The notes beneath the pieces were generated by a model, which made no database searches, was not told where the DNA came from, and saw nothing but the letters and a program-made list of their open reading frames with translations. Positions 1 to 64,000 of a DNA stretch of 64,000 nucleotides are shown piece by piece. Each line of letters opens with the position of its first letter. Positions within the stretch are counted from its first letter, which is position 1. The translations under genes were made by a program, and so were the position numbers. Origin of the DNA: an uncultured Clostridia bacterium (GTDB taxonomy: Bacteria > Bacillota > Clostridia > TANB77 > CAG-508); assembly GCA_904384205.1 (NCBI GenBank), contig CAJFJY010000001.1:19690-83689 (forward strand). The letters run 5' to 3'.

Positions 1-13
1 TAGGTCAAGTGAT

Positions 14-236
14 AGACCAAAAATATGAGATTTTAGAACAAAAGATACGGAAGTTTAGAACAAAAATACGGAAGTTTAGAACAAAAATACGAAAGTTTAG
101 AGCAAAAGATACGGAAGTTTAGACCAAAAGATACGGAAGTTTAGACCAAAAATACGAAAGTTTAGACCAAAAGATACGGAAGCTTAGACCAAAAATATGA
201 GACTTTAGACCAAAAATATGAAAAGCTAAACCAAAA
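14..236. repeat. Tandem array of about 10 degenerate 21/22-bp units (consensus GACCAAAA(G)ATACGGAAGTTTAGA) running to the window edge
   Basis: Direct reading. Units alternate between 21 and 22 bp, so no reading frame is maintained. The array degenerates into the 5' end of ORF 238..477. Confidence 0.85.
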
Positions 237-237
237 A

Positions 238-477
238 ATGGAAGAAAGATACAGAGAACTAAAGCAGATCATTGAACAAAGATACAGGGAATTAAACCAA
301 GCAATAGTAAGAATAGAAATAGAGCATGGAGAAAAACTAGATGCATTATTTGACGCTTTCAAAATTAATAATGAAAATATTAAAAAGCAAAATGAAAGAA
401 TACATAGATGTGAAATAAAAATTGAAAAAAACAGTGATGACATATATATTTTAAATTCAAAAGTTAATAGCAGATAA
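238..477 (+). CDS. Hypothetical 79-aa coiled-coil-like protein whose N-terminus (RYRELKQIIEQRYREL) is derived from the upstream tandem repeat
   Basis: ORF followed by a strong hairpin terminator. Heptad-like charged sequence with no recognisable domain. Confidence 0.3.
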   Translation: MEERYRELKQIIEQRYRELNQAIVRIEIEHGEKLDALFDAFKINNENIKKQNERIHRCEIKIEKNSDDIYILNSKVNSR

Positions 478-513
478 AAGCCTATTAGATTTTGAAAACA
501 CTAATAGGCTTTA
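476..513. terminator. Bidirectional rho-independent terminator (AAGCCTATTAG...CTAATAGGCTT + T-run) between ORF 238..477 and leuS
   Basis: 11-bp perfect stem flanked by A-run and T-run. Confidence 0.7.
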
Positions 514-587
514 AAAAAATATATTCACATTTAAAAATCGTAATAAAAATTTAATTCAAAAACAAATATAATTCTAAATTTCACAAA

Positions 588-2978
588 TTATTTAACAACA
601 ATATTGTAAATTCTATTTTTTACATAAATTTCTTTAATTACAGTTTTATTTTCCAACTTAGAATCAATAGCTTCATGAACTTTTTGTTTAACTTCGTCGT
701 CTGGTAAATCCATAGGAATTTGAATAGTAGCTTTCAATTTACCATTAAATTGAATAGGCAAATTAATCTCATTAGAAACTGTTTTTTCCTCATCATATTC
801 AGGCCATTTTTCATAAGTAATAGTATCATTATGACCCAAAATATTCCACAATTCTTCAGTAATATGAGGAGCAACAGGATTCAATAATTTCAAAAAACCT
901 TCTGCATATTCCAAAGGAAGAACATTTTCCTTATAAACAGTATTAATAAAGATCATCATTTGAGAAATAGCAGTATTAAAGTTCATAGTTTCATAGTCAG
1001 CTGTAACCTTTTTAACAGTATAATGATAAACTCTTTCCAAGTTTTTATTTTCAGTATTTTTAATCTTACCAGATTCAGTATATAATCTCCAAACACGGTC
1101 TAAGAACTTTTTAGTACCTTCTATACCATTAATATCCCAAGGTTTAACAGCATCAATAGGACCCATAAACATCTCATATAATCTCAAACTATCTGCACCA
1201 TATTGTTTAACCATATCATCAGGATTAATAACATTTCCTTTAGACTTACTCATCTTTTCACCATTAGTACCCAAAATCATACCTTGATGACGTAATTTAG
1301 CAAAAGGTTCTTTTACAGGAACTAGACCTTTATTGTATAAATAATTATTCCAAAATCTTGAATACAATAAATGACCAACAGCGTGTTCAGGGCCACCTAC
1401 ATATAAATCAACAGGCATCCAATATTCAAGCAACTTTTTATTAGCAAACTCATCATCATTTTTAGGATCGATATATCTTAAGAAATACCAGCTAGAACCA
1501 GCAGAACCAGGCATTGTACTTGTTTCTCTCTTAGCAGGCTTACCTTCAAAAGTAGTATTAACCCAATCAGTAGCTTTATCTAATGGAGAAGCACCAGTCT
1601 TTGATGGAGCATAATCTTCAAGTTCTGGTAAAACTAAAGGTAAATCGCTATCAGCTAAAGCCCTCATTTCATCATCTAAATAAACAATAGGAATAGGTTC
1701 ACCCCAATAACGTTGTCTTGCAAAAATCCATTCACGCAATTTGTAATTAACTTTTCTTTTTCCAATATTATTAGATTCAAGATATTCTATCATTTTATTA
1801 ATTCCATCTTCTTTGTCTAAACCATCAAGAAAATCAGAATTAATATGTTTTCCATCTCCAACAAACGCTTCTTTTGAAATATCTCCGCCTTCTAAAACAG
1901 GGATAATCTCTATGCCAAATTTAGTTGCAAACTCATAATCTCTTTGATCATGAGCAGGAACAGCCATTATTGAACCTGTTCCATAAGTAGATAAAACATA
2001 ATCAGAAATCCAAATAGGAATTTTCTTACCATTTACAGGATTTATAGCATAGCTACCTGTAAATACACCCGTTTTATATTTATTTAATTCAGTTCTTTCC
2101 AAATCTGATTTACTAGCAGCTTCTTCCTTGTATTTTTCAACAGCATCTTTTTGTTCAGAAGTTGTAATTAAATTTACCAGATCAAGTTCAGGGGCTAAAA
2201 CGCAATAAGTAGCACCAAATAAAGTATCAGGTCTTGTAGTAAATACAGTAAATTCTAAATCGTCAAAATCTGCAACTTTAAACTTAACCTCTGCACCTTC
2301 AGATTTTCCAATCCAATTTCTTTGAATCTCTTTTGTTGATTCTGGCCAATCAATCTCATCTAATCCATCTAATAATATTTCTGCATATTTAGGAATATCT
2401 AAAACCCATTGCTTCATGTTTTTACGAACAACAGGAAAATCTCCTCTTTCACTTCTACCATTAATAACTTCATCATTAGATAATACACAACCTAAACCTT
2501 CACACCAGTTAACAGGCATCTCCACAAGTTTAGCTAAACCATCATTATATAATTGTTTAAAAATCCATTGAGTCCATTTGTAGAAATTAGGATCACAAGT
2601 AGATATTTCTTTATCCCAGTCAAAAGAAAGACCAAGCATTTTTAATTGACGTTTAAAAGTAGCGATATTTGCAGCCGTAAATTCTGCTGGATGATGTCCA
2701 GTTTTTATTGCATATTGTTCAGCAGGAAGCCCAAAGGCATCCCAACCCATTGGATGTAAAACATTATATCCTTGCATTCTCTTCATTCTAGATAAAATAT
2801 CAGTTGCAGTATAACCTTCTGGATGACCAACGTGAAGACCTTGTCCAGAAGGATAAGGAAACATATCTAAAGCATAAAATTTAGGTTTAGAAAAATCCCA
2901 AACATCAGTATAAAAAGTTTTATGCTCGTCCCAATAATCTTGCCATTTTTTTTCTATTCTTTGAAAATCATATTCCAT
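588..2978 (-). CDS. leuS: Leucine--tRNA ligase
   Basis: HVGH (HIGH-class) motif, KMSKS motif and CP1 editing domain, about 800 aa. Start placed at [13 protein letters not shown] (Met11 of the track ORF), the conserved LeuS N-terminus. Confidence 0.95.
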
Positions 2979-3046
2979 ATTTAATCTCATTCCTTTCTTA
3001 AGACACAACCCAAATTGTTATGAATTTTTCAAATAACATTTCCTGT

Positions 3047-3075
3047 ATTATACAACAAAAAAGCTACTTGTGCAA
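3047..3075 (-). promoter_or_regulatory. Sigma-A type promoter for leuS (TTGCAC-N17-TATAAT on the minus strand)
   Basis: Read from the reverse complement. The ~60-nt leader is too short for a T-box. Confidence 0.55.
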
Positions 3076-3080
3076 GGAAC

Positions 3081-3108
3081 TTGAAAAATAAAAAAAGTAT
3101 GATACAAT
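3081..3108 (+). promoter_or_regulatory. Candidate promoter for the HD-domain gene (TTGAAA-N16-TGnTACAAT extended -10)
   Basis: Sequence reading, divergent from the leuS promoter. Confidence 0.4.
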
Positions 3109-3148
3109 ACAAAAAGTAAAAATAAATTTAGAAAGGAAGAATTTTCGA

Positions 3149-3928
3149 ATGATAGATATAAAAAAAGCAAAAGAAGTGTTCAAAAATTATGTACAAAACT
3201 ATGACCCAAACGATGAAAAAGTAAAGCTAAAAATAGCGCATATAGAAAGAACATCAGCCGTAGCCAAAGAAACAGCACAATATCTAAAATTAACAGAAGA
3301 AGATATATTATTAGCAGAATTAATAGGACTATTACATGATATAGGAAGATTTGAACAAATAAAAAAATATCACACATTTGTAGATAAAATAAGTGTAAAT
3401 CATGGAGAATTTGGAGTAAAAGTTCTATTTGATGATGGGCTAATCACAAAATTTATAGAAGATAGAAAATATGATGAAATAATAAAAAAAGCGATATTAA
3501 ACCATAATAGAGGAAAAATAGAAGAAGGACTAAACGAAAAGGAATTATTACACTCAAAGATAATAAGAGATAGTGACAAGACCGATATTTTTTATACATT
3601 AACATTTGGAGATGTAAAAGCAATATGGGAAAAAGAAGACTTTTCAGAAGATAAAATAAGTGAAGAAATTTATAGAGAATTTATGGAAGATAAAGCAATA
3701 AACTATAAAAATAGAATTACAAGTGCTGATATTCTAGTAAGTCATTTCGCATATGTATATGATTTCAACTTTAATTATGGGTTAAAATTAATTTATAATA
3801 ATGGATATATAGACAAATTATTTAATAGATTCAGATTTAAAGACCAAGAAGTAAATAAACAATACATAGAAATATATAAAACAGCAAAAGAATATGTGAA
3901 AAATAAATTGGAGGAAATGGATGATTAA
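3149..3928 (+). CDS. HD-domain phosphohydrolase family protein
   Basis: LIGLLHDIGRFEQ HD motif. 259 aa. Confidence 0.8.
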   Translation: MIDIKKAKEVFKNYVQNYDPNDEKVKLKIAHIERTSAVAKETAQYLKLTEEDILLAELIGLLHDIGRFEQIKKYHTFVDKISVNHGEFGVKVLFDDGLITKFIEDRKYDEIIKKAILNHNRGKIEEGLNEKELLHSKIIRDSDKTDIFYTLTFGDVKAIWEKEDFSEDKISEEIYREFMEDKAINYKNRITSADILVSHFAYVYDFNFNYGLKLIYNNGYIDKLFNRFRFKDQEVNKQYIEIYKTAKEYVKNKLEEMDD

Positions 3929-4694
3929 CTTTGAAAATGCAGAAAAAGAATTCTTAAAATATGTAAATAAATTTGATTTGAAAGATGAAGCAACAAATAG
4001 AAAAAAATGGCACACATTTAGAGTGATGGAAAATAGCGAAATATTGGCTCAAAAACTAAAACTAAATCAAGAAGAAGCAGAAGTAGCAAAGCTAATTGGA
4101 TTATTGCATGATATAGGAAGATTTGAACAATTTGAAAAATCAAAGAAATTTTTAAATGAAGAAAAATTTGACCATGGAAACTATGGAGAATTTTTATTAA
4201 AACAAGATAATTATATAGAAAAATATATATCTGACAAAAAATATATTCCAATAATACTAAAAGCAGTTAAGAACCATAATAAGTATAAAATAGAAGAAGA
4301 ATTAACAGAAAAAGAAGAAATGTTTTGTAAACTAATTAGAGATGCAGATAAATTAGATATCTTATATGAAACTGTATGTATATATTGGAAAAGTGAAAAA
4401 GAAGTAAAAAATATAGAAAACTCAAAAATAAGTCCAAAAATAAAAGAACAATTGAAAAAACAAGAAGAAATAAAAAGACAAGGAAATGAAAAATTTGATT
4501 CAGCAGATCATTTATTAATAATTTTATCATTTATTTATGATATAAACTTCAAGGAAACTTTTGAAATAATAGAAAATGAACAATATATAAATAAAACGTT
4601 AAAAAGATTTGATTTTAAAGATAAAGAAACAAAAGAAGAAATGAAAGAAATAGAGAAAGAAATTGAACAATATATTAACTCTAATATAGTTTAA
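3921..4694 (+). CDS. HD-domain phosphohydrolase family protein (tandem paralog)
   Basis: Same LIGLLHDIGRFEQ motif and overall architecture as the upstream gene. Start overlaps the upstream stop by 8 nt. Confidence 0.8.
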   Translation: MINFENAEKEFLKYVNKFDLKDEATNRKKWHTFRVMENSEILAQKLKLNQEEAEVAKLIGLLHDIGRFEQFEKSKKFLNEEKFDHGNYGEFLLKQDNYIEKYISDKKYIPIILKAVKNHNKYKIEEELTEKEEMFCKLIRDADKLDILYETVCIYWKSEKEVKNIENSKISPKIKEQLKKQEEIKRQGNEKFDSADHLLIILSFIYDINFKETFEIIENEQYINKTLKRFDFKDKETKEEMKEIEKEIEQYINSNIV

Positions 4695-4703
4695 AGATAA
4701 AGG

Positions 4704-6698
4704 ATGATACAATTGGGAAAAAAATTATTAATAACAGAAAAGCCATCAGTAGCAATGGAATTTGCAAAAGCACTGAAAATAAAAGCAGATAGAAAAAATG
4801 GATATTTAGAATCAGAAGAATGGATAATAACATGGTGTGTAGGACATTTAGTAACAATGAGTTATCCAGAAAAATATAATGAAAAATTAAAATTCTGGAG
4901 ATTAGACACATTACCATTTATACCAGAAGACTGGAAATATGAAGTAATTCCAGCAACACAAAGACAATATAATGTCATAAATGAGTTAATACATAGAGAT
5001 GACATTGAGGAAATATATAATGCAGGAGACTCAGGAAGAGAAGGAGAATACATACAAAGACTTGTATTTATGATGACAAAACCAGATCCAAAAATAAAAA
5101 TGAAAAGAGTATGGATAGATTCTCAAACAGAAGAAGAAATCTTAAGAGGAATAAGAGAAGCAAAAGATTTATCAGAATATGATAGTTTATCAGATAGTGC
5201 ATATCTAAGAGCAAAAGAGGATTATTTAATAGGAATTAACTTTTCAAGACTATTATCAATAATATTTGGAAAAAGACTTGCAAAAGATATAAATGAAGAA
5301 AAAGCATCTATATCAGTAGGTAGAGTAATGACATGTGTGTTAGGAATGGTTGTATCAAGAGAAAGAGAAATAAGAAACTTCCAAAAAACAAAATATTATA
5401 AAATAATAGGAAAATTTGGAACAGAAGATTCATACTTTAAAGCAGAATGGAAAAGTGCAGAAGATTCTACAATGTGGGAATCAAATAAACTATATAATGA
5501 AACAGGATTCAAAAAAGAAAAAGATACCCAAGACTTTATATTATCATTAAAAGATAAAAAAGCGATCATCAAAGAAATAAAAAAATCAAAACAAAAAGAT
5601 AATGCACCATTATTATTTAACCTAGCAGAAATCCAAAACGAATGTACAAAAAGATTTAAAATAAAACCAGATGAAACACTTGAAATAATACAAAATTTGT
5701 ATGAAAAGAAATTAGTAACATATCCAAGAACAGATGCAAGGGTTTTATCAACAGCAGTTGCAAAAGAAATAAAGAAAAACCTAAATGGTATTGCAAAAGG
5801 ATATAAAAATGAAGAAGCTCAAAAATACATAAATAAAATGGTAGAAGAAAAATATTCAACAAATCTTTTAAAAACAAAATATGTAAATGATAGTAAAATA
5901 ACAGACCACTATGCAATTATACCAACAGGACAAGGATATGAAAACTTTGATAAATTACCAGAGTTGCAAAAACAAGTATATGATATAATCGTAAAAAGAT
6001 TTTTAGCAATATTTTTCCCACCAACAGAATATAACAAAATACAAGTTACTGTTCAAATACAAATGAATGAAAATAAAAACGAATTGTTTTATGCAAGTGA
6101 AAAAATTTGTATAAACAAAGGATATTTAGAAATTTTACAGAAAAAAGACAAAAAAACAAACAAATTATCCACAGAAAGTTCAGAAATTGTGGATAATTCA
6201 GTGGATAAACAAGAAGAAAATTCTGAAGAGAACATAAAAATATTAAAAACATTAAAAAAGAATCAAGAAATACAAGTTAATAATTTTGAGACAAAAGAAG
6301 CGGAAACATCTCCTCCAAGCAGATATAATTCAGGTTCTATAATACTTGCAATGGAAAATGCAGGTAAATTAATAGAAGATGAAGAATTAAGAGAACAGAT
6401 AAAAGGAGCAGGTATAGGAACAAGTGCAACAAGGGCAGGAATTATTAAAAAATTAGAGCAAATTAAATATTTGCAAATAAACTCAAAAACACAAATAATA
6501 ACACCAACGCAAAAAGGAGAAAAAATATATGATATAGTAAATAATTCTATGCCAGATATGTTAAATCCTAAATTAACAGCTAGTTGGGAAAAAGGTTTAG
6601 ATATGGTCGCAAAAAAAGAAATCGAACCAAATGAATTTATGGTAAAATTAGAAAATTATATAAGATCTAAATTTAACAGACTAGTAGTGAAGAGATAA
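4704..6698 (+). CDS. topB: Type IA DNA topoisomerase (topoisomerase III-like)
   Basis: N-terminal Toprim (LLITEKPSVA...WCVGHL) and active-site region VTYPRTDARVLS. 664 aa with no C-terminal Zn-finger tail. Confidence 0.8.
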   Translation: MIQLGKKLLITEKPSVAMEFAKALKIKADRKNGYLESEEWIITWCVGHLVTMSYPEKYNEKLKFWRLDTLPFIPEDWKYEVIPATQRQYNVINELIHRDDIEEIYNAGDSGREGEYIQRLVFMMTKPDPKIKMKRVWIDSQTEEEILRGIREAKDLSEYDSLSDSAYLRAKEDYLIGINFSRLLSIIFGKRLAKDINEEKASISVGRVMTCVLGMVVSREREIRNFQKTKYYKIIGKFGTEDSYFKAEWKSAEDSTMWESNKLYNETGFKKEKDTQDFILSLKDKKAIIKEIKKSKQKDNAPLLFNLAEIQNECTKRFKIKPDETLEIIQNLYEKKLVTYPRTDARVLSTAVAKEIKKNLNGIAKGYKNEEAQKYINKMVEEKYSTNLLKTKYVNDSKITDHYAIIPTGQGYENFDKLPELQKQVYDIIVKRFLAIFFPPTEYNKIQVTVQIQMNENKNELFYASEKICINKGYLEILQKKDKKTNKLSTESSEIVDNSVDKQEENSEENIKILKTLKKNQEIQVNNFETKEAETSPPSRYNSGSIILAMENAGKLIEDEELREQIKGAGIGTSATRAGIIKKLEQIKYLQINSKTQIITPTQKGEKIYDIVNNSMPDMLNPKLTASWEKGLDMVAKKEIEPNEFMVKLENYIRSKFNRLVVKR

Positions 6699-6715
6699 AA
6701 TAAATATCAATAAAA

Positions 6716-6743
6716 ACCAGGCTAGCATAAATGCCAGCCTGGT
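6716..6743. terminator. GC-rich hairpin (CCAGGCTAGC-ATAAAT-GCCAGCCTGG) between convergent topB and ORF 6752..7024
   Basis: Stem with one mismatch. Its composition is atypical for the window. Confidence 0.55.
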
Positions 6744-6751
6744 CAAAGGAG

Positions 6752-7024
6752 TTAAAACACTGCTCTGGGTTCTTTAACCCAGTTATTAGAAAATCTCATA
6801 TGGTCATTATCAGTAATAATGACCTCCCTTTTTCCACAGTCAAGCCCATATTTTTCCAAAAACTCGGAAAATGAGCTTGATCGTTTCCAAAGAACAACAC
6901 AATGCAACTTTGAAAACTGCATATTTACATACCGCTTGAATTCGTTAAAAGCATCTGAATTCAAACAGAAATTTGGAAACAGCCTGTCAAAAGCAGCGGT
7001 TACAATCTCATTTGAAAGTTTCAT
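6752..7024 (-). CDS. Hypothetical 90-aa protein with atypical composition (about 38 % GC; uses CTG/GCT/AAG/TTC codons)
   Basis: ORF preceded by a strong SD (AAGGAGGA-N9-ATG). No recognisable domain. Confidence 0.55.
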   Translation of the reverse strand: MKLSNEIVTAAFDRLFPNFCLNSDAFNEFKRYVNMQFSKLHCVVLWKRSSSFSEFLEKYGLDCGKREVIITDNDHMRFSNNWVKEPRAVF

Positions 7025-7226
7025 AGAGTAATATCCTCCTTTTTTATGAAAATAAATTTTTAGTTACAATATAATTATAACATTAATTAACATAACTGTC
7101 AAAAAACAGGTTCAAAATACTTCCATTTTCCAAAAAAACATGATATAATATACAAATCTAAAGAAAAGATTATTCAATATTTCAAATGCAACCAGATTAA
7201 TACATTAGAAAAGGAATGAAGAAAAA

Positions 7227-10200
7227 GTGAACACAATAATAGGCGATTTAGGAAAATCAAAAAAATTTGTAGATTTAATAAAGCAAATAGAAAATAAAAC
7301 AAGTCCGATATTAATATCGGGCTTAACTAGCGTGGGAATGATACAAATAATATCAGGCATAAATACATATGCAAAAAAGCCAATTGCAATAATAACATAT
7401 AATGAAATACAAGCAAAACAAATAATAGAAAACTTGCAAAACTTCACAGATAAAGCAATATTTTTTCCAAAAAAAGAAATCGTAACATATGACTATATAG
7501 CAGAAAGTAAAGACTTGCCATATGAAAGAATAGAAACACTAAATCAAATAATACAAAAAAGGCTACCTATAGTAGTAACAACAATAGAAGCGATAATGCA
7601 AAAAATACCGTCAAAAGAAACACTATATAAAAACAGATTAGAATTAAAAATAGGAAATACATATTCATTAGAAGAAATAAAACAAAAGTTAGTAAACTTA
7701 GGATATATAAGAAGTGATTTAATAGAAGGAAAAGGAGAATTTAGTGTAAGAGGAGACATACTAGACATAGCCATAGATGAAAAAACAGGTGTAAGAGCTG
7801 AATTTTGGGGAGATGAAGTAGACTCAATAAGAAAATTTGCAATAGCAAGCCAAAGGTCAATAAATACACTAGAAAAAATTGAGATAAATCCAGCACATGA
7901 ATACATCTTAGAAAGACCAATCGAAGAAATTATAGGTAAAATAAGAAATAAAGTAGTAAAAGAAAAGCAAGAAGAAATTTTAGAAGAAGATATCGAACAA
8001 ATAAAAGCAGGAAACTATATAAGTAAAATAGATAAATATTTTGACTGCTTTTATAAAAATCAATCAACATTATTAGAATATTTTTCTGACAATTATATAA
8101 TTGCAATTGATGAAGAAAGCAAAATAGAACAAAGAGCAAAAAACATTATACAAGACAATATAAATTTAAGTAAAAGTTTAATAGAAAAAGAAAAAATAGT
8201 ACCAGAAGCAATAGAGAACATACAAAAATATGATGTATTGCAAGAAAAAATAGAAAACAAAAAAAGCCTAATATATTTAGAAAAACAAGATATATTAGTA
8301 AAAAAGCAAGCAGAAAAATATGATTTTAAATATAGAGAAGTAAATTATTATAAAAGTGAAATAGAAAATTTATTTAAAGACTTAAAAACATCAATAAAAG
8401 AAAATAAAGACATATATATTCTAGTATCATCAAAAGATAAAGCAAAAAAACTACAAGAAACACTAGAAAAAGAAGAAATTATAGCAAAAATAGAAGAAAA
8501 TTTAGATAAAACAATAATAGTAAAATCAAAAGAAAAAGTCATAACAATAGGAATAGGTAAATTAACAGAAGGATTTGAAAACTATGAAATAAACCAACTA
8601 GTAATATCAGCAGAAGACCTAATAGAAGGAAAAAGAAGAAAAAGAATATCAATACATAAAGAATATAGTGAAGGAGAAAAAGTAGTATTTGCAGATCTAA
8701 AAATAGGAGACTATGTTGTTCACAAAAACTATGGTATAGGAATATATATAGGTGTAAATACAATAACAGCAGATAAAGTAACAAAAGATTATATAAAAAT
8801 CAAATATGCAAATGATGATGTATTGTATGTTCCAACAAACCAATTAGACAGCATCAGAAAATACATAGGAGGAGATTCTATACAACCTAAAATAAACAAA
8901 TTAGGAAGTAGAGAATGGACAGAAACAAAAGCAAGAGTAAAGAAAAATTTAAGAGAAGTAGCAAGAGAACTAATAGAGTTATATGCAAAAAGAGAAAAAT
9001 CAAAAGGATTTGCGTTTAGTAAAGATACGCCATGGCAACAAGAATTTGAAGCAAAATTCCCATATCAAGAAACAGAAGATCAATTAAGATGTATAGAAGA
9101 AGTAAAAAAAGATATGGAATTGGCAAAACCTATGGATAGACTATTATGTGGAGATGTTGGTTATGGAAAAACAGAAGTAGCAATAAGAGCAGCATTTAAA
9201 GCAGTAATGGACCAAAAACAAGTTGCATATTTAGCACCAACAACAGTTTTAGCAGACCAACAATATAAAGAATTCAAAGAAAGGATGAAAGACTATCCTA
9301 TAAAAGTAGAATTGCTAAATAGATTTAGAACAGAAAAACAGCAAAAAGAAGTAATCAGAAAATTAAAATTAGGAGAAGTAGATATTGTCATTGGAACACA
9401 TAGATTACTAAGCAAAGACGTAGAATTCAAAGACATAGGACTATTAATAATAGATGAGGAACATAGATTTGGAGTAAAAGCAAAAGAAAAAATAAAAGAA
9501 TACAAAACAAGCATAGATGTATTAACAATGACAGCAACACCAATACCTAGAACATTACATATGTCAATAGTAGGAATAAGAGATATGTCAGTAATATATG
9601 AACCACCACAAAATAGAAAACCAGTGCAGACATATGTATTAGAATATGATGAAGAAGTAGTAAAAGAAGCAATAACAAAAGAACTAGAAAGAAATGGACA
9701 AGTATTTTATATCTTCAACAATGTAGAAAACATACAAAAAAAAGCAGACACAATATCAAGATTAGTACCAGAAGCAGAAGTAGCATATGCACATGGAAGA
9801 ATGAATGGTAAAGAAATTGAAGAAATAATGAAAGATTTTATTGATAAAAAGACAAATGTACTTGTATGCACAACAATACTAGAATCAGGAATAGACATAC
9901 CAAATGCAAACACAATAATAGTAGAAAATGCAGATAGAATGGGACTAGCACAACTATATCAAATAAGAGGAAGAGTAGGAAGAAGTGATAGACAAGCATA
10001 TGCATATATCACATACAAAAGAGACAAAATGATAAGCGAAGTAGCAAATAAAAGACTAAAAGCAATAAAAGAATTTACAGAATTTGGTTCAGGATTCAAA
10101 ATAGCAATGAGAGACCTAGAAATAAGGGGAGCAGGAAGTTTGCTTGGAGAAATACAGTCAGGACACCTAGAACAAGTTGGATATGATACATATTGTAATT

Positions 10201-10685
10201 TATTAGATGAAGTTGTAAAAGAAATGAAAGGAATAGAAATCCAAGAAGATACAGACCTACAAATAGATTTAAATGTATCAAGCTATATTCCAGAAGAATA
10301 TATATCAGATGGTAGCCAAAAAATTGAAATATATCAAGATATTGCATTATGTAAAAACGAAGAAAACATACAAGATGTAACAGACGAAATAATAGATAGA
10401 TTTGGAAACCCACCAGTAGAAATCGAAAATCTATTAGATATAGCAAGAATAAAATATCTAGCAAAAGCACTAAATATAATAAAAATACAAAGTAAAAAAA
10501 CTGCTGTAACATTCACATTTGAAAATAGTAAAATAGATATAGATTTAAACAAATTAGTAGAAAAATACGGAACAAAAATAAAATTCTCAGCAGGAATAAA
10601 ACCAATGATTACCCTAGAAATAGGTTCAGCAAATGAAAGACAAATATTAAATGACACAACAGAATTCTTGAGAATAGGGATTTAG
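7227..10685 (+). CDS. mfd: Transcription-repair coupling factor
   Basis: UvrB-homology N-terminus, RNAP-interaction domain, superfamily-2 helicase motifs (GDVGYGKTEVA, DEEHRFGV), TRG motif and C-terminal D7. GTG start. The last codons (RIGI-TAG) lie inside repeat A1. Confidence 0.95.
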   Translation: MNTIIGDLGKSKKFVDLIKQIENKTSPILISGLTSVGMIQIISGINTYAKKPIAIITYNEIQAKQIIENLQNFTDKAIFFPKKEIVTYDYIAESKDLPYERIETLNQIIQKRLPIVVTTIEAIMQKIPSKETLYKNRLELKIGNTYSLEEIKQKLVNLGYIRSDLIEGKGEFSVRGDILDIAIDEKTGVRAEFWGDEVDSIRKFAIASQRSINTLEKIEINPAHEYILERPIEEIIGKIRNKVVKEKQEEILEEDIEQIKAGNYISKIDKYFDCFYKNQSTLLEYFSDNYIIAIDEESKIEQRAKNIIQDNINLSKSLIEKEKIVPEAIENIQKYDVLQEKIENKKSLIYLEKQDILVKKQAEKYDFKYREVNYYKSEIENLFKDLKTSIKENKDIYILVSSKDKAKKLQETLEKEEIIAKIEENLDKTIIVKSKEKVITIGIGKLTEGFENYEINQLVISAEDLIEGKRRKRISIHKEYSEGEKVVFADLKIGDYVVHKNYGIGIYIGVNTITADKVTKDYIKIKYANDDVLYVPTNQLDSIRKYIGGDSIQPKINKLGSREWTETKARVKKNLREVARELIELYAKREKSKGFAFSKDTPWQQEFEAKFPYQETEDQLRCIEEVKKDMELAKPMDRLLCGDVGYGKTEVAIRAAFKAVMDQKQVAYLAPTTVLADQQYKEFKERMKDYPIKVELLNRFRTEKQQKEVIRKLKLGEVDIVIGTHRLLSKDVEFKDIGLLIIDEEHRFGVKAKEKIKEYKTSIDVLTMTATPIPRTLHMSIVGIRDMSVIYEPPQNRKPVQTYVLEYDEEVVKEAITKELERNGQVFYIFNNVENIQKKADTISRLVPEAEVAYAHGRMNGKEIEEIMKDFIDKKTNVLVCTTILESGIDIPNANTIIVENADRMGLAQLYQIRGRVGRSDRQAYAYITYKRDKMISEVANKRLKAIKEFTEFGSGFKIAMRDLEIRGAGSLLGEIQSGHLEQVGYDTYCNLLDEVVKEMKGIEIQEDTDLQIDLNVSSYIPEEYISDGSQKIEIYQDIALCKNEENIQDVTDEIIDRFGNPPVEIENLLDIARIKYLAKALNIIKIQSKKTAVTFTFENSKIDIDLNKLVEKYGTKIKFSAGIKPMITLEIGSANERQILNDTTEFLRIGI

Positions 10686-10736
10686 GGACGTATCTTAAAA
10701 TCCCTATTTTTCGGGATTTCGGGGACACACCTCAAA
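10674..10736 (+). repeat. Repeat family A copy 1: ATAGGGATTTAGGGACGTATCTTAAAATCCCT plus a degenerate second hairpin (GGGATTTCGGGGACAC)
   Basis: Two tandem stem-loops with GGGAC in the loops. Overlaps the mfd stop codon. Confidence 0.8.
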
Positions 10737-19213: not shown

Positions 19214-22200
19214 ATGTATTTAAAAAGATTAGAATTACAAGGATTTAAGTCATTTGCAGATAAAACAGTACTAGAATTCAGAAAAGGAATAACAGGAATA
19301 ATAGGACCAAATGGATCAGGAAAAAGCAATATTTCAGACAGTATAAGATGGGTTTTAGGAGAGCAAAGTATGAAAGCATTAAGAGGTGCTAAATCATTGG
19401 ATATAATATTTGCAGGAACCCAAAACAGGAAATCATTAGGATTTGCAGAAGCATCATTAGTATTTGATAATTCAGACAATAGCTTACCAATAGAATATCA
19501 AGAAGTAACTATAACAAGAAAAATATATAGAACAGGAGAAACAGGATATTATATAAATAAAACACCATGCAGATTAAAAGATGTATTAGAATTATTCATG
19601 GACACAGGGATAGGAAAAGATGGATATTCAATAATAGGACAAGGAAAAATAGACGAAATATTAAGCAATAAATCTGAAGATAGAAGACATATTTTTGAAG
19701 AAGCAGCAGGAATTGTTAAATATAAAATAAGAAAACAAGAATCAGAGAAAAAATTAGAACAAACAAAATTAAACCTGTTAAGAATAAATGACATATTAAC
19801 AGAAATCGAAGCAAATTTAGAGCCATTAAAAATACAATCAGAAAAAGCAAAAAAATATTTAAATCTAAGAGAAGAATTAAAAAACATAGAAGTAGGACTA
19901 TTCATATACAACATAGATAAATATAAAGAAACTTTAAATGAATTAATTAAAGATGAAGAAATAATGCAAAATCAATGTAATGAAGAAGAAGAAAAACTTG
20001 AAAAAGTAAAAAGCCTAAAAGAAGAATTAAAAGAAACAATAGATAATATCACATTACAAATAGAAGAAATGTCAAATAGTGGATTTGAAAGCCAAAAAGA
20101 AATTGAAATGCTAAATTCAGATATAAATGTAGCAAAAACAAAGATAACAAATAACACAGAAAATAAAGAAAGATATGGAAAAGAAATAGAAGAAAAAAAT
20201 CAAAGAATACAAGAATTAGAAGAAGAATTAAAACAAAAAGAAGAAAAGAAATTCAACTTAAAAGAAAATAAAGAAAAATTTGAAAAAGAACTAAAAACAA
20301 AAGAAGATGAACTAGCAAAAATAACAGAAAAACTAACATCAAAAGAGCTAGAAATAGAAGGATATAAAAAGCAAGTAGAAGAAAATAGTGACCAAAAATA
20401 TGAATTAGGAACAGAAATAAATACACAAAAAACAAATTTGCAAAACTATGATAAAAGAATAAATCAAATAAAACAAGAAATAACTTCAAACATTTCTGAA
20501 TTAGATAGAACCAGAATGGAAAAAGAAGAATTATCAAAAAACTTTTATGAAATAGAAAACTCAAGAAATAAAACATTAAAAAATATAGAAGAAATATCAA
20601 ACGAAAAAAATGAAGCAGATAAAAAGATAAAAACATATGAAGATAAAATCAGAAATATAGAAGATTCTATAAGAATGAAACAATCAAGAAGAAATTTCTT
20701 AGTTGAAACAGAAAAGGAAAAAGAAGGCTATATAAAAAGTGTTAAATCATTATTAAAAGATTGTGAAAACATAAAAGAACTAGGAAAAGGAATGCATGGA
20801 GTTCTTGCAAATATAATTGAAGCACCAGAAGAATTAGAAACAGCAATAGAAATGTGTTTAGGAGCAAGTTTGCAAAACATAGTAACAGACACAGAAGAAG
20901 AAGCTAAAAACTTAATTGAACATTTAAGAAAAAATAACTTAGGTAGAGCATCATTTTTACCTATCACATCAGTAAAAGGTAAAAAACTAGAAAAAGCAAA
21001 ATTAAATGAAAACGGAGTAATTGGAATTGCTTCAGATTTAGTAAAATATGATAAAAAATATGAACAAATAATTTTGAATTTACTAGGAAGAACTGTAATT
21101 ACAGATACAATAGAAACAGCAATTAAAGTAGCAAAACAAAACAATTACACATTTAGAATAGTAACAAAAACAGGAGATATAATAAATCCATCAGGAGCCA
21201 TGACAGGAGGATCAGTTAGCAAAAAAACTGTAAATATATTAGGTAGAAGTAAAGAAATTGAAAAATTAGGAAAAGAAATTACTAATGAAGAAAAGAAAAA
21301 AGAAGAACTTATAAAAGAAAAAGAAAATTATGAAAATTCAATAAAAAATGTTATTGAACAATCCAAAGAGCTAAACTCTAAATTACAAGAAATTGAAATA
21401 GAATACGCAACAGAAAAACAAAAAATATTATCAATAGAATCAAGTATAGAGAAAATAGAAAAAAGGATAAAAACATTAAAAGAAGAAAAAGAAACAATAG
21501 AAAATCAAATAAAAGAAGCAAATAACATAATTGAAAATGATAATAAACAAATAGAAGAATTAACAATTAAAATAGAAGAACTATCAAAATATATACAAGA
21601 ATATGCAGAAAACAATAAAGAAAACCAAAAATACATAGATGACTTAAATTTTGATATAACAAACCTAAAAATTTCAGTATCATCTTTTGATGAAAGCGAA
21701 AATTCTATTTTAGAAATACAAGAAAGAATAAATCAAGAAATAGAAAACAACAAAAATAGTATAAAAGATAAAACAGAACAAATTGAAAAAATAAAACAAG
21801 ACAATTTCAATTTAGAAGAAAATATAAAAGAAATACTAGAAAAAATAGAAAATATAAAAGAAACTGTAAAAAATAGTGGAACTAAAATAGAAGAATTAAA
21901 ACAAGAAAGAACCCAAAAAAGTGAAATATTGTCAAAACAAGAAGAGCAAATAACAGAGAAATTTAATGTAATAGAAGATTTAAAAGCACAGCTAGTAAAA
22001 CTAGATGTCAAAAAAACAAAAATACAAGAAGATATAAATTCTATTATAAATAAGATGTGGGAAGAATATGAACTTACACCAAATGCAGTAGAAAATTATG
22101 AAAAACCAAATAATATTTCAGCAACACAAAAAGAAGTAAATAGACTAAGAAATGAAATAAAAGAAATAGGAAGTGTAAACATAGATTCTATTGAAGAATA

Positions 22201-22762
22201 TAAAAACTTAAAAGATAGATATGATTTCATGAGTGAGCAAAGATTAGATCTAGAAACAACAATGAACAAACTAAGAAAAATTATATCTGAAATGACACAA
22301 ATAATGAAAGAACAATTTAAAGAAAAATTCAAAGTAATAAATAAAAACTTTGACGAAGTATTTAAAGAATTATTTGGTGGAGGAAAAGCAGAATTAAAAT
22401 TAGAAGATGAAGAAAAAATACTAGAATGTGATATAGAAATAACAGCACAACCACCAGGAAAGAAACTGCAAAGTATGACACTATTGTCAGGAGGAGAAAA
22501 AGCATTAACAGCAATAGCATTATTATTTGCAATCTTAAAAATAAATCCAGCACCATTCTGCGTCTTAGACGAAATCGAAGCAGCATTAGATGATGTAAAT
22601 GTATACAGATATGCAGAATATCTAAAAAAATTTGCTAAAGATACACAATTCTTAGTAATAACACATAGAAAAGGAACGATGGAAGTAGCAGATACAGTAT
22701 ATGGAGTAACAATGGAAGAAAACGGAATTTCTAAATTGTTATCTATGAAATTGAAACAATAG
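19214..22762 (+). CDS. smc: Chromosome partition protein SMC
   Basis: N-terminal Walker A GPNGSGKSN, long coiled coils, hinge, and C-terminal signature LSGGEKALTAIALLFAI plus Walker B CVLDEIEAALD. 1182 aa. Confidence 0.95.
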   Translation: MYLKRLELQGFKSFADKTVLEFRKGITGIIGPNGSGKSNISDSIRWVLGEQSMKALRGAKSLDIIFAGTQNRKSLGFAEASLVFDNSDNSLPIEYQEVTITRKIYRTGETGYYINKTPCRLKDVLELFMDTGIGKDGYSIIGQGKIDEILSNKSEDRRHIFEEAAGIVKYKIRKQESEKKLEQTKLNLLRINDILTEIEANLEPLKIQSEKAKKYLNLREELKNIEVGLFIYNIDKYKETLNELIKDEEIMQNQCNEEEEKLEKVKSLKEELKETIDNITLQIEEMSNSGFESQKEIEMLNSDINVAKTKITNNTENKERYGKEIEEKNQRIQELEEELKQKEEKKFNLKENKEKFEKELKTKEDELAKITEKLTSKELEIEGYKKQVEENSDQKYELGTEINTQKTNLQNYDKRINQIKQEITSNISELDRTRMEKEELSKNFYEIENSRNKTLKNIEEISNEKNEADKKIKTYEDKIRNIEDSIRMKQSRRNFLVETEKEKEGYIKSVKSLLKDCENIKELGKGMHGVLANIIEAPEELETAIEMCLGASLQNIVTDTEEEAKNLIEHLRKNNLGRASFLPITSVKGKKLEKAKLNENGVIGIASDLVKYDKKYEQIILNLLGRTVITDTIETAIKVAKQNNYTFRIVTKTGDIINPSGAMTGGSVSKKTVNILGRSKEIEKLGKEITNEEKKKEELIKEKENYENSIKNVIEQSKELNSKLQEIEIEYATEKQKILSIESSIEKIEKRIKTLKEEKETIENQIKEANNIIENDNKQIEELTIKIEELSKYIQEYAENNKENQKYIDDLNFDITNLKISVSSFDESENSILEIQERINQEIENNKNSIKDKTEQIEKIKQDNFNLEENIKEILEKIENIKETVKNSGTKIEELKQERTQKSEILSKQEEQITEKFNVIEDLKAQLVKLDVKKTKIQEDINSIINKMWEEYELTPNAVENYEKPNNISATQKEVNRLRNEIKEIGSVNIDSIEEYKNLKDRYDFMSEQRLDLETTMNKLRKIISEMTQIMKEQFKEKFKVINKNFDEVFKELFGGGKAELKLEDEEKILECDIEITAQPPGKKLQSMTLLSGGEKALTAIALLFAILKINPAPFCVLDEIEAALDDVNVYRYAEYLKKFAKDTQFLVITHRKGTMEVADTVYGVTMEENGISKLLSMKLKQ

Positions 22763-22947
22763 GGACGTAGCAAATTGTCCAAAAATTGTTCAAAAGGGAC
22801 AGACATATTTATAATTTGTTAAGTTGAAATTTTAAAAGCAATTATTCAAAAAGTCGAATTTTATATTTTCTAAAAAATTTTAAAGGACAAAACCAATTTT
22901 TGGTCTGTCCCTTTTGAACAATTTTTGGACAATTTGATACGTCCCTA
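22759..22947. repeat. Family B composite palindrome: arms ATAGGGACGTAGCAAATTGTCCAAAAATTGTTCAAAAGGGACAGAC (22759..22804) and its reverse complement (22902..22947) around a ~95-bp AT-rich centre
   Basis: Arms are near-perfect inverted copies. The left arm provides the smc TAG stop and the right arm provides the TAG stop (CTA on the plus strand) of the minus-strand ytaF-like gene. Confidence 0.85.
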
Positions 22948-23613
22948 AAAGAACAATTTTGCAAAACCAATAATGACAAGTAAGATTCCAGATATAATAC
23001 TCCAAATATTTTCAGGAATCTTACTAAAATTACAAAGTTTTTTACCTAAAAAATTTCCAAAATTCAAAAAAAATAATTGGAATAAACTAATAAATAAAGG
23101 AAAATAGAAAGTAAAATTTTCAATCATTCCAAAACTCATACCAATACCAAAGCTATCTAAGGAAAGAGCCAACCCTAAAAAGACAGCTTCTTTAGCATCT
23201 ATTGTATTAGATTTATCAAAATCAGAAGAAGTAGGATTTTTCAAAATTTGTACAGTAATGCCTAAACATTTTATAAAAAAAGAATAAATTTTTTGTTGTT
23301 CTTTTAACTTTTTATCAATTGACTTACTTATTTTCTTATCAGAAACATTTTTATTCTTTATAGATTGAAAAAATATAAAAATTCCCATTAATATCAGAAT
23401 AAAGCTTCCAATATATTCAATAATATTAGTAGAAAAAATATCTTTTAAAGTACCACCTATTAAAATTGAAATGACAGAAACTATAAAAGCAATGGCAAAC
23501 AATATAATTTTAGCAATAAAAGAAATTGTTGTATTTCTAATTCCATATGTAATCCCTATACCTAAGGAATCAATACTACTAGAGATAGTTAAAATTAAAG
23601 CATATAAAAACAT
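22945..23613 (-). CDS. ytaF: YtaF/MntP-family (DUF204) membrane protein, sporulation-type
   Basis: Two internal repeats with SxDSxGIG motifs (SIDSLGIGITYG; SLDSFGIGMSFG). About 6 TM helices. Confidence 0.65.
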   Translation of the reverse strand: MFLYALILTISSSIDSLGIGITYGIRNTTISFIAKIILFAIAFIVSVISILIGGTLKDIFSTNIIEYIGSFILILMGIFIFFQSIKNKNVSDKKISKSIDKKLKEQQKIYSFFIKCLGITVQILKNPTSSDFDKSNTIDAKEAVFLGLALSLDSFGIGMSFGMIENFTFYFPLFISLFQLFFLNFGNFLGKKLCNFSKIPENIWSIISGILLVIIGFAKLFF

Positions 23614-23895
23614 AAAAACACCTCTTTATACATAATATGAAATAAAAAGCATAAAGTGTCAGCAAGTTATCAGAATTGTCGAAAAATGACGAACGATTTT
23701 TCTTGCAAAATAAGGAAAAATGTGATATATATACATTTAAAGATATGCGCATATTCTTTAATCAAATTTAATTTTATTTCTAGAAAAGAACTATAAATAA
23801 AATATAATTTTAAATATTTTAATTTATAGATTATTATAAAATTTTATCTAAAAATTTCCAAAAGTAAAAAATAAATATGAAAGGATGTATTAATT

Positions 23896-24879
23896 ATGGA
23901 AGAAGAAAATGTAAAATTACTTTCTCCCAAGATAGATGTTGTTTTTCAAGCATTATTTGGAGAAGTAGGAAATGAAACAATAACGAAAGATTTTATAGAA
24001 GCTATAATAGAAAGAAAGATAGAAGAAGTGGATTTAAGTAAAAATATAGTATTAAGAAGAAAAAATTTAGAAGACAAAATGGGAGTTTTAGATGTCATTG
24101 CAAAAATAGATGACAAAGAATATGTAAATATAGAAATGCAAGTGGCAGATAAAGACAATCTCATAGAAAGAATACTATATTATTGGGCAAGACTATATAC
24201 AAGAAACATAAAAAGAGGAGAAGATTACATAAATTTGAATAAAACAATAGAAGTATTAATAGTGGATTTTGAGATAAATTCACTAAAAGATGTGGGATAT
24301 CATAGCAAATGGAAGATAACAGAAGAAAATGCTAGAAATTTAATATTGACAGATGATTTAGAAATACATATAATAGAAATACCAAAACTTAAAAAAGAAA
24401 AAGACAATAGAAAAAACGATGAGTTATTAAAATGGATATATTTTTTAGAAAATCCAGAAAGTAAGAAGGTAGAAGAATATATGAAAGAAAATAAAGGTAT
24501 AAAAGAAGCAAAAGAAAAATTAGAAACTATGAGTGAAGATGAAAGAATGCAAATATTAGCAGACCTAAGATTAAAGGCAATAATGGATGAAAAAGCAATA
24601 AAAAGATTAGGATATAAAGAAGGATTAGAATCTGGAAAAAAAGATGGAATGAAACAAGGGTTAGAAGAAGGAAGAAAACAAGGTCTGAAGCAAGGGATAG
24701 AACAAGGAATAGAACAAGGAATAGAACAAGGAATAGAACAAGGAATAGAACAAGGGATAGAACAAGGAATAGAAAAAAGAAACAAGGAGATAGCCAAAAG
24801 CATGAAAGAACAAAATATAGATATTGAACTAATAATGAAGATAACAGGTTTGAAAAAAGAAGAAATAGAAAAATTATAA
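23896..24879 (+). CDS. Rpn-family recombination-promoting nuclease / putative transposase (YhgA-like, PD-(D/E)XK)
   Basis: N-terminal nuclease-core features (VLDVIAKIDDKEYVNIEMQV; IHIIEIPKL). C-terminal low-complexity tail with 7 copies of GIEQ, typical of Rpn proteins. Confidence 0.8.
   Translation: MEEENVKLLSPKIDVVFQALFGEVGNETITKDFIEAIIERKIEEVDLSKNIVLRRKNLEDKMGVLDVIAKIDDKEYVNIEMQVADKDNLIERILYYWARLYTRNIKRGEDYINLNKTIEVLIVDFEINSLKDVGYHSKWKITEENARNLILTDDLEIHIIEIPKLKKEKDNRKNDELLKWIYFLENPESKKVEEYMKENKGIKEAKEKLETMSEDERMQILADLRLKAIMDEKAIKRLGYKEGLESGKKDGMKQGLEEGRKQGLKQGIEQGIEQGIEQGIEQGIEQGIEQGIEKRNKEIAKSMKEQNIDIELIMKITGLKKEEIEKL
24685..24776 (+). repeat. In-frame 12-bp tandem repeat (GGAATAGAACAA x7) encoding (GIEQ)n inside the Rpn gene
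   Basis: Direct reading. Confidence 0.9.
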
Positions 24880-24994
24880 AGTGTAAATAAAAGGTTAATT
24901 TGCATTTAAAGCAGATTAACCTTTTAAAATTTAAGTAATAAATTAAGACAAGCCACATATATTTTAATAAACTTGTACAAAGGAGAGTGTAAAT

Positions 24995-27616
24995 ATGTGG
25001 CAAACATTAAAAAAAGAAGAAATTTTAAGAAAATTAAACACAAATGAGAAAACAGGACTAGAAGAATCAGAAGTATTAAAAAGGCGAGAGCAAAAAGGAA
25101 AAAACAAACTAGAAGACAAAAAGAAAGAAAGCATATTAGTAAAATTTATAAAGCAATTTAATGACTTTATGATAATAATCCTAATTATAGCATCAATAAT
25201 ATCTGCGATAGTTGCGAAATTACAAGGAGAAAATGACTACATTGATTCTATTATAATTATTGGAATAGTAATATTAAACGCAATAATGGGAGTAGTGCAA
25301 GAAGCCAAAGCCGAAAAATCAATAGAAAGTTTAAAACAAATGACACCACAAAAAGCAAAAGTAATAAGAGAAGGAAAAACAAAAGAGATAAATGCAGAAG
25401 AAATAGTAGAAGGAGATATAATAATATTAGAAGCTGGAAACTATGTGCCAGCAGACTGCAGATTATTAGAAAGCTATAATCTAAAAATAGAGGAATCAAG
25501 TTTGACAGGCGAAAATATACCGGCAGAAAAAGACGCAAAAGGAATATATAAAGAGAATATACCATTAGGAGATATGAAAAATATGGCCTTTATGGCAAGC
25601 ATAGTAGTTAATGGACACGCAAAAGCAGTTGTAACAAACATAGGAATGGAAACACAGGTAGGCAAAATAGCAAATATGATTATAGAAAATGAATCACCAG
25701 AAACACCTATCCAAAGAAAATTAGGGCAAGTAGGAAAAATACTAGGAATAGCATGTTTAATCATATGTATAATAATCTTTATAATAGGAATCATCAAAAA
25801 AATAGAACCAGTAGAAATGTTTATGACATCAGTAGGATTAGCAGTAGCAGCAATACCAGAAGGGCTACCTGCAATAGTAACAATAGTATTATCAATTGGA
25901 ATAACCAAAATGGCAAAAAAGAATAGTATTATAAGAAAATTACCAGCAGTAGAAACATTAGGAAGCAGTAATGTAATTTGTTCAGACAAAACAGGAACTT
26001 TAACACAAAATAAAATGAAAGTAGTAGAAATATATTCAAAAGATATAAACAAAACAATAGAATATGGAAGTTTATGTACAGATTGTGAAATAATAGAAAA
26101 AAATGAGATAACAGGAGATCCAACAGAAAAAGCAATAGTAGAAAAAGCAATAGAACTTGGAAAAGATAAAAATCTATTACAAAAAGAATTTCCGAGAATA
26201 AATGAAATATCATTTGATTCTAATAGAAAAATGATGACAACAATACATAAAATAGGAAACAAATATAGAATAATAACAAAAGGAGCACCAGATGTCCTAC
26301 TAAAAAGATGTATAAGAACAGAAGAAAAAAATTTAGATTTGATAGCTAGAAAAGAAATATTAAATCAAAATACAATAATGGCAAATAAAGCACTAAGAGT
26401 AATAGCAGTAGCATATAAAGATGTGAACACATTACCAATTAAAATAGATAGTGAAAATATTGAAAAAGAATTAATATTCCTAGGATTAATAGGAATGATA
26501 GATCCTCCAAGAGAAAGAGTAAAAGAAGCGATAAAAACGTGTAAAGAAGCAGGAATCAAAACAGTTATGATAACAGGAGACCATTTAGATACAGCAAAAG
26601 CAATTGCCAAAGATTTAGGAATATTAAAATCAGATAATGAAGCCATAAGAGGTCAAGACTTAGATAAACTAACAGATGAGGAATTAAGAAAGAAAATCAA
26701 AAACTATTCAGTATTTGCCAGAGTAACGCCAGAACACAAAGTAAGAATAGTCAAAGCATGGCAACGAACAGGGGCAGTAGTTGCAATGACAGGAGATGGA
26801 GTAAATGATAGCCCAGCATTAAAAAACGCAGATATAGGAATAGCAATGGGAAAAAACGGGACAGATGTAGCGAAAAATGCCGCAGATATGATTTTAACAG
26901 ATGATAACTTTGTAACAATAGTAGAAGCAGTTAAACAAGGAAGAAATATATATGACAATATCAGAAAAGCAATACATTTTTTAATTGCAACAAACATAGG
27001 GGAAATAGTAACAATCTTTATGGGATTAGTTTTAGGACTAAAATCACCACTGCTTGCAATACAATTACTATGGATAAATCTAGTAACAGATTCATTCCCA
27101 GCAATAGCACTTGGATTAGAGTCAGCAGAAAAAGACATTATGAACCGACAACCAATAGATAAAAGAAAAGGAATATTTGCTGACGGGTTATGGAATAAAA
27201 TAATAGTAGAAGGAATAATGATAGGAATGTTAACACTAATAGCATTTAGTATAGGAAATAAATATTATGGGCTAGAAGTAGCAAGAACAATGGCATTTTT
27301 AACAATGGGATTTCTAGAATTAATACATAGTATTAATATTAAAAGCGAAAAATCCATTTTTGAAGTTGGAATTTTTGAAAATAAATATTTAATAGGAAGT
27401 ATAATATTAGGAATTTTGATACAAATAATAGTAGTCTTAATACCAGCAATTGCAAACATTTTTGAAGTAACTATGCTAAATAAAACACAATGGCTAATTA
27501 CAATAGTGATATCAATATTACCAATTCCAATAATGGAACTACAGAAAAAATTAAATAAATCACACACAAAAGAAAACGAAATAAAAGTCGTAAGAATTAA
27601 TAAAGAAAATATTTAA
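24995..27616 (+). CDS. Calcium-translocating P-type ATPase (P2A/P2B type)
   Basis: DKTGTLT phosphorylation site, TGDHLDTA, TGDGVNDSPALK and 10 predicted TM helices. 873 aa. Confidence 0.9.
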   Translation: MWQTLKKEEILRKLNTNEKTGLEESEVLKRREQKGKNKLEDKKKESILVKFIKQFNDFMIIILIIASIISAIVAKLQGENDYIDSIIIIGIVILNAIMGVVQEAKAEKSIESLKQMTPQKAKVIREGKTKEINAEEIVEGDIIILEAGNYVPADCRLLESYNLKIEESSLTGENIPAEKDAKGIYKENIPLGDMKNMAFMASIVVNGHAKAVVTNIGMETQVGKIANMIIENESPETPIQRKLGQVGKILGIACLIICIIIFIIGIIKKIEPVEMFMTSVGLAVAAIPEGLPAIVTIVLSIGITKMAKKNSIIRKLPAVETLGSSNVICSDKTGTLTQNKMKVVEIYSKDINKTIEYGSLCTDCEIIEKNEITGDPTEKAIVEKAIELGKDKNLLQKEFPRINEISFDSNRKMMTTIHKIGNKYRIITKGAPDVLLKRCIRTEEKNLDLIARKEILNQNTIMANKALRVIAVAYKDVNTLPIKIDSENIEKELIFLGLIGMIDPPRERVKEAIKTCKEAGIKTVMITGDHLDTAKAIAKDLGILKSDNEAIRGQDLDKLTDEELRKKIKNYSVFARVTPEHKVRIVKAWQRTGAVVAMTGDGVNDSPALKNADIGIAMGKNGTDVAKNAADMILTDDNFVTIVEAVKQGRNIYDNIRKAIHFLIATNIGEIVTIFMGLVLGLKSPLLAIQLLWINLVTDSFPAIALGLESAEKDIMNRQPIDKRKGIFADGLWNKIIVEGIMIGMLTLIAFSIGNKYYGLEVARTMAFLTMGFLELIHSINIKSEKSIFEVGIFENKYLIGSIILGILIQIIVVLIPAIANIFEVTMLNKTQWLITIVISILPIPIMELQKKLNKSHTKENEIKVVRINKENI

Positions 27617-27631
27617 AGATAAGAATATATC

Positions 27632-27901
27632 AAAATCCGTTCTTTTAAATTGAATATAATATCTATACATAAATATACTTTAATATAATGATTTTTCAAA
27701 GTTTTCGTTCAAGCTAATTTTCGTAGAAAATCTAAATGAATTTTACGGCACCCTTCCAAGGTAAACTTGAACTCTTTCCGTAAAATTCATTAAGTTTTTC
27801 TAAACTCAAATTACTTTCAATTCAAACTTTTCAAAATTATTATATTAAAGTATATATCAAATGAGATAAATGATTATATTCAATTTAAAAGAACGGATTT
27901 T
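27632..27901. repeat. Element H: 270-bp nested palindrome with perfect 29-bp terminal inverted repeats (AAAATCCGTTCTTTTAAATTGAATATAAT) and inner inverted pairs, between the convergent ATPase and mtgA genes
   Basis: Direct reading. A partial copy lies at 33676..33725. Confidence 0.8.
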
Positions 27902-27906
27902 GGTAC

Positions 27907-28593
27907 TTAAATAACCTCTAAAGCCTGTTCATTTGAAATATAACCATATTGAACCATAGCATTAATCACTTGCGTTTGTCGTTGTTTAGCCAAAGTAGGA
28001 TTAATATTTGGAGCATAAACAGAAGGAGCATTAGGAACACCAGCAACCATAGAAGCCTCATTTAAATCCAAATCTTTAGGCTCTTTATTATAATACCCCA
28101 TACTAGCAGCATAAATTCCAATATATCCATTGCCAAAATTAGCAGTATTAACATAGAGTTCAAAAATCTCATTTTTAGAATAATTCTTCTCTAAATCAAA
28201 AGCAGCAATAACTTCAGCAAGTTTTCTAGACAAAGTCTTTTCTTGAGATAAAATAACATTTTTTGCAACTTGTTGAGTTATAGTGCTACCACCCTCAACT
28301 AAATCCCCAGCCTTTATATTATTAAAAATAGCTCTTGCAATAGACCTAAACTCAATAGGACCATGCTCATAATATCTGTGATCTTCAATAGCAATAACAG
28401 CATTTCTATAATAATCTGACATATCATTAAACTTAACAAAATGCTCCATATTAGTCACTTCTTCTACCCTTTCAACAAGAGGTTTTTCATCTAATGCCTT
28501 AGAATATGTTGTATAACCAATAAGAAAGAAAATAGAAAAAAGAATTATAACTAATACTAACAAAATTATTAATATTTTCCAAAATAATTTCAT
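27907..28593 (-). CDS. mtgA: Monofunctional biosynthetic peptidoglycan transglycosylase (GT51)
   Basis: N-terminal TM anchor and GT51 motifs EDHRYYEHGPIEFRSIARA and GGSTITQQVAKN. Confidence 0.8.
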   Translation of the reverse strand: MKLFWKILIILLVLVIILFSIFFLIGYTTYSKALDEKPLVERVEEVTNMEHFVKFNDMSDYYRNAVIAIEDHRYYEHGPIEFRSIARAIFNNIKAGDLVEGGSTITQQVAKNVILSQEKTLSRKLAEVIAAFDLEKNYSKNEIFELYVNTANFGNGYIGIYAASMGYYNKEPKDLDLNEASMVAGVPNAPSVYAPNINPTLAKQRQTQVINAMVQYGYISNEQALEVI

Positions 28594-28770
28594 AATAAAT
28601 CCTTTCTTTTTAAAAATTATATAATAAAAATAAAAGAAATGAAAGTAATTAATAGAATTTTAATAATTAAAATCTGAATATTGCAAAAGCAAAAATAATA
28701 TGATAGAATATCAAACAGTAAAATATAAATATATTTTACTTACATATTAAACCTTAAGAAGGTGAAAAAA

Positions 28771-29607
28771 ATGATAAAATTTACAAAAATGCAAGGGCTA
28801 GGGAATGATTATGTCTATATTGATGCCATAAATCAAAAAATAGAAGACGAATCAGCTCTAGCTAAATTTGTCAGTGATAGACACTTTGGCGTAGGATCAG
28901 ATGGACTAATCCTAATATGTAAAAGTAAAGTAGCTGACTTTAAGATGAGAATGTTTAATTCAGATGGAAGCGAAGCAGAAATGTGTGGAAACGGAATTAG
29001 ATGTGTTGCAAAATTTGTATATGATAAAAACCTTACAAATAAAACAACACTAACAGTTGAAACACTTGCAGGAATTAAACAACTAAAACTAAATACAAAA
29101 GACGGAAAAGTAGAAACAGTAAGAGTAAATATGGGAGAACCAATACTAGAACCTGAGAAAATACCAGTAAACTCAAAAGAAAAGCCCGTCAGACACTTAA
29201 AATTACAAGCAGAAGACAAAGAATTTGAATTCACATGTGTATCTATGGGAAATCCACACGCAATAACATTTGTTAAAGACACGAAAAATTTTGACGTTGA
29301 AAAATATGGAAAAGTATTAGAAATAAATCCAATATTTCCTAAAAAGACAAATGTAGAATTCATACAAATAGTAGACAAAGAACACATAAAAATGAGAGTT
29401 TGGGAAAGAGGAGCAGGAGAAACATTAGCATGTGGAACAGGAGCAAGTGCAAGTGGTGTAGCATGTGTTTTAAATAACCTAACAAATAGAAAAGTATTAG
29501 TAGAACTGTTAGGAGGAAACTTAGAAATAGAATGGAATGAAAAAGATAATCATGTATATATGACAGGGCCAGCAGTTACAGTATTTGAAGGAGAATTACC
29601 AGACTAA
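28771..29607 (+). CDS. dapF: Diaminopimelate epimerase
   Basis: [15 protein letters not shown], catalytic Cys motifs EMCGNGIRC and ACGTGASAS. Confidence 0.9.
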
Positions 29608-29676
29608 CTAGAATTTACATGATTAACCTCAAAATATAAATTTGACAAGAAAATAACAATAAATAGGAGTGATAAT

Positions 29677-30915
29677 ATGAGTAAAATCAACGAAAATTTT
29701 TTAAACTTACAAGAAAGCTACTTATTCTCTACAGTAGCAAAAAAAGTAGCAAAATACACAGAAGAAAATCCAGACAAAAAAGTCATAAAATTAGGAATAG
29801 GAGATGTAACAAGACCAATAGTTCCAGCATGCATAGAAGCTATGCATAAAGCAGTAGATGAAATAGGGACAGAAGAAGGATTCAAAGGATATGGACCAGA
29901 ACAAGGATATGAATTCTTAAGAAATGCAATAGTAGAAAATGATTACAAAACAAGAGGAATTGAAATTAAACCAGATGAAATATTTGTATCAGATGGAGCA
30001 AAATGTGATTGTGGAAATATAGTAGATATATTTGCAAAAGAAAATAAAGTTGCAATAACAGACCCAGTATATCCAGTATATCTAGACACAAATGTAATGT
30101 CAGGAAGAAGTGGAAAATACAACAAAGAAACAGATACATACGAAAATATAGTATATTTACCAGTAACAGCAGAAAACAATTTCAAACCAGAATTGCCTAA
30201 AGAAAAAGTAGATTTGATTTATTTGTGTTTTCCAAACAATCCAACAGGAACAGTTTTAACAAAAGAAGACTTAAAAGTTTGGGTGGATTATGCAAAAGAA
30301 AATAATAGCATAATACTTTATGATTCAGCATATGAAAGGTTCATAACAGAAAAAGAAATACCACATAGTATCTATGAAGTAGAAGGAGCAAAAGACGTAG
30401 CAATTGAATTCAAAAGTTATTCAAAAACAGCAGGATTTACAGGAGTAAGATGTGCATATGTAGTAATTCCAAAAACAGTAAAAGGATATACAAACACAGG
30501 AGAAGCAGTAGAATTAAACAAATTATGGAATAGAAGAACATGTACAAAATTCAATGGAGTATCATATATAGTTCAAAGAGCAGCAGAAGCAACATATACA
30601 GAAGAAGGACAAAAACAAATACAAGAAAATATTAATTATTATATGAATAATGCAAAAATAATAAAACAAGGACTTGAAGAAGCAGGATTTACAGTATATG
30701 GAGGAGTAAACTCACCATATGTTTGGTTAAAAGTACCAGAAGGAATAACATCATGGGAATTCTTTGATAAACTACTAGAAGAAGTAAATGTAGTAGGAAC
30801 ACCAGGAAGCGGATTCGGACCACATGGAGAGGGTTATTTTAGATTAACAGCATTTGGAACAAAAGAAAATACAGAAAAAGCAATTGAAAGAATCAAAAAT
30901 TGGAAAAATGGTTAA
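29677..30915 (+). CDS. dapL: LL-diaminopimelate aminotransferase (DapL type)
   Basis: N-terminus [20 protein letters not shown] matches the DapL hallmark. PLP-dependent aminotransferase class I fold ([10 protein letters not shown]). Located adjacent to dapF. Confidence 0.8.
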
Positions 30916-30968
30916 TTGGGGACAGGTACCAATTAACCATTTTTGGTTAGACTGGGACAGGTTTGAAT
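30913..30968 (+). repeat. Repeat family C copy 1 (TAATTGGGGACAGGTACCAATTAACCATTTTTGGTTAGACTGGGACAGGTTTGAAT), starting on the dapL TAA stop
   Basis: Shared core GGGGACAGGTACCAATTrACCAwwwwTGGTT...GGGACAGGTTT with the copies at 35497 and 46751. Confidence 0.8.
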
Positions 30969-31114
30969 TTAATTAAAAAACAAAAAAAACAAAAAAATGT
31001 TCGAAAAAACATAAAAACTATTGACTTTTAAGAACTTAATTAATATAATCATAAAATGAAATATAAATTGAAAAAAGTAAAATAATTAAAAATAATAGAC
31101 ACTTAAAGAAGGGA

Positions 31115-31681
31115 ATGAAAATAAAAATGAAAGAAGAATTTTTAGAATTATTAAGAAAAGTAAATAGAGAAGGAATAGAAGATTTAATAAGCTTTTTAGA
31201 GAAGTCAGACTTCTTTAAAGCACCAGCAAGCACAAGATTTCATGGTGATTATGAACAAGGATTAGTAGAACACAGTCTAGATGTATATAAAATATTAAAA
31301 CACAAAGTAGAAAATTGTATAAAATCAATAGATATACCAGAAGAATCAATAATAATAATAGGATTATTACATGATATATGTAAAACAAACTTCTATAAAG
31401 TTGATTATAGAAATGCAAAGAATAGCCTAGGAGTATGGGAAAAAGTACCATATTATACAATAGAAGATACAATACCATATGGACATGGGGAAAAATCAGT
31501 AATGATGCTAACAGAATACATAAAATTAACACCAGAAGAAAAATATGCAATACGTTGGCATATGGGATATACAGAGCCAAAAGAAATATACAATACAATT
31601 GGAGCAGCATATACAAAATATCCAATAGCATTATTAACTCATGAAGCAGACTTAGAAGCAACATATCTAATAGGAAGATAA
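31115..31681 (+). CDS. HD-domain phosphohydrolase (small, 188 aa)
   Basis: HD motif IIGLLHDICK plus H...D residues downstream. Confidence 0.7.
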   Translation: MKIKMKEEFLELLRKVNREGIEDLISFLEKSDFFKAPASTRFHGDYEQGLVEHSLDVYKILKHKVENCIKSIDIPEESIIIIGLLHDICKTNFYKVDYRNAKNSLGVWEKVPYYTIEDTIPYGHGEKSVMMLTEYIKLTPEEKYAIRWHMGYTEPKEIYNTIGAAYTKYPIALLTHEADLEATYLIGR

Positions 31682-31744
31682 AACACATCAGTTTTGTTAC
31701 TTTATTAAAATACAAAATAATAAAACAAATTTGAGGAGGAAAAA

Positions 31745-32398
31745 ATGTTAGCATATATTAGAGGAACACTAGAGATGAAATTGTCAAGCTATGTAGTAAT
31801 AGATGTAGGGGGACTTGGATATAAAATATATATGTCGGACAAAGGAATCGACAACTTAGGTAATATTGGAGAAGAAACAAAAGTGTACACATATTATCGA
31901 GTAAGAGAAGATGATATAAGTATATTTGGATTTAATACATTAGAAGAATTAAAAATGTTTGAACTATTATTAGGAGTAAGTGGAGTAGGAGCAAAAACAG
32001 CAATAGCAATGATAGATGTTTGTGAACCTTCAGAATTCGCACTTGCAGTAATTTCAGAAGATGTAAAAACATTAACAACAATACCAGGAATAGGACCTAA
32101 ATCAGCAAAAAGAATAATATTAGAACTCAAAGACAAAATAAAGAAAGAGCAACAAATAGAAGAATTAGAAATGGCATCTAAAGTAATAAAATCAAACAAG
32201 GAAATCGAAACAGGCCTTAAAGTAAAACAAGCAATTGAAGATGATAATAAAATGTTAGAAGCAGTAGCAGCATTACAAGTTCTAGGATATAATAAGAAAA
32301 TAATAGAGCAAGCATTTGAAAAAATAGAAAATAAGAAAGAATTAACGACAGAAGAATTAATTAAAAAAGGATTAATCATGTTAGCAAAAGGAATATGA
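31745..32398 (+). CDS. ruvA: Holliday junction branch migration protein RuvA
   Basis: Domain I OB fold (IRGTLEMKLSSYVVIDVGGLGYKIY), HhH motifs (LLGVSGVGAKTAIAMI; IPGIGPKSAKRII) and a C-terminal domain III. Confidence 0.9.
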   Translation: MLAYIRGTLEMKLSSYVVIDVGGLGYKIYMSDKGIDNLGNIGEETKVYTYYRVREDDISIFGFNTLEELKMFELLLGVSGVGAKTAIAMIDVCEPSEFALAVISEDVKTLTTIPGIGPKSAKRIILELKDKIKKEQQIEELEMASKVIKSNKEIETGLKVKQAIEDDNKMLEAVAALQVLGYNKKIIEQAFEKIENKKELTTEELIKKGLIMLAKGI

Positions 32399-32412
32399 GA
32401 GGTGTGATTAAT

Positions 32413-33654
32413 ATGAATTCAAATGAACCGCTAGCATATAGAATGAGACCCAAAACATTAGAAGAGTATGTTGGACAAGAACATGTTTTAGGAAAAGATA
32501 AAATTCTATATAGAACAATAAAAGCAGATAGACTATCAAGTATAATATTATTTGGACCTCCAGGGTGTGGAAAAACATCACTAGCAAGAGTAATAAGCGA
32601 AACCACAAAATACAAATTTTATAAAATAAATGCAGTAACAGCAGGAGTTGCAGACATAAAAAGAGTCATAGAAGAAACAAAAAATTTTATGATAAACCCA
32701 ACAGGAAAAAGCATATTATTTATAGATGAGATTCATAGATTTAATAAATTACAACAAGATGCATTATTGCCGTATGTAGAAAATGGAACAATAATATTAA
32801 TAGGAGCAACAACCGAAAATCCATATTTTGAAGTAAATAAAGCTTTAATTTCTAGATCAATGGTAATAAAATTAGAACCATTAACAGAAGAAAATATATT
32901 TACAATATTAAAAAATTCATTAGAAAGAAAAGATGGATTAGGAGAATATAATATAAAAATAGAAGATGAGACACTAAAAAAGCTTGCAATAATAGCAAAT
33001 GGAGATGTAAGAACAGCATTAAATGGTTTAGAAGTAGCAGTACTAACAACAAATATGGATTCAGATGGATATATTCATATAACAGATGAAATTATAAAAA
33101 ATAGTGTGCAAGATAGAAAAGCAATATTTGATAAAAACGGAGACTCACATTATGATAATATAAGTGCTTTTATAAAATCAATGAGAGGTTCAGACCCAGA
33201 TGCAACAGTATTCTATTTAGCAAGAGCATTAAACGGAGGAGAAGATCCAATGTTTCTTGCAAGAAGAATAGTAATATGTGCATCAGAAGATGTAGGAATG
33301 GCAAATCCTAATGCACTGGTAGTAGCAAATTCTGCAATGCAAGCAGTACATATGGTAGGAATGCCAGAAGCGAGAATATTACTTTCAGAAGCTGCAATAT
33401 ATGTAGCAACATCTAAAAAATCAAATGCATCATACTTAGCTATTGATAAAGCATTACAAGATGTTAAAACAAAGGATACAGGAGAAATACCAATGCATAT
33501 AAGAAATGCACCTGTAGAACAAATGAAAGCATTAGGATATCATGAAGGCTATTTATACCCACATGATTTTCCAGGACATTATGTAGAACAACAATATTTG
33601 CCAGATAAAATGCTTGGAACAAAATATTATATAAAAGATGAAAATATTCCATAA
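32413..33654 (+). CDS. rarA: Replication-associated recombination protein A (RarA/MgsA AAA+ ATPase)
   Basis: LAYRMRPKTLEEYVGQEHVLG, Walker A GPPGCGKTS, DEIHRFNKLQQDALLP and C-terminal MgsA domain. Start at the ATG after SD GAGAGGTG. Confidence 0.9.
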   Translation: MNSNEPLAYRMRPKTLEEYVGQEHVLGKDKILYRTIKADRLSSIILFGPPGCGKTSLARVISETTKYKFYKINAVTAGVADIKRVIEETKNFMINPTGKSILFIDEIHRFNKLQQDALLPYVENGTIILIGATTENPYFEVNKALISRSMVIKLEPLTEENIFTILKNSLERKDGLGEYNIKIEDETLKKLAIIANGDVRTALNGLEVAVLTTNMDSDGYIHITDEIIKNSVQDRKAIFDKNGDSHYDNISAFIKSMRGSDPDATVFYLARALNGGEDPMFLARRIVICASEDVGMANPNALVVANSAMQAVHMVGMPEARILLSEAAIYVATSKKSNASYLAIDKALQDVKTKDTGEIPMHIRNAPVEQMKALGYHEGYLYPHDFPGHYVEQQYLPDKMLGTKYYIKDENIP

Positions 33655-33675
33655 AATTCAATTAGACTTTATATG

Positions 33676-33725
33676 ATAATTAGCTTGAACGAAAAACTTT
33701 GAAAAAGCATTAATATTAAAGTAAA
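33676..33725 (-). repeat. Partial copy of element H inner arm (AATTAGCTTGAACGAAAAACTTTGAAAAAGCATTAATATTAAAGTA)
   Basis: Matches the reverse complement of 27680..27727. Confidence 0.7.
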
Positions 33726-33798
33726 ATAAAGTTGAATACATATAATTTAAAAAATTGGAAAACCTACTAAAGAAAAGTAGGTTTTTTATATTAAAGGG

Positions 33799-34185
33799 GT
33801 GAAAAGATCTATCAAAGCTAGATTTGTCTATATGAAAAGAAATTTAAAATATTCATTAATTGGAATTTTAGCAGGAATAGTAACAGGGTTATTTTCAACT
33901 GGTGGAGGACTAATATTAGTTCCAGCATTTATGTATGTCTTAGAAAAAGAGTCAAAAAAAGCTAGAGGAACATCTGTATTCTGTATATTATTTATGGCAA
34001 TAGCAAGTAGTTTTTTCTACTATAAAGGACATTATATAGATTGGAATATAGCAATATTATGTGCAATAGGAGGAGCAATAGGAGGATACATAGGAGCAAA
34101 ATTATTAAAAAAGCTACCAGAAAAAACCATGAAAATATTTTTTACAATATTTTTGGCATATGTAGCAATTAGAATGTTAATCTAA
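33799..34185 (+). CDS. Half-size (4-TM) TSUP/TauE-SafE family membrane protein, first ORF
   Basis: GLFSTGGGLILVP and AIGGAIGGYIGAKLL...LP motifs of one TauE repeat unit. Start codon uncertain. Confidence 0.55.
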   Translation: MKRSIKARFVYMKRNLKYSLIGILAGIVTGLFSTGGGLILVPAFMYVLEKESKKARGTSVFCILFMAIASSFFYYKGHYIDWNIAILCAIGGAIGGYIGAKLLKKLPEKTMKIFFTIFLAYVAIRMLI

Positions 34186-34187
34186 AT

Positions 34188-34265
34188 ATAACCATTCAGT
34201 ATATTTCAAATAAAACCGCTCCCGAATGTGATATTAAAATTGATAAATTATTGAATGGTTATATT
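34188..34265. repeat. Palindromic element (11-bp stem ATAACCATTCA / TGAATGGTTAT around a loop containing GCTCCCGAATGT) between the two TauE half-genes
   Basis: Loop motif AAACCGCTCCCGAATGTGATATT is shared with element E at 49089. Confidence 0.7.
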
Positions 34266-34294
34266 TAAAAATTATTTTATTAAGGTGAAAATCA

Positions 34295-34681
34295 ATGTTA
34301 CAAATATTTATAGGTGTAATTTCAGGAATAGTAAGTGGAATGGGAATGGGAGGAGGAACAATATTAATATTTCTCCTAATATTTATATGTAACATTGAGC
34401 AACATATAGCACAAGCAACTAACTTAATATTTTTTGTACCAACATCAATAATAGCAATAATAGTAAATATAAAAAATAAAAATATAGATATAAAATTAGG
34501 AATATACACAGCAATATTTGGAATATTAGGAGCAATCATAGGAGCAAATATTGCAATATATACAGATGTAAATAAATTAAGAAAATTATTTGGAATATTT
34601 TTGATAATAATAGTATTACATGAAATATATTCCATATATAAAGGGTATAAAAAAGAAAAAATTGAAAAAAATAAAAAGTAA
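34295..34681 (+). CDS. Half-size (4-TM) TSUP/TauE-SafE family membrane protein, second ORF
   Basis: ISGIVSGMGMGGGTILIF and GILGAIIGANIAIY motifs of a TauE repeat unit. Confidence 0.55.
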   Translation: MLQIFIGVISGIVSGMGMGGGTILIFLLIFICNIEQHIAQATNLIFFVPTSIIAIIVNIKNKNIDIKLGIYTAIFGILGAIIGANIAIYTDVNKLRKLFGIFLIIIVLHEIYSIYKGYKKEKIEKNKK

Positions 34682-34700
34682 AAAAGAAAGGATGGGATAA

Positions 34701-34847
34701 TATGAAATTTACAAAAGGATTAATAATAGGTGGATTACTAACAACAGGTGTATTAATGATGTATAATGAAAAAGATATGTTAAAAAATGGAAAAAAGAAA
34801 ATGATGAAAAAAGGAAAACAATTTGCTAGAAAAATGGGAATAATCTA
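34701..34847 (+). CDS. Small 48-aa membrane peptide (MKFTKGLIIGGLLTTGVLMMYNEKDMLKNGKKKMMKKGKQFARKMGII)
   Basis: Strong SD AAAGGATGGG 7 nt before the ATG. One TM helix plus a basic tail. Followed by terminator 34853..34882. Too short for the ORF track. Confidence 0.4.
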
Positions 34848-34852
34848 GAAAA

Positions 34853-34882
34853 GAAGGTATAATAAAATATACCTTCTTTTTT
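34853..34882 (+). terminator. Rho-independent terminator (AAGGTATAATAAAATATACCTTC + T7)
   Basis: Direct reading. Confidence 0.7.
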
Positions 34883-34895
34883 TAAAATTTAAGTC

Positions 34896-35402
34896 CTATC
34901 TTTCGCATTTTTCACAATGCTTATCATCGCAATGTTTATCATCACAATGATCGTCTCTACAAGGTTTTTCTTCATGATGTTCATCTTTACAACAATGTTT
35001 TTCGCCTAAAAAGCAGTCACATTCTTCATGTTTTTCACCTTTCAAACATTTGCCTTCATGATGACATTTAGCACATATTTTTATTTTTTCTGTATCATTT
35101 ACCCAAATTTGAATAGCGTATTTCTTACCAGGACAAAGAGGTCCGAAAACAAATTCTCCTTCTTTATCTGTAAAAGTATGACCGATTGGTAATCTTTCCT
35201 CTTTACCACAATCACATACTATTTCTACTAATTTAACAACAGCATTGCGTACAGGTTCTTTAAAACAATTTTTAACAACTCCATATATTACATCTCTGTT
35301 ATCTTCTGGTAAAGTTATATCTAAATCAAATTGTTTACCTCCTGAAATAACACCATCAATATCTAAAATAGGACAAATAGGTTTATTACAATTCATATCC
35401 AT
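34896..35402 (-). CDS. Cys/His-rich small protein with N-terminal beta-sandwich (carboxypeptidase-regulatory/transthyretin-like) domain and a C-terminal (DDKHC/EKHxxC)-repeat metal-binding tail
   Basis: Start placed at MDMNCNKP after SD AAAGGAAG. The central region VVKNCFKEPVRNAVVKLVEI...GHTFTDKEGEFVFGPL...YAIQIW resembles a CarboxypepD_reg fold. The C-terminal 60 aa contain 12 Cys and 10 His. Confidence 0.6.
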   Translation of the reverse strand: MDMNCNKPICPILDIDGVISGGKQFDLDITLPEDNRDVIYGVVKNCFKEPVRNAVVKLVEIVCDCGKEERLPIGHTFTDKEGEFVFGPLCPGKKYAIQIWVNDTEKIKICAKCHHEGKCLKGEKHEECDCFLGEKHCCKDEHHEEKPCRDDHCDDKHCDDKHCEKCER

Positions 35403-35496
35403 AAAATTACTTCCTTTCTCGTAAACATACAATTAGTTTACTTAATATATAATATGTAAAATAAACAAAAAAGCTACTTACTAAATAGAAATAAAT

Positions 35497-35552
35497 TAAA
35501 ACCTGTCCCAAGTTAACCATTTTTGGTCAATTGGTACCTGACGAACCAAAAT
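35497..35552 (-). repeat. Repeat family C copy 2 (inverted orientation) upstream of the Cys/His-rich gene
   Basis: The reverse complement reads ...CAGGTACCAATTGACCAAAAATGGTTAACTTGGGACAGGTTTTAA. Confidence 0.75.
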
Positions 35553-35653
35553 GCCAAATATTTACAAAAAACTACCAATTATAAAAAAAGTATTTATAAA
35601 TATTGAAAAAGTGATAAAATAAATACAGAAAATAAAAAAAGGATGAAAGTAAT

Positions 35654-36094
35654 ATGGAAATAGAAATAAAAGTAGATAAAAACATAAATGAACCTAAAAT
35701 AATAATACAAACAGATAAAATCACAAAAGAAATAACAGATATATATGACAAATTGAATGGAGAGATCAACAAAAAAATAAAAGCTTATAAAAATGATAAA
35801 ATGTATTTATTAAATGAAAAAGATATAGAAAGCATATATGCAGAAGATGGCAAGGTCTATGCAAGGTATAACAACGAAAAATATTTATTAAAATCAAGAT
35901 TATACGAAATAGAAAATGTGATAGATAAAAAGATATTTATCAGAATTTCTCATTCAGAAATTATAAATATAGAAAAAGTCAAAAATATTGATTTCAAAAT
36001 TACTGGTACAATATTATTCAATTTTTATGATGGCAATACAGCATATGTATCAAGAAGATACATAAAGAAAATAAAAGAATTTTTAAATAGTTAG
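35654..36094 (+). CDS. LytTR-family DNA-binding protein
   Basis: C-terminal LytTR domain (IFIRISHSEIINIEKVKNID...ILFNFYDGNTAYVSRRYIKKIKEFL). Confidence 0.75.
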   Translation: MEIEIKVDKNINEPKIIIQTDKITKEITDIYDKLNGEINKKIKAYKNDKMYLLNEKDIESIYAEDGKVYARYNNEKYLLKSRLYEIENVIDKKIFIRISHSEIINIEKVKNIDFKITGTILFNFYDGNTAYVSRRYIKKIKEFLNS

Positions 36095-36105
36095 GAGTGA
36101 TAAAT

Positions 36106-36549
36106 ATGAAAGAACGAAACAATTTAATTTTTAAATCCTTAATAGGATTTCCAATAGGAACAATGATGCTTGGAATAATGTATATGATAATTTATCTAAT
36201 AAATGGAGAAGTGAATTTTACATTTGAGATTATGCAATTAGCAAATATACATATATTTATAAACCAATTTTTAATGTCTGGCATATTATTTTATATATTA
36301 ATATTAGTATTTAATATTGGAAAGAACGTAGATAATGACAAAAAAGAATATAAGAAAATAGTAGCATTAACAATATTAGTAATTCTTAGCTTAATTTTAA
36401 CAAGATTTATTGCAGGCACTAAAAATGTAAAATATGTTTTTACATTAATATATATTTTATCATATATAGCCATTGGCTTATACATGATGATAAATGACAT
36501 TATAACAAAAAATATGATAAATAAAAAATTAAAAGAAAGAAAAAAATAA
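36106..36549 (+). CDS. DUF3021-like integral membrane protein (usual partner of LytTR regulators)
   Basis: Four TM helices. Located directly downstream of the LytTR gene. Start placed at the ATG after SD AGGAGTG. Confidence 0.55.
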   Translation: MKERNNLIFKSLIGFPIGTMMLGIMYMIIYLINGEVNFTFEIMQLANIHIFINQFLMSGILFYILILVFNIGKNVDNDKKEYKKIVALTILVILSLILTRFIAGTKNVKYVFTLIYILSYIAIGLYMMINDIITKNMINKKLKERKK

Positions 36550-36604
36550 TAAAATAATTGACTCCAAATTTTTAATATAGTATAATAAATTTGGAGGGAA
36601 TAAA

Positions 36605-37429
36605 ATGGGACAAACAACAAATGAAATCAGAAGAAGAAGAGAAAAATACGCAGAACAAAGAGGAAAAAAAGTAATTGAATTAAATAAATATGAAAGAAGA
36701 AAAACAAGCAAAGAAGTAATTAGAAAAAATAGAAGAAAAAAAAGAATTAGAGCAATACTAGCAGCATTAGGAATAACAGTAGGAGGAGTTGCGTTATTAA
36801 CAGCAGGAAATGATAAAGCACAACAACCAAAAGAGCCTATTGCAACAGAAAATAATATATCAAAAACAAATTCAAGAGATGAATTTGTTAATAGTTTATC
36901 TGTTACTAATACGCCAGAAATAGCACAAACTCAAGAAAAAGAAGATATATACCAAACTATTGTAAATGAATATAATGAGCAATATCCAGATGAACCAATT
37001 AATGTAACAGATTTAGGTATTTTATCTAGTAATCCTACAGCACAAATATATGAAGTTGATGGACAATATATACAAGATTATGATTTAGACAGTGAGACTT
37101 ATCCAGATGCAAAATTAGTCGAAGATGATCACATAGATGAATATTTAATTATAAATAAAAATAGTAATGATGTAGTTCTAGCAATGGCTGATATTTCGGA
37201 TAATGGAATAAATAGTCAAGCAGAATATGTCAATGTAGAAAAATATATGTATAATACTGAAAATGGGCAAAAAATATATATGGGAAAACAAATTACACTA
37301 GGTGATTCACAAAATGAAAAAGAAGCTTTATTTAATAACCTAGAAGACAAGTATGAAGAAGTTGTGAAAGCACAAGAAGAAGCCAGAGTAAATAAAAAAT
37401 TAGAAGATTTAGGAATAGAAGATAGATAA
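36605..37429 (+). CDS. Hypothetical membrane-anchored protein (basic N-terminus, one TM helix, acidic extracytoplasmic domain)
   Basis: ORF with SD TGGAGGGAATAAAATG. No recognisable domain. Confidence 0.5.
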   Translation: MGQTTNEIRRRREKYAEQRGKKVIELNKYERRKTSKEVIRKNRRKKRIRAILAALGITVGGVALLTAGNDKAQQPKEPIATENNISKTNSRDEFVNSLSVTNTPEIAQTQEKEDIYQTIVNEYNEQYPDEPINVTDLGILSSNPTAQIYEVDGQYIQDYDLDSETYPDAKLVEDDHIDEYLIINKNSNDVVLAMADISDNGINSQAEYVNVEKYMYNTENGQKIYMGKQITLGDSQNEKEALFNNLEDKYEEVVKAQEEARVNKKLEDLGIEDR

Positions 37430-37515
37430 AAAAATTATAAACTTCAAAAATGTATAAACTTTCCACTTTTTGCAAACAATATGTGTAAAACATAATTGCA
37501 AGGAGTGGAAATTTT

Positions 37516-40500
37516 TTGAAAGAAAATAGAAGATTAAACATAAATGGAACAATGCTTGAAAAAAGCCAATTAGATAAATACCTAGAAAAAATAGCAGCAA
37601 GCCATAACATATGTACAAAATCAGACAAAACAACATATCCAATTCCAGGTTTGTTAGAAGATTTCGAATTCATAAAAGAAGTATATGACCTATTAAACCA
37701 GCACTTAAAACTAGAAATAACAATACATCCAGCAGGAGAATGGCTTTTAGACAATCTATATATAATAGAAGAAACAGTAAAGCAAATAAAAAACGAATTA
37801 ACACTAAAAAAATACACAAACTTTGTAGGGATAGCAAATGGAGAATATAAAGGATTTGCAAGGATATATGTATTAGCATCAGAAATAGTAGCATATACAG
37901 ACAACAAAATAGAAAAAGAGAACCTAGAAGAATATCTAAAAAGCTATCAATCAAAAAAAGAACTAAGCATGGACGAAATATGGAATATAGGGATATTTCT
38001 ACAAATAGCAATAATACAAAATATAAGAAAAGTATGTGAAAAAATAGCAGCAAGCCAAATAGAAAAGTATAAAGTTGAAAATATAGCAGAAAGGCTAATA
38101 GAAAATAAAAACAAAAATGACTTAATATACAAAAATAATATAAGTATAAAAAATAGAAAAATAATATTCCAAGATATGAAATATCCATTTATAGAATATA
38201 TGTCATACACATTAAAAAAATATGGGAAAAAAGGGATAGGATATTTAAATGTATTAGAAGAAACAGTAGAAAAATTAGGAACAACAGTATCAGAAGTAAT
38301 CCAAAAAGAACATTTTGATATAGCAGTACAAAAAGTACTTATTGGAAACAGTATTACAAGCATAAAAAATATACAAAGAATAAACTTTTTAGAAATATTT
38401 GAAAAGATAAATGGGGTAGAAGATATATTAAAGCAAGATCCAGCAGGGGTATATCCAATAATGGAATACAAAACAAAAGAATATTATAGAAATAAAATAA
38501 AAGAAATATCAAACAAAACCAAAATATCAGAAATATATATAGCAAGAAAAACATTAGAAATTTGTAGAGAAAAGCAAGAAAAACAAAAAGACAAAAAAGA
38601 AACACATATAGGATATTACTTAATAGATAAAGGAATAAATGCACTTTATGAAAAATTAGAATATAAAACCAAAAAACAGATGGAAGAAAAAACAAAAACA
38701 AAAATATATATATCATCAATATTAGTGTTATCGGTAATACTATCAGCAATATTAGCCACAATAATTAATTCAAAAATAAACAACATAGTAATTTTTATTC
38801 TTAGCTTCATCATATTTTTTATACCAACAACAGAGATCACAATACAAATAATCCAATATATTTTAAGCAAAATAGTAAAGCCAAAACTAATACCTAAAAT
38901 TGATTTCTCAAATGGAATAGATAAAGAAAATAGTACAATGGTAATAATTCCAACAATACTAGACTCCAAAGAAAAAGTAAAAGAACTAATGGGAAAATTA
39001 GAAGTATATTATATAGCAAATAAATCTCCAAATATATACTTTACTCTACTTGGAGACTGTACAGAAAGTATAAAAAAGGAAGAAGATTTTGACAAAGAGG
39101 TAATCGAAGAAGGATTAAAACAAACCGAAAAATTAAATAAAAAATATAGTAAAGAAAATGAAAACAAAAATCTAAAGCTATTTAACTTTATATACCGAAA
39201 AAGAGAATGGAATGATAAAGAAGGAAGTTATCTTGGTTGGGAAAGAAAAAGGGGAATGATAAACCAATTTAACAGCTATATTTTAGGAAAAATACCAAAT
39301 CCATTTTTAGAAAACACAATAGAAAGATATGGAAAAGAAAATATAAAATATATAATAACATTAGATGCAGACACAGATTTAATACTAAATTCAGCAGAAA
39401 AACTAGTAGGAGCAATGACACATATTTTAAATAAACCAGTTATAGATGAAGAAAAAAATATAGTAGTAGATGGATATGGAATAATGCAACCAAGAATAGG
39501 AATCAATTTAGATTTATGTTACAAAAATCTATTCACAAAAATATTTGCAGGAGATGGAGGAATAGACTGTTACACAAATGCAATATCTGACATATATCAA
39601 GACAATTTCAAAGAAGGAATTTTCACAGGTAAAGGAATATATGACTTAAAAGTATTTGAACAAGTCCTAGAAAAAGAAATACCAGAAAACACAGTATTAA
39701 GCCATGATTTACTAGAAGGGTGTTACTTAAGATGTGGACTAGTTTCAGATGTAATGTTAATGGATGGATATCCGACAAAGTATAATAGCTTTATGAATAG
39801 ACTATCTAGGTGGATTAGAGGAGACTGGCAAATAATAAAATGGCTAAAAAACAAAAAGCTAAACTTATTATCCAAGTATAAAATATTTGATAATTTGAGA
39901 AGAAGTTTAGTTGAAATTTCACTTGTAATATCACTAATATATTTATCAATAATTTCAGCGATATATAAAACAAAAGAAACAGGAATATTTGTAACAGTTA
40001 TACTAATTTCAATATTACCATTCATATTAGAATTTTTAGATATTCTAATATTCAAAAAAGAAGGAGAAGAAAAACAAAGAACATTTACACCAAAAATATC
40101 AGGAATAAAAGGGATAGTAATAAGAGCAATATTAACATTTGGAAACTTGCCATATAAAGCATATGTATCATTAAAATCAATATGCAAAACAATATATAGA
40201 GTATTATTTACACATAAACACTTGCTTGAATGGACAACATCAGAAGAAGCGGAAAAACAAGCAAAATCAGACTTGATTTCATATTATAAGCAGATGTTCA
40301 TAAATCTAATATTTGGGGCTATTACTTTGATTTTAGGAATATATAAAAGAAATATTTTTGTGTTTTTAATAGCAATAATTTGGTTAATAACACCAGTTAT
40401 AATGTGTGAAATAAGCAAAACTAAAGTCAAAAAACAAAAAGTAGACGAATTAAATAAAAAAGAAAAAGAATATGTAAAAGAAATTGCAAAAAGCACATGG

Positions 40501-43500
40501 GAATATTTTGAAAAAAACTTAACAAAAGAGAATAATTATTTAATTACAGATAATTATCAAGAAGGAAGATATCCAGAAATTGTACCAAGGACATCATCAA
40601 CAAATATAGGATTATCCATTTTAGATGTGGTGGCTGCATATGATTTGAATTTTATAGAATTAGAAAAATGTTTAGAATACATTAATAATATTATGCTAAC
40701 AATTGACAGCCTACCAAAATGGAATGGACATTTATATAATTGGTATAATATCAAAACAAAAGAACCATTAAATCCTAAATATATTTCAACAGTTGATAGT
40801 GGAAACTTTGTTGGATATCTATATACACTAAAAATGTTTTTAGAAGAGATAAAAGAAACAGAATGTAATTCTAAAAATAGTATAGATAGAAACAGCAAAA
40901 CAGGAGAGAACACGGAGCCAAAAATAGAAAAAGAGGAAAACTTCGAATTAAATGAGGAAAGGCAAGAACCAATAATTAATAATTTAAAAGAGATAATTGA
41001 GAATAATATAGAAAGAATAGACAACATAATAAATAATACGGATTTTTCAATGCTTTATGATAAAGAACATCAGCTATTTTCAATTGGATTTAATATAGAA
41101 GAAAACAAATTAACAGATTCATATTATGATTTATTAGCATCAGAAGCAAGACAAACAAGTTTAGTTGCAGTAGCAAAAAAAGATGTACCAACAAAACATT
41201 GGAATTCATTAAGTAGAACATTAACAGTGCTTGGAAAATATAAAGGACTAATCTCATGGTCAGGAACAGCGTTTGAATATTTAATGCCAAATATAAATAT
41301 ACCAAAATATGAAGGAAGCTTGCTAGATGAATCATGTGATTTTATGATAATGAATCAAATAGAATACTCTAAAAAACTAAATATTCCATGGGGAATGTCA
41401 GAAGCGGCATTTAACCTAAAAGATTTGCAAGGAAACTACCAATATAAAGCATTTGGTTTGCCATGGCTAGGACTAAAGCGAGGATTAGCAGACGAAATGG
41501 TAATATCAAGCTATGGAACAATTTTGGCAATTCCAGATTATCCAAAAAAGGTAATAGAAAATATAAAAATTATGGAAAACTATGGAATGAGAGGAAAATA
41601 TGGGTTATATGAATCTTTAGATTTTACACCAGAAAGAGTAGAAAAAGGAGAAGTTGCAACACCAGTAAAAACATTTATGGCACATCACCAAAGCCTGATA
41701 TTATTATCAATAGATAACCTATTTAATCAAAATATTCTTCAAAAAAGATTTATGGAAAATCCAGAAATGAAAGCAGTAAGTATATTATTGCAAGAAAGAA
41801 TGCCAGAAAAAGCAATAATAACAAAAGAGAACAAAGAAAAAATAGAAAAATTAAAATATAAAGATTATGAAGACTATATACAAGAAACATATGACAAAAT
41901 AGATGAAAGGTTAATAAGAGGCAATGTAATTTCAAATGAAGAATATGTAATTGCAATGAATCAAAAAGGAAACGGATTTAGCAAATACAAAGACATATAT
42001 ATAAATAGATTCAAAAACACATCAGACTACAATCAAGGAATAATATTAAGTTTTAAAAATATAAAAACAAACAATATTTGGAGTTCAGTATATGAAAAAT
42101 CAAGTAAAGGAAAATACAAAATCACATTTACTCCAGATAAAATGAAACAAGAAATCTTATCAGAAAATATAAAAACAAAAATAGAAACAATAGTATCTCC
42201 AAATGAAGCAGTTGAAATAAGAAAAATAACATTAGAAAACCAAGGAAATGCAGAAGAAGTATTAGAAATAACATCATATTTAGAGCCAGTATTATCAAAA
42301 AAAGAACAAGACTATGCACATCCAGCATTTAATAATTTATTTCTAATATTTGACTATGATGAAGAAACAAATAGCCTAATCGTAAAAAGAAAGAAAAGAG
42401 AGCTACATGATAAAGAAATGTATTTAGCAGTAAACTTATCCACAAATAGTGAAACAATTGGGGATTTAGAATACGAAATAGACGAAGAAAAGTTTATAGG
42501 AAGAGGAAATTTTGGAAAACCACAAATGGTAGTTAATTCAAATCCATTATCCAAAAAAATAGGACTTGTAACAGAACCAATAGTAGCATTAAAAAGAACA
42601 GTAAAAATAGAACCAAACACAAAAACGACAATCAACCTAATAATATCAGTATCAGAAGAAAAAGAAGAAGTATTAAACAATATCAAAAAATATAAAACAG
42701 AAGAAAATATAGAAAAAGCATTTGAACTATCTAAAGCGCAAATAGAAGCACATAGTAGATATTTAAGAATAAAGGGGAAAGAAATAAAAGAATATGAAAA
42801 AATATTATCATATATAATTTTTAGTAATCCAGCAAAAAAATTGATTTTAGAAAAATTACCAAAAAGAACATATATGCAAAGTGACCTATGGAAATATGGA
42901 ATATCAGGTGATTTACCAATAATATTAGTAAAAATAAAAGATATAAATGATTCATATATAATAGAAGAAATTTTAAAGTGTTATGAATTCATAAGAACCA
43001 AAAAAATTGAAGTTGAAATTGTAATTTTAGACGAAGAAAAATATAGCTATGAAAATTTTGTAAGAGAAGAAATAGAAAATATTATATTAAATAAACATAT
43101 GTCATATTTAAAAAATATAAGAGGTGGAATATTTGAATTAAATAAAAATGAGATGGAACGAAAAGATAGAGAACTATTAGAAGCTGTTTCAACAATAATA
43201 ATAGATGCAAATAAAGGAGGAATTAAAAACAATATACAAGATGTAGAAGATGAATATTCGGAAAAAACCAAAATAAATGAAATAGAAGAAAAAAATCAAA
43301 TAATGCCAGATGATGAAACAGAAAGTATAAATATAATTCAAAATAATGAAAACCTAAAATATTATAATGAAGTAGGAGCATTTTCACCTGATGGAAAAGA
43401 ATATTATATCACAGTAAATAAAAATAATAGATTGCCAATTGTATGGTCACAAATACTTGCAAACGAAAAATTTGGAACACTTGTAACTGAAAGCTTAGGA

Positions 43501-45774
43501 GGATATACATGGTATAAAAATAGTAGATTAAATAGAGTAACATCATGGGAAAATAGACCAACAATGGATCCACCTAGTGAAAGCATATTTATAAAAGACA
43601 CAGAAAATAATAAAACTTGGTCTGTGGGATTAAATCCAAAACCAGACGATAAAGAATATAATATTATTTATGGCTTCGGATATGCAAAATACTTGCATAA
43701 AAGTGATGGAATAGAACAAGAATTAGAAGTATTTGTACCAAAAGAAGATAGTATAAAAATACAAACATTAAAATTAAAAAATGTAACACCTGCAAAAAAG
43801 AAACTAAAAATAGTATATTATGCAAAACTTGTATTAGGAGAAGATGAATTAAAAAGCAATGGATATATAAATTTAAAATATGATGAAAACAATAATATAA
43901 TCTGTGCAAAAAATATATATAATTCAGAATTCCCAAACGATATAATATATATATCAAATAGTGAAAAAATGAAAAGTTATACAGGAGATAAAAACTATTT
44001 TCTAGGAACGGGAGGAATTTCAAATCCAGACGGATTAAAACAAAACAATTTAAATAATGAAAATAGTTTAGGTAAAAAGCCATGTATAGCATATGAAATA
44101 GAAATAGAATTAGAAAGTTTTGGAGAAAAAGAAATTGTATTTATGTTAGGAGCAGAAGAAAGCATAATAGAAAGTAAAAATAAAGCATATAAATATAGCA
44201 AATTACAGAATTGCAAACAAGAACTAGAAAAAGTAAAACAATATTGGAAAGAAATTTTAAATAAAGTGCAAGTATATACACCAATCGAATCAACAAATAT
44301 AATATTAAATGGATGGGCAATATATCAAACAATAGCAAGTAGATTATTAGGAAAAACTGGATATTACCAATCAGGTGGAGCATATGGATTTAGAGATCAA
44401 TTACAAGACACTTTAGCATTAAAATATATAAATCCAGAAATACTAAAAAATCAAATAATAAAACACAGCAAACATCAATTCTTGGAAGGCGATGTAGAAC
44501 ACTGGTGGCATGAAGAAACAAAAAGAGGAATCAGAACAAGATTTTCAGATGACTTATTATGGCTTGTATTTTTAACAATAGAATATATCAATGTTACTGG
44601 AGATAAAGAAATACTAAAAATAGAAACACCTTATTTAGAAGGAAAAGTATTAGAAGAAGGACAAGATGAAAAATATGATAAATATTTAGAAAGTAAAACA
44701 GTAGGAAGTATTTATGAACATTGTAGAAAAGCAATAGAGAAAAGCTTGAATTTTGGAGAAAATGGATTACCTAAAATAGGTTCAGGAGACTGGAACGACG
44801 GTCTAAACACGGTAGGAAATAAAGGTAAAGGAGAAAGTGTTTGGCTTGGATTTTTCCTATATGATATATTAGATAATTGGATACAAATTCTAAATGAAAT
44901 AAAAGAAGACGAAGAAAACAAAAAGATTAATGATATACAAAAAGATATAGAAAGATATCAAGAAATAAAAATAAATCTAAAAAAAGCGTTAAATACAAAT
45001 GGTTGGGATGGCAGATGGTATAAAAGAGCATTTATGGATGATGGAAATGTACTAGGAAGTATGGAAAATGACGAATGCAGAATAGATAGTATATCACAAA
45101 GTTGGAGCACAATTTCAAATGCAGGAGATAATGATAAAAAATATATATCAATAGAAAGTTTAGAAAATCATTTAGTAGATAGAGAAAATGGAATAATAAA
45201 ATTATTAGATCCACCTTTTGAAAAAGGAAAATTAGAACCAGGATATATTAAATCATATTTACCAGGAGTAAGAGAAAACGGAGGACAATACACACATGCA
45301 AGTTGCTGGGTAATAATTGCAGAAGCAATGCTAGGTTTTGGAGATAAAGCATTAAACTTATATAAAATGATAAATCCGATAGAACACTCAAGAACAAAAG
45401 CATCAGTTCAAAAATATAAAGTAGAACCATATGCAATAGCAGCAGATATATATGGAGCAAGTAACTTAGCAGGTAGAGGTGGCTGGACCTGGTACACAGG
45501 CTCATCTAGCTGGTATTACAAAGCAGGACTTGAATATATTCTTGGACTTAAAATAAATAAAGGAATAATGATGGTTAAGCCATGTATCCCAAAAGAATGG
45601 AAAGAATATAAAATAGACTATCATTATGGAAATAGTATTTATCACATCATTGTCAAAAATCCAAATGGAAAAAATACTGGAATAACAAAAGTTATTTTAA
45701 ATGGAAAAGAAGTGGAAAATAAAATAAAATTAGATAAAAACGGTGGTATTTATAATGTAGAAATAGAGATGTAA
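37516..45774 (+). CDS. Giant (2752 aa) cyclic beta-1,2-glucan synthase-like protein (Cgs/NdvB/ChvB architecture: GT84 glycosyltransferase, TM segments, central alpha/alpha region, C-terminal GH94 phosphorylase-like domain)
   Basis: TM clusters around aa 390-450 and 790-950. GT-A like D-x-D region (ITLDADTDL). C-terminal GH94 signature GYYQSGGAYGFRDQLQDTLAL and WYTGSSSWYY. TTG start with SD AGGAGTGG. Confidence 0.8.
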   Translation: MKENRRLNINGTMLEKSQLDKYLEKIAASHNICTKSDKTTYPIPGLLEDFEFIKEVYDLLNQHLKLEITIHPAGEWLLDNLYIIEETVKQIKNELTLKKYTNFVGIANGEYKGFARIYVLASEIVAYTDNKIEKENLEEYLKSYQSKKELSMDEIWNIGIFLQIAIIQNIRKVCEKIAASQIEKYKVENIAERLIENKNKNDLIYKNNISIKNRKIIFQDMKYPFIEYMSYTLKKYGKKGIGYLNVLEETVEKLGTTVSEVIQKEHFDIAVQKVLIGNSITSIKNIQRINFLEIFEKINGVEDILKQDPAGVYPIMEYKTKEYYRNKIKEISNKTKISEIYIARKTLEICREKQEKQKDKKETHIGYYLIDKGINALYEKLEYKTKKQMEEKTKTKIYISSILVLSVILSAILATIINSKINNIVIFILSFIIFFIPTTEITIQIIQYILSKIVKPKLIPKIDFSNGIDKENSTMVIIPTILDSKEKVKELMGKLEVYYIANKSPNIYFTLLGDCTESIKKEEDFDKEVIEEGLKQTEKLNKKYSKENENKNLKLFNFIYRKREWNDKEGSYLGWERKRGMINQFNSYILGKIPNPFLENTIERYGKENIKYIITLDADTDLILNSAEKLVGAMTHILNKPVIDEEKNIVVDGYGIMQPRIGINLDLCYKNLFTKIFAGDGGIDCYTNAISDIYQDNFKEGIFTGKGIYDLKVFEQVLEKEIPENTVLSHDLLEGCYLRCGLVSDVMLMDGYPTKYNSFMNRLSRWIRGDWQIIKWLKNKKLNLLSKYKIFDNLRRSLVEISLVISLIYLSIISAIYKTKETGIFVTVILISILPFILEFLDILIFKKEGEEKQRTFTPKISGIKGIVIRAILTFGNLPYKAYVSLKSICKTIYRVLFTHKHLLEWTTSEEAEKQAKSDLISYYKQMFINLIFGAITLILGIYKRNIFVFLIAIIWLITPVIMCEISKTKVKKQKVDELNKKEKEYVKEIAKSTWEYFEKNLTKENNYLITDNYQEGRYPEIVPRTSSTNIGLSILDVVAAYDLNFIELEKCLEYINNIMLTIDSLPKWNGHLYNWYNIKTKEPLNPKYISTVDSGNFVGYLYTLKMFLEEIKETECNSKNSIDRNSKTGENTEPKIEKEENFELNEERQEPIINNLKEIIENNIERIDNIINNTDFSMLYDKEHQLFSIGFNIEENKLTDSYYDLLASEARQTSLVAVAKKDVPTKHWNSLSRTLTVLGKYKGLISWSGTAFEYLMPNINIPKYEGSLLDESCDFMIMNQIEYSKKLNIPWGMSEAAFNLKDLQGNYQYKAFGLPWLGLKRGLADEMVISSYGTILAIPDYPKKVIENIKIMENYGMRGKYGLYESLDFTPERVEKGEVATPVKTFMAHHQSLILLSIDNLFNQNILQKRFMENPEMKAVSILLQERMPEKAIITKENKEKIEKLKYKDYEDYIQETYDKIDERLIRGNVISNEEYVIAMNQKGNGFSKYKDIYINRFKNTSDYNQGIILSFKNIKTNNIWSSVYEKSSKGKYKITFTPDKMKQEILSENIKTKIETIVSPNEAVEIRKITLENQGNAEEVLEITSYLEPVLSKKEQDYAHPAFNNLFLIFDYDEETNSLIVKRKKRELHDKEMYLAVNLSTNSETIGDLEYEIDEEKFIGRGNFGKPQMVVNSNPLSKKIGLVTEPIVALKRTVKIEPNTKTTINLIISVSEEKEEVLNNIKKYKTEENIEKAFELSKAQIEAHSRYLRIKGKEIKEYEKILSYIIFSNPAKKLILEKLPKRTYMQSDLWKYGISGDLPIILVKIKDINDSYIIEEILKCYEFIRTKKIEVEIVILDEEKYSYENFVREEIENIILNKHMSYLKNIRGGIFELNKNEMERKDRELLEAVSTIIIDANKGGIKNNIQDVEDEYSEKTKINEIEEKNQIMPDDETESINIIQNNENLKYYNEVGAFSPDGKEYYITVNKNNRLPIVWSQILANEKFGTLVTESLGGYTWYKNSRLNRVTSWENRPTMDPPSESIFIKDTENNKTWSVGLNPKPDDKEYNIIYGFGYAKYLHKSDGIEQELEVFVPKEDSIKIQTLKLKNVTPAKKKLKIVYYAKLVLGEDELKSNGYINLKYDENNNIICAKNIYNSEFPNDIIYISNSEKMKSYTGDKNYFLGTGGISNPDGLKQNNLNNENSLGKKPCIAYEIEIELESFGEKEIVFMLGAEESIIESKNKAYKYSKLQNCKQELEKVKQYWKEILNKVQVYTPIESTNIILNGWAIYQTIASRLLGKTGYYQSGGAYGFRDQLQDTLALKYINPEILKNQIIKHSKHQFLEGDVEHWWHEETKRGIRTRFSDDLLWLVFLTIEYINVTGDKEILKIETPYLEGKVLEEGQDEKYDKYLESKTVGSIYEHCRKAIEKSLNFGENGLPKIGSGDWNDGLNTVGNKGKGESVWLGFFLYDILDNWIQILNEIKEDEENKKINDIQKDIERYQEIKINLKKALNTNGWDGRWYKRAFMDDGNVLGSMENDECRIDSISQSWSTISNAGDNDKKYISIESLENHLVDRENGIIKLLDPPFEKGKLEPGYIKSYLPGVRENGGQYTHASCWVIIAEAMLGFGDKALNLYKMINPIEHSRTKASVQKYKVEPYAIAADIYGASNLAGRGGWTWYTGSSSWYYKAGLEYILGLKINKGIMMVKPCIPKEWKEYKIDYHYGNSIYHIIVKNPNGKNTGITKVILNGKEVENKIKLDKNGGIYNVEIEM

Positions 45775-45777
45775 TAC

Positions 45778-45805
45778 AAAAAAGACCCAAATAAATGGGT
45801 CTTTT
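45778..45805 (+). terminator. Rho-independent terminator (AAAAAGACCCAAATAAATGGGTCTTTT)
   Basis: Direct reading. Followed by the GGGAC-family fragment CCGGTCCCCACACGAGCTC at 45811..45836. Confidence 0.75.
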
Positions 45806-46003
45806 CTAGCTAGCCGGTCCCCACACGAGCTCACTTCGAAAAATATGAATTAAACCTTTTCAAGATTATTTGCTATATATGGCTGTGAATTGTAACTTTA
45901 CATACAGTTATATACAAATATTTAAAAAAAACCACTTGTATAATAAAAACAATTGTGATATAAATATGTTAAAAAATAAAGCTAAAGAAAGGCGGAAGTT
46001 TTT

Positions 46004-46753
46004 GTGGAAGAAAATATAGATAAGGATGTAAAGACAATATTAATTGTAGACGATGAACAGCCAATAATAGATGTTTTAGTATACAATTTAAAAAAGGAAG
46101 GATATAGAACAATAGAAGCAAATGACGGAATAACAGCAGTAAATATGGCATTAGACGAAAAGCCAGACTTAATGCTATTAGATATCATGCTTCCAAAGTT
46201 AGATGGATTATCTGTATGCAAAAGAGTAAAAAATTCACTAAATATACCAATAATAATGCTAACAGCAAAAGATGGAGAAATAGATAAAATATTAGGATTA
46301 GAATTAGGAGCAGATGACTATATAACAAAACCATTTAGTGTAAGAGAACTTGTAGCAAGAGTAAAAGCTAACCTAAGAAAAGTAGATGTCGTTTCTAATG
46401 TACAACAATATATACCTAAAAACACAGAGAAAAAGAAGAAAGAAAATAAAATAGTAGTAGGAGATCTAGAATTAGATCTAGACAAATTTGAAGTAAAAGT
46501 AAGAGGAGAAATAATAGATTTAACATTAAGAGAATTTGAAGTATTAAAATTTTTAGCAACACAACCAGGACAAGTAGTAACAAGAGAAGTATTGCTTGAA
46601 AAAGTATGGGGATATGAATACTATGGAGATATAAGAACAGTAGATGTTACAGTAAGAAGAATAAGAGAAAAAATAGAAAAAGACACATCTGCTCCAAAAA
46701 TATTGATTACAAAAAGAGGAGTAGGATATTATGTCCAAGATGGAAAAAATTAA
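46004..46753 (+). CDS. OmpR/PhoB-family response regulator (receiver plus winged-helix), no adjacent histidine kinase
   Basis: Receiver (LIVDDEQPI...DLMLLDIMLPKLDG...TAKDGEIDK) and trans_reg_C (LTLREFEVLKFLATQPGQVVTRE...RTVDVTVRRIREKIE). GTG start. Confidence 0.85.
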   Translation: MEENIDKDVKTILIVDDEQPIIDVLVYNLKKEGYRTIEANDGITAVNMALDEKPDLMLLDIMLPKLDGLSVCKRVKNSLNIPIIMLTAKDGEIDKILGLELGADDYITKPFSVRELVARVKANLRKVDVVSNVQQYIPKNTEKKKKENKIVVGDLELDLDKFEVKVRGEIIDLTLREFEVLKFLATQPGQVVTREVLLEKVWGYEYYGDIRTVDVTVRRIREKIEKDTSAPKILITKRGVGYYVQDGKN

Positions 46754-46822
46754 TGGTCAATTGGGGACAGGTACCAATTAACCAAAAATGGTTTATTAGG
46801 GACAGGTTTCAATTAACTAAAA
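46751..46822 (+). repeat. Repeat family C copy 3 (TAATGGTCAATTGGGGACAGGTACCAATTAACCAAAAATGGTTTATTAGGGACAGGTTTCAATTAAC), starting on the response-regulator TAA stop
   Basis: Core shared with the copies at 30913 and 35497. Confidence 0.8.
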
Positions 46823-47006
46823 ATATTCAAAAAGGATAGAATAATTATCCTTTTTGAATATTTTTTTGCATGTTTTTAGTTTTAAAACAAATTAAAAAAT
46901 CATCATATTGACTTTTATAAACAAATTATATATTATAAAAGCATAAAGGAAAAATTTAAATTTAAACTTCCTAATCAAAATGTAAAAGAAAATAAAGAGG
47001 TCAAAA

Positions 47007-48062
47007 ATGAATAGAAAAGAAACAAGAAAAGTAATGGTAGGAAATGTACAAATAGGAGGACAAAATAAAGTAGTAATCCAATCAATGTGCAACACAAAAA
47101 CAAAAAACGTAAAAAACACAGTAGAGCAAATATTAAAATTAGAAAAAGCAGGATGTGAAATAATAAGAGTAGCATGTTTAGACATAGAAGATGCCAAAGC
47201 AATCAAAGAAATCAAAAAGCAAATACATATACCAATAGTAGCAGACATACATTTTGATTATAGAATAGCCTTAGAAGCAATAAAAGCAGGAGTAGATAAG
47301 GTACGTATAAATCCAGGAAATATAGGATCAGAAGAAAGAGTAAAAATGGTAGTAGATGAATGCAAAAAGCACAAAATACCAATAAGAATAGGAGTAAATG
47401 CAGGATCATTAGAAAAGGATTTATTAGAAAAATATGGAGGAAAGCCAACAGCGAAAGCCATGGTAGAGAGTGCCAAAAGACATGTAGATATACTAGAAAA
47501 ATTAGACTTTTATGATATACTAATATCTTTAAAAGCATCTAATTTAGACTTATGTATAGAAGCATATGAAGAAGCATCAAAAGAATTTCCATATCCATTG
47601 CATTTAGGAATAACAGAAGCAGGAACAGAATTTAGTGGAACAATCAAATCAAGTATTGGATTAGGATATATGTTAAGAGAAGGAATAGGCGATACGATGA
47701 GAGTATCTCTATCAGATGATCCAATAAAAGAAATAAAAGTTGCGAAAGAAATTTTAAAAGACTGCAATTTATATAAAAAATCTCCAACAATAGTCGCATG
47801 CCCAACATGTGGAAGAACGCAAATAGATTTAATACCAATTGCAAAAGAAGTAGAAGAATTTTTACAAACAATCGAATCAGATATAACAGTTGCAGTAATG
47901 GGATGTGCAGTAAACGGTCCAGGGGAAGCAAGAGAAGCAGATATTGGAATTGCAGGAGGAATAAAAGAAGGACTTTTATTTAAAAAAGGAGAAATCATAA
48001 AAAAAGTAAAACAAGAAGATATTGTAGAATGTCTAAAAGAAGAAATATTAAAAATGATATAA
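47007..48062 (+). CDS. ispG: 4-hydroxy-3-methylbut-2-en-1-yl diphosphate synthase (flavodoxin)
   Basis: GcpE family: TIM-barrel N-domain (VQIGG...IRVAC) and C-terminal 4Fe-4S Cys motif CPTCGRT...GCAVNGPGE. Confidence 0.9.
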
Positions 48063-48188
48063 TAATTGTTACAGCTCAGTAACAAATAATTGTAAAAGCT
48101 CAGAATATAATAATTTATTAATTTTAATTATACTAAACTGTAACTGATTATTACCATCAAAATAATTATAAAATGGAAGGAATGTTAA

Positions 48189-49040
48189 ATGGAAATTATA
48201 GTAGGAAAAACAGCAGGATTTTGCTATGGAGTAAAAAGAGCAGTTGATGGAGCTAAAAAACTTGTAGAAAACAATCATGACATATATTGTTTAGGAGAGT
48301 TAGTGCATAATAAAGAAGTAATAAATGAATTAACTAATCAAGGAATGAAAGTTATTAACAATATTAATGAAGCAAAAGGAAAGACCATAATAAGAGCACA
48401 TGGAGTACCTAAAGAAATATATAATATGGTTAAAGAAAAAAATATAGAATTAGAAGATTTTACATGTCCAAATGTAGCTAAAATACATGAAATAGCTCAA
48501 GAATATAGTAATAATGATTATTATATATTCTTATTTGGAAGTAGAGAACATCCAGAAAATATAGGTACAATGAGTTTTTGTGGAAAAGATTATTCAATTA
48601 TAAACAAAAACGAAGATATAGAAAAAGCAATAGAAAACTTAAAAGAATCTAACAAAAAAGATTTATTAATAATTTCTCAAACAACATATAGTTTAGAAGA
48701 TTTTAATAAATTCATAAAAATAATAGAAGAAAGGCTTAAAGAAAACTATAATATAACAATAAAAAATACAATATGCAGAGCAACAGAATTGAGACAAAAA
48801 GAAACAGAAGATATTTCAAAAAAAGTTGACTTAATGATAATAATCGGAGGAAAAAACAGTTCTAATACACAAAAACTATTCAATATAGCAAAAGAATATT
48901 GCAAAAATGCAATGTTAATAGAAAATTCAAAAGAATTAAATATAGAAGATGTTAAAAAACATGAAAAAATAGGAATAATGGCAGGAGCATCAACTCCACA
49001 AAAAAGCATTGATGAAATTTTGAATATTTTAAATAAATAA
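48189..49040 (+). CDS. ispH: 4-hydroxy-3-methylbut-2-enyl diphosphate reductase
   Basis: LytB family: GFCYGVKRAV, conserved Cys residues (C12, C94-region, C197-region), GGKNSSNTQKL. Confidence 0.9.
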   Translation: MEIIVGKTAGFCYGVKRAVDGAKKLVENNHDIYCLGELVHNKEVINELTNQGMKVINNINEAKGKTIIRAHGVPKEIYNMVKEKNIELEDFTCPNVAKIHEIAQEYSNNDYYIFLFGSREHPENIGTMSFCGKDYSIINKNEDIEKAIENLKESNKKDLLIISQTTYSLEDFNKFIKIIEERLKENYNITIKNTICRATELRQKETEDISKKVDLMIIIGGKNSSNTQKLFNIAKEYCKNAMLIENSKELNIEDVKKHEKIGIMAGASTPQKSIDEILNILNK

Positions 49041-49088
49041 TTATATAAAAAAATATGTATAATTATGTCTTATAATTTTTAATATAAT

Positions 49089-49232
49089 CATGCTCCCGAA
49101 TGTAATAATTTATTAATTTTTCCGTCTCCCCATTCTAAAAATTCTAACAAAAGTTTTTCGAACTTTTGAGAATTTTTGAACGGTCCCCACAAGGCTCTCC
49201 AAAATTAATAAATTATTACATTCTCGCGCTAT
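49089..49232. repeat. Element E: about 28-bp imperfect terminal inverted repeats (GCTCCCGAATGTAATAATTTATTAATTTT / AAAATTAATAAATTATTACATTCTCGCGC) around a core with GGGGAC-type motifs (CCGTCTCCCC...GAACGGTCCCCACAAGGCTC)
   Basis: Direct reading. Core related to 45811..45836. Terminal motif related to 34188..34265. Confidence 0.7.
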
Positions 49233-49513
49233 AAATATTTTTCTATATTAAAGACACAATTATACATATTTTTAACTTTTAAAATAGAAAAATAGTGAAA
49301 CCTATAATTAAAAAGCAAACTTATAGGTTCTGATAATGTCGAATAATGCGATGAAAAGTGCAGAAAATAAAGAAAAAAGTATTGACTTGACATAAAAAAC
49401 AGAATATACTAAATGTGTAAATGAATTATAATTCTTTATTTCAATAATTTTTAAATCTTTTTCAAATTCCAAAAAATAAAAAAATGAAAGAAAGGAGGAA
49501 AAGTATTACATAA

Positions 49514-50134
49514 ATGAACCAAAAACTTATTGCCAAAAGCAATTTTGTTCTAAGTCAAGTTTTAAATTCAGAAGACAGCTTAGATATATTACAAGATTTT
49601 ATAGAAGCAATATTAAAAATAAAAATTGAAGAAATAAAATTAAATAATCATAAAGGAGAAAATGTAGTGACATCGAAAAATTTTGGAATAGCTGATGTCA
49701 GAATAAAGACAGAAGATAAAAAAGAAATGAATGTTGGAATTCAAATAATTGATGGTAAATATATTCAAACAAAATTATTGTTATATTATGCACAAGTTCA
49801 CAATTTTCAATTAAAAAGTAATGGGAAGATTGCGAAAACAATCACAATAAACATACTTAACGATAATTGTTATAAAACATATTGTTATCATCAAAAAATA
49901 ACTTTAAAAAATAAGGAACCTAGCTTTGAAGAAGAGAAGATAGAATTACATATAATCGAGTTGTTAAAATTTCAACCAATATTTTTGCATCAACTAAATA
50001 AAGAAGAACAATGGATAACATATTTAAAAGGACAATATGTAGAAGAAATAGAAAGAGTAAAAAGAATGAACTATAAAATCAATAAATTAGATAAGTTAGT
50101 TGATAAATATTGGAAAGATGAAGTAATAGAATAA
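49514..50134 (+). CDS. Rpn/YhgA-like PD-(D/E)XK nuclease family protein (short paralog, 206 aa)
   Basis: FGIADVRIKTEDKKEMNVGIQII, YYAQVHNFQLKSNGKIAKTITINILN and IELHIIELLKF match the Rpn nuclease-core blocks. No C-terminal GIEQ tail. Confidence 0.7.
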   Translation: MNQKLIAKSNFVLSQVLNSEDSLDILQDFIEAILKIKIEEIKLNNHKGENVVTSKNFGIADVRIKTEDKKEMNVGIQIIDGKYIQTKLLLYYAQVHNFQLKSNGKIAKTITINILNDNCYKTYCYHQKITLKNKEPSFEEEKIELHIIELLKFQPIFLHQLNKEEQWITYLKGQYVEEIERVKRMNYKINKLDKLVDKYWKDEVIE

Positions 50135-50153
50135 AAAATATAAATATTAAAGT

Positions 50154-50227
50154 AAAGAATCCAACTAGCCACTTGGTTGGATTCTTTTAAATAATCTATT
50201 AGGAAAGTCATACTGACTTTCTAATAG
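50154..50227. terminator. Two consecutive hairpin terminators (AAGAATCCAAC...GTTGGATTCTT and CTATTAGGAAAGTCA...TGACTTTCCTAATAG) between the convergent Rpn and PBP genes
   Basis: Direct reading. Confidence 0.65.
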
Positions 50228-50337
50228 ATAAAAAATATTGCACACAAATTTATTTCATAAATTTGGCGCACGAACAATTACGCGGGTTTTAAAATGTTAT
50301 AAACAGATAAAATATTCAAAAAAGCCCGCTATTGTTC

Positions 50338-52695
50338 TTAGTGATTGTCTCCTGAAGAAGATTTCAAATTAACAGTAATAACAGTACCTTCTTCAACTTT
50401 GGTGTTTTTAGGTGTATTTTGAGAAATTATAGTACCAGTTCCATTTAAAGAAATATTTAAGTTTAATGCTTTTAAAGTACTAGTAGCTTGAGAAGCATTC
50501 ATACCAGTTAAATCTGGAACAGTAACAGAAGTTCTTACAGCATTATCAGCATCATATAACATTATGATAGAATTTTTCATAAGCCATGTACCAGGTTTTG
50601 GAACTTGGTCAATAACTGTTGTACTATTTTTATCATTACTTGTAGTTATTTTTGTAGTAAATCCAGCATCTTTTAATATTTTTTCTGCTTCTGTTATAGT
50701 TTTATTTCTAATATCAGGAACAGTAATCAAATCAGCATCTGAAGTTACTTCATCAGAAGGCACATTCAAATATGGTAATATTTCAGTAAGCATTTGAGAT
50801 ACAACAGGACCTGCAACTTGACCACCTTGATGTCCATTTTCCTCATTTTGAGGACCATCTAAAACTAACAATAAAACAACTCGAGTATCTTCAATTGGTG
50901 AAATAGCCACATATGATGCAACATAAGTTTGATCAACATCACCAGCTATTGGTTCTGAAGTACCAGTTTTACCTCCAATAGAGTAGCCTGAAACTTTAGC
51001 ATTACCGCCAGTACCTTTAACAACAACAGATTCCATCATTGATTTTACTGTATCTGCACTTTCTTTAGAAAGAACTTGTCTAACTTCCTCTGGTTCAACA
51101 TTTGTAACAGCACCAGTATCTGTATTTGTAACTTGTTTAACAATTCTTGGTTTCATTAATACACCATCATTAGCAACAGCAGAAATAGCTGTAATCATTT
51201 GTAAAGGTGTAATATTTAAAGTTCTTTGACCAAATGAAGCAGTAGCAAGTTCAACAGGACCAACATCCTCCAATTTGGTAAAGATAGAATTCGCTTCTCC
51301 ACTTAAATCAATTCCTGTTTTATCAAAAAGTCCAAATGCGTGATAATATTTGTATAATGTAGATGCTCCTATTCTAGCAGCAAGTTGCATAAAAGCTGGG
51401 TTACAAGAATTCATAAGAGCTTGTCTTAGTGATTGTTCACCATGAGGATTATAATGCCTCCAACAATCAATTTTCAAAGGTTTGCTAGAGCTAGAATCTT
51501 GAAAAAGTTCATATCCAATACAATTAAAATCACCTTCAACATCAGGACCAGTAATTTGTTCTTCTATTGCAACAGAAGCAGTAATTACCTTAAAAACAGA
51601 ACCAGGTTCATATAAATCTGAAATAGACTTGTTTTTCCACATAGAAAAGAGAACATTACTCTTTTCCTCAGTAGATAAAGAATCATAATTAGAAGAAACC
51701 TCTTGACTTACATAATCTGGATCATTCAAATTGTAGTCTGGATAGTTTGCCATTGCTAAAATGTCACCAGTTTGAGGATCCATAACAATACAAGAACCAC
51801 CATTTGCACATTCATTATCTATACAAGCTTGTTTAAGATATTTTTCAACAATTGATTGAACATTAAAATCAACAGTTAAAGTTAAATCACTACCATTTTC
51901 AGGAGCTATGTATGATTGCTCCGAATTTGGGATTTCTTGTTGACTACCATCTTTTGCACTAACTATTTTTCCAGGAGTACCTGTTAAAGTAGAGTCCCAA
52001 GAATATTCAATTCCATATTTTCCATCATTATCATCACCACAAAAACCTAAAACATGTGATAATAAATTATTATATGGATAGTATCTTTTAGTATCTTCAT
52101 CAATATTTATACCAACTGAAATATCATTTTCGTCCATCCATGATTTTAAAGCATCTATTTTATCCTGTTCAACCTTTTTAGCAATAGTTTCAACTTGAGA
52201 ATTGCTATTGACTTTTGCTAAAACATCATCATAATTAAGAGCAAAAATATCTGAAAGACCTTTAGCAACTTTTTCTTTTAATTCTTTAGTTTTTTGTTCG
52301 TCATCATCTTTATCTTTTATACTTTTAGGATTTATAGTGACTGTATCAACTTGAGCACTAGTAGCTAAAACTTGACCAGTACTATCATAAATATTACCTC
52401 GTTTAGGGCTAATTATTTGATTTATTGCTTGTTGATTATATGCAAGCTCCTTTAACTCACCACCTTGTACAAATTGCAAAAATCCAATTCTTACTACCAA
52501 TAATATAAAAATAATAATAATTATAATGAAAATTCTTTTGATTTTTTTCACATTAATAAAGTTTTGAGAAGAAAATTGATTATTAATAGTAACTATTTTA
52601 CTAGAATCGTCATGCGATATCGTATCATGTTTATTTCTATTGCTTTTTGTATCTTTAATGGCGTGCTTTTTATTCTTTATATCTTTATTTTTCAT
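50338..52695 (-). CDS. Class B penicillin-binding protein (SpoVD/PBP2B/FtsI-like) with two C-terminal PASTA domains
   Basis: N-terminal TM anchor, PBP dimerisation domain, transpeptidase motifs SVFK, SCN and KTGT, and two PASTA repeats in the C-terminal about 140 aa. Confidence 0.9.
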   Translation of the reverse strand: MKNKDIKNKKHAIKDTKSNRNKHDTISHDDSSKIVTINNQFSSQNFINVKKIKRIFIIIIIIFILLVVRIGFLQFVQGGELKELAYNQQAINQIISPKRGNIYDSTGQVLATSAQVDTVTINPKSIKDKDDDEQKTKELKEKVAKGLSDIFALNYDDVLAKVNSNSQVETIAKKVEQDKIDALKSWMDENDISVGINIDEDTKRYYPYNNLLSHVLGFCGDDNDGKYGIEYSWDSTLTGTPGKIVSAKDGSQQEIPNSEQSYIAPENGSDLTLTVDFNVQSIVEKYLKQACIDNECANGGSCIVMDPQTGDILAMANYPDYNLNDPDYVSQEVSSNYDSLSTEEKSNVLFSMWKNKSISDLYEPGSVFKVITASVAIEEQITGPDVEGDFNCIGYELFQDSSSSKPLKIDCWRHYNPHGEQSLRQALMNSCNPAFMQLAARIGASTLYKYYHAFGLFDKTGIDLSGEANSIFTKLEDVGPVELATASFGQRTLNITPLQMITAISAVANDGVLMKPRIVKQVTNTDTGAVTNVEPEEVRQVLSKESADTVKSMMESVVVKGTGGNAKVSGYSIGGKTGTSEPIAGDVDQTYVASYVAISPIEDTRVVLLLVLDGPQNEENGHQGGQVAGPVVSQMLTEILPYLNVPSDEVTSDADLITVPDIRNKTITEAEKILKDAGFTTKITTSNDKNSTTVIDQVPKPGTWLMKNSIIMLYDADNAVRTSVTVPDLTGMNASQATSTLKALNLNISLNGTGTIISQNTPKNTKVEEGTVITVNLKSSSGDNH

Positions 52696-52889
52696 ATATA
52701 ATCACCATTCTTTTGTTAATTTGCATCTATTTTATAATAATAAGAAGAAAAAAGCAATAAAATAAAGAAAAAATACTTGAAAAAACAAGCTGAATATGAT
52801 AAAATAGTTATGCTTTAAAAATAATTTATATTTTTAAATCTCTACTTAACGAAAAGTTAGGTTATAAAATCCAAAGGGAGGTGAAAATA

Positions 52890-53168
52890 ATGAATAAATA
52901 CGAAAGTGTTATCATTATTAATCCAAATGTAGATGAAGCAGGAATAAAAGCATTAGAAGAAAAATTTACAGGATTAATAAATGAAAATGGAAAAGTAGAA
53001 AAAGTAAATAGCATGGGAAAAAGAAAATTAGCCTATGAAATCAAAAAATTTGCTGAAGGTACATATTTAGTATTTGAATTTGAATCAAAGCCAGAAGCAA
53101 TAAAAGAACTTGAAAGAGTTTATAGAATTACAGATGATGTAATAAAATTTATAGTTGTAAAAAAATAA
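52890..53168 (+). CDS. rpsF: 30S ribosomal protein S6
   Basis: MNKYESVIIINP... Conserved rpsF-ssb-rpsR order. Start at the ATG 8 nt after GGAGG. Confidence 0.9.
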   Translation: MNKYESVIIINPNVDEAGIKALEEKFTGLINENGKVEKVNSMGKRKLAYEIKKFAEGTYLVFEFESKPEAIKELERVYRITDDVIKFIVVKK

Positions 53169-53220
53169 TTAAATAAAGAAACAGGGGCCTTTATTTAAAG
53201 CAAAGAAAGGTGATAAAAAA

Positions 53221-53649
53221 ATGAACAAAGTAATATTAATGGGAAGATTAACAAGAGACCCAGAAGTAAGATATACACAAACAAACAATACTCTAGTTGC
53301 TTCATTCAGCTTAGCTGTAAATAGAAGATTTGTAAGACAAGGAGAAGAAAGACAAGCAGACTTTTTCAATATAGTAGCATGGAGTAAATTAGGAGAATTT
53401 TGTAGCAAATACTTTAAAAAAGGTCAACAAGTAGGAATAATTGGTAGACTACAAACAAGAACTTGGGATGATGACCAAGGAGTAAAACATTATATAACAG
53501 AAGTTGTAGCAGAAGAAGCATATTTTGCAGATAGCAAAAGAGATGCTGAAGCCAATTCAAGTAGTTTTGAAAATGCTTTTGGAAATACAATGCCAGGAAG
53601 CATGGGATCAGATTTTGAAGTAACTTCAAGTGATGATTTACCATTTTAG
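53221..53649 (+). CDS. ssb: Single-stranded DNA-binding protein
   Basis: MNKVILMGRLTRDPEVRYT OB fold and C-terminal acidic tail DDLPF. Confidence 0.9.
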   Translation: MNKVILMGRLTRDPEVRYTQTNNTLVASFSLAVNRRFVRQGEERQADFFNIVAWSKLGEFCSKYFKKGQQVGIIGRLQTRTWDDDQGVKHYITEVVAEEAYFADSKRDAEANSSSFENAFGNTMPGSMGSDFEVTSSDDLPF

Positions 53650-53668
53650 CAGAGAGGGGGAAAAGTAA

Positions 53669-53950
53669 ATGTCTGACAAGAAAAATAATAAAAAGAATAA
53701 TAATAAAAATTATGATGAAGATTATAATCCAAGATTTAGAAAACAAAGAAAAAAAGTATGTGCATTATGTAGTGACAAAAACTTCAATTTAGATTATAAA
53801 AATTATGATCAAATGAAGAAATTTGTAAATGATAAAGGTAAAATATTACCAAGAAGAACAACCGGTGCATGTGCTAAACATCAAAGAGATATTACAATAG
53901 CTGTAAAAAGAGCTAGACATATTGCAATATTACCATATACACAAAATTAA
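53669..53950 (+). CDS. rpsR: 30S ribosomal protein S18
   Basis: [60 protein letters not shown]. Confidence 0.9.
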
Positions 53951-53968
53951 TTTAAATAAGGAATAAGT

Positions 53969-53994
53969 AAAACCGTTGAAAATCAACGGTTTTT
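53969..53994 (+). terminator. Rho-independent terminator (AAAACCGTTGAAAATCAACGGTTTTT)
   Basis: Direct reading. Confidence 0.75.
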
Positions 53995-54188
53995 AATATT
54001 TTGTAAATAGAAATATATAGAAGTAAAAATAAAAACTAAACACTTACAGTGATGTAGGTGTTTTTTAAGATTTTAGTAAACTTTGGAATGAAATATTTAA
54101 AATTCAAGAGTTGACAAAAATTTCTAATAATATATAATGTAAGAGGCATAATATATTTAGTACTCAAAATTAAAAAGGAGGGTAAAAT

Positions 54189-56795
54189 ATGTCTGAAAAC
54201 GAAGAACATGAAAAACATGTAAAAGAAATGATTGATAGCTTAGTAGAAAAGGCAAAAAAAGCATCAGAAGAATACCTAAAACTTAATCAAGAGCAAGTAG
54301 ACAATATAGTAAAAGCAATGTCAATGGCAGGATTAGAGCATCATATGGAACTAGCAAAAATGGCAGTAGAAGAAACAAAAAGAGGAATATACGAAGATAA
54401 AATCACTAAAAATATGTTTGCAACAGAATATATTTATCATAGTATAAAATATGAAAAAACAGTAGGAATAATAGATGAAAACGAAGAAGAAGACTATGCA
54501 GAAATAGCAGAACCAGTAGGAATAATAGCAGGAGTAACACCTGTAACAAACCCAACATCAACAACAATGTTTAAATCAATAATATCTGCAAAAACCAGAA
54601 ATGTAATAATATTTGGATTCCATCCATCAGCACAAAAATGTAGCAGTAAAGCAGCACAAATATTAAGAGATGCAGCAATAAAAGCAGGAGCACCAGAAAA
54701 TTGCATATTATGGATAGAAGAACCATCAATAGAAGCAACAAGAGCATTAATGAATCATCCAGATGTAAACTTAATACTAGCAACAGGGGGAACAGGAATG
54801 GTAAGATCTGCATACTCATGTGGTAAACCAGCATTAGGAGTAGGACCTGGAAATGTGCCTTGTTACATTGACAAAACAGCAAAACTAAAAACATCAGTAA
54901 ATGATTTAGTAATGTCAAAATCATTTGACAATGGAATGATATGTGCATCTGAGCAAGCAGTTTTAGTAGATGACGAAATAGTAGAAGAATTTGAAAAGCT
55001 AATGAAAGAAGCAGGATGCTATTTTGTAAATGAAGAAGAAAAGCAAAAATTAGCAAATAACATGTTCGAATATACAGATGAATATGGATATAAATTAAAA
55101 TCAAATATACCTGGACAATATCCATATGATATAGCAAAAAATGCAGGATTTGAAATACCAAAAGATACAAAAGTAATTGTAGTTCCAGAAACAGGAATAG
55201 GAAGGGATTATCCATTCTCAAAAGAAAAATTAAGTCCAGTTTTAACATATTATATTGTAAAAGATGCAGATGAAGGAATAACAAAATCAGAACAATTAAT
55301 AGAATTTGGAGGATTAGGCCATTCAGCAGTAATACACTCTGAGAACCAAGATGATATATTAAAATTTTCTGAAACTGTAAAAGCAGGAAGAATAATAGTA
55401 AATTCACCATCAACACATGGAGCAATAGGTGATATATATAATACAAATATGCCATCACTTACACTTGGTTGTGGTTCATTTGGAGGAAATTCAACAACAG
55501 CAAATGTATCATCAGTTAATTTAATAAATATAAAAAGAGTTGCAAAAAGGAGGGTAAATATGCAGTGGTTTAAAATTCCAGAAAAAATATATTTTGAAGC
55601 AGGTTCAATACAATACCTAGAGAAAATGCCAGATATAGAAAGAGCATTTATAGTAACAGATGAAGGAATGGTAAAATTAGGATATGTAGATAAAATCCTA
55701 TATCATTTAAGAAATAGAAGACAATATGTACATTCAGAAATATTTAGCGCAGTAGAATCAGACCCATCATTTGATACAATAATGAAGGGTGTAGAAGCAA
55801 TGAAAAGCTTTAATCCAGATGTAATAATAGCAATTGGTGGAGGAAGCCCAATAGATGCAGCAAAAGGAATGTGGCTTTTATATGAACATCCAGATGCAGA
55901 TTTAGAAGGTTTAAAACTTAAATTTATGGATATAAGAAAAAGAACATATAAATTTCCAAAACTAGGACAAAAATGTAAAATGGTAGCAATACCAACAACA
56001 TCAGGAACAGGTTCAGAAGTAACATCATTTGCAGTAATAACAGATAAAGAAAAAAATAAAAAATATCCATTAGCAGATTATGAATTAACACCAGATGTTG
56101 CAATAGTAGACCCAGATTTAGTAATGAGTCTACCAAAATCAGTTACAGCAGATACAGGAATGGATGTATTAACACATGCATTAGAAGCATATGTATCAAA
56201 TATGGCATCAGATTATACAGATGGACTAGCAGAAAAGGCAGTAGAATTAGTATTTAAATATTTAAAAGAAGCATATGATGATGGAACTAACAAGCAAGCT
56301 AGAGAAAAAATGCATAATGCAAGTACAATAGCAGGAATGGCATTTACAAACGCATTTTTAGGAGTATGTCATTCAATGGCACATAAAATAGGTGCAGAAT
56401 TTCATTTACCACATGGCAAAATAAATGCAATATTACTACCATATGTTGTAAGATATAACAGTTCTATGCCAACAAAATTTGTATCATTCCCAAAATATGA
56501 ATACTATATAGCAGACGAAAAATATTATACAATGGCAAAGAAAGTAGGATTAAAGGCAGATAGTAAAGAAGAAGGAATAAAAAGTTTAATAGAAAAAATA
56601 AAAGAAATGAATGAACATTTAAATATTCCAAAATCATTTAAAGATGCAGGAATAGATGAACAAGAATTTTTAGCTAAGGTAGATATGTTAGCAGATAGGG
56701 CTTTTGAGGATCAATGTACAACTGCTAATCCTAGGGTACCATTAGTAGAAGAGATTAAGCAGATTATGTTGGATAGCTACTATGGAAATTGGTAA
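54189..56795 (+). CDS. adhE: Bifunctional aldehyde/alcohol dehydrogenase
   Basis: N-terminal ALDH domain (catalytic Cys in GMICASEQ), linker, and C-terminal Fe-ADH domain ([10 protein letters not shown], iron-binding His residues). 868 aa. Confidence 0.95.
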
Positions 56796-56914
56796 TTGGA
56801 AAATAATTACAATTTTGGCGTTGTTAAACTTCATTTGAAATTTAATCAACGTACATAAGTACGTCTCATAAATTTCAAATTTGTTTGCCTAGCCAAAATT
56901 TAATTCTTTCCCAA
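56794..56914 (+). repeat. Family G copy 1: about 120-bp nested palindrome beginning TAATTGGAAAATAATTACAATTTTGGCG...ACGTACATAAGTACGT...GCCAAAATTTAATTCTTTCCCAA, starting on the adhE TAA stop
   Basis: Inverted pairs CAATTTTGGC/GCCAAAATT and ATTTGAAATTTA/TAAATTTCAAAT, and a central ACGTAC-N4-GTACGT. Confidence 0.85.
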
Positions 56915-57071
56915 TCACGATTGGAGTAAGTAAAATTCTTTTCCAATCTGTTATAGGATAATTAATTTAAAAATACGAAAGAATTATAGTTTGGATATAT
57001 TAAGTAAGAATTACTTTGAATAATAAGTACTCTACCAAAACATAATTCTTTTTTCATAAATAGGAGGAAAA

Positions 57072-58454
57072 ATGAAAATATTTAGAAAGAAAAAAGAAGA
57101 GAAGAAGCCAGAAATAGAGCAACAAGAAGTAGTACAAGAAGTTGTAGAAAAAGCAGAAGAAGAATTTAAAACGATAAAAGAGCAAAAAGCAGATGAAGGA
57201 AATATTAGACAAAAAGCAATAGAACTCACAGCTAAAAGGATTCTGCAAATATTTAAAGATTCGCCTAGATATATGCAATATGTACAGGATATAGCAAAAA
57301 ATTTAGCGGAAGAATCAGAATTGCCAACAGAAGTTGTAGTAGAAATGATAAAGGGAACAATAGAGCAAAAAGAATTGCCAAATAGTATTGCAGAAGAAAT
57401 GGCCCAAATATTACCAGATGAAGAAATAGTAAGTGCTATTGAAAGTGATGATAATTTAAAATTAAAACATAAAGAAGTATTAGCAGCAGGAATAGGTGAT
57501 AAAGAAACAAGATTAGAAGTAGAGAAAGATATAAGAACGCAAAAGGAAATAGCAGAAGAACAAAGAACATTAAGCACATTAAAAGAATTATATGAAAATT
57601 GTGAAAATATACCTGAAAGAATATTAACAGATAAAATAAAAGGATTATCAATACAAGAAAAAACAGAATCAATACAAAAAATTTTAGATAAAATAGTAGC
57701 TAGAAAAATAGCAGATGATTATTCTAAATTTGGAAGTACAATGTTAGATACATTAAAGAATATCGTTTCTGTTGAAGATATGTATGAGTATCATATCGCA
57801 GATTTAGCACAAGAGGAATATCAAGATAAAATATCACAAGGAATACAAACTGAAAAAAGTTATAATAAAAGAGATTTTGAAGACAATTTGTTAAAACATA
57901 TGGCAGGAGATATTGCAAGAAAATTTTTTGCTACGTCAAAATACATAATACCACCATTAAAAAGATTTAGGAGTATAGAAAAAAGAGAAAAAGATTTATT
58001 CCTATCAGAAATACAAAAAGAAACAAGCAAAACATTAACAAAGATGCAAATATCAGATATAGAAGGTCAAATGCAAGGAATAATAGGAACAAATGCAGAC
58101 ATTGAAGAACTAGCAGAAAAATTATTCGAAACACCTAAAAAGAAAGCCAAAAATATAATAAATGTAGCTAAAAAAATGACAAGTGAAGATGATAGAAATT
58201 ATAATACTGTTATGTCATTGCAAGAATCAGGTTTATTAGAAACTTTAGCAAAAATGCCAAGAGAAAAAAGAGAAAAATATATAGAAGCATTCTCAAGATT
58301 TATGCAAGATAGAGAAGTAAGAAATCAACCAAAAAGAAAAGTAGAAGACAATCAAGAAAATACAATAAACCAACAACAAAATGATGGACAAGTAAAAAAT
58401 AATACTGAACGAAATCCAGAAACGCCTGATACTCACGGAGAAGAAAATAGATAA
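57072..58454 (+). CDS. Hypothetical acidic 460-aa protein (no recognisable domain), bracketed by direct copies of repeat G
   Basis: ORF with SD AGGAGGAAAAATG. Glu/Lys/Gln-rich and probably alpha-helical. Confidence 0.5.
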   Translation: MKIFRKKKEEKKPEIEQQEVVQEVVEKAEEEFKTIKEQKADEGNIRQKAIELTAKRILQIFKDSPRYMQYVQDIAKNLAEESELPTEVVVEMIKGTIEQKELPNSIAEEMAQILPDEEIVSAIESDDNLKLKHKEVLAAGIGDKETRLEVEKDIRTQKEIAEEQRTLSTLKELYENCENIPERILTDKIKGLSIQEKTESIQKILDKIVARKIADDYSKFGSTMLDTLKNIVSVEDMYEYHIADLAQEEYQDKISQGIQTEKSYNKRDFEDNLLKHMAGDIARKFFATSKYIIPPLKRFRSIEKREKDLFLSEIQKETSKTLTKMQISDIEGQMQGIIGTNADIEELAEKLFETPKKKAKNIINVAKKMTSEDDRNYNTVMSLQESGLLETLAKMPREKREKYIEAFSRFMQDREVRNQPKRKVEDNQENTINQQQNDGQVKNNTERNPETPDTHGEENR

Positions 58455-58555
58455 TTTTTCACACAAAAAACACATTAAAAGTAAATTTTCATAACAATAA
58501 ATAATTATGATATGCATATACTTAAGATAGAAATGAATAAGGAGTGTATGCATAG

Positions 58556-58675
58556 TTGAAAAATAATTACAATTTTGGCGTCGTCAAACTTCATTTGGAA
58601 TTTAATCAACGTACACACGTACGCCTCATAAATTCCAAACTCGTTTTCCTTGCCAAAATTTAATTCTTTTCCAAC
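58556..58675 (+). repeat. Family G copy 2 (same orientation as copy 1, about 90 % identical)
   Basis: TTGAAAAATAATTACAATTTTGGCGTCGTCAAACTTCATTTGGAATTTAATCAACGTACACACGTACGCCTCATAAATTCCAAAC...GCCAAAATTTAATTCTTTTCCAA. Confidence 0.85.
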
Positions 58676-58710
58676 ATGTTCTGAACTTCATGGAAGGAAT
58701 GATAATATAT

Positions 58711-59373
58711 ATGAAAAAGAAAAAACCAAAAGAAAATCAATTATTAAAAATAGAAAATTTTTTAGCAGTTGATCAAAATTTAGACTTTAATAGTAAGACC
58801 TTCAACAAAATAATGTTTATATATTCTGTGGGAATAAAGGAATTAAAAAATAAATTAGAAATAGCAAAAGATGAATTTGAAATATTTTATGACTATAATT
58901 TAATTGACCATATAAATACAAGAATAAAAAAACCAGAAAGTATCAAAGAAAAAATGGAGAATAAAGACCTAAATTTTACATATAAAGAAATGATAGAAAA
59001 TGTAAATGATATTGCAGGAGTAAGAGTAATATGCCCATTAAAAAAGGACATCTTTTCTGTAAGAAATCTAGTTGAAAAAATGGATAATATTGAAATAATA
59101 AAAGAAAAAGACTATGTAACAAATCCAAAAAAGAGTGGCTATTCAAGTTATCATATGGTGTTAGAAGTTCCAATAATATTGTCACAAAAAACAATGTATG
59201 TAAAAGTTGAATTGCAAATAAGAACAATGGCAATGGACTTTTGGGCAAGCTTAGAACACAATATGAAATATAAACCAAAAAATGAACTTACAAAAGCACA
59301 ATCAAAAGAATTAGTAAATTATGCCAAAATAATAAATAAGTTGGACAATAAGATGACATTAATAGGGACGTAA
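58711..59373 (+). CDS. Small alarmone synthetase (RelA/SpoT-domain (p)ppGpp synthetase, RelQ/RelP-like)
   Basis: Synthetase-domain blocks IAGVRVICP, SGYSSYHMVLEV and VELQIRTMAMDFWASLEH. No hydrolase or TGS domains. The last codons (IGT-TAA) lie inside repeat B3. Confidence 0.8.
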   Translation: MKKKKPKENQLLKIENFLAVDQNLDFNSKTFNKIMFIYSVGIKELKNKLEIAKDEFEIFYDYNLIDHINTRIKKPESIKEKMENKDLNFTYKEMIENVNDIAGVRVICPLKKDIFSVRNLVEKMDNIEIIKEKDYVTNPKKSGYSSYHMVLEVPIILSQKTMYVKVELQIRTMAMDFWASLEHNMKYKPKNELTKAQSKELVNYAKIINKLDNKMTLIGT

Positions 59374-59408
59374 CAAATTGGACAAAATTTGGACAAAAGG
59401 GACAGACC
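59363..59408 (+). repeat. Repeat family B copy 3, single arm (ATAGGGACGTAACAAATTGGACAAAATTTGGACAAAAGGGACAGACC)
   Basis: Matches the B1 arm. Overlaps the relQ-like stop. Confidence 0.8.
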
Positions 59409-59589
59409 TATTTAATAATATAAATTAATATAAAAATAAAATAAATCTCAGAAAAATAAATCTGGGATTTTTTTGATGTATTATGAAAAAATTATAAATA
59501 AAAATCTATAAAGAAGGATTTATGTAAAATATGTAGAATAATATAATTATGAGTAAAAAACAGAAATAATTTGGAGGAAAGTGAGGAAA

Positions 59590-61368
59590 ATGGCAAGATA
59601 TAGTGATGAATTAATAGAAGAAATAAGAAACACAAATGACATCGTAGACGTAATATCACAATATGTTCATCTAAAAAGAAGCGGAAGAAACTTCTTTGGA
59701 CTATGCCCATTTCATAACGAAAAATCACCATCATTTTCCGTTTCACCAGATAAGCAAATATTTCATTGTTTTGGTTGTGGAGTAGGAGGAAATGTATATA
59801 CATTCTTAATGAAAATAGAAGGCATAAACTTTGTAGAAGCAGTACAAATGTTAGCAGAAAGAGCAAATATACAATTGCCTACACTAGAAAATGGAGCAGA
59901 TACAGTACGAGAGCAATTAAAAGCAAAAGTATATAAAGTAAATGAATTCACAGCAGAATATTATCATAAAAATTTATATAAACCAGAAGCAAAAGAAGCA
60001 CAAAATTATATAAAGAAAAGAATGTTAAATAACGAAACACTAGAATCATTCAAAATAGGATTTTCAGGAAAATTTGACGAACTATATAGAGAGCTAAAAA
60101 AGCAAGGATTTGGAGAGCAAGAAATACTAGAATCAGGACTAGTCAATAAAAACGAAAGAGGGCAATACATAGATAGATACAGAAATAGATTAATGTTCCC
60201 TATATGTGATGTAAGAGGAAGAGTAATAGCCTTTGGAGGAAGAGTATTAGACGATTCAAAACCAAAATACATAAACTCACCTGAAAATGTAGTATATAGT
60301 AAAGGAAGGCATTTATTTGGATTAAATGTTGCAAAAAAATATGATATAAAGAAAAGACTATTAATAGTAGAAGGATATATGGATGTTATATCATTACATC
60401 AAAGAGGAATACACAATGTAGTAGCATCACTCGGAACAGCATTAACACAGCAACAAGGATATCTATTAAGAAATAGTACAGAGCAAATTGTACTAAGCTA
60501 TGATTCAGATGAAGCAGGACAAGCAGCCAAAGTAAGAGCAATGGAAATATTGCAAAATATGGGTTGTGATATAAGAGTATTGCAAATGGAAGGAGCAAAA
60601 GACCCAGATGAATATGTAATAAAATATGGAAATGCAAGATTCACAAATCTAGTAGACAAAGCAATCTCGGTAGTAGAATTTAAAATCAAAATATTAAAAA
60701 AAGACTTGAATTTGGATAATGTAAATGACAAAATAAAATTTTTAAATGAAATAGCAAAGATAATAGCACAAATAGATAACACAATGGAAAGAGAAGTATA
60801 TATTGAAAAAATTGCAAAAGAATATAACATCTCAAAAGAAGCAATATATGCAGAGGTAAACAAACTAACATACACAAAATCAAAAGACATAAAAGTATTA
60901 GAAAAGCCAAAACCAGTAATTGTACACAAACAAGAAAAAATTGTTCCAGAAAACATAAGGAAAAGGGAAAACACAATATTATCAATATTATTATCAGGAA
61001 ATTTAAATTTATATCAGCTTATTAAACAAAACATAAAAATAGAAGATATAAAAGACGAATTAAATAAAAAAATTATGACAAAGTTGTATGAAGAATTTGA
61101 AAAAGGAAATAGTAATATTAATGGAATATTAAATGAATTAAGCCAAGAAGAACAAAATCATATAACAGAAATAATATCCGTAGATAATGGAATTGATGAT
61201 GTAGAGAAAGCATTAGATGATATACTTCAAAGTTATGAAAAAGATAAGCTAAATGAAAGAAAAATGGAAATTTTAGAAACATTAGAAAATGGTACAGATG
61301 AAACGCAAAAAAAGGAATTGGAAAAAGAATTAAGCAATATAATTATAAAGTTGGCTAAAATAAGATAG
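59590..61368 (+). CDS. dnaG: DNA primase
   Basis: Zn-ribbon CPFHNEKSPSFSVSPDKQIFHCFGCG, Toprim (EGYMDVISL...YDSDEAGQ) and a C-terminal helicase-interaction domain. Start at MARYSDE. Confidence 0.9.
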   Translation: MARYSDELIEEIRNTNDIVDVISQYVHLKRSGRNFFGLCPFHNEKSPSFSVSPDKQIFHCFGCGVGGNVYTFLMKIEGINFVEAVQMLAERANIQLPTLENGADTVREQLKAKVYKVNEFTAEYYHKNLYKPEAKEAQNYIKKRMLNNETLESFKIGFSGKFDELYRELKKQGFGEQEILESGLVNKNERGQYIDRYRNRLMFPICDVRGRVIAFGGRVLDDSKPKYINSPENVVYSKGRHLFGLNVAKKYDIKKRLLIVEGYMDVISLHQRGIHNVVASLGTALTQQQGYLLRNSTEQIVLSYDSDEAGQAAKVRAMEILQNMGCDIRVLQMEGAKDPDEYVIKYGNARFTNLVDKAISVVEFKIKILKKDLNLDNVNDKIKFLNEIAKIIAQIDNTMEREVYIEKIAKEYNISKEAIYAEVNKLTYTKSKDIKVLEKPKPVIVHKQEKIVPENIRKRENTILSILLSGNLNLYQLIKQNIKIEDIKDELNKKIMTKLYEEFEKGNSNINGILNELSQEEQNHITEIISVDNGIDDVEKALDDILQSYEKDKLNERKMEILETLENGTDETQKKELEKELSNIIIKLAKIR

Positions 61369-61405
61369 GGAAAATCCCCATATAAGGAAGGAATGATAAA
61401 AGGAT

Positions 61406-64000: not shown

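Follow-up and report, generated by a model that had tools for sequence, protein, structure and literature searches.

Two direct repeats (G1 and G2) flank a 460-aa open reading frame (ORF) between adhE and relQ of an uncultured Clostridia bacterium, and a remnant of the same element (G3) lies behind sigA. These three copies are probably independent insertions, of different age, of a non-autonomous mobile palindromic repeat that spread through the lineage. By analogy, the element is best read as resembling a MITE, a REPIN or an ERIC sequence, and as being placed at start codons in the manner of MIRUs. The 460-aa ORF is a resident gene that predates the repeats, and not their cargo. The window, i.e., the whole 64,000-nucleotide stretch of DNA, was compared with contigs and loci (L numbers) carrying the element or its neighbouring genes.

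Repeat copies in the window and history of the adhE-relQ locus

A repeat finder applied to the window returned G1 (56793-56914) and G2 (58553-58674) as 122-nt direct repeats in the same orientation with 89% identity, in agreement with the preliminary description of two copies of about 120 bp and about 90% identity. The 18-mer ATAATTACAATTTTGGCG occurred twice in the window at an expectation of 0.16. The genes named in that description (AdhE, the 460-aa ORF, a small synthetase with a RelA/SpoT domain, and SigA) were borne out by domain search, which also identified DnaG and MscS in the window. The 460-aa ORF had no match in Pfam, NCBIfam or PHROGs, and its homologues were confined to the host lineage. 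The features are compiled in Table 1.

Table 1. Genes and element copies in the window, with positions counted from its first nucleotide
Feature	Position	Strand	Description
adhE	54189..56795	+	868 aa; Pfam Aldedh and Fe-ADH
G1	56793..56914	+	complete palindromic element with a type A centre; family HMM 104.8 bits
Collapsed mini-copy ATTGGAGTAAGTAAAATTCTTTTCCAAT	56920..56947	+	outer stem only, interior gone; read from sequence
Degenerate inverted pair GAAAGAATTATAGTTTGG ... CCAAAACATAATTCTTTT	56977..57055		3'-arm-like; directly 5' of the SD of the 460-aa ORF
460-aa ORF	57072..58454	+	K/E-rich, lineage-restricted; no family match
G2	58551..58705	+	whole 155-nt inserted segment; family HMM 113.7 bits
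relQ-like gene	58711..59373	+	small alarmone synthetase, 220 aa; Pfam RelA_SpoT; gene calls on L001-L007
G3	62810..62876	+	internally deleted copy between sigA and mscS

G1 as originally delimited opens with the adhE stop codon TAA (56793-56795); its core, TTGG...CCAA, comprises positions 56796-56914, and the canonical tail with a Shine-Dalgarno (SD) sequence is absent. G2 begins with the 5 nt CATAG, continues with the hairpin core TTG...CCAA at 58556-58674 and ends in a tail of 31 nt (58675-58705), in which the SD-like sequence GGAAGGAA (58692-58699) precedes the relQ ATG by 11 nt. The fragment reported after sigA was real, with 22 of 23 nt of the 5' arm identical (62810-62832; its TAA is the sigA stop codon). 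It was not merely a 5' fragment, since about 18 nt of filler are followed by the SD-bearing tail GTGTAAAGGAAGGAATGAGATAAAAA (62851-62876), which adjoins the mscS ATG at 62877. At the sigA-mscS junction elsewhere, full copies were present in L052 and L095 (one each) and in L035 (three in tandem). Derivatives composed of 5' arm plus tail, as in G3, were found in L063, L037 and L086.

Minor remnants were located between G1 and the 460-aa ORF. The collapsed mini-copy gave a weak family-HMM match to the 3' arm at 56934-56948; it is conserved in the relative L126, and a similar collapsed copy occurs in L044. The degenerate inverted pair matched the 3' arm with 3 mismatches on both strands, its first arm matching the 3' end of G1 in inverted orientation, and is, judged from this similarity, probably a further decayed copy of the element. 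In L004, 46 nt are deleted within this region. Several Logan contigs of about 1.7 kb were observed to end within G1 and G2.

Both junctions of the ORF were compared among strains and relatives. G1 was found in all 17 same-species contigs spanning the adhE-ORF junction. G2 was absent from L002 and L135, two contigs of the same species whose ORF or RelQ is identical. A further 15 same-species contigs across the junction contain it; G2 is therefore polymorphic for presence and absence. The empty allele GGAGTGTATG^TATATATGAAAAAG was found in L002, L135, L128 and L126, and with one substitution in L127. From the empty site GGAGTGTATG^TATATATG to the filled one exactly 155 nt were gained, with no bases duplicated or lost in this one clean event. 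Target-site duplications of TGAAAAA, of ATG and of SD length were tried and rejected; each requires mismatches between flanks that are otherwise identical, while the alignment with zero duplication is exact. The original SD of relQ, AAGGAG (58541-58546), is now parted from relQ by G2. G2 is a recent insertion. G1 is older than G2, and a 5' remnant of G1 is shared at the same site by the relative L126.

It had been suggested that the ORF was acquired or duplicated through the element that brackets it, and that relatives might carry adhE followed directly by relQ. The latter order was not found among 10 contexts of an identical RelQ protein. Orthologues of the ORF (60-93% identical) precede relQ in L126, L127 and L128, all of them without the relQ-side repeat, and adhE lies upstream of the ORF in L126 and L127, the two relatives in which the upstream gene is visible. 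Five contigs carry the ORF at this locus but lack G2. L127, moreover, keeps the order adhE-ORF-relQ with no repeat at either junction; this is the arrangement that had been named beforehand as evidence against the suggestion, and capture of the ORF by the element is therefore refuted.

Structure, conservation and spread of the family

G1 and G2 each fold as a single long imperfect hairpin, as had been proposed. As + strand RNA the folding energies were -35.2 kcal/mol for G1 and -30.8 kcal/mol for G2, with z = -8.4 and -7.8, respectively, against dinucleotide shuffles. The - strand folds more stably (-42.7 and -45.0 kcal/mol). The arms of the family, TTGAAAAATAATTACAATTTTGGC ... GCCAAAATTTAATTCTTTTCCAA, are near-invariant and complementary except for 2 mismatches and 1 bulged C, an invariance that is partly built in, as the loci were ascertained by a pattern fixing 23 nt of the arms. 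The mismatches and the bulged C are kept in more than 100 copies. The centre of the element is variable and of three unrelated types, always self-complementary.

Compensatory changes were analysed in the copies elsewhere, where they had been expected. Across 122 family members, 97% of cells at stem positions pair, compared with 24-52% for slid partners, and double-sided changes were found in 27 of 35 stem pairs, a value reached by 0 of 500 shuffles. The covariation signal arises in helices outside the search pattern. Constraint on the hairpin is supported by these data. The compensatory pair originally quoted (T...G in G1, C...T in G2) did not hold; it replaces a U.G wobble by a C x U mismatch and falls where the consensus structure has no pairing. 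One real case was detected between the two copies, A56838-T56875 in G1 being replaced by G58598-C58635 in G2.

The element belongs to a large dispersed family in gut Clostridia, as its MITE-like appearance had suggested. The contig pattern scan yielded at least 115 loci from about 70 species-level MAGs, recovered from the gut of human, rabbit, chicken, deer and ruminant, and the family HMM identified at least 140 distinct copies, 129 of them near full length, in 880 kb of loci. The host lineage comprises uncultured, low-G+C, spore-forming gut Clostridia. The unit consists of an imperfect hairpin core of about 124 nt and a 3' tail of about 30-35 nt with an SD sequence, and sequence conservation drops steeply beyond TTG...CAA. 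Most copies are single, and tandem arrays occur in L035, L030 and L011/L020. Internal deletion, by which the 5' arm and the tail are retained, is a route of decay at several sites. G1 and G2 are each closer to copies of other species (93-95%) than to one another (89%).

Orthologous copies are conserved at or above the level of neighbouring coding DNA; between L052 and L095, core identity is 100%, compared with 81% for mscS. On sequence comparison, such conservation would be less easily reconciled with purely selfish DNA than with concerted evolution or a selected function.

No Rfam family reached its gathering score in the window (0 matches), and a permissive search of 56700-58800 returned chance-level matches only (E >= 0.86, far under the gathering scores). 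The plasmid, phage and IMG/VR viral collections contained no match to the element, and a vector for its spread was not found there. Full-text literature searches returned no description of it; the family is apparently undescribed.

Placement at translation signals and proposed mode of insertion

Among the copies in the loci collected that lie between co-directional genes, 65 are in sense and 1 is in antisense orientation. The following gene is co-oriented in 94 of 116 cases, and convergent gene pairs flank 7 copies. The copies are dispersed among housekeeping genes, e.g., adhE, sigA, ruvA, tRNA synthetases and spoIIIA. Downstream genes are unrelated in function (144 Pfam families were counted in 89 proteins, with no family exceeding 3 proteins), by which a regulon leader or riboswitch was ruled out.

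SD-like 5-mers are concentrated 9-13 nt 5' of the element TTG (60 of 125 copies; background 14-22%), and in 45 of 80 copies the stop codon of the upstream ORF overlaps TTGA (12 copies) or precedes it by 10 nt or less. In these copies the TTG occupies the position expected of a start codon or of a stop/start overlap. At the other end, 50 of 59 scorable copies had the downstream start codon 30-39 nt past the core. Two of the three frames at the 5' end are closed within 12 nt. The frame opened at TTG (MKNNYNFG...) is not conserved and ends after 13-60 codons. A small protein gene within the element was considered and rejected, as every frame meets a stop at 13-60 codons and the reading frame is shifted by 1-nt indels in the loop. 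An RPE-like in-frame N-terminal fusion to the downstream gene was rejected as well, read-through being found in only 1-2 copies.

The following mode of insertion is proposed. The element would insert in sense orientation at a gene junction, where its 5' TTG(A) would replace the resident start codon or an ATGA-type stop/start overlap. The tail would provide a new SD at fixed spacing and may functionally replace the resident one; with this SD at a fixed distance the downstream gene would stay translatable, and the insertion would therefore be tolerated. The short frame opened at TTG may ease the passage of ribosomes through the hairpin, a role that has been proposed for MIRUs. Spread could occur by transposition, with an enzyme that acts in trans and recognises the arms in folded form. 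We infer transposition from one polymorphic site and the distribution of copies. A transposase or a longer element with the same ends was not found in the 880 kb of loci, nor was an arm pair enclosing an ORF; of the 8 solo ends, one was cut off by the end of its contig, and the others were deletion derivatives or arm fragments standing alone.

Alternative readings, related systems and significance

The preliminary description had also considered a structured small RNA or a terminator. That each copy is a separate small-RNA gene or the intrinsic terminator of the upstream gene is very unlikely. A stable hairpin does stand right after the stop codons of adhE and sigA, and the 7 copies between convergent genes would suit a terminator, but no terminator-like site was present on the + strand at G1 or G2, promoter-like sites occurred at chance (21 found, 21.1 expected), and there was no Rfam match. 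The copies lie in strings of co-oriented genes, their stem is followed by an SD and a start codon rather than by a U run, and half of them are situated between a resident SD and its gene. A functional RNA module, i.e., an mRNA hairpin that is bound or cleaved by a conserved protein such as RNase III, sets the stability or translation of the flanking cistrons and is retained by selection at many junctions, is unlikely as the main explanation. It would explain the near-absolute sense orientation, the fixed spacing to the downstream start codon, a core conservation between species that equals or exceeds that of neighbouring coding sequence, the strong covariation through three unrelated centre types, and the mismatches and bulged C conserved in more than 100 copies. 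Against it stand the lack of a shared function among downstream genes, the fact that conspecific strains do without G2 in front of relQ, and the decay by internal deletion at several sites to 5' arm and tail only. G.U and A.C combinations at paired columns (about 47 and 36), which are uninformative on the selected strand, gave no sign of selection on a + strand RNA, and it is the - strand that folds better. The RNA module is compatible with mobility.

Integron-like attC/VCR sites, with the 460-aa ORF plus G2 as a cassette captured at G1, have a close to negligible probability. The ORF occurs without G2 in the five contigs and without any repeat in L127, and is not a cassette; the copies are spread between housekeeping genes and do not form a cassette array. 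The consensus of attC core sites is R'' RYYYAAC ... R' GTTRRRY. The ends of the element, GTTG...CAAC (GTTGAAA...TTCCAAC), do not conform to it and have the opposite polarity. A non-systematic look at the window and the contexts examined revealed no integrase gene. What speaks for attC is a superficial likeness: these sites are imperfect palindromes of about 60-140 nt that follow ORFs, are directly oriented and keep certain bases unpaired, and the element is likewise an imperfect palindrome of about 120 nt, with copies about 90% identical in direct orientation after ORFs, conserved extrahelical bases, and the tandem arrays mentioned above.

The reading as a mobile palindromic repeat was compared with other known families. 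REPINs, which are mobilised by RAYTs (IS200-like Y1 transposases), are non-coding extragenic imperfect hairpins of about 100 nt and are known mainly from Proteobacteria. The element shares with them the long imperfect hairpin, conserved arms around a less conserved middle, a copy number in the tens per genome and the lack of a target duplication, seen here at the one clean site, but a REP motif of the GTAG type was not identified in it, and REPINs are not orientation-locked to genes and lack an SD. ERIC/IRU and Correia (NEMIS) elements are palindromic repeats of 100-155 bp that lie in transcribed intergenic regions, are co-transcribed with flanking genes, fold in mRNA and have deletion variants; the element would resemble them in these respects. 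Correia elements alter the expression of neighbouring genes and are RNase III substrates. They occur in both orientations, in contrast to the 65:1 sense bias found here; Correia elements and RUPs duplicate TA, which was not observed at the one clean site of the element, and ERIC and Correia sequences have no similarity to it. Like bacterial MITEs, the element is short, non-coding and multi-copy, has terminal inverted repeats and is polymorphic between strains; it differs from classical MITEs by the lack of a target-site duplication in the one clean event (G2).

MIRUs are described to insert at start codons, with a short ORF borne on the repeat translationally coupled to the gene (PMC12548453). 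The element shares with them the intergenic position within operons, the single orientation relative to transcription and the occurrence of tandem arrays. Its TTG, which in part of the copies lies at start-codon distance from a resident SD or overlaps the upstream stop as TTGA, may be placed comparably. MIRUs, however, are direct tandem units of 46-101 bp coupled by a -4 overlap, whereas the element is a palindrome of about 124 nt in which the frame is not conserved (13-60 codons) and the SD of its own tail is proposed to restore translation. The phylum differs, and no sequence relationship was noted.

A further reading is a mobile translation-initiation module, made up of the hairpin and its own SD, that is targeted to start codons or junctions without duplication and selected at the sequence level more strongly than neighbouring genes via a conserved protein reading the folded arms. 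It is tentative and rather unlikely; if true, the element would be a genome-wide post-transcriptional control or recombination signal across this lineage of gut Clostridia, and not tolerated junk. A core that is better conserved than neighbouring genes prompts one to ask by which protein it is recognised. Short-read assemblies break at copies of the family, with contigs ending in G1 or G2, and the family marks strain-level variation among abundant uncultured gut Clostridia. It provides a clear bacterial case, outside the mycobacteria, of a repeat in translation-initiation regions with its own ribosome-binding site, and bears on how mobile DNA invades compact operons without silencing them. Strains with and without G2 form a natural pair for the effect of such an insertion on the alarmone synthetase RelQ.

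Repeat copies in the window

The preliminary description had reported two direct copies (G1 and G2) of a nested palindrome on either side of an ORF, and a 5' fragment after sigA. This observation was confirmed by a repeat finder, an 18-mer count, folding and the match after sigA. G1 and G2 form a direct repeat of 122 nt with 89% identity. An 18-mer of the 5' arm is found at two places in the window (0.16 expected), and a 23-nt match to the repeat 5' end follows the sigA stop. Each copy was predicted to fold into one long imperfect hairpin (plus strand: G1 -35.2 and G2 -30.8 kcal/mol; z = -8.4 and -7.8), and folding of the minus strand was stronger (-42.7 and -45.0 kcal/mol).

Features of the window discussed in the text
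Feature	Position	Remark
ruvA junction	32396-32415	unoccupied (TGA, GAGGTGTGATTAAT, ATG)
PD-(D/E)XK_2 protein	about 49514-50134	206 aa, Rpn/YhgA-like ('transposase_31'); about 7 kb upstream
rpsR-adhE region	about 53950-54189	without toxin-antitoxin pair
G1	56793-56914	after adhE
Collapsed mini-copy	56920-56947	in adhE-ORF spacer
Degenerate inverted pair	56977-57055	in adhE-ORF spacer
ORF	57072-58454	plus strand, 460 aa
G2, repeat	58553-58674	before relQ
G2, full insert	58551-58705	exactly 155 nt
SigA	61406-62812	long Lys/Glu-rich N-terminal extension
sigA copy	62810-62876	5' arm and tail, hairpin deleted; 23-nt 5' match at 62810
Neighbours		AdhE, the ORF (without Pfam match), RelA/SpoT-domain synthetase, DnaG, SigA, MscS

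Derivatives consisting of 5' arm and tail are present at other loci too. The junction of the sigA copy carries one full copy each at loci L052 and L095, and three in tandem at L035. The N-terminal extension of SigA varies in length among strains (468 vs 470 aa).

Family and structure of the element

One genome per prokaryotic species was scanned with the pattern TACAATTTTGGC-N50-80-GCCAAAATTTA, and at least 115 loci were matched. Among the matches listed, about 70 assemblies were counted by accession prefix; all hosts were uncultured Clostridia/Clostridiales MAGs from human, rabbit, chicken, deer and ruminant gut. An HMM made from these matches was run on 880 kb of sequence around the loci and detected 140 distinct places, 129 of them near full length, with unambiguous strand assignment (about 120 vs 35 bits). 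Excluding each locus's own recruiting copy, there was about one more copy per 30-40 kb; the window is similar, with two full copies per 64 kb. No match to the element was obtained in Rfam, PLSDB plasmids, GenBank phages or IMG/VR contigs, and full-text literature searches yielded no description of the family.

Conservation was very high between TTGAAAAATAATTACAATTTTGGC and GCCAAAATTTAATTCTTTTCCAA and fell sharply beyond. For the 23 nt that the search pattern fixes, this conservation is built in; for the rest of the arms it is not. The centre comprises at least three unrelated sequence types, every one self-complementary. In the consensus structure of 122 distinct copies, 97% of cells pair, versus 24-52% with partners slid by 1-3 columns. 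Changes on both sides occurred in 27 of 35 pairs, and the observed values were reached by none of 500 shuffles. The two base pairs directly outside TTG...CAA covary as well (GC 65-79; AU, UA and CG as alternatives), and almost every copy has two mismatches (one A x C, one U x C) and a single bulged C. The proposed constraint on the hairpin was thus upheld. The differences quoted earlier as compensatory did not hold up, being U.G to C x U changes within a region left unpaired in the family consensus; between G1 and G2, only A56838-T56875 against G58598-C58635 is a genuine compensatory change.

The 3' tail (consensus ATTTGTGCCTTaGaAAGGAATGaGATTAAAaATG) is moderately conserved, and the distance from core to downstream start codon was 30-39 nt in 50 of 59 scorable cases. 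Tandem arrays of at least three copies with a period of ~129 nt were found at L035:4114-4506, at L030:2669-3962 and in L011/L020 (one contig); within them, the ATG of the preceding copy's shortened tail takes the place of the next copy's 5' TTG. L035 has a rewritten outer stem (TTTGAATGAAATT / AATTTCATTCAAA) whose complementarity is complete. A subfamily (L045, L087, L107, L086, L015, L056 and L096; alignment A3, columns 38-44) carries a 7-nt insertion, GCGCAGTGGCGAAC instead of GT-CAAAC; it affects the internal loop on its 5' side alone and is found with type A and type B centres alike.

Placement and insertion history

Of the copies lying between co-directional genes, 65 were in sense and one in antisense orientation. 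A co-oriented ORF followed in 94 of 116. SD-like 5-mers are most frequent 9-13 nt before the element TTG (60 of 125 copies, versus 14-22% in control windows), and the TTG therefore occupies the position expected of a start codon. The upstream stop overlaps TTGA (12 cases) or ends at most 10 nt before TTG, together in 45 of 80. G1 and the sigA copy belong to this stop-adjacent class, and G2 to the SD class.

G2 is absent from two same-species contigs, L002, which encodes the identical 460-aa ORF, and L135, which encodes an identical RelQ. The empty allele at the relQ junction (...AATAAGGAGTGTATG|TATATATGAAAAAG...) also occurs in the relatives L128 (ORF 93% identical) and L126 (67%), with one substitution in L127 (60%); the empty state is therefore ancestral. 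No bases were duplicated or lost upon insertion. The site lies inside the spacer separating the relQ SD from the relQ ATG, and the insert brings its own GGAAGGAA, 11 nt before ATG. G1 is older than G2. It was present in 17 of 17 same-species contigs spanning the adhE-ORF junction, and L126 retains a remnant at this site, with the 5' arm fused to downstream decayed copies. L127 keeps the adhE-ORF-relQ order with a copy at neither junction.

Acquisition or bracketing of the ORF through the repeats, as previously suggested, was not borne out. The ORF is a lineage-restricted resident, repeat-free before relQ in all three relatives and also found after adhE in L126 and L127. G1 and G2 were inserted at different times and are nearer to other-species copies (93-95%) than to one another (89%). 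Direct joining of adhE to relQ was looked for in 10 RelQ contexts and found in none.

Further variation was recorded near such junctions. Short-read ORF contigs (L008-L010, Logan, 1705-1724 nt) start within G1 and stop within G2; assemblies of the species thus break at copies of the repeat family. In one strain (L003:1338-1855), the interval from rpsR to adhE contains a YoeB/ParE-type toxin and a Phd/YefM antitoxin, a pair absent from the window and the other contigs and thus a strain-level insertion polymorphism adjoining the locus. Contig L004 has a 46-nt deletion within the decayed-copy region 5' of the ORF (9980-10010) and a second deletion (11620-11700) with loss of the relQ start region, the gene caller giving 186 aa instead of 220. 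The adhE-ORF spacer of L127 (224-321) holds two long palindromes of a different kind (GAACTTGAACTTTAGGGACGTTCCTTAAAGTTCAAGTT...), possibly a terminator or a further repeat family. At the orthologous ruvA junction of another species (L086:1340-1550), a full and a deleted copy are present; the downstream protein is 90% identical, and RuvA has 19 extra codons read into the element.

Nature of the element and selection

The MITE-like nature suggested in the preliminary description was supported, and the terminator reading was rejected. The form resembles MITE, REPIN and ERIC elements; a target duplication would be expected of a MITE, but the element lacks one at the single clean site (G2). A regulon leader was ruled out by the diversity of downstream genes: 144 Pfam families were matched 3' of 89 copies, none in more than three, including IMPDH, tRNA synthetases, trigger factor, SpoIIIA and MscS. 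A conserved peptide from the TTG frame was rejected as well, since this frame runs for 13 to 60 codons and is shifted by loop indels of a single base, and since every frame contains stops. The core sites of attC have the form RYYYAAC...GTTRRRY. The element is not an attC site: its ends read GTTG...CAAC, the opposite polarity, its copies lie dispersed between housekeeping genes, and the ORF does not represent a cassette. In placement the element resembles MIRUs, which were proposed to 'insert themselves at start codons' and remain coupled (PMC12548453).

The element is probably a non-autonomous mobile palindromic repeat tolerated at gene junctions. The tolerance is attributed to three features: the 5' end closes two reading frames within 12 nt, a TTG is provided at the former start position, and the tail would supply a replacement SD at a fixed distance. 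The sense bias would reflect both selection and the targeting of initiation regions; it is expected because an antisense copy would part the gene from its SD and offer no substitute. A mobilising enzyme and a function of the tail are putative. No element-length autonomous partner was found among the loci examined; the PD-(D/E)XK_2 protein is a possible candidate nuclease. The hairpin may be read as folded DNA or as RNA; G.U and A.C counts (about 47 to 36) are uninformative on this point, and the minus strand folds better.

Orthologous copies in species pairs showed core conservation equal to or above that of adjacent coding DNA. Identity between L052 and L095 was 100% in the core, 81% in mscS and 62% in the tail region. 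Such conservation needs purifying selection or homogenisation among copies, and cautions against reading the element as 'merely selfish'.
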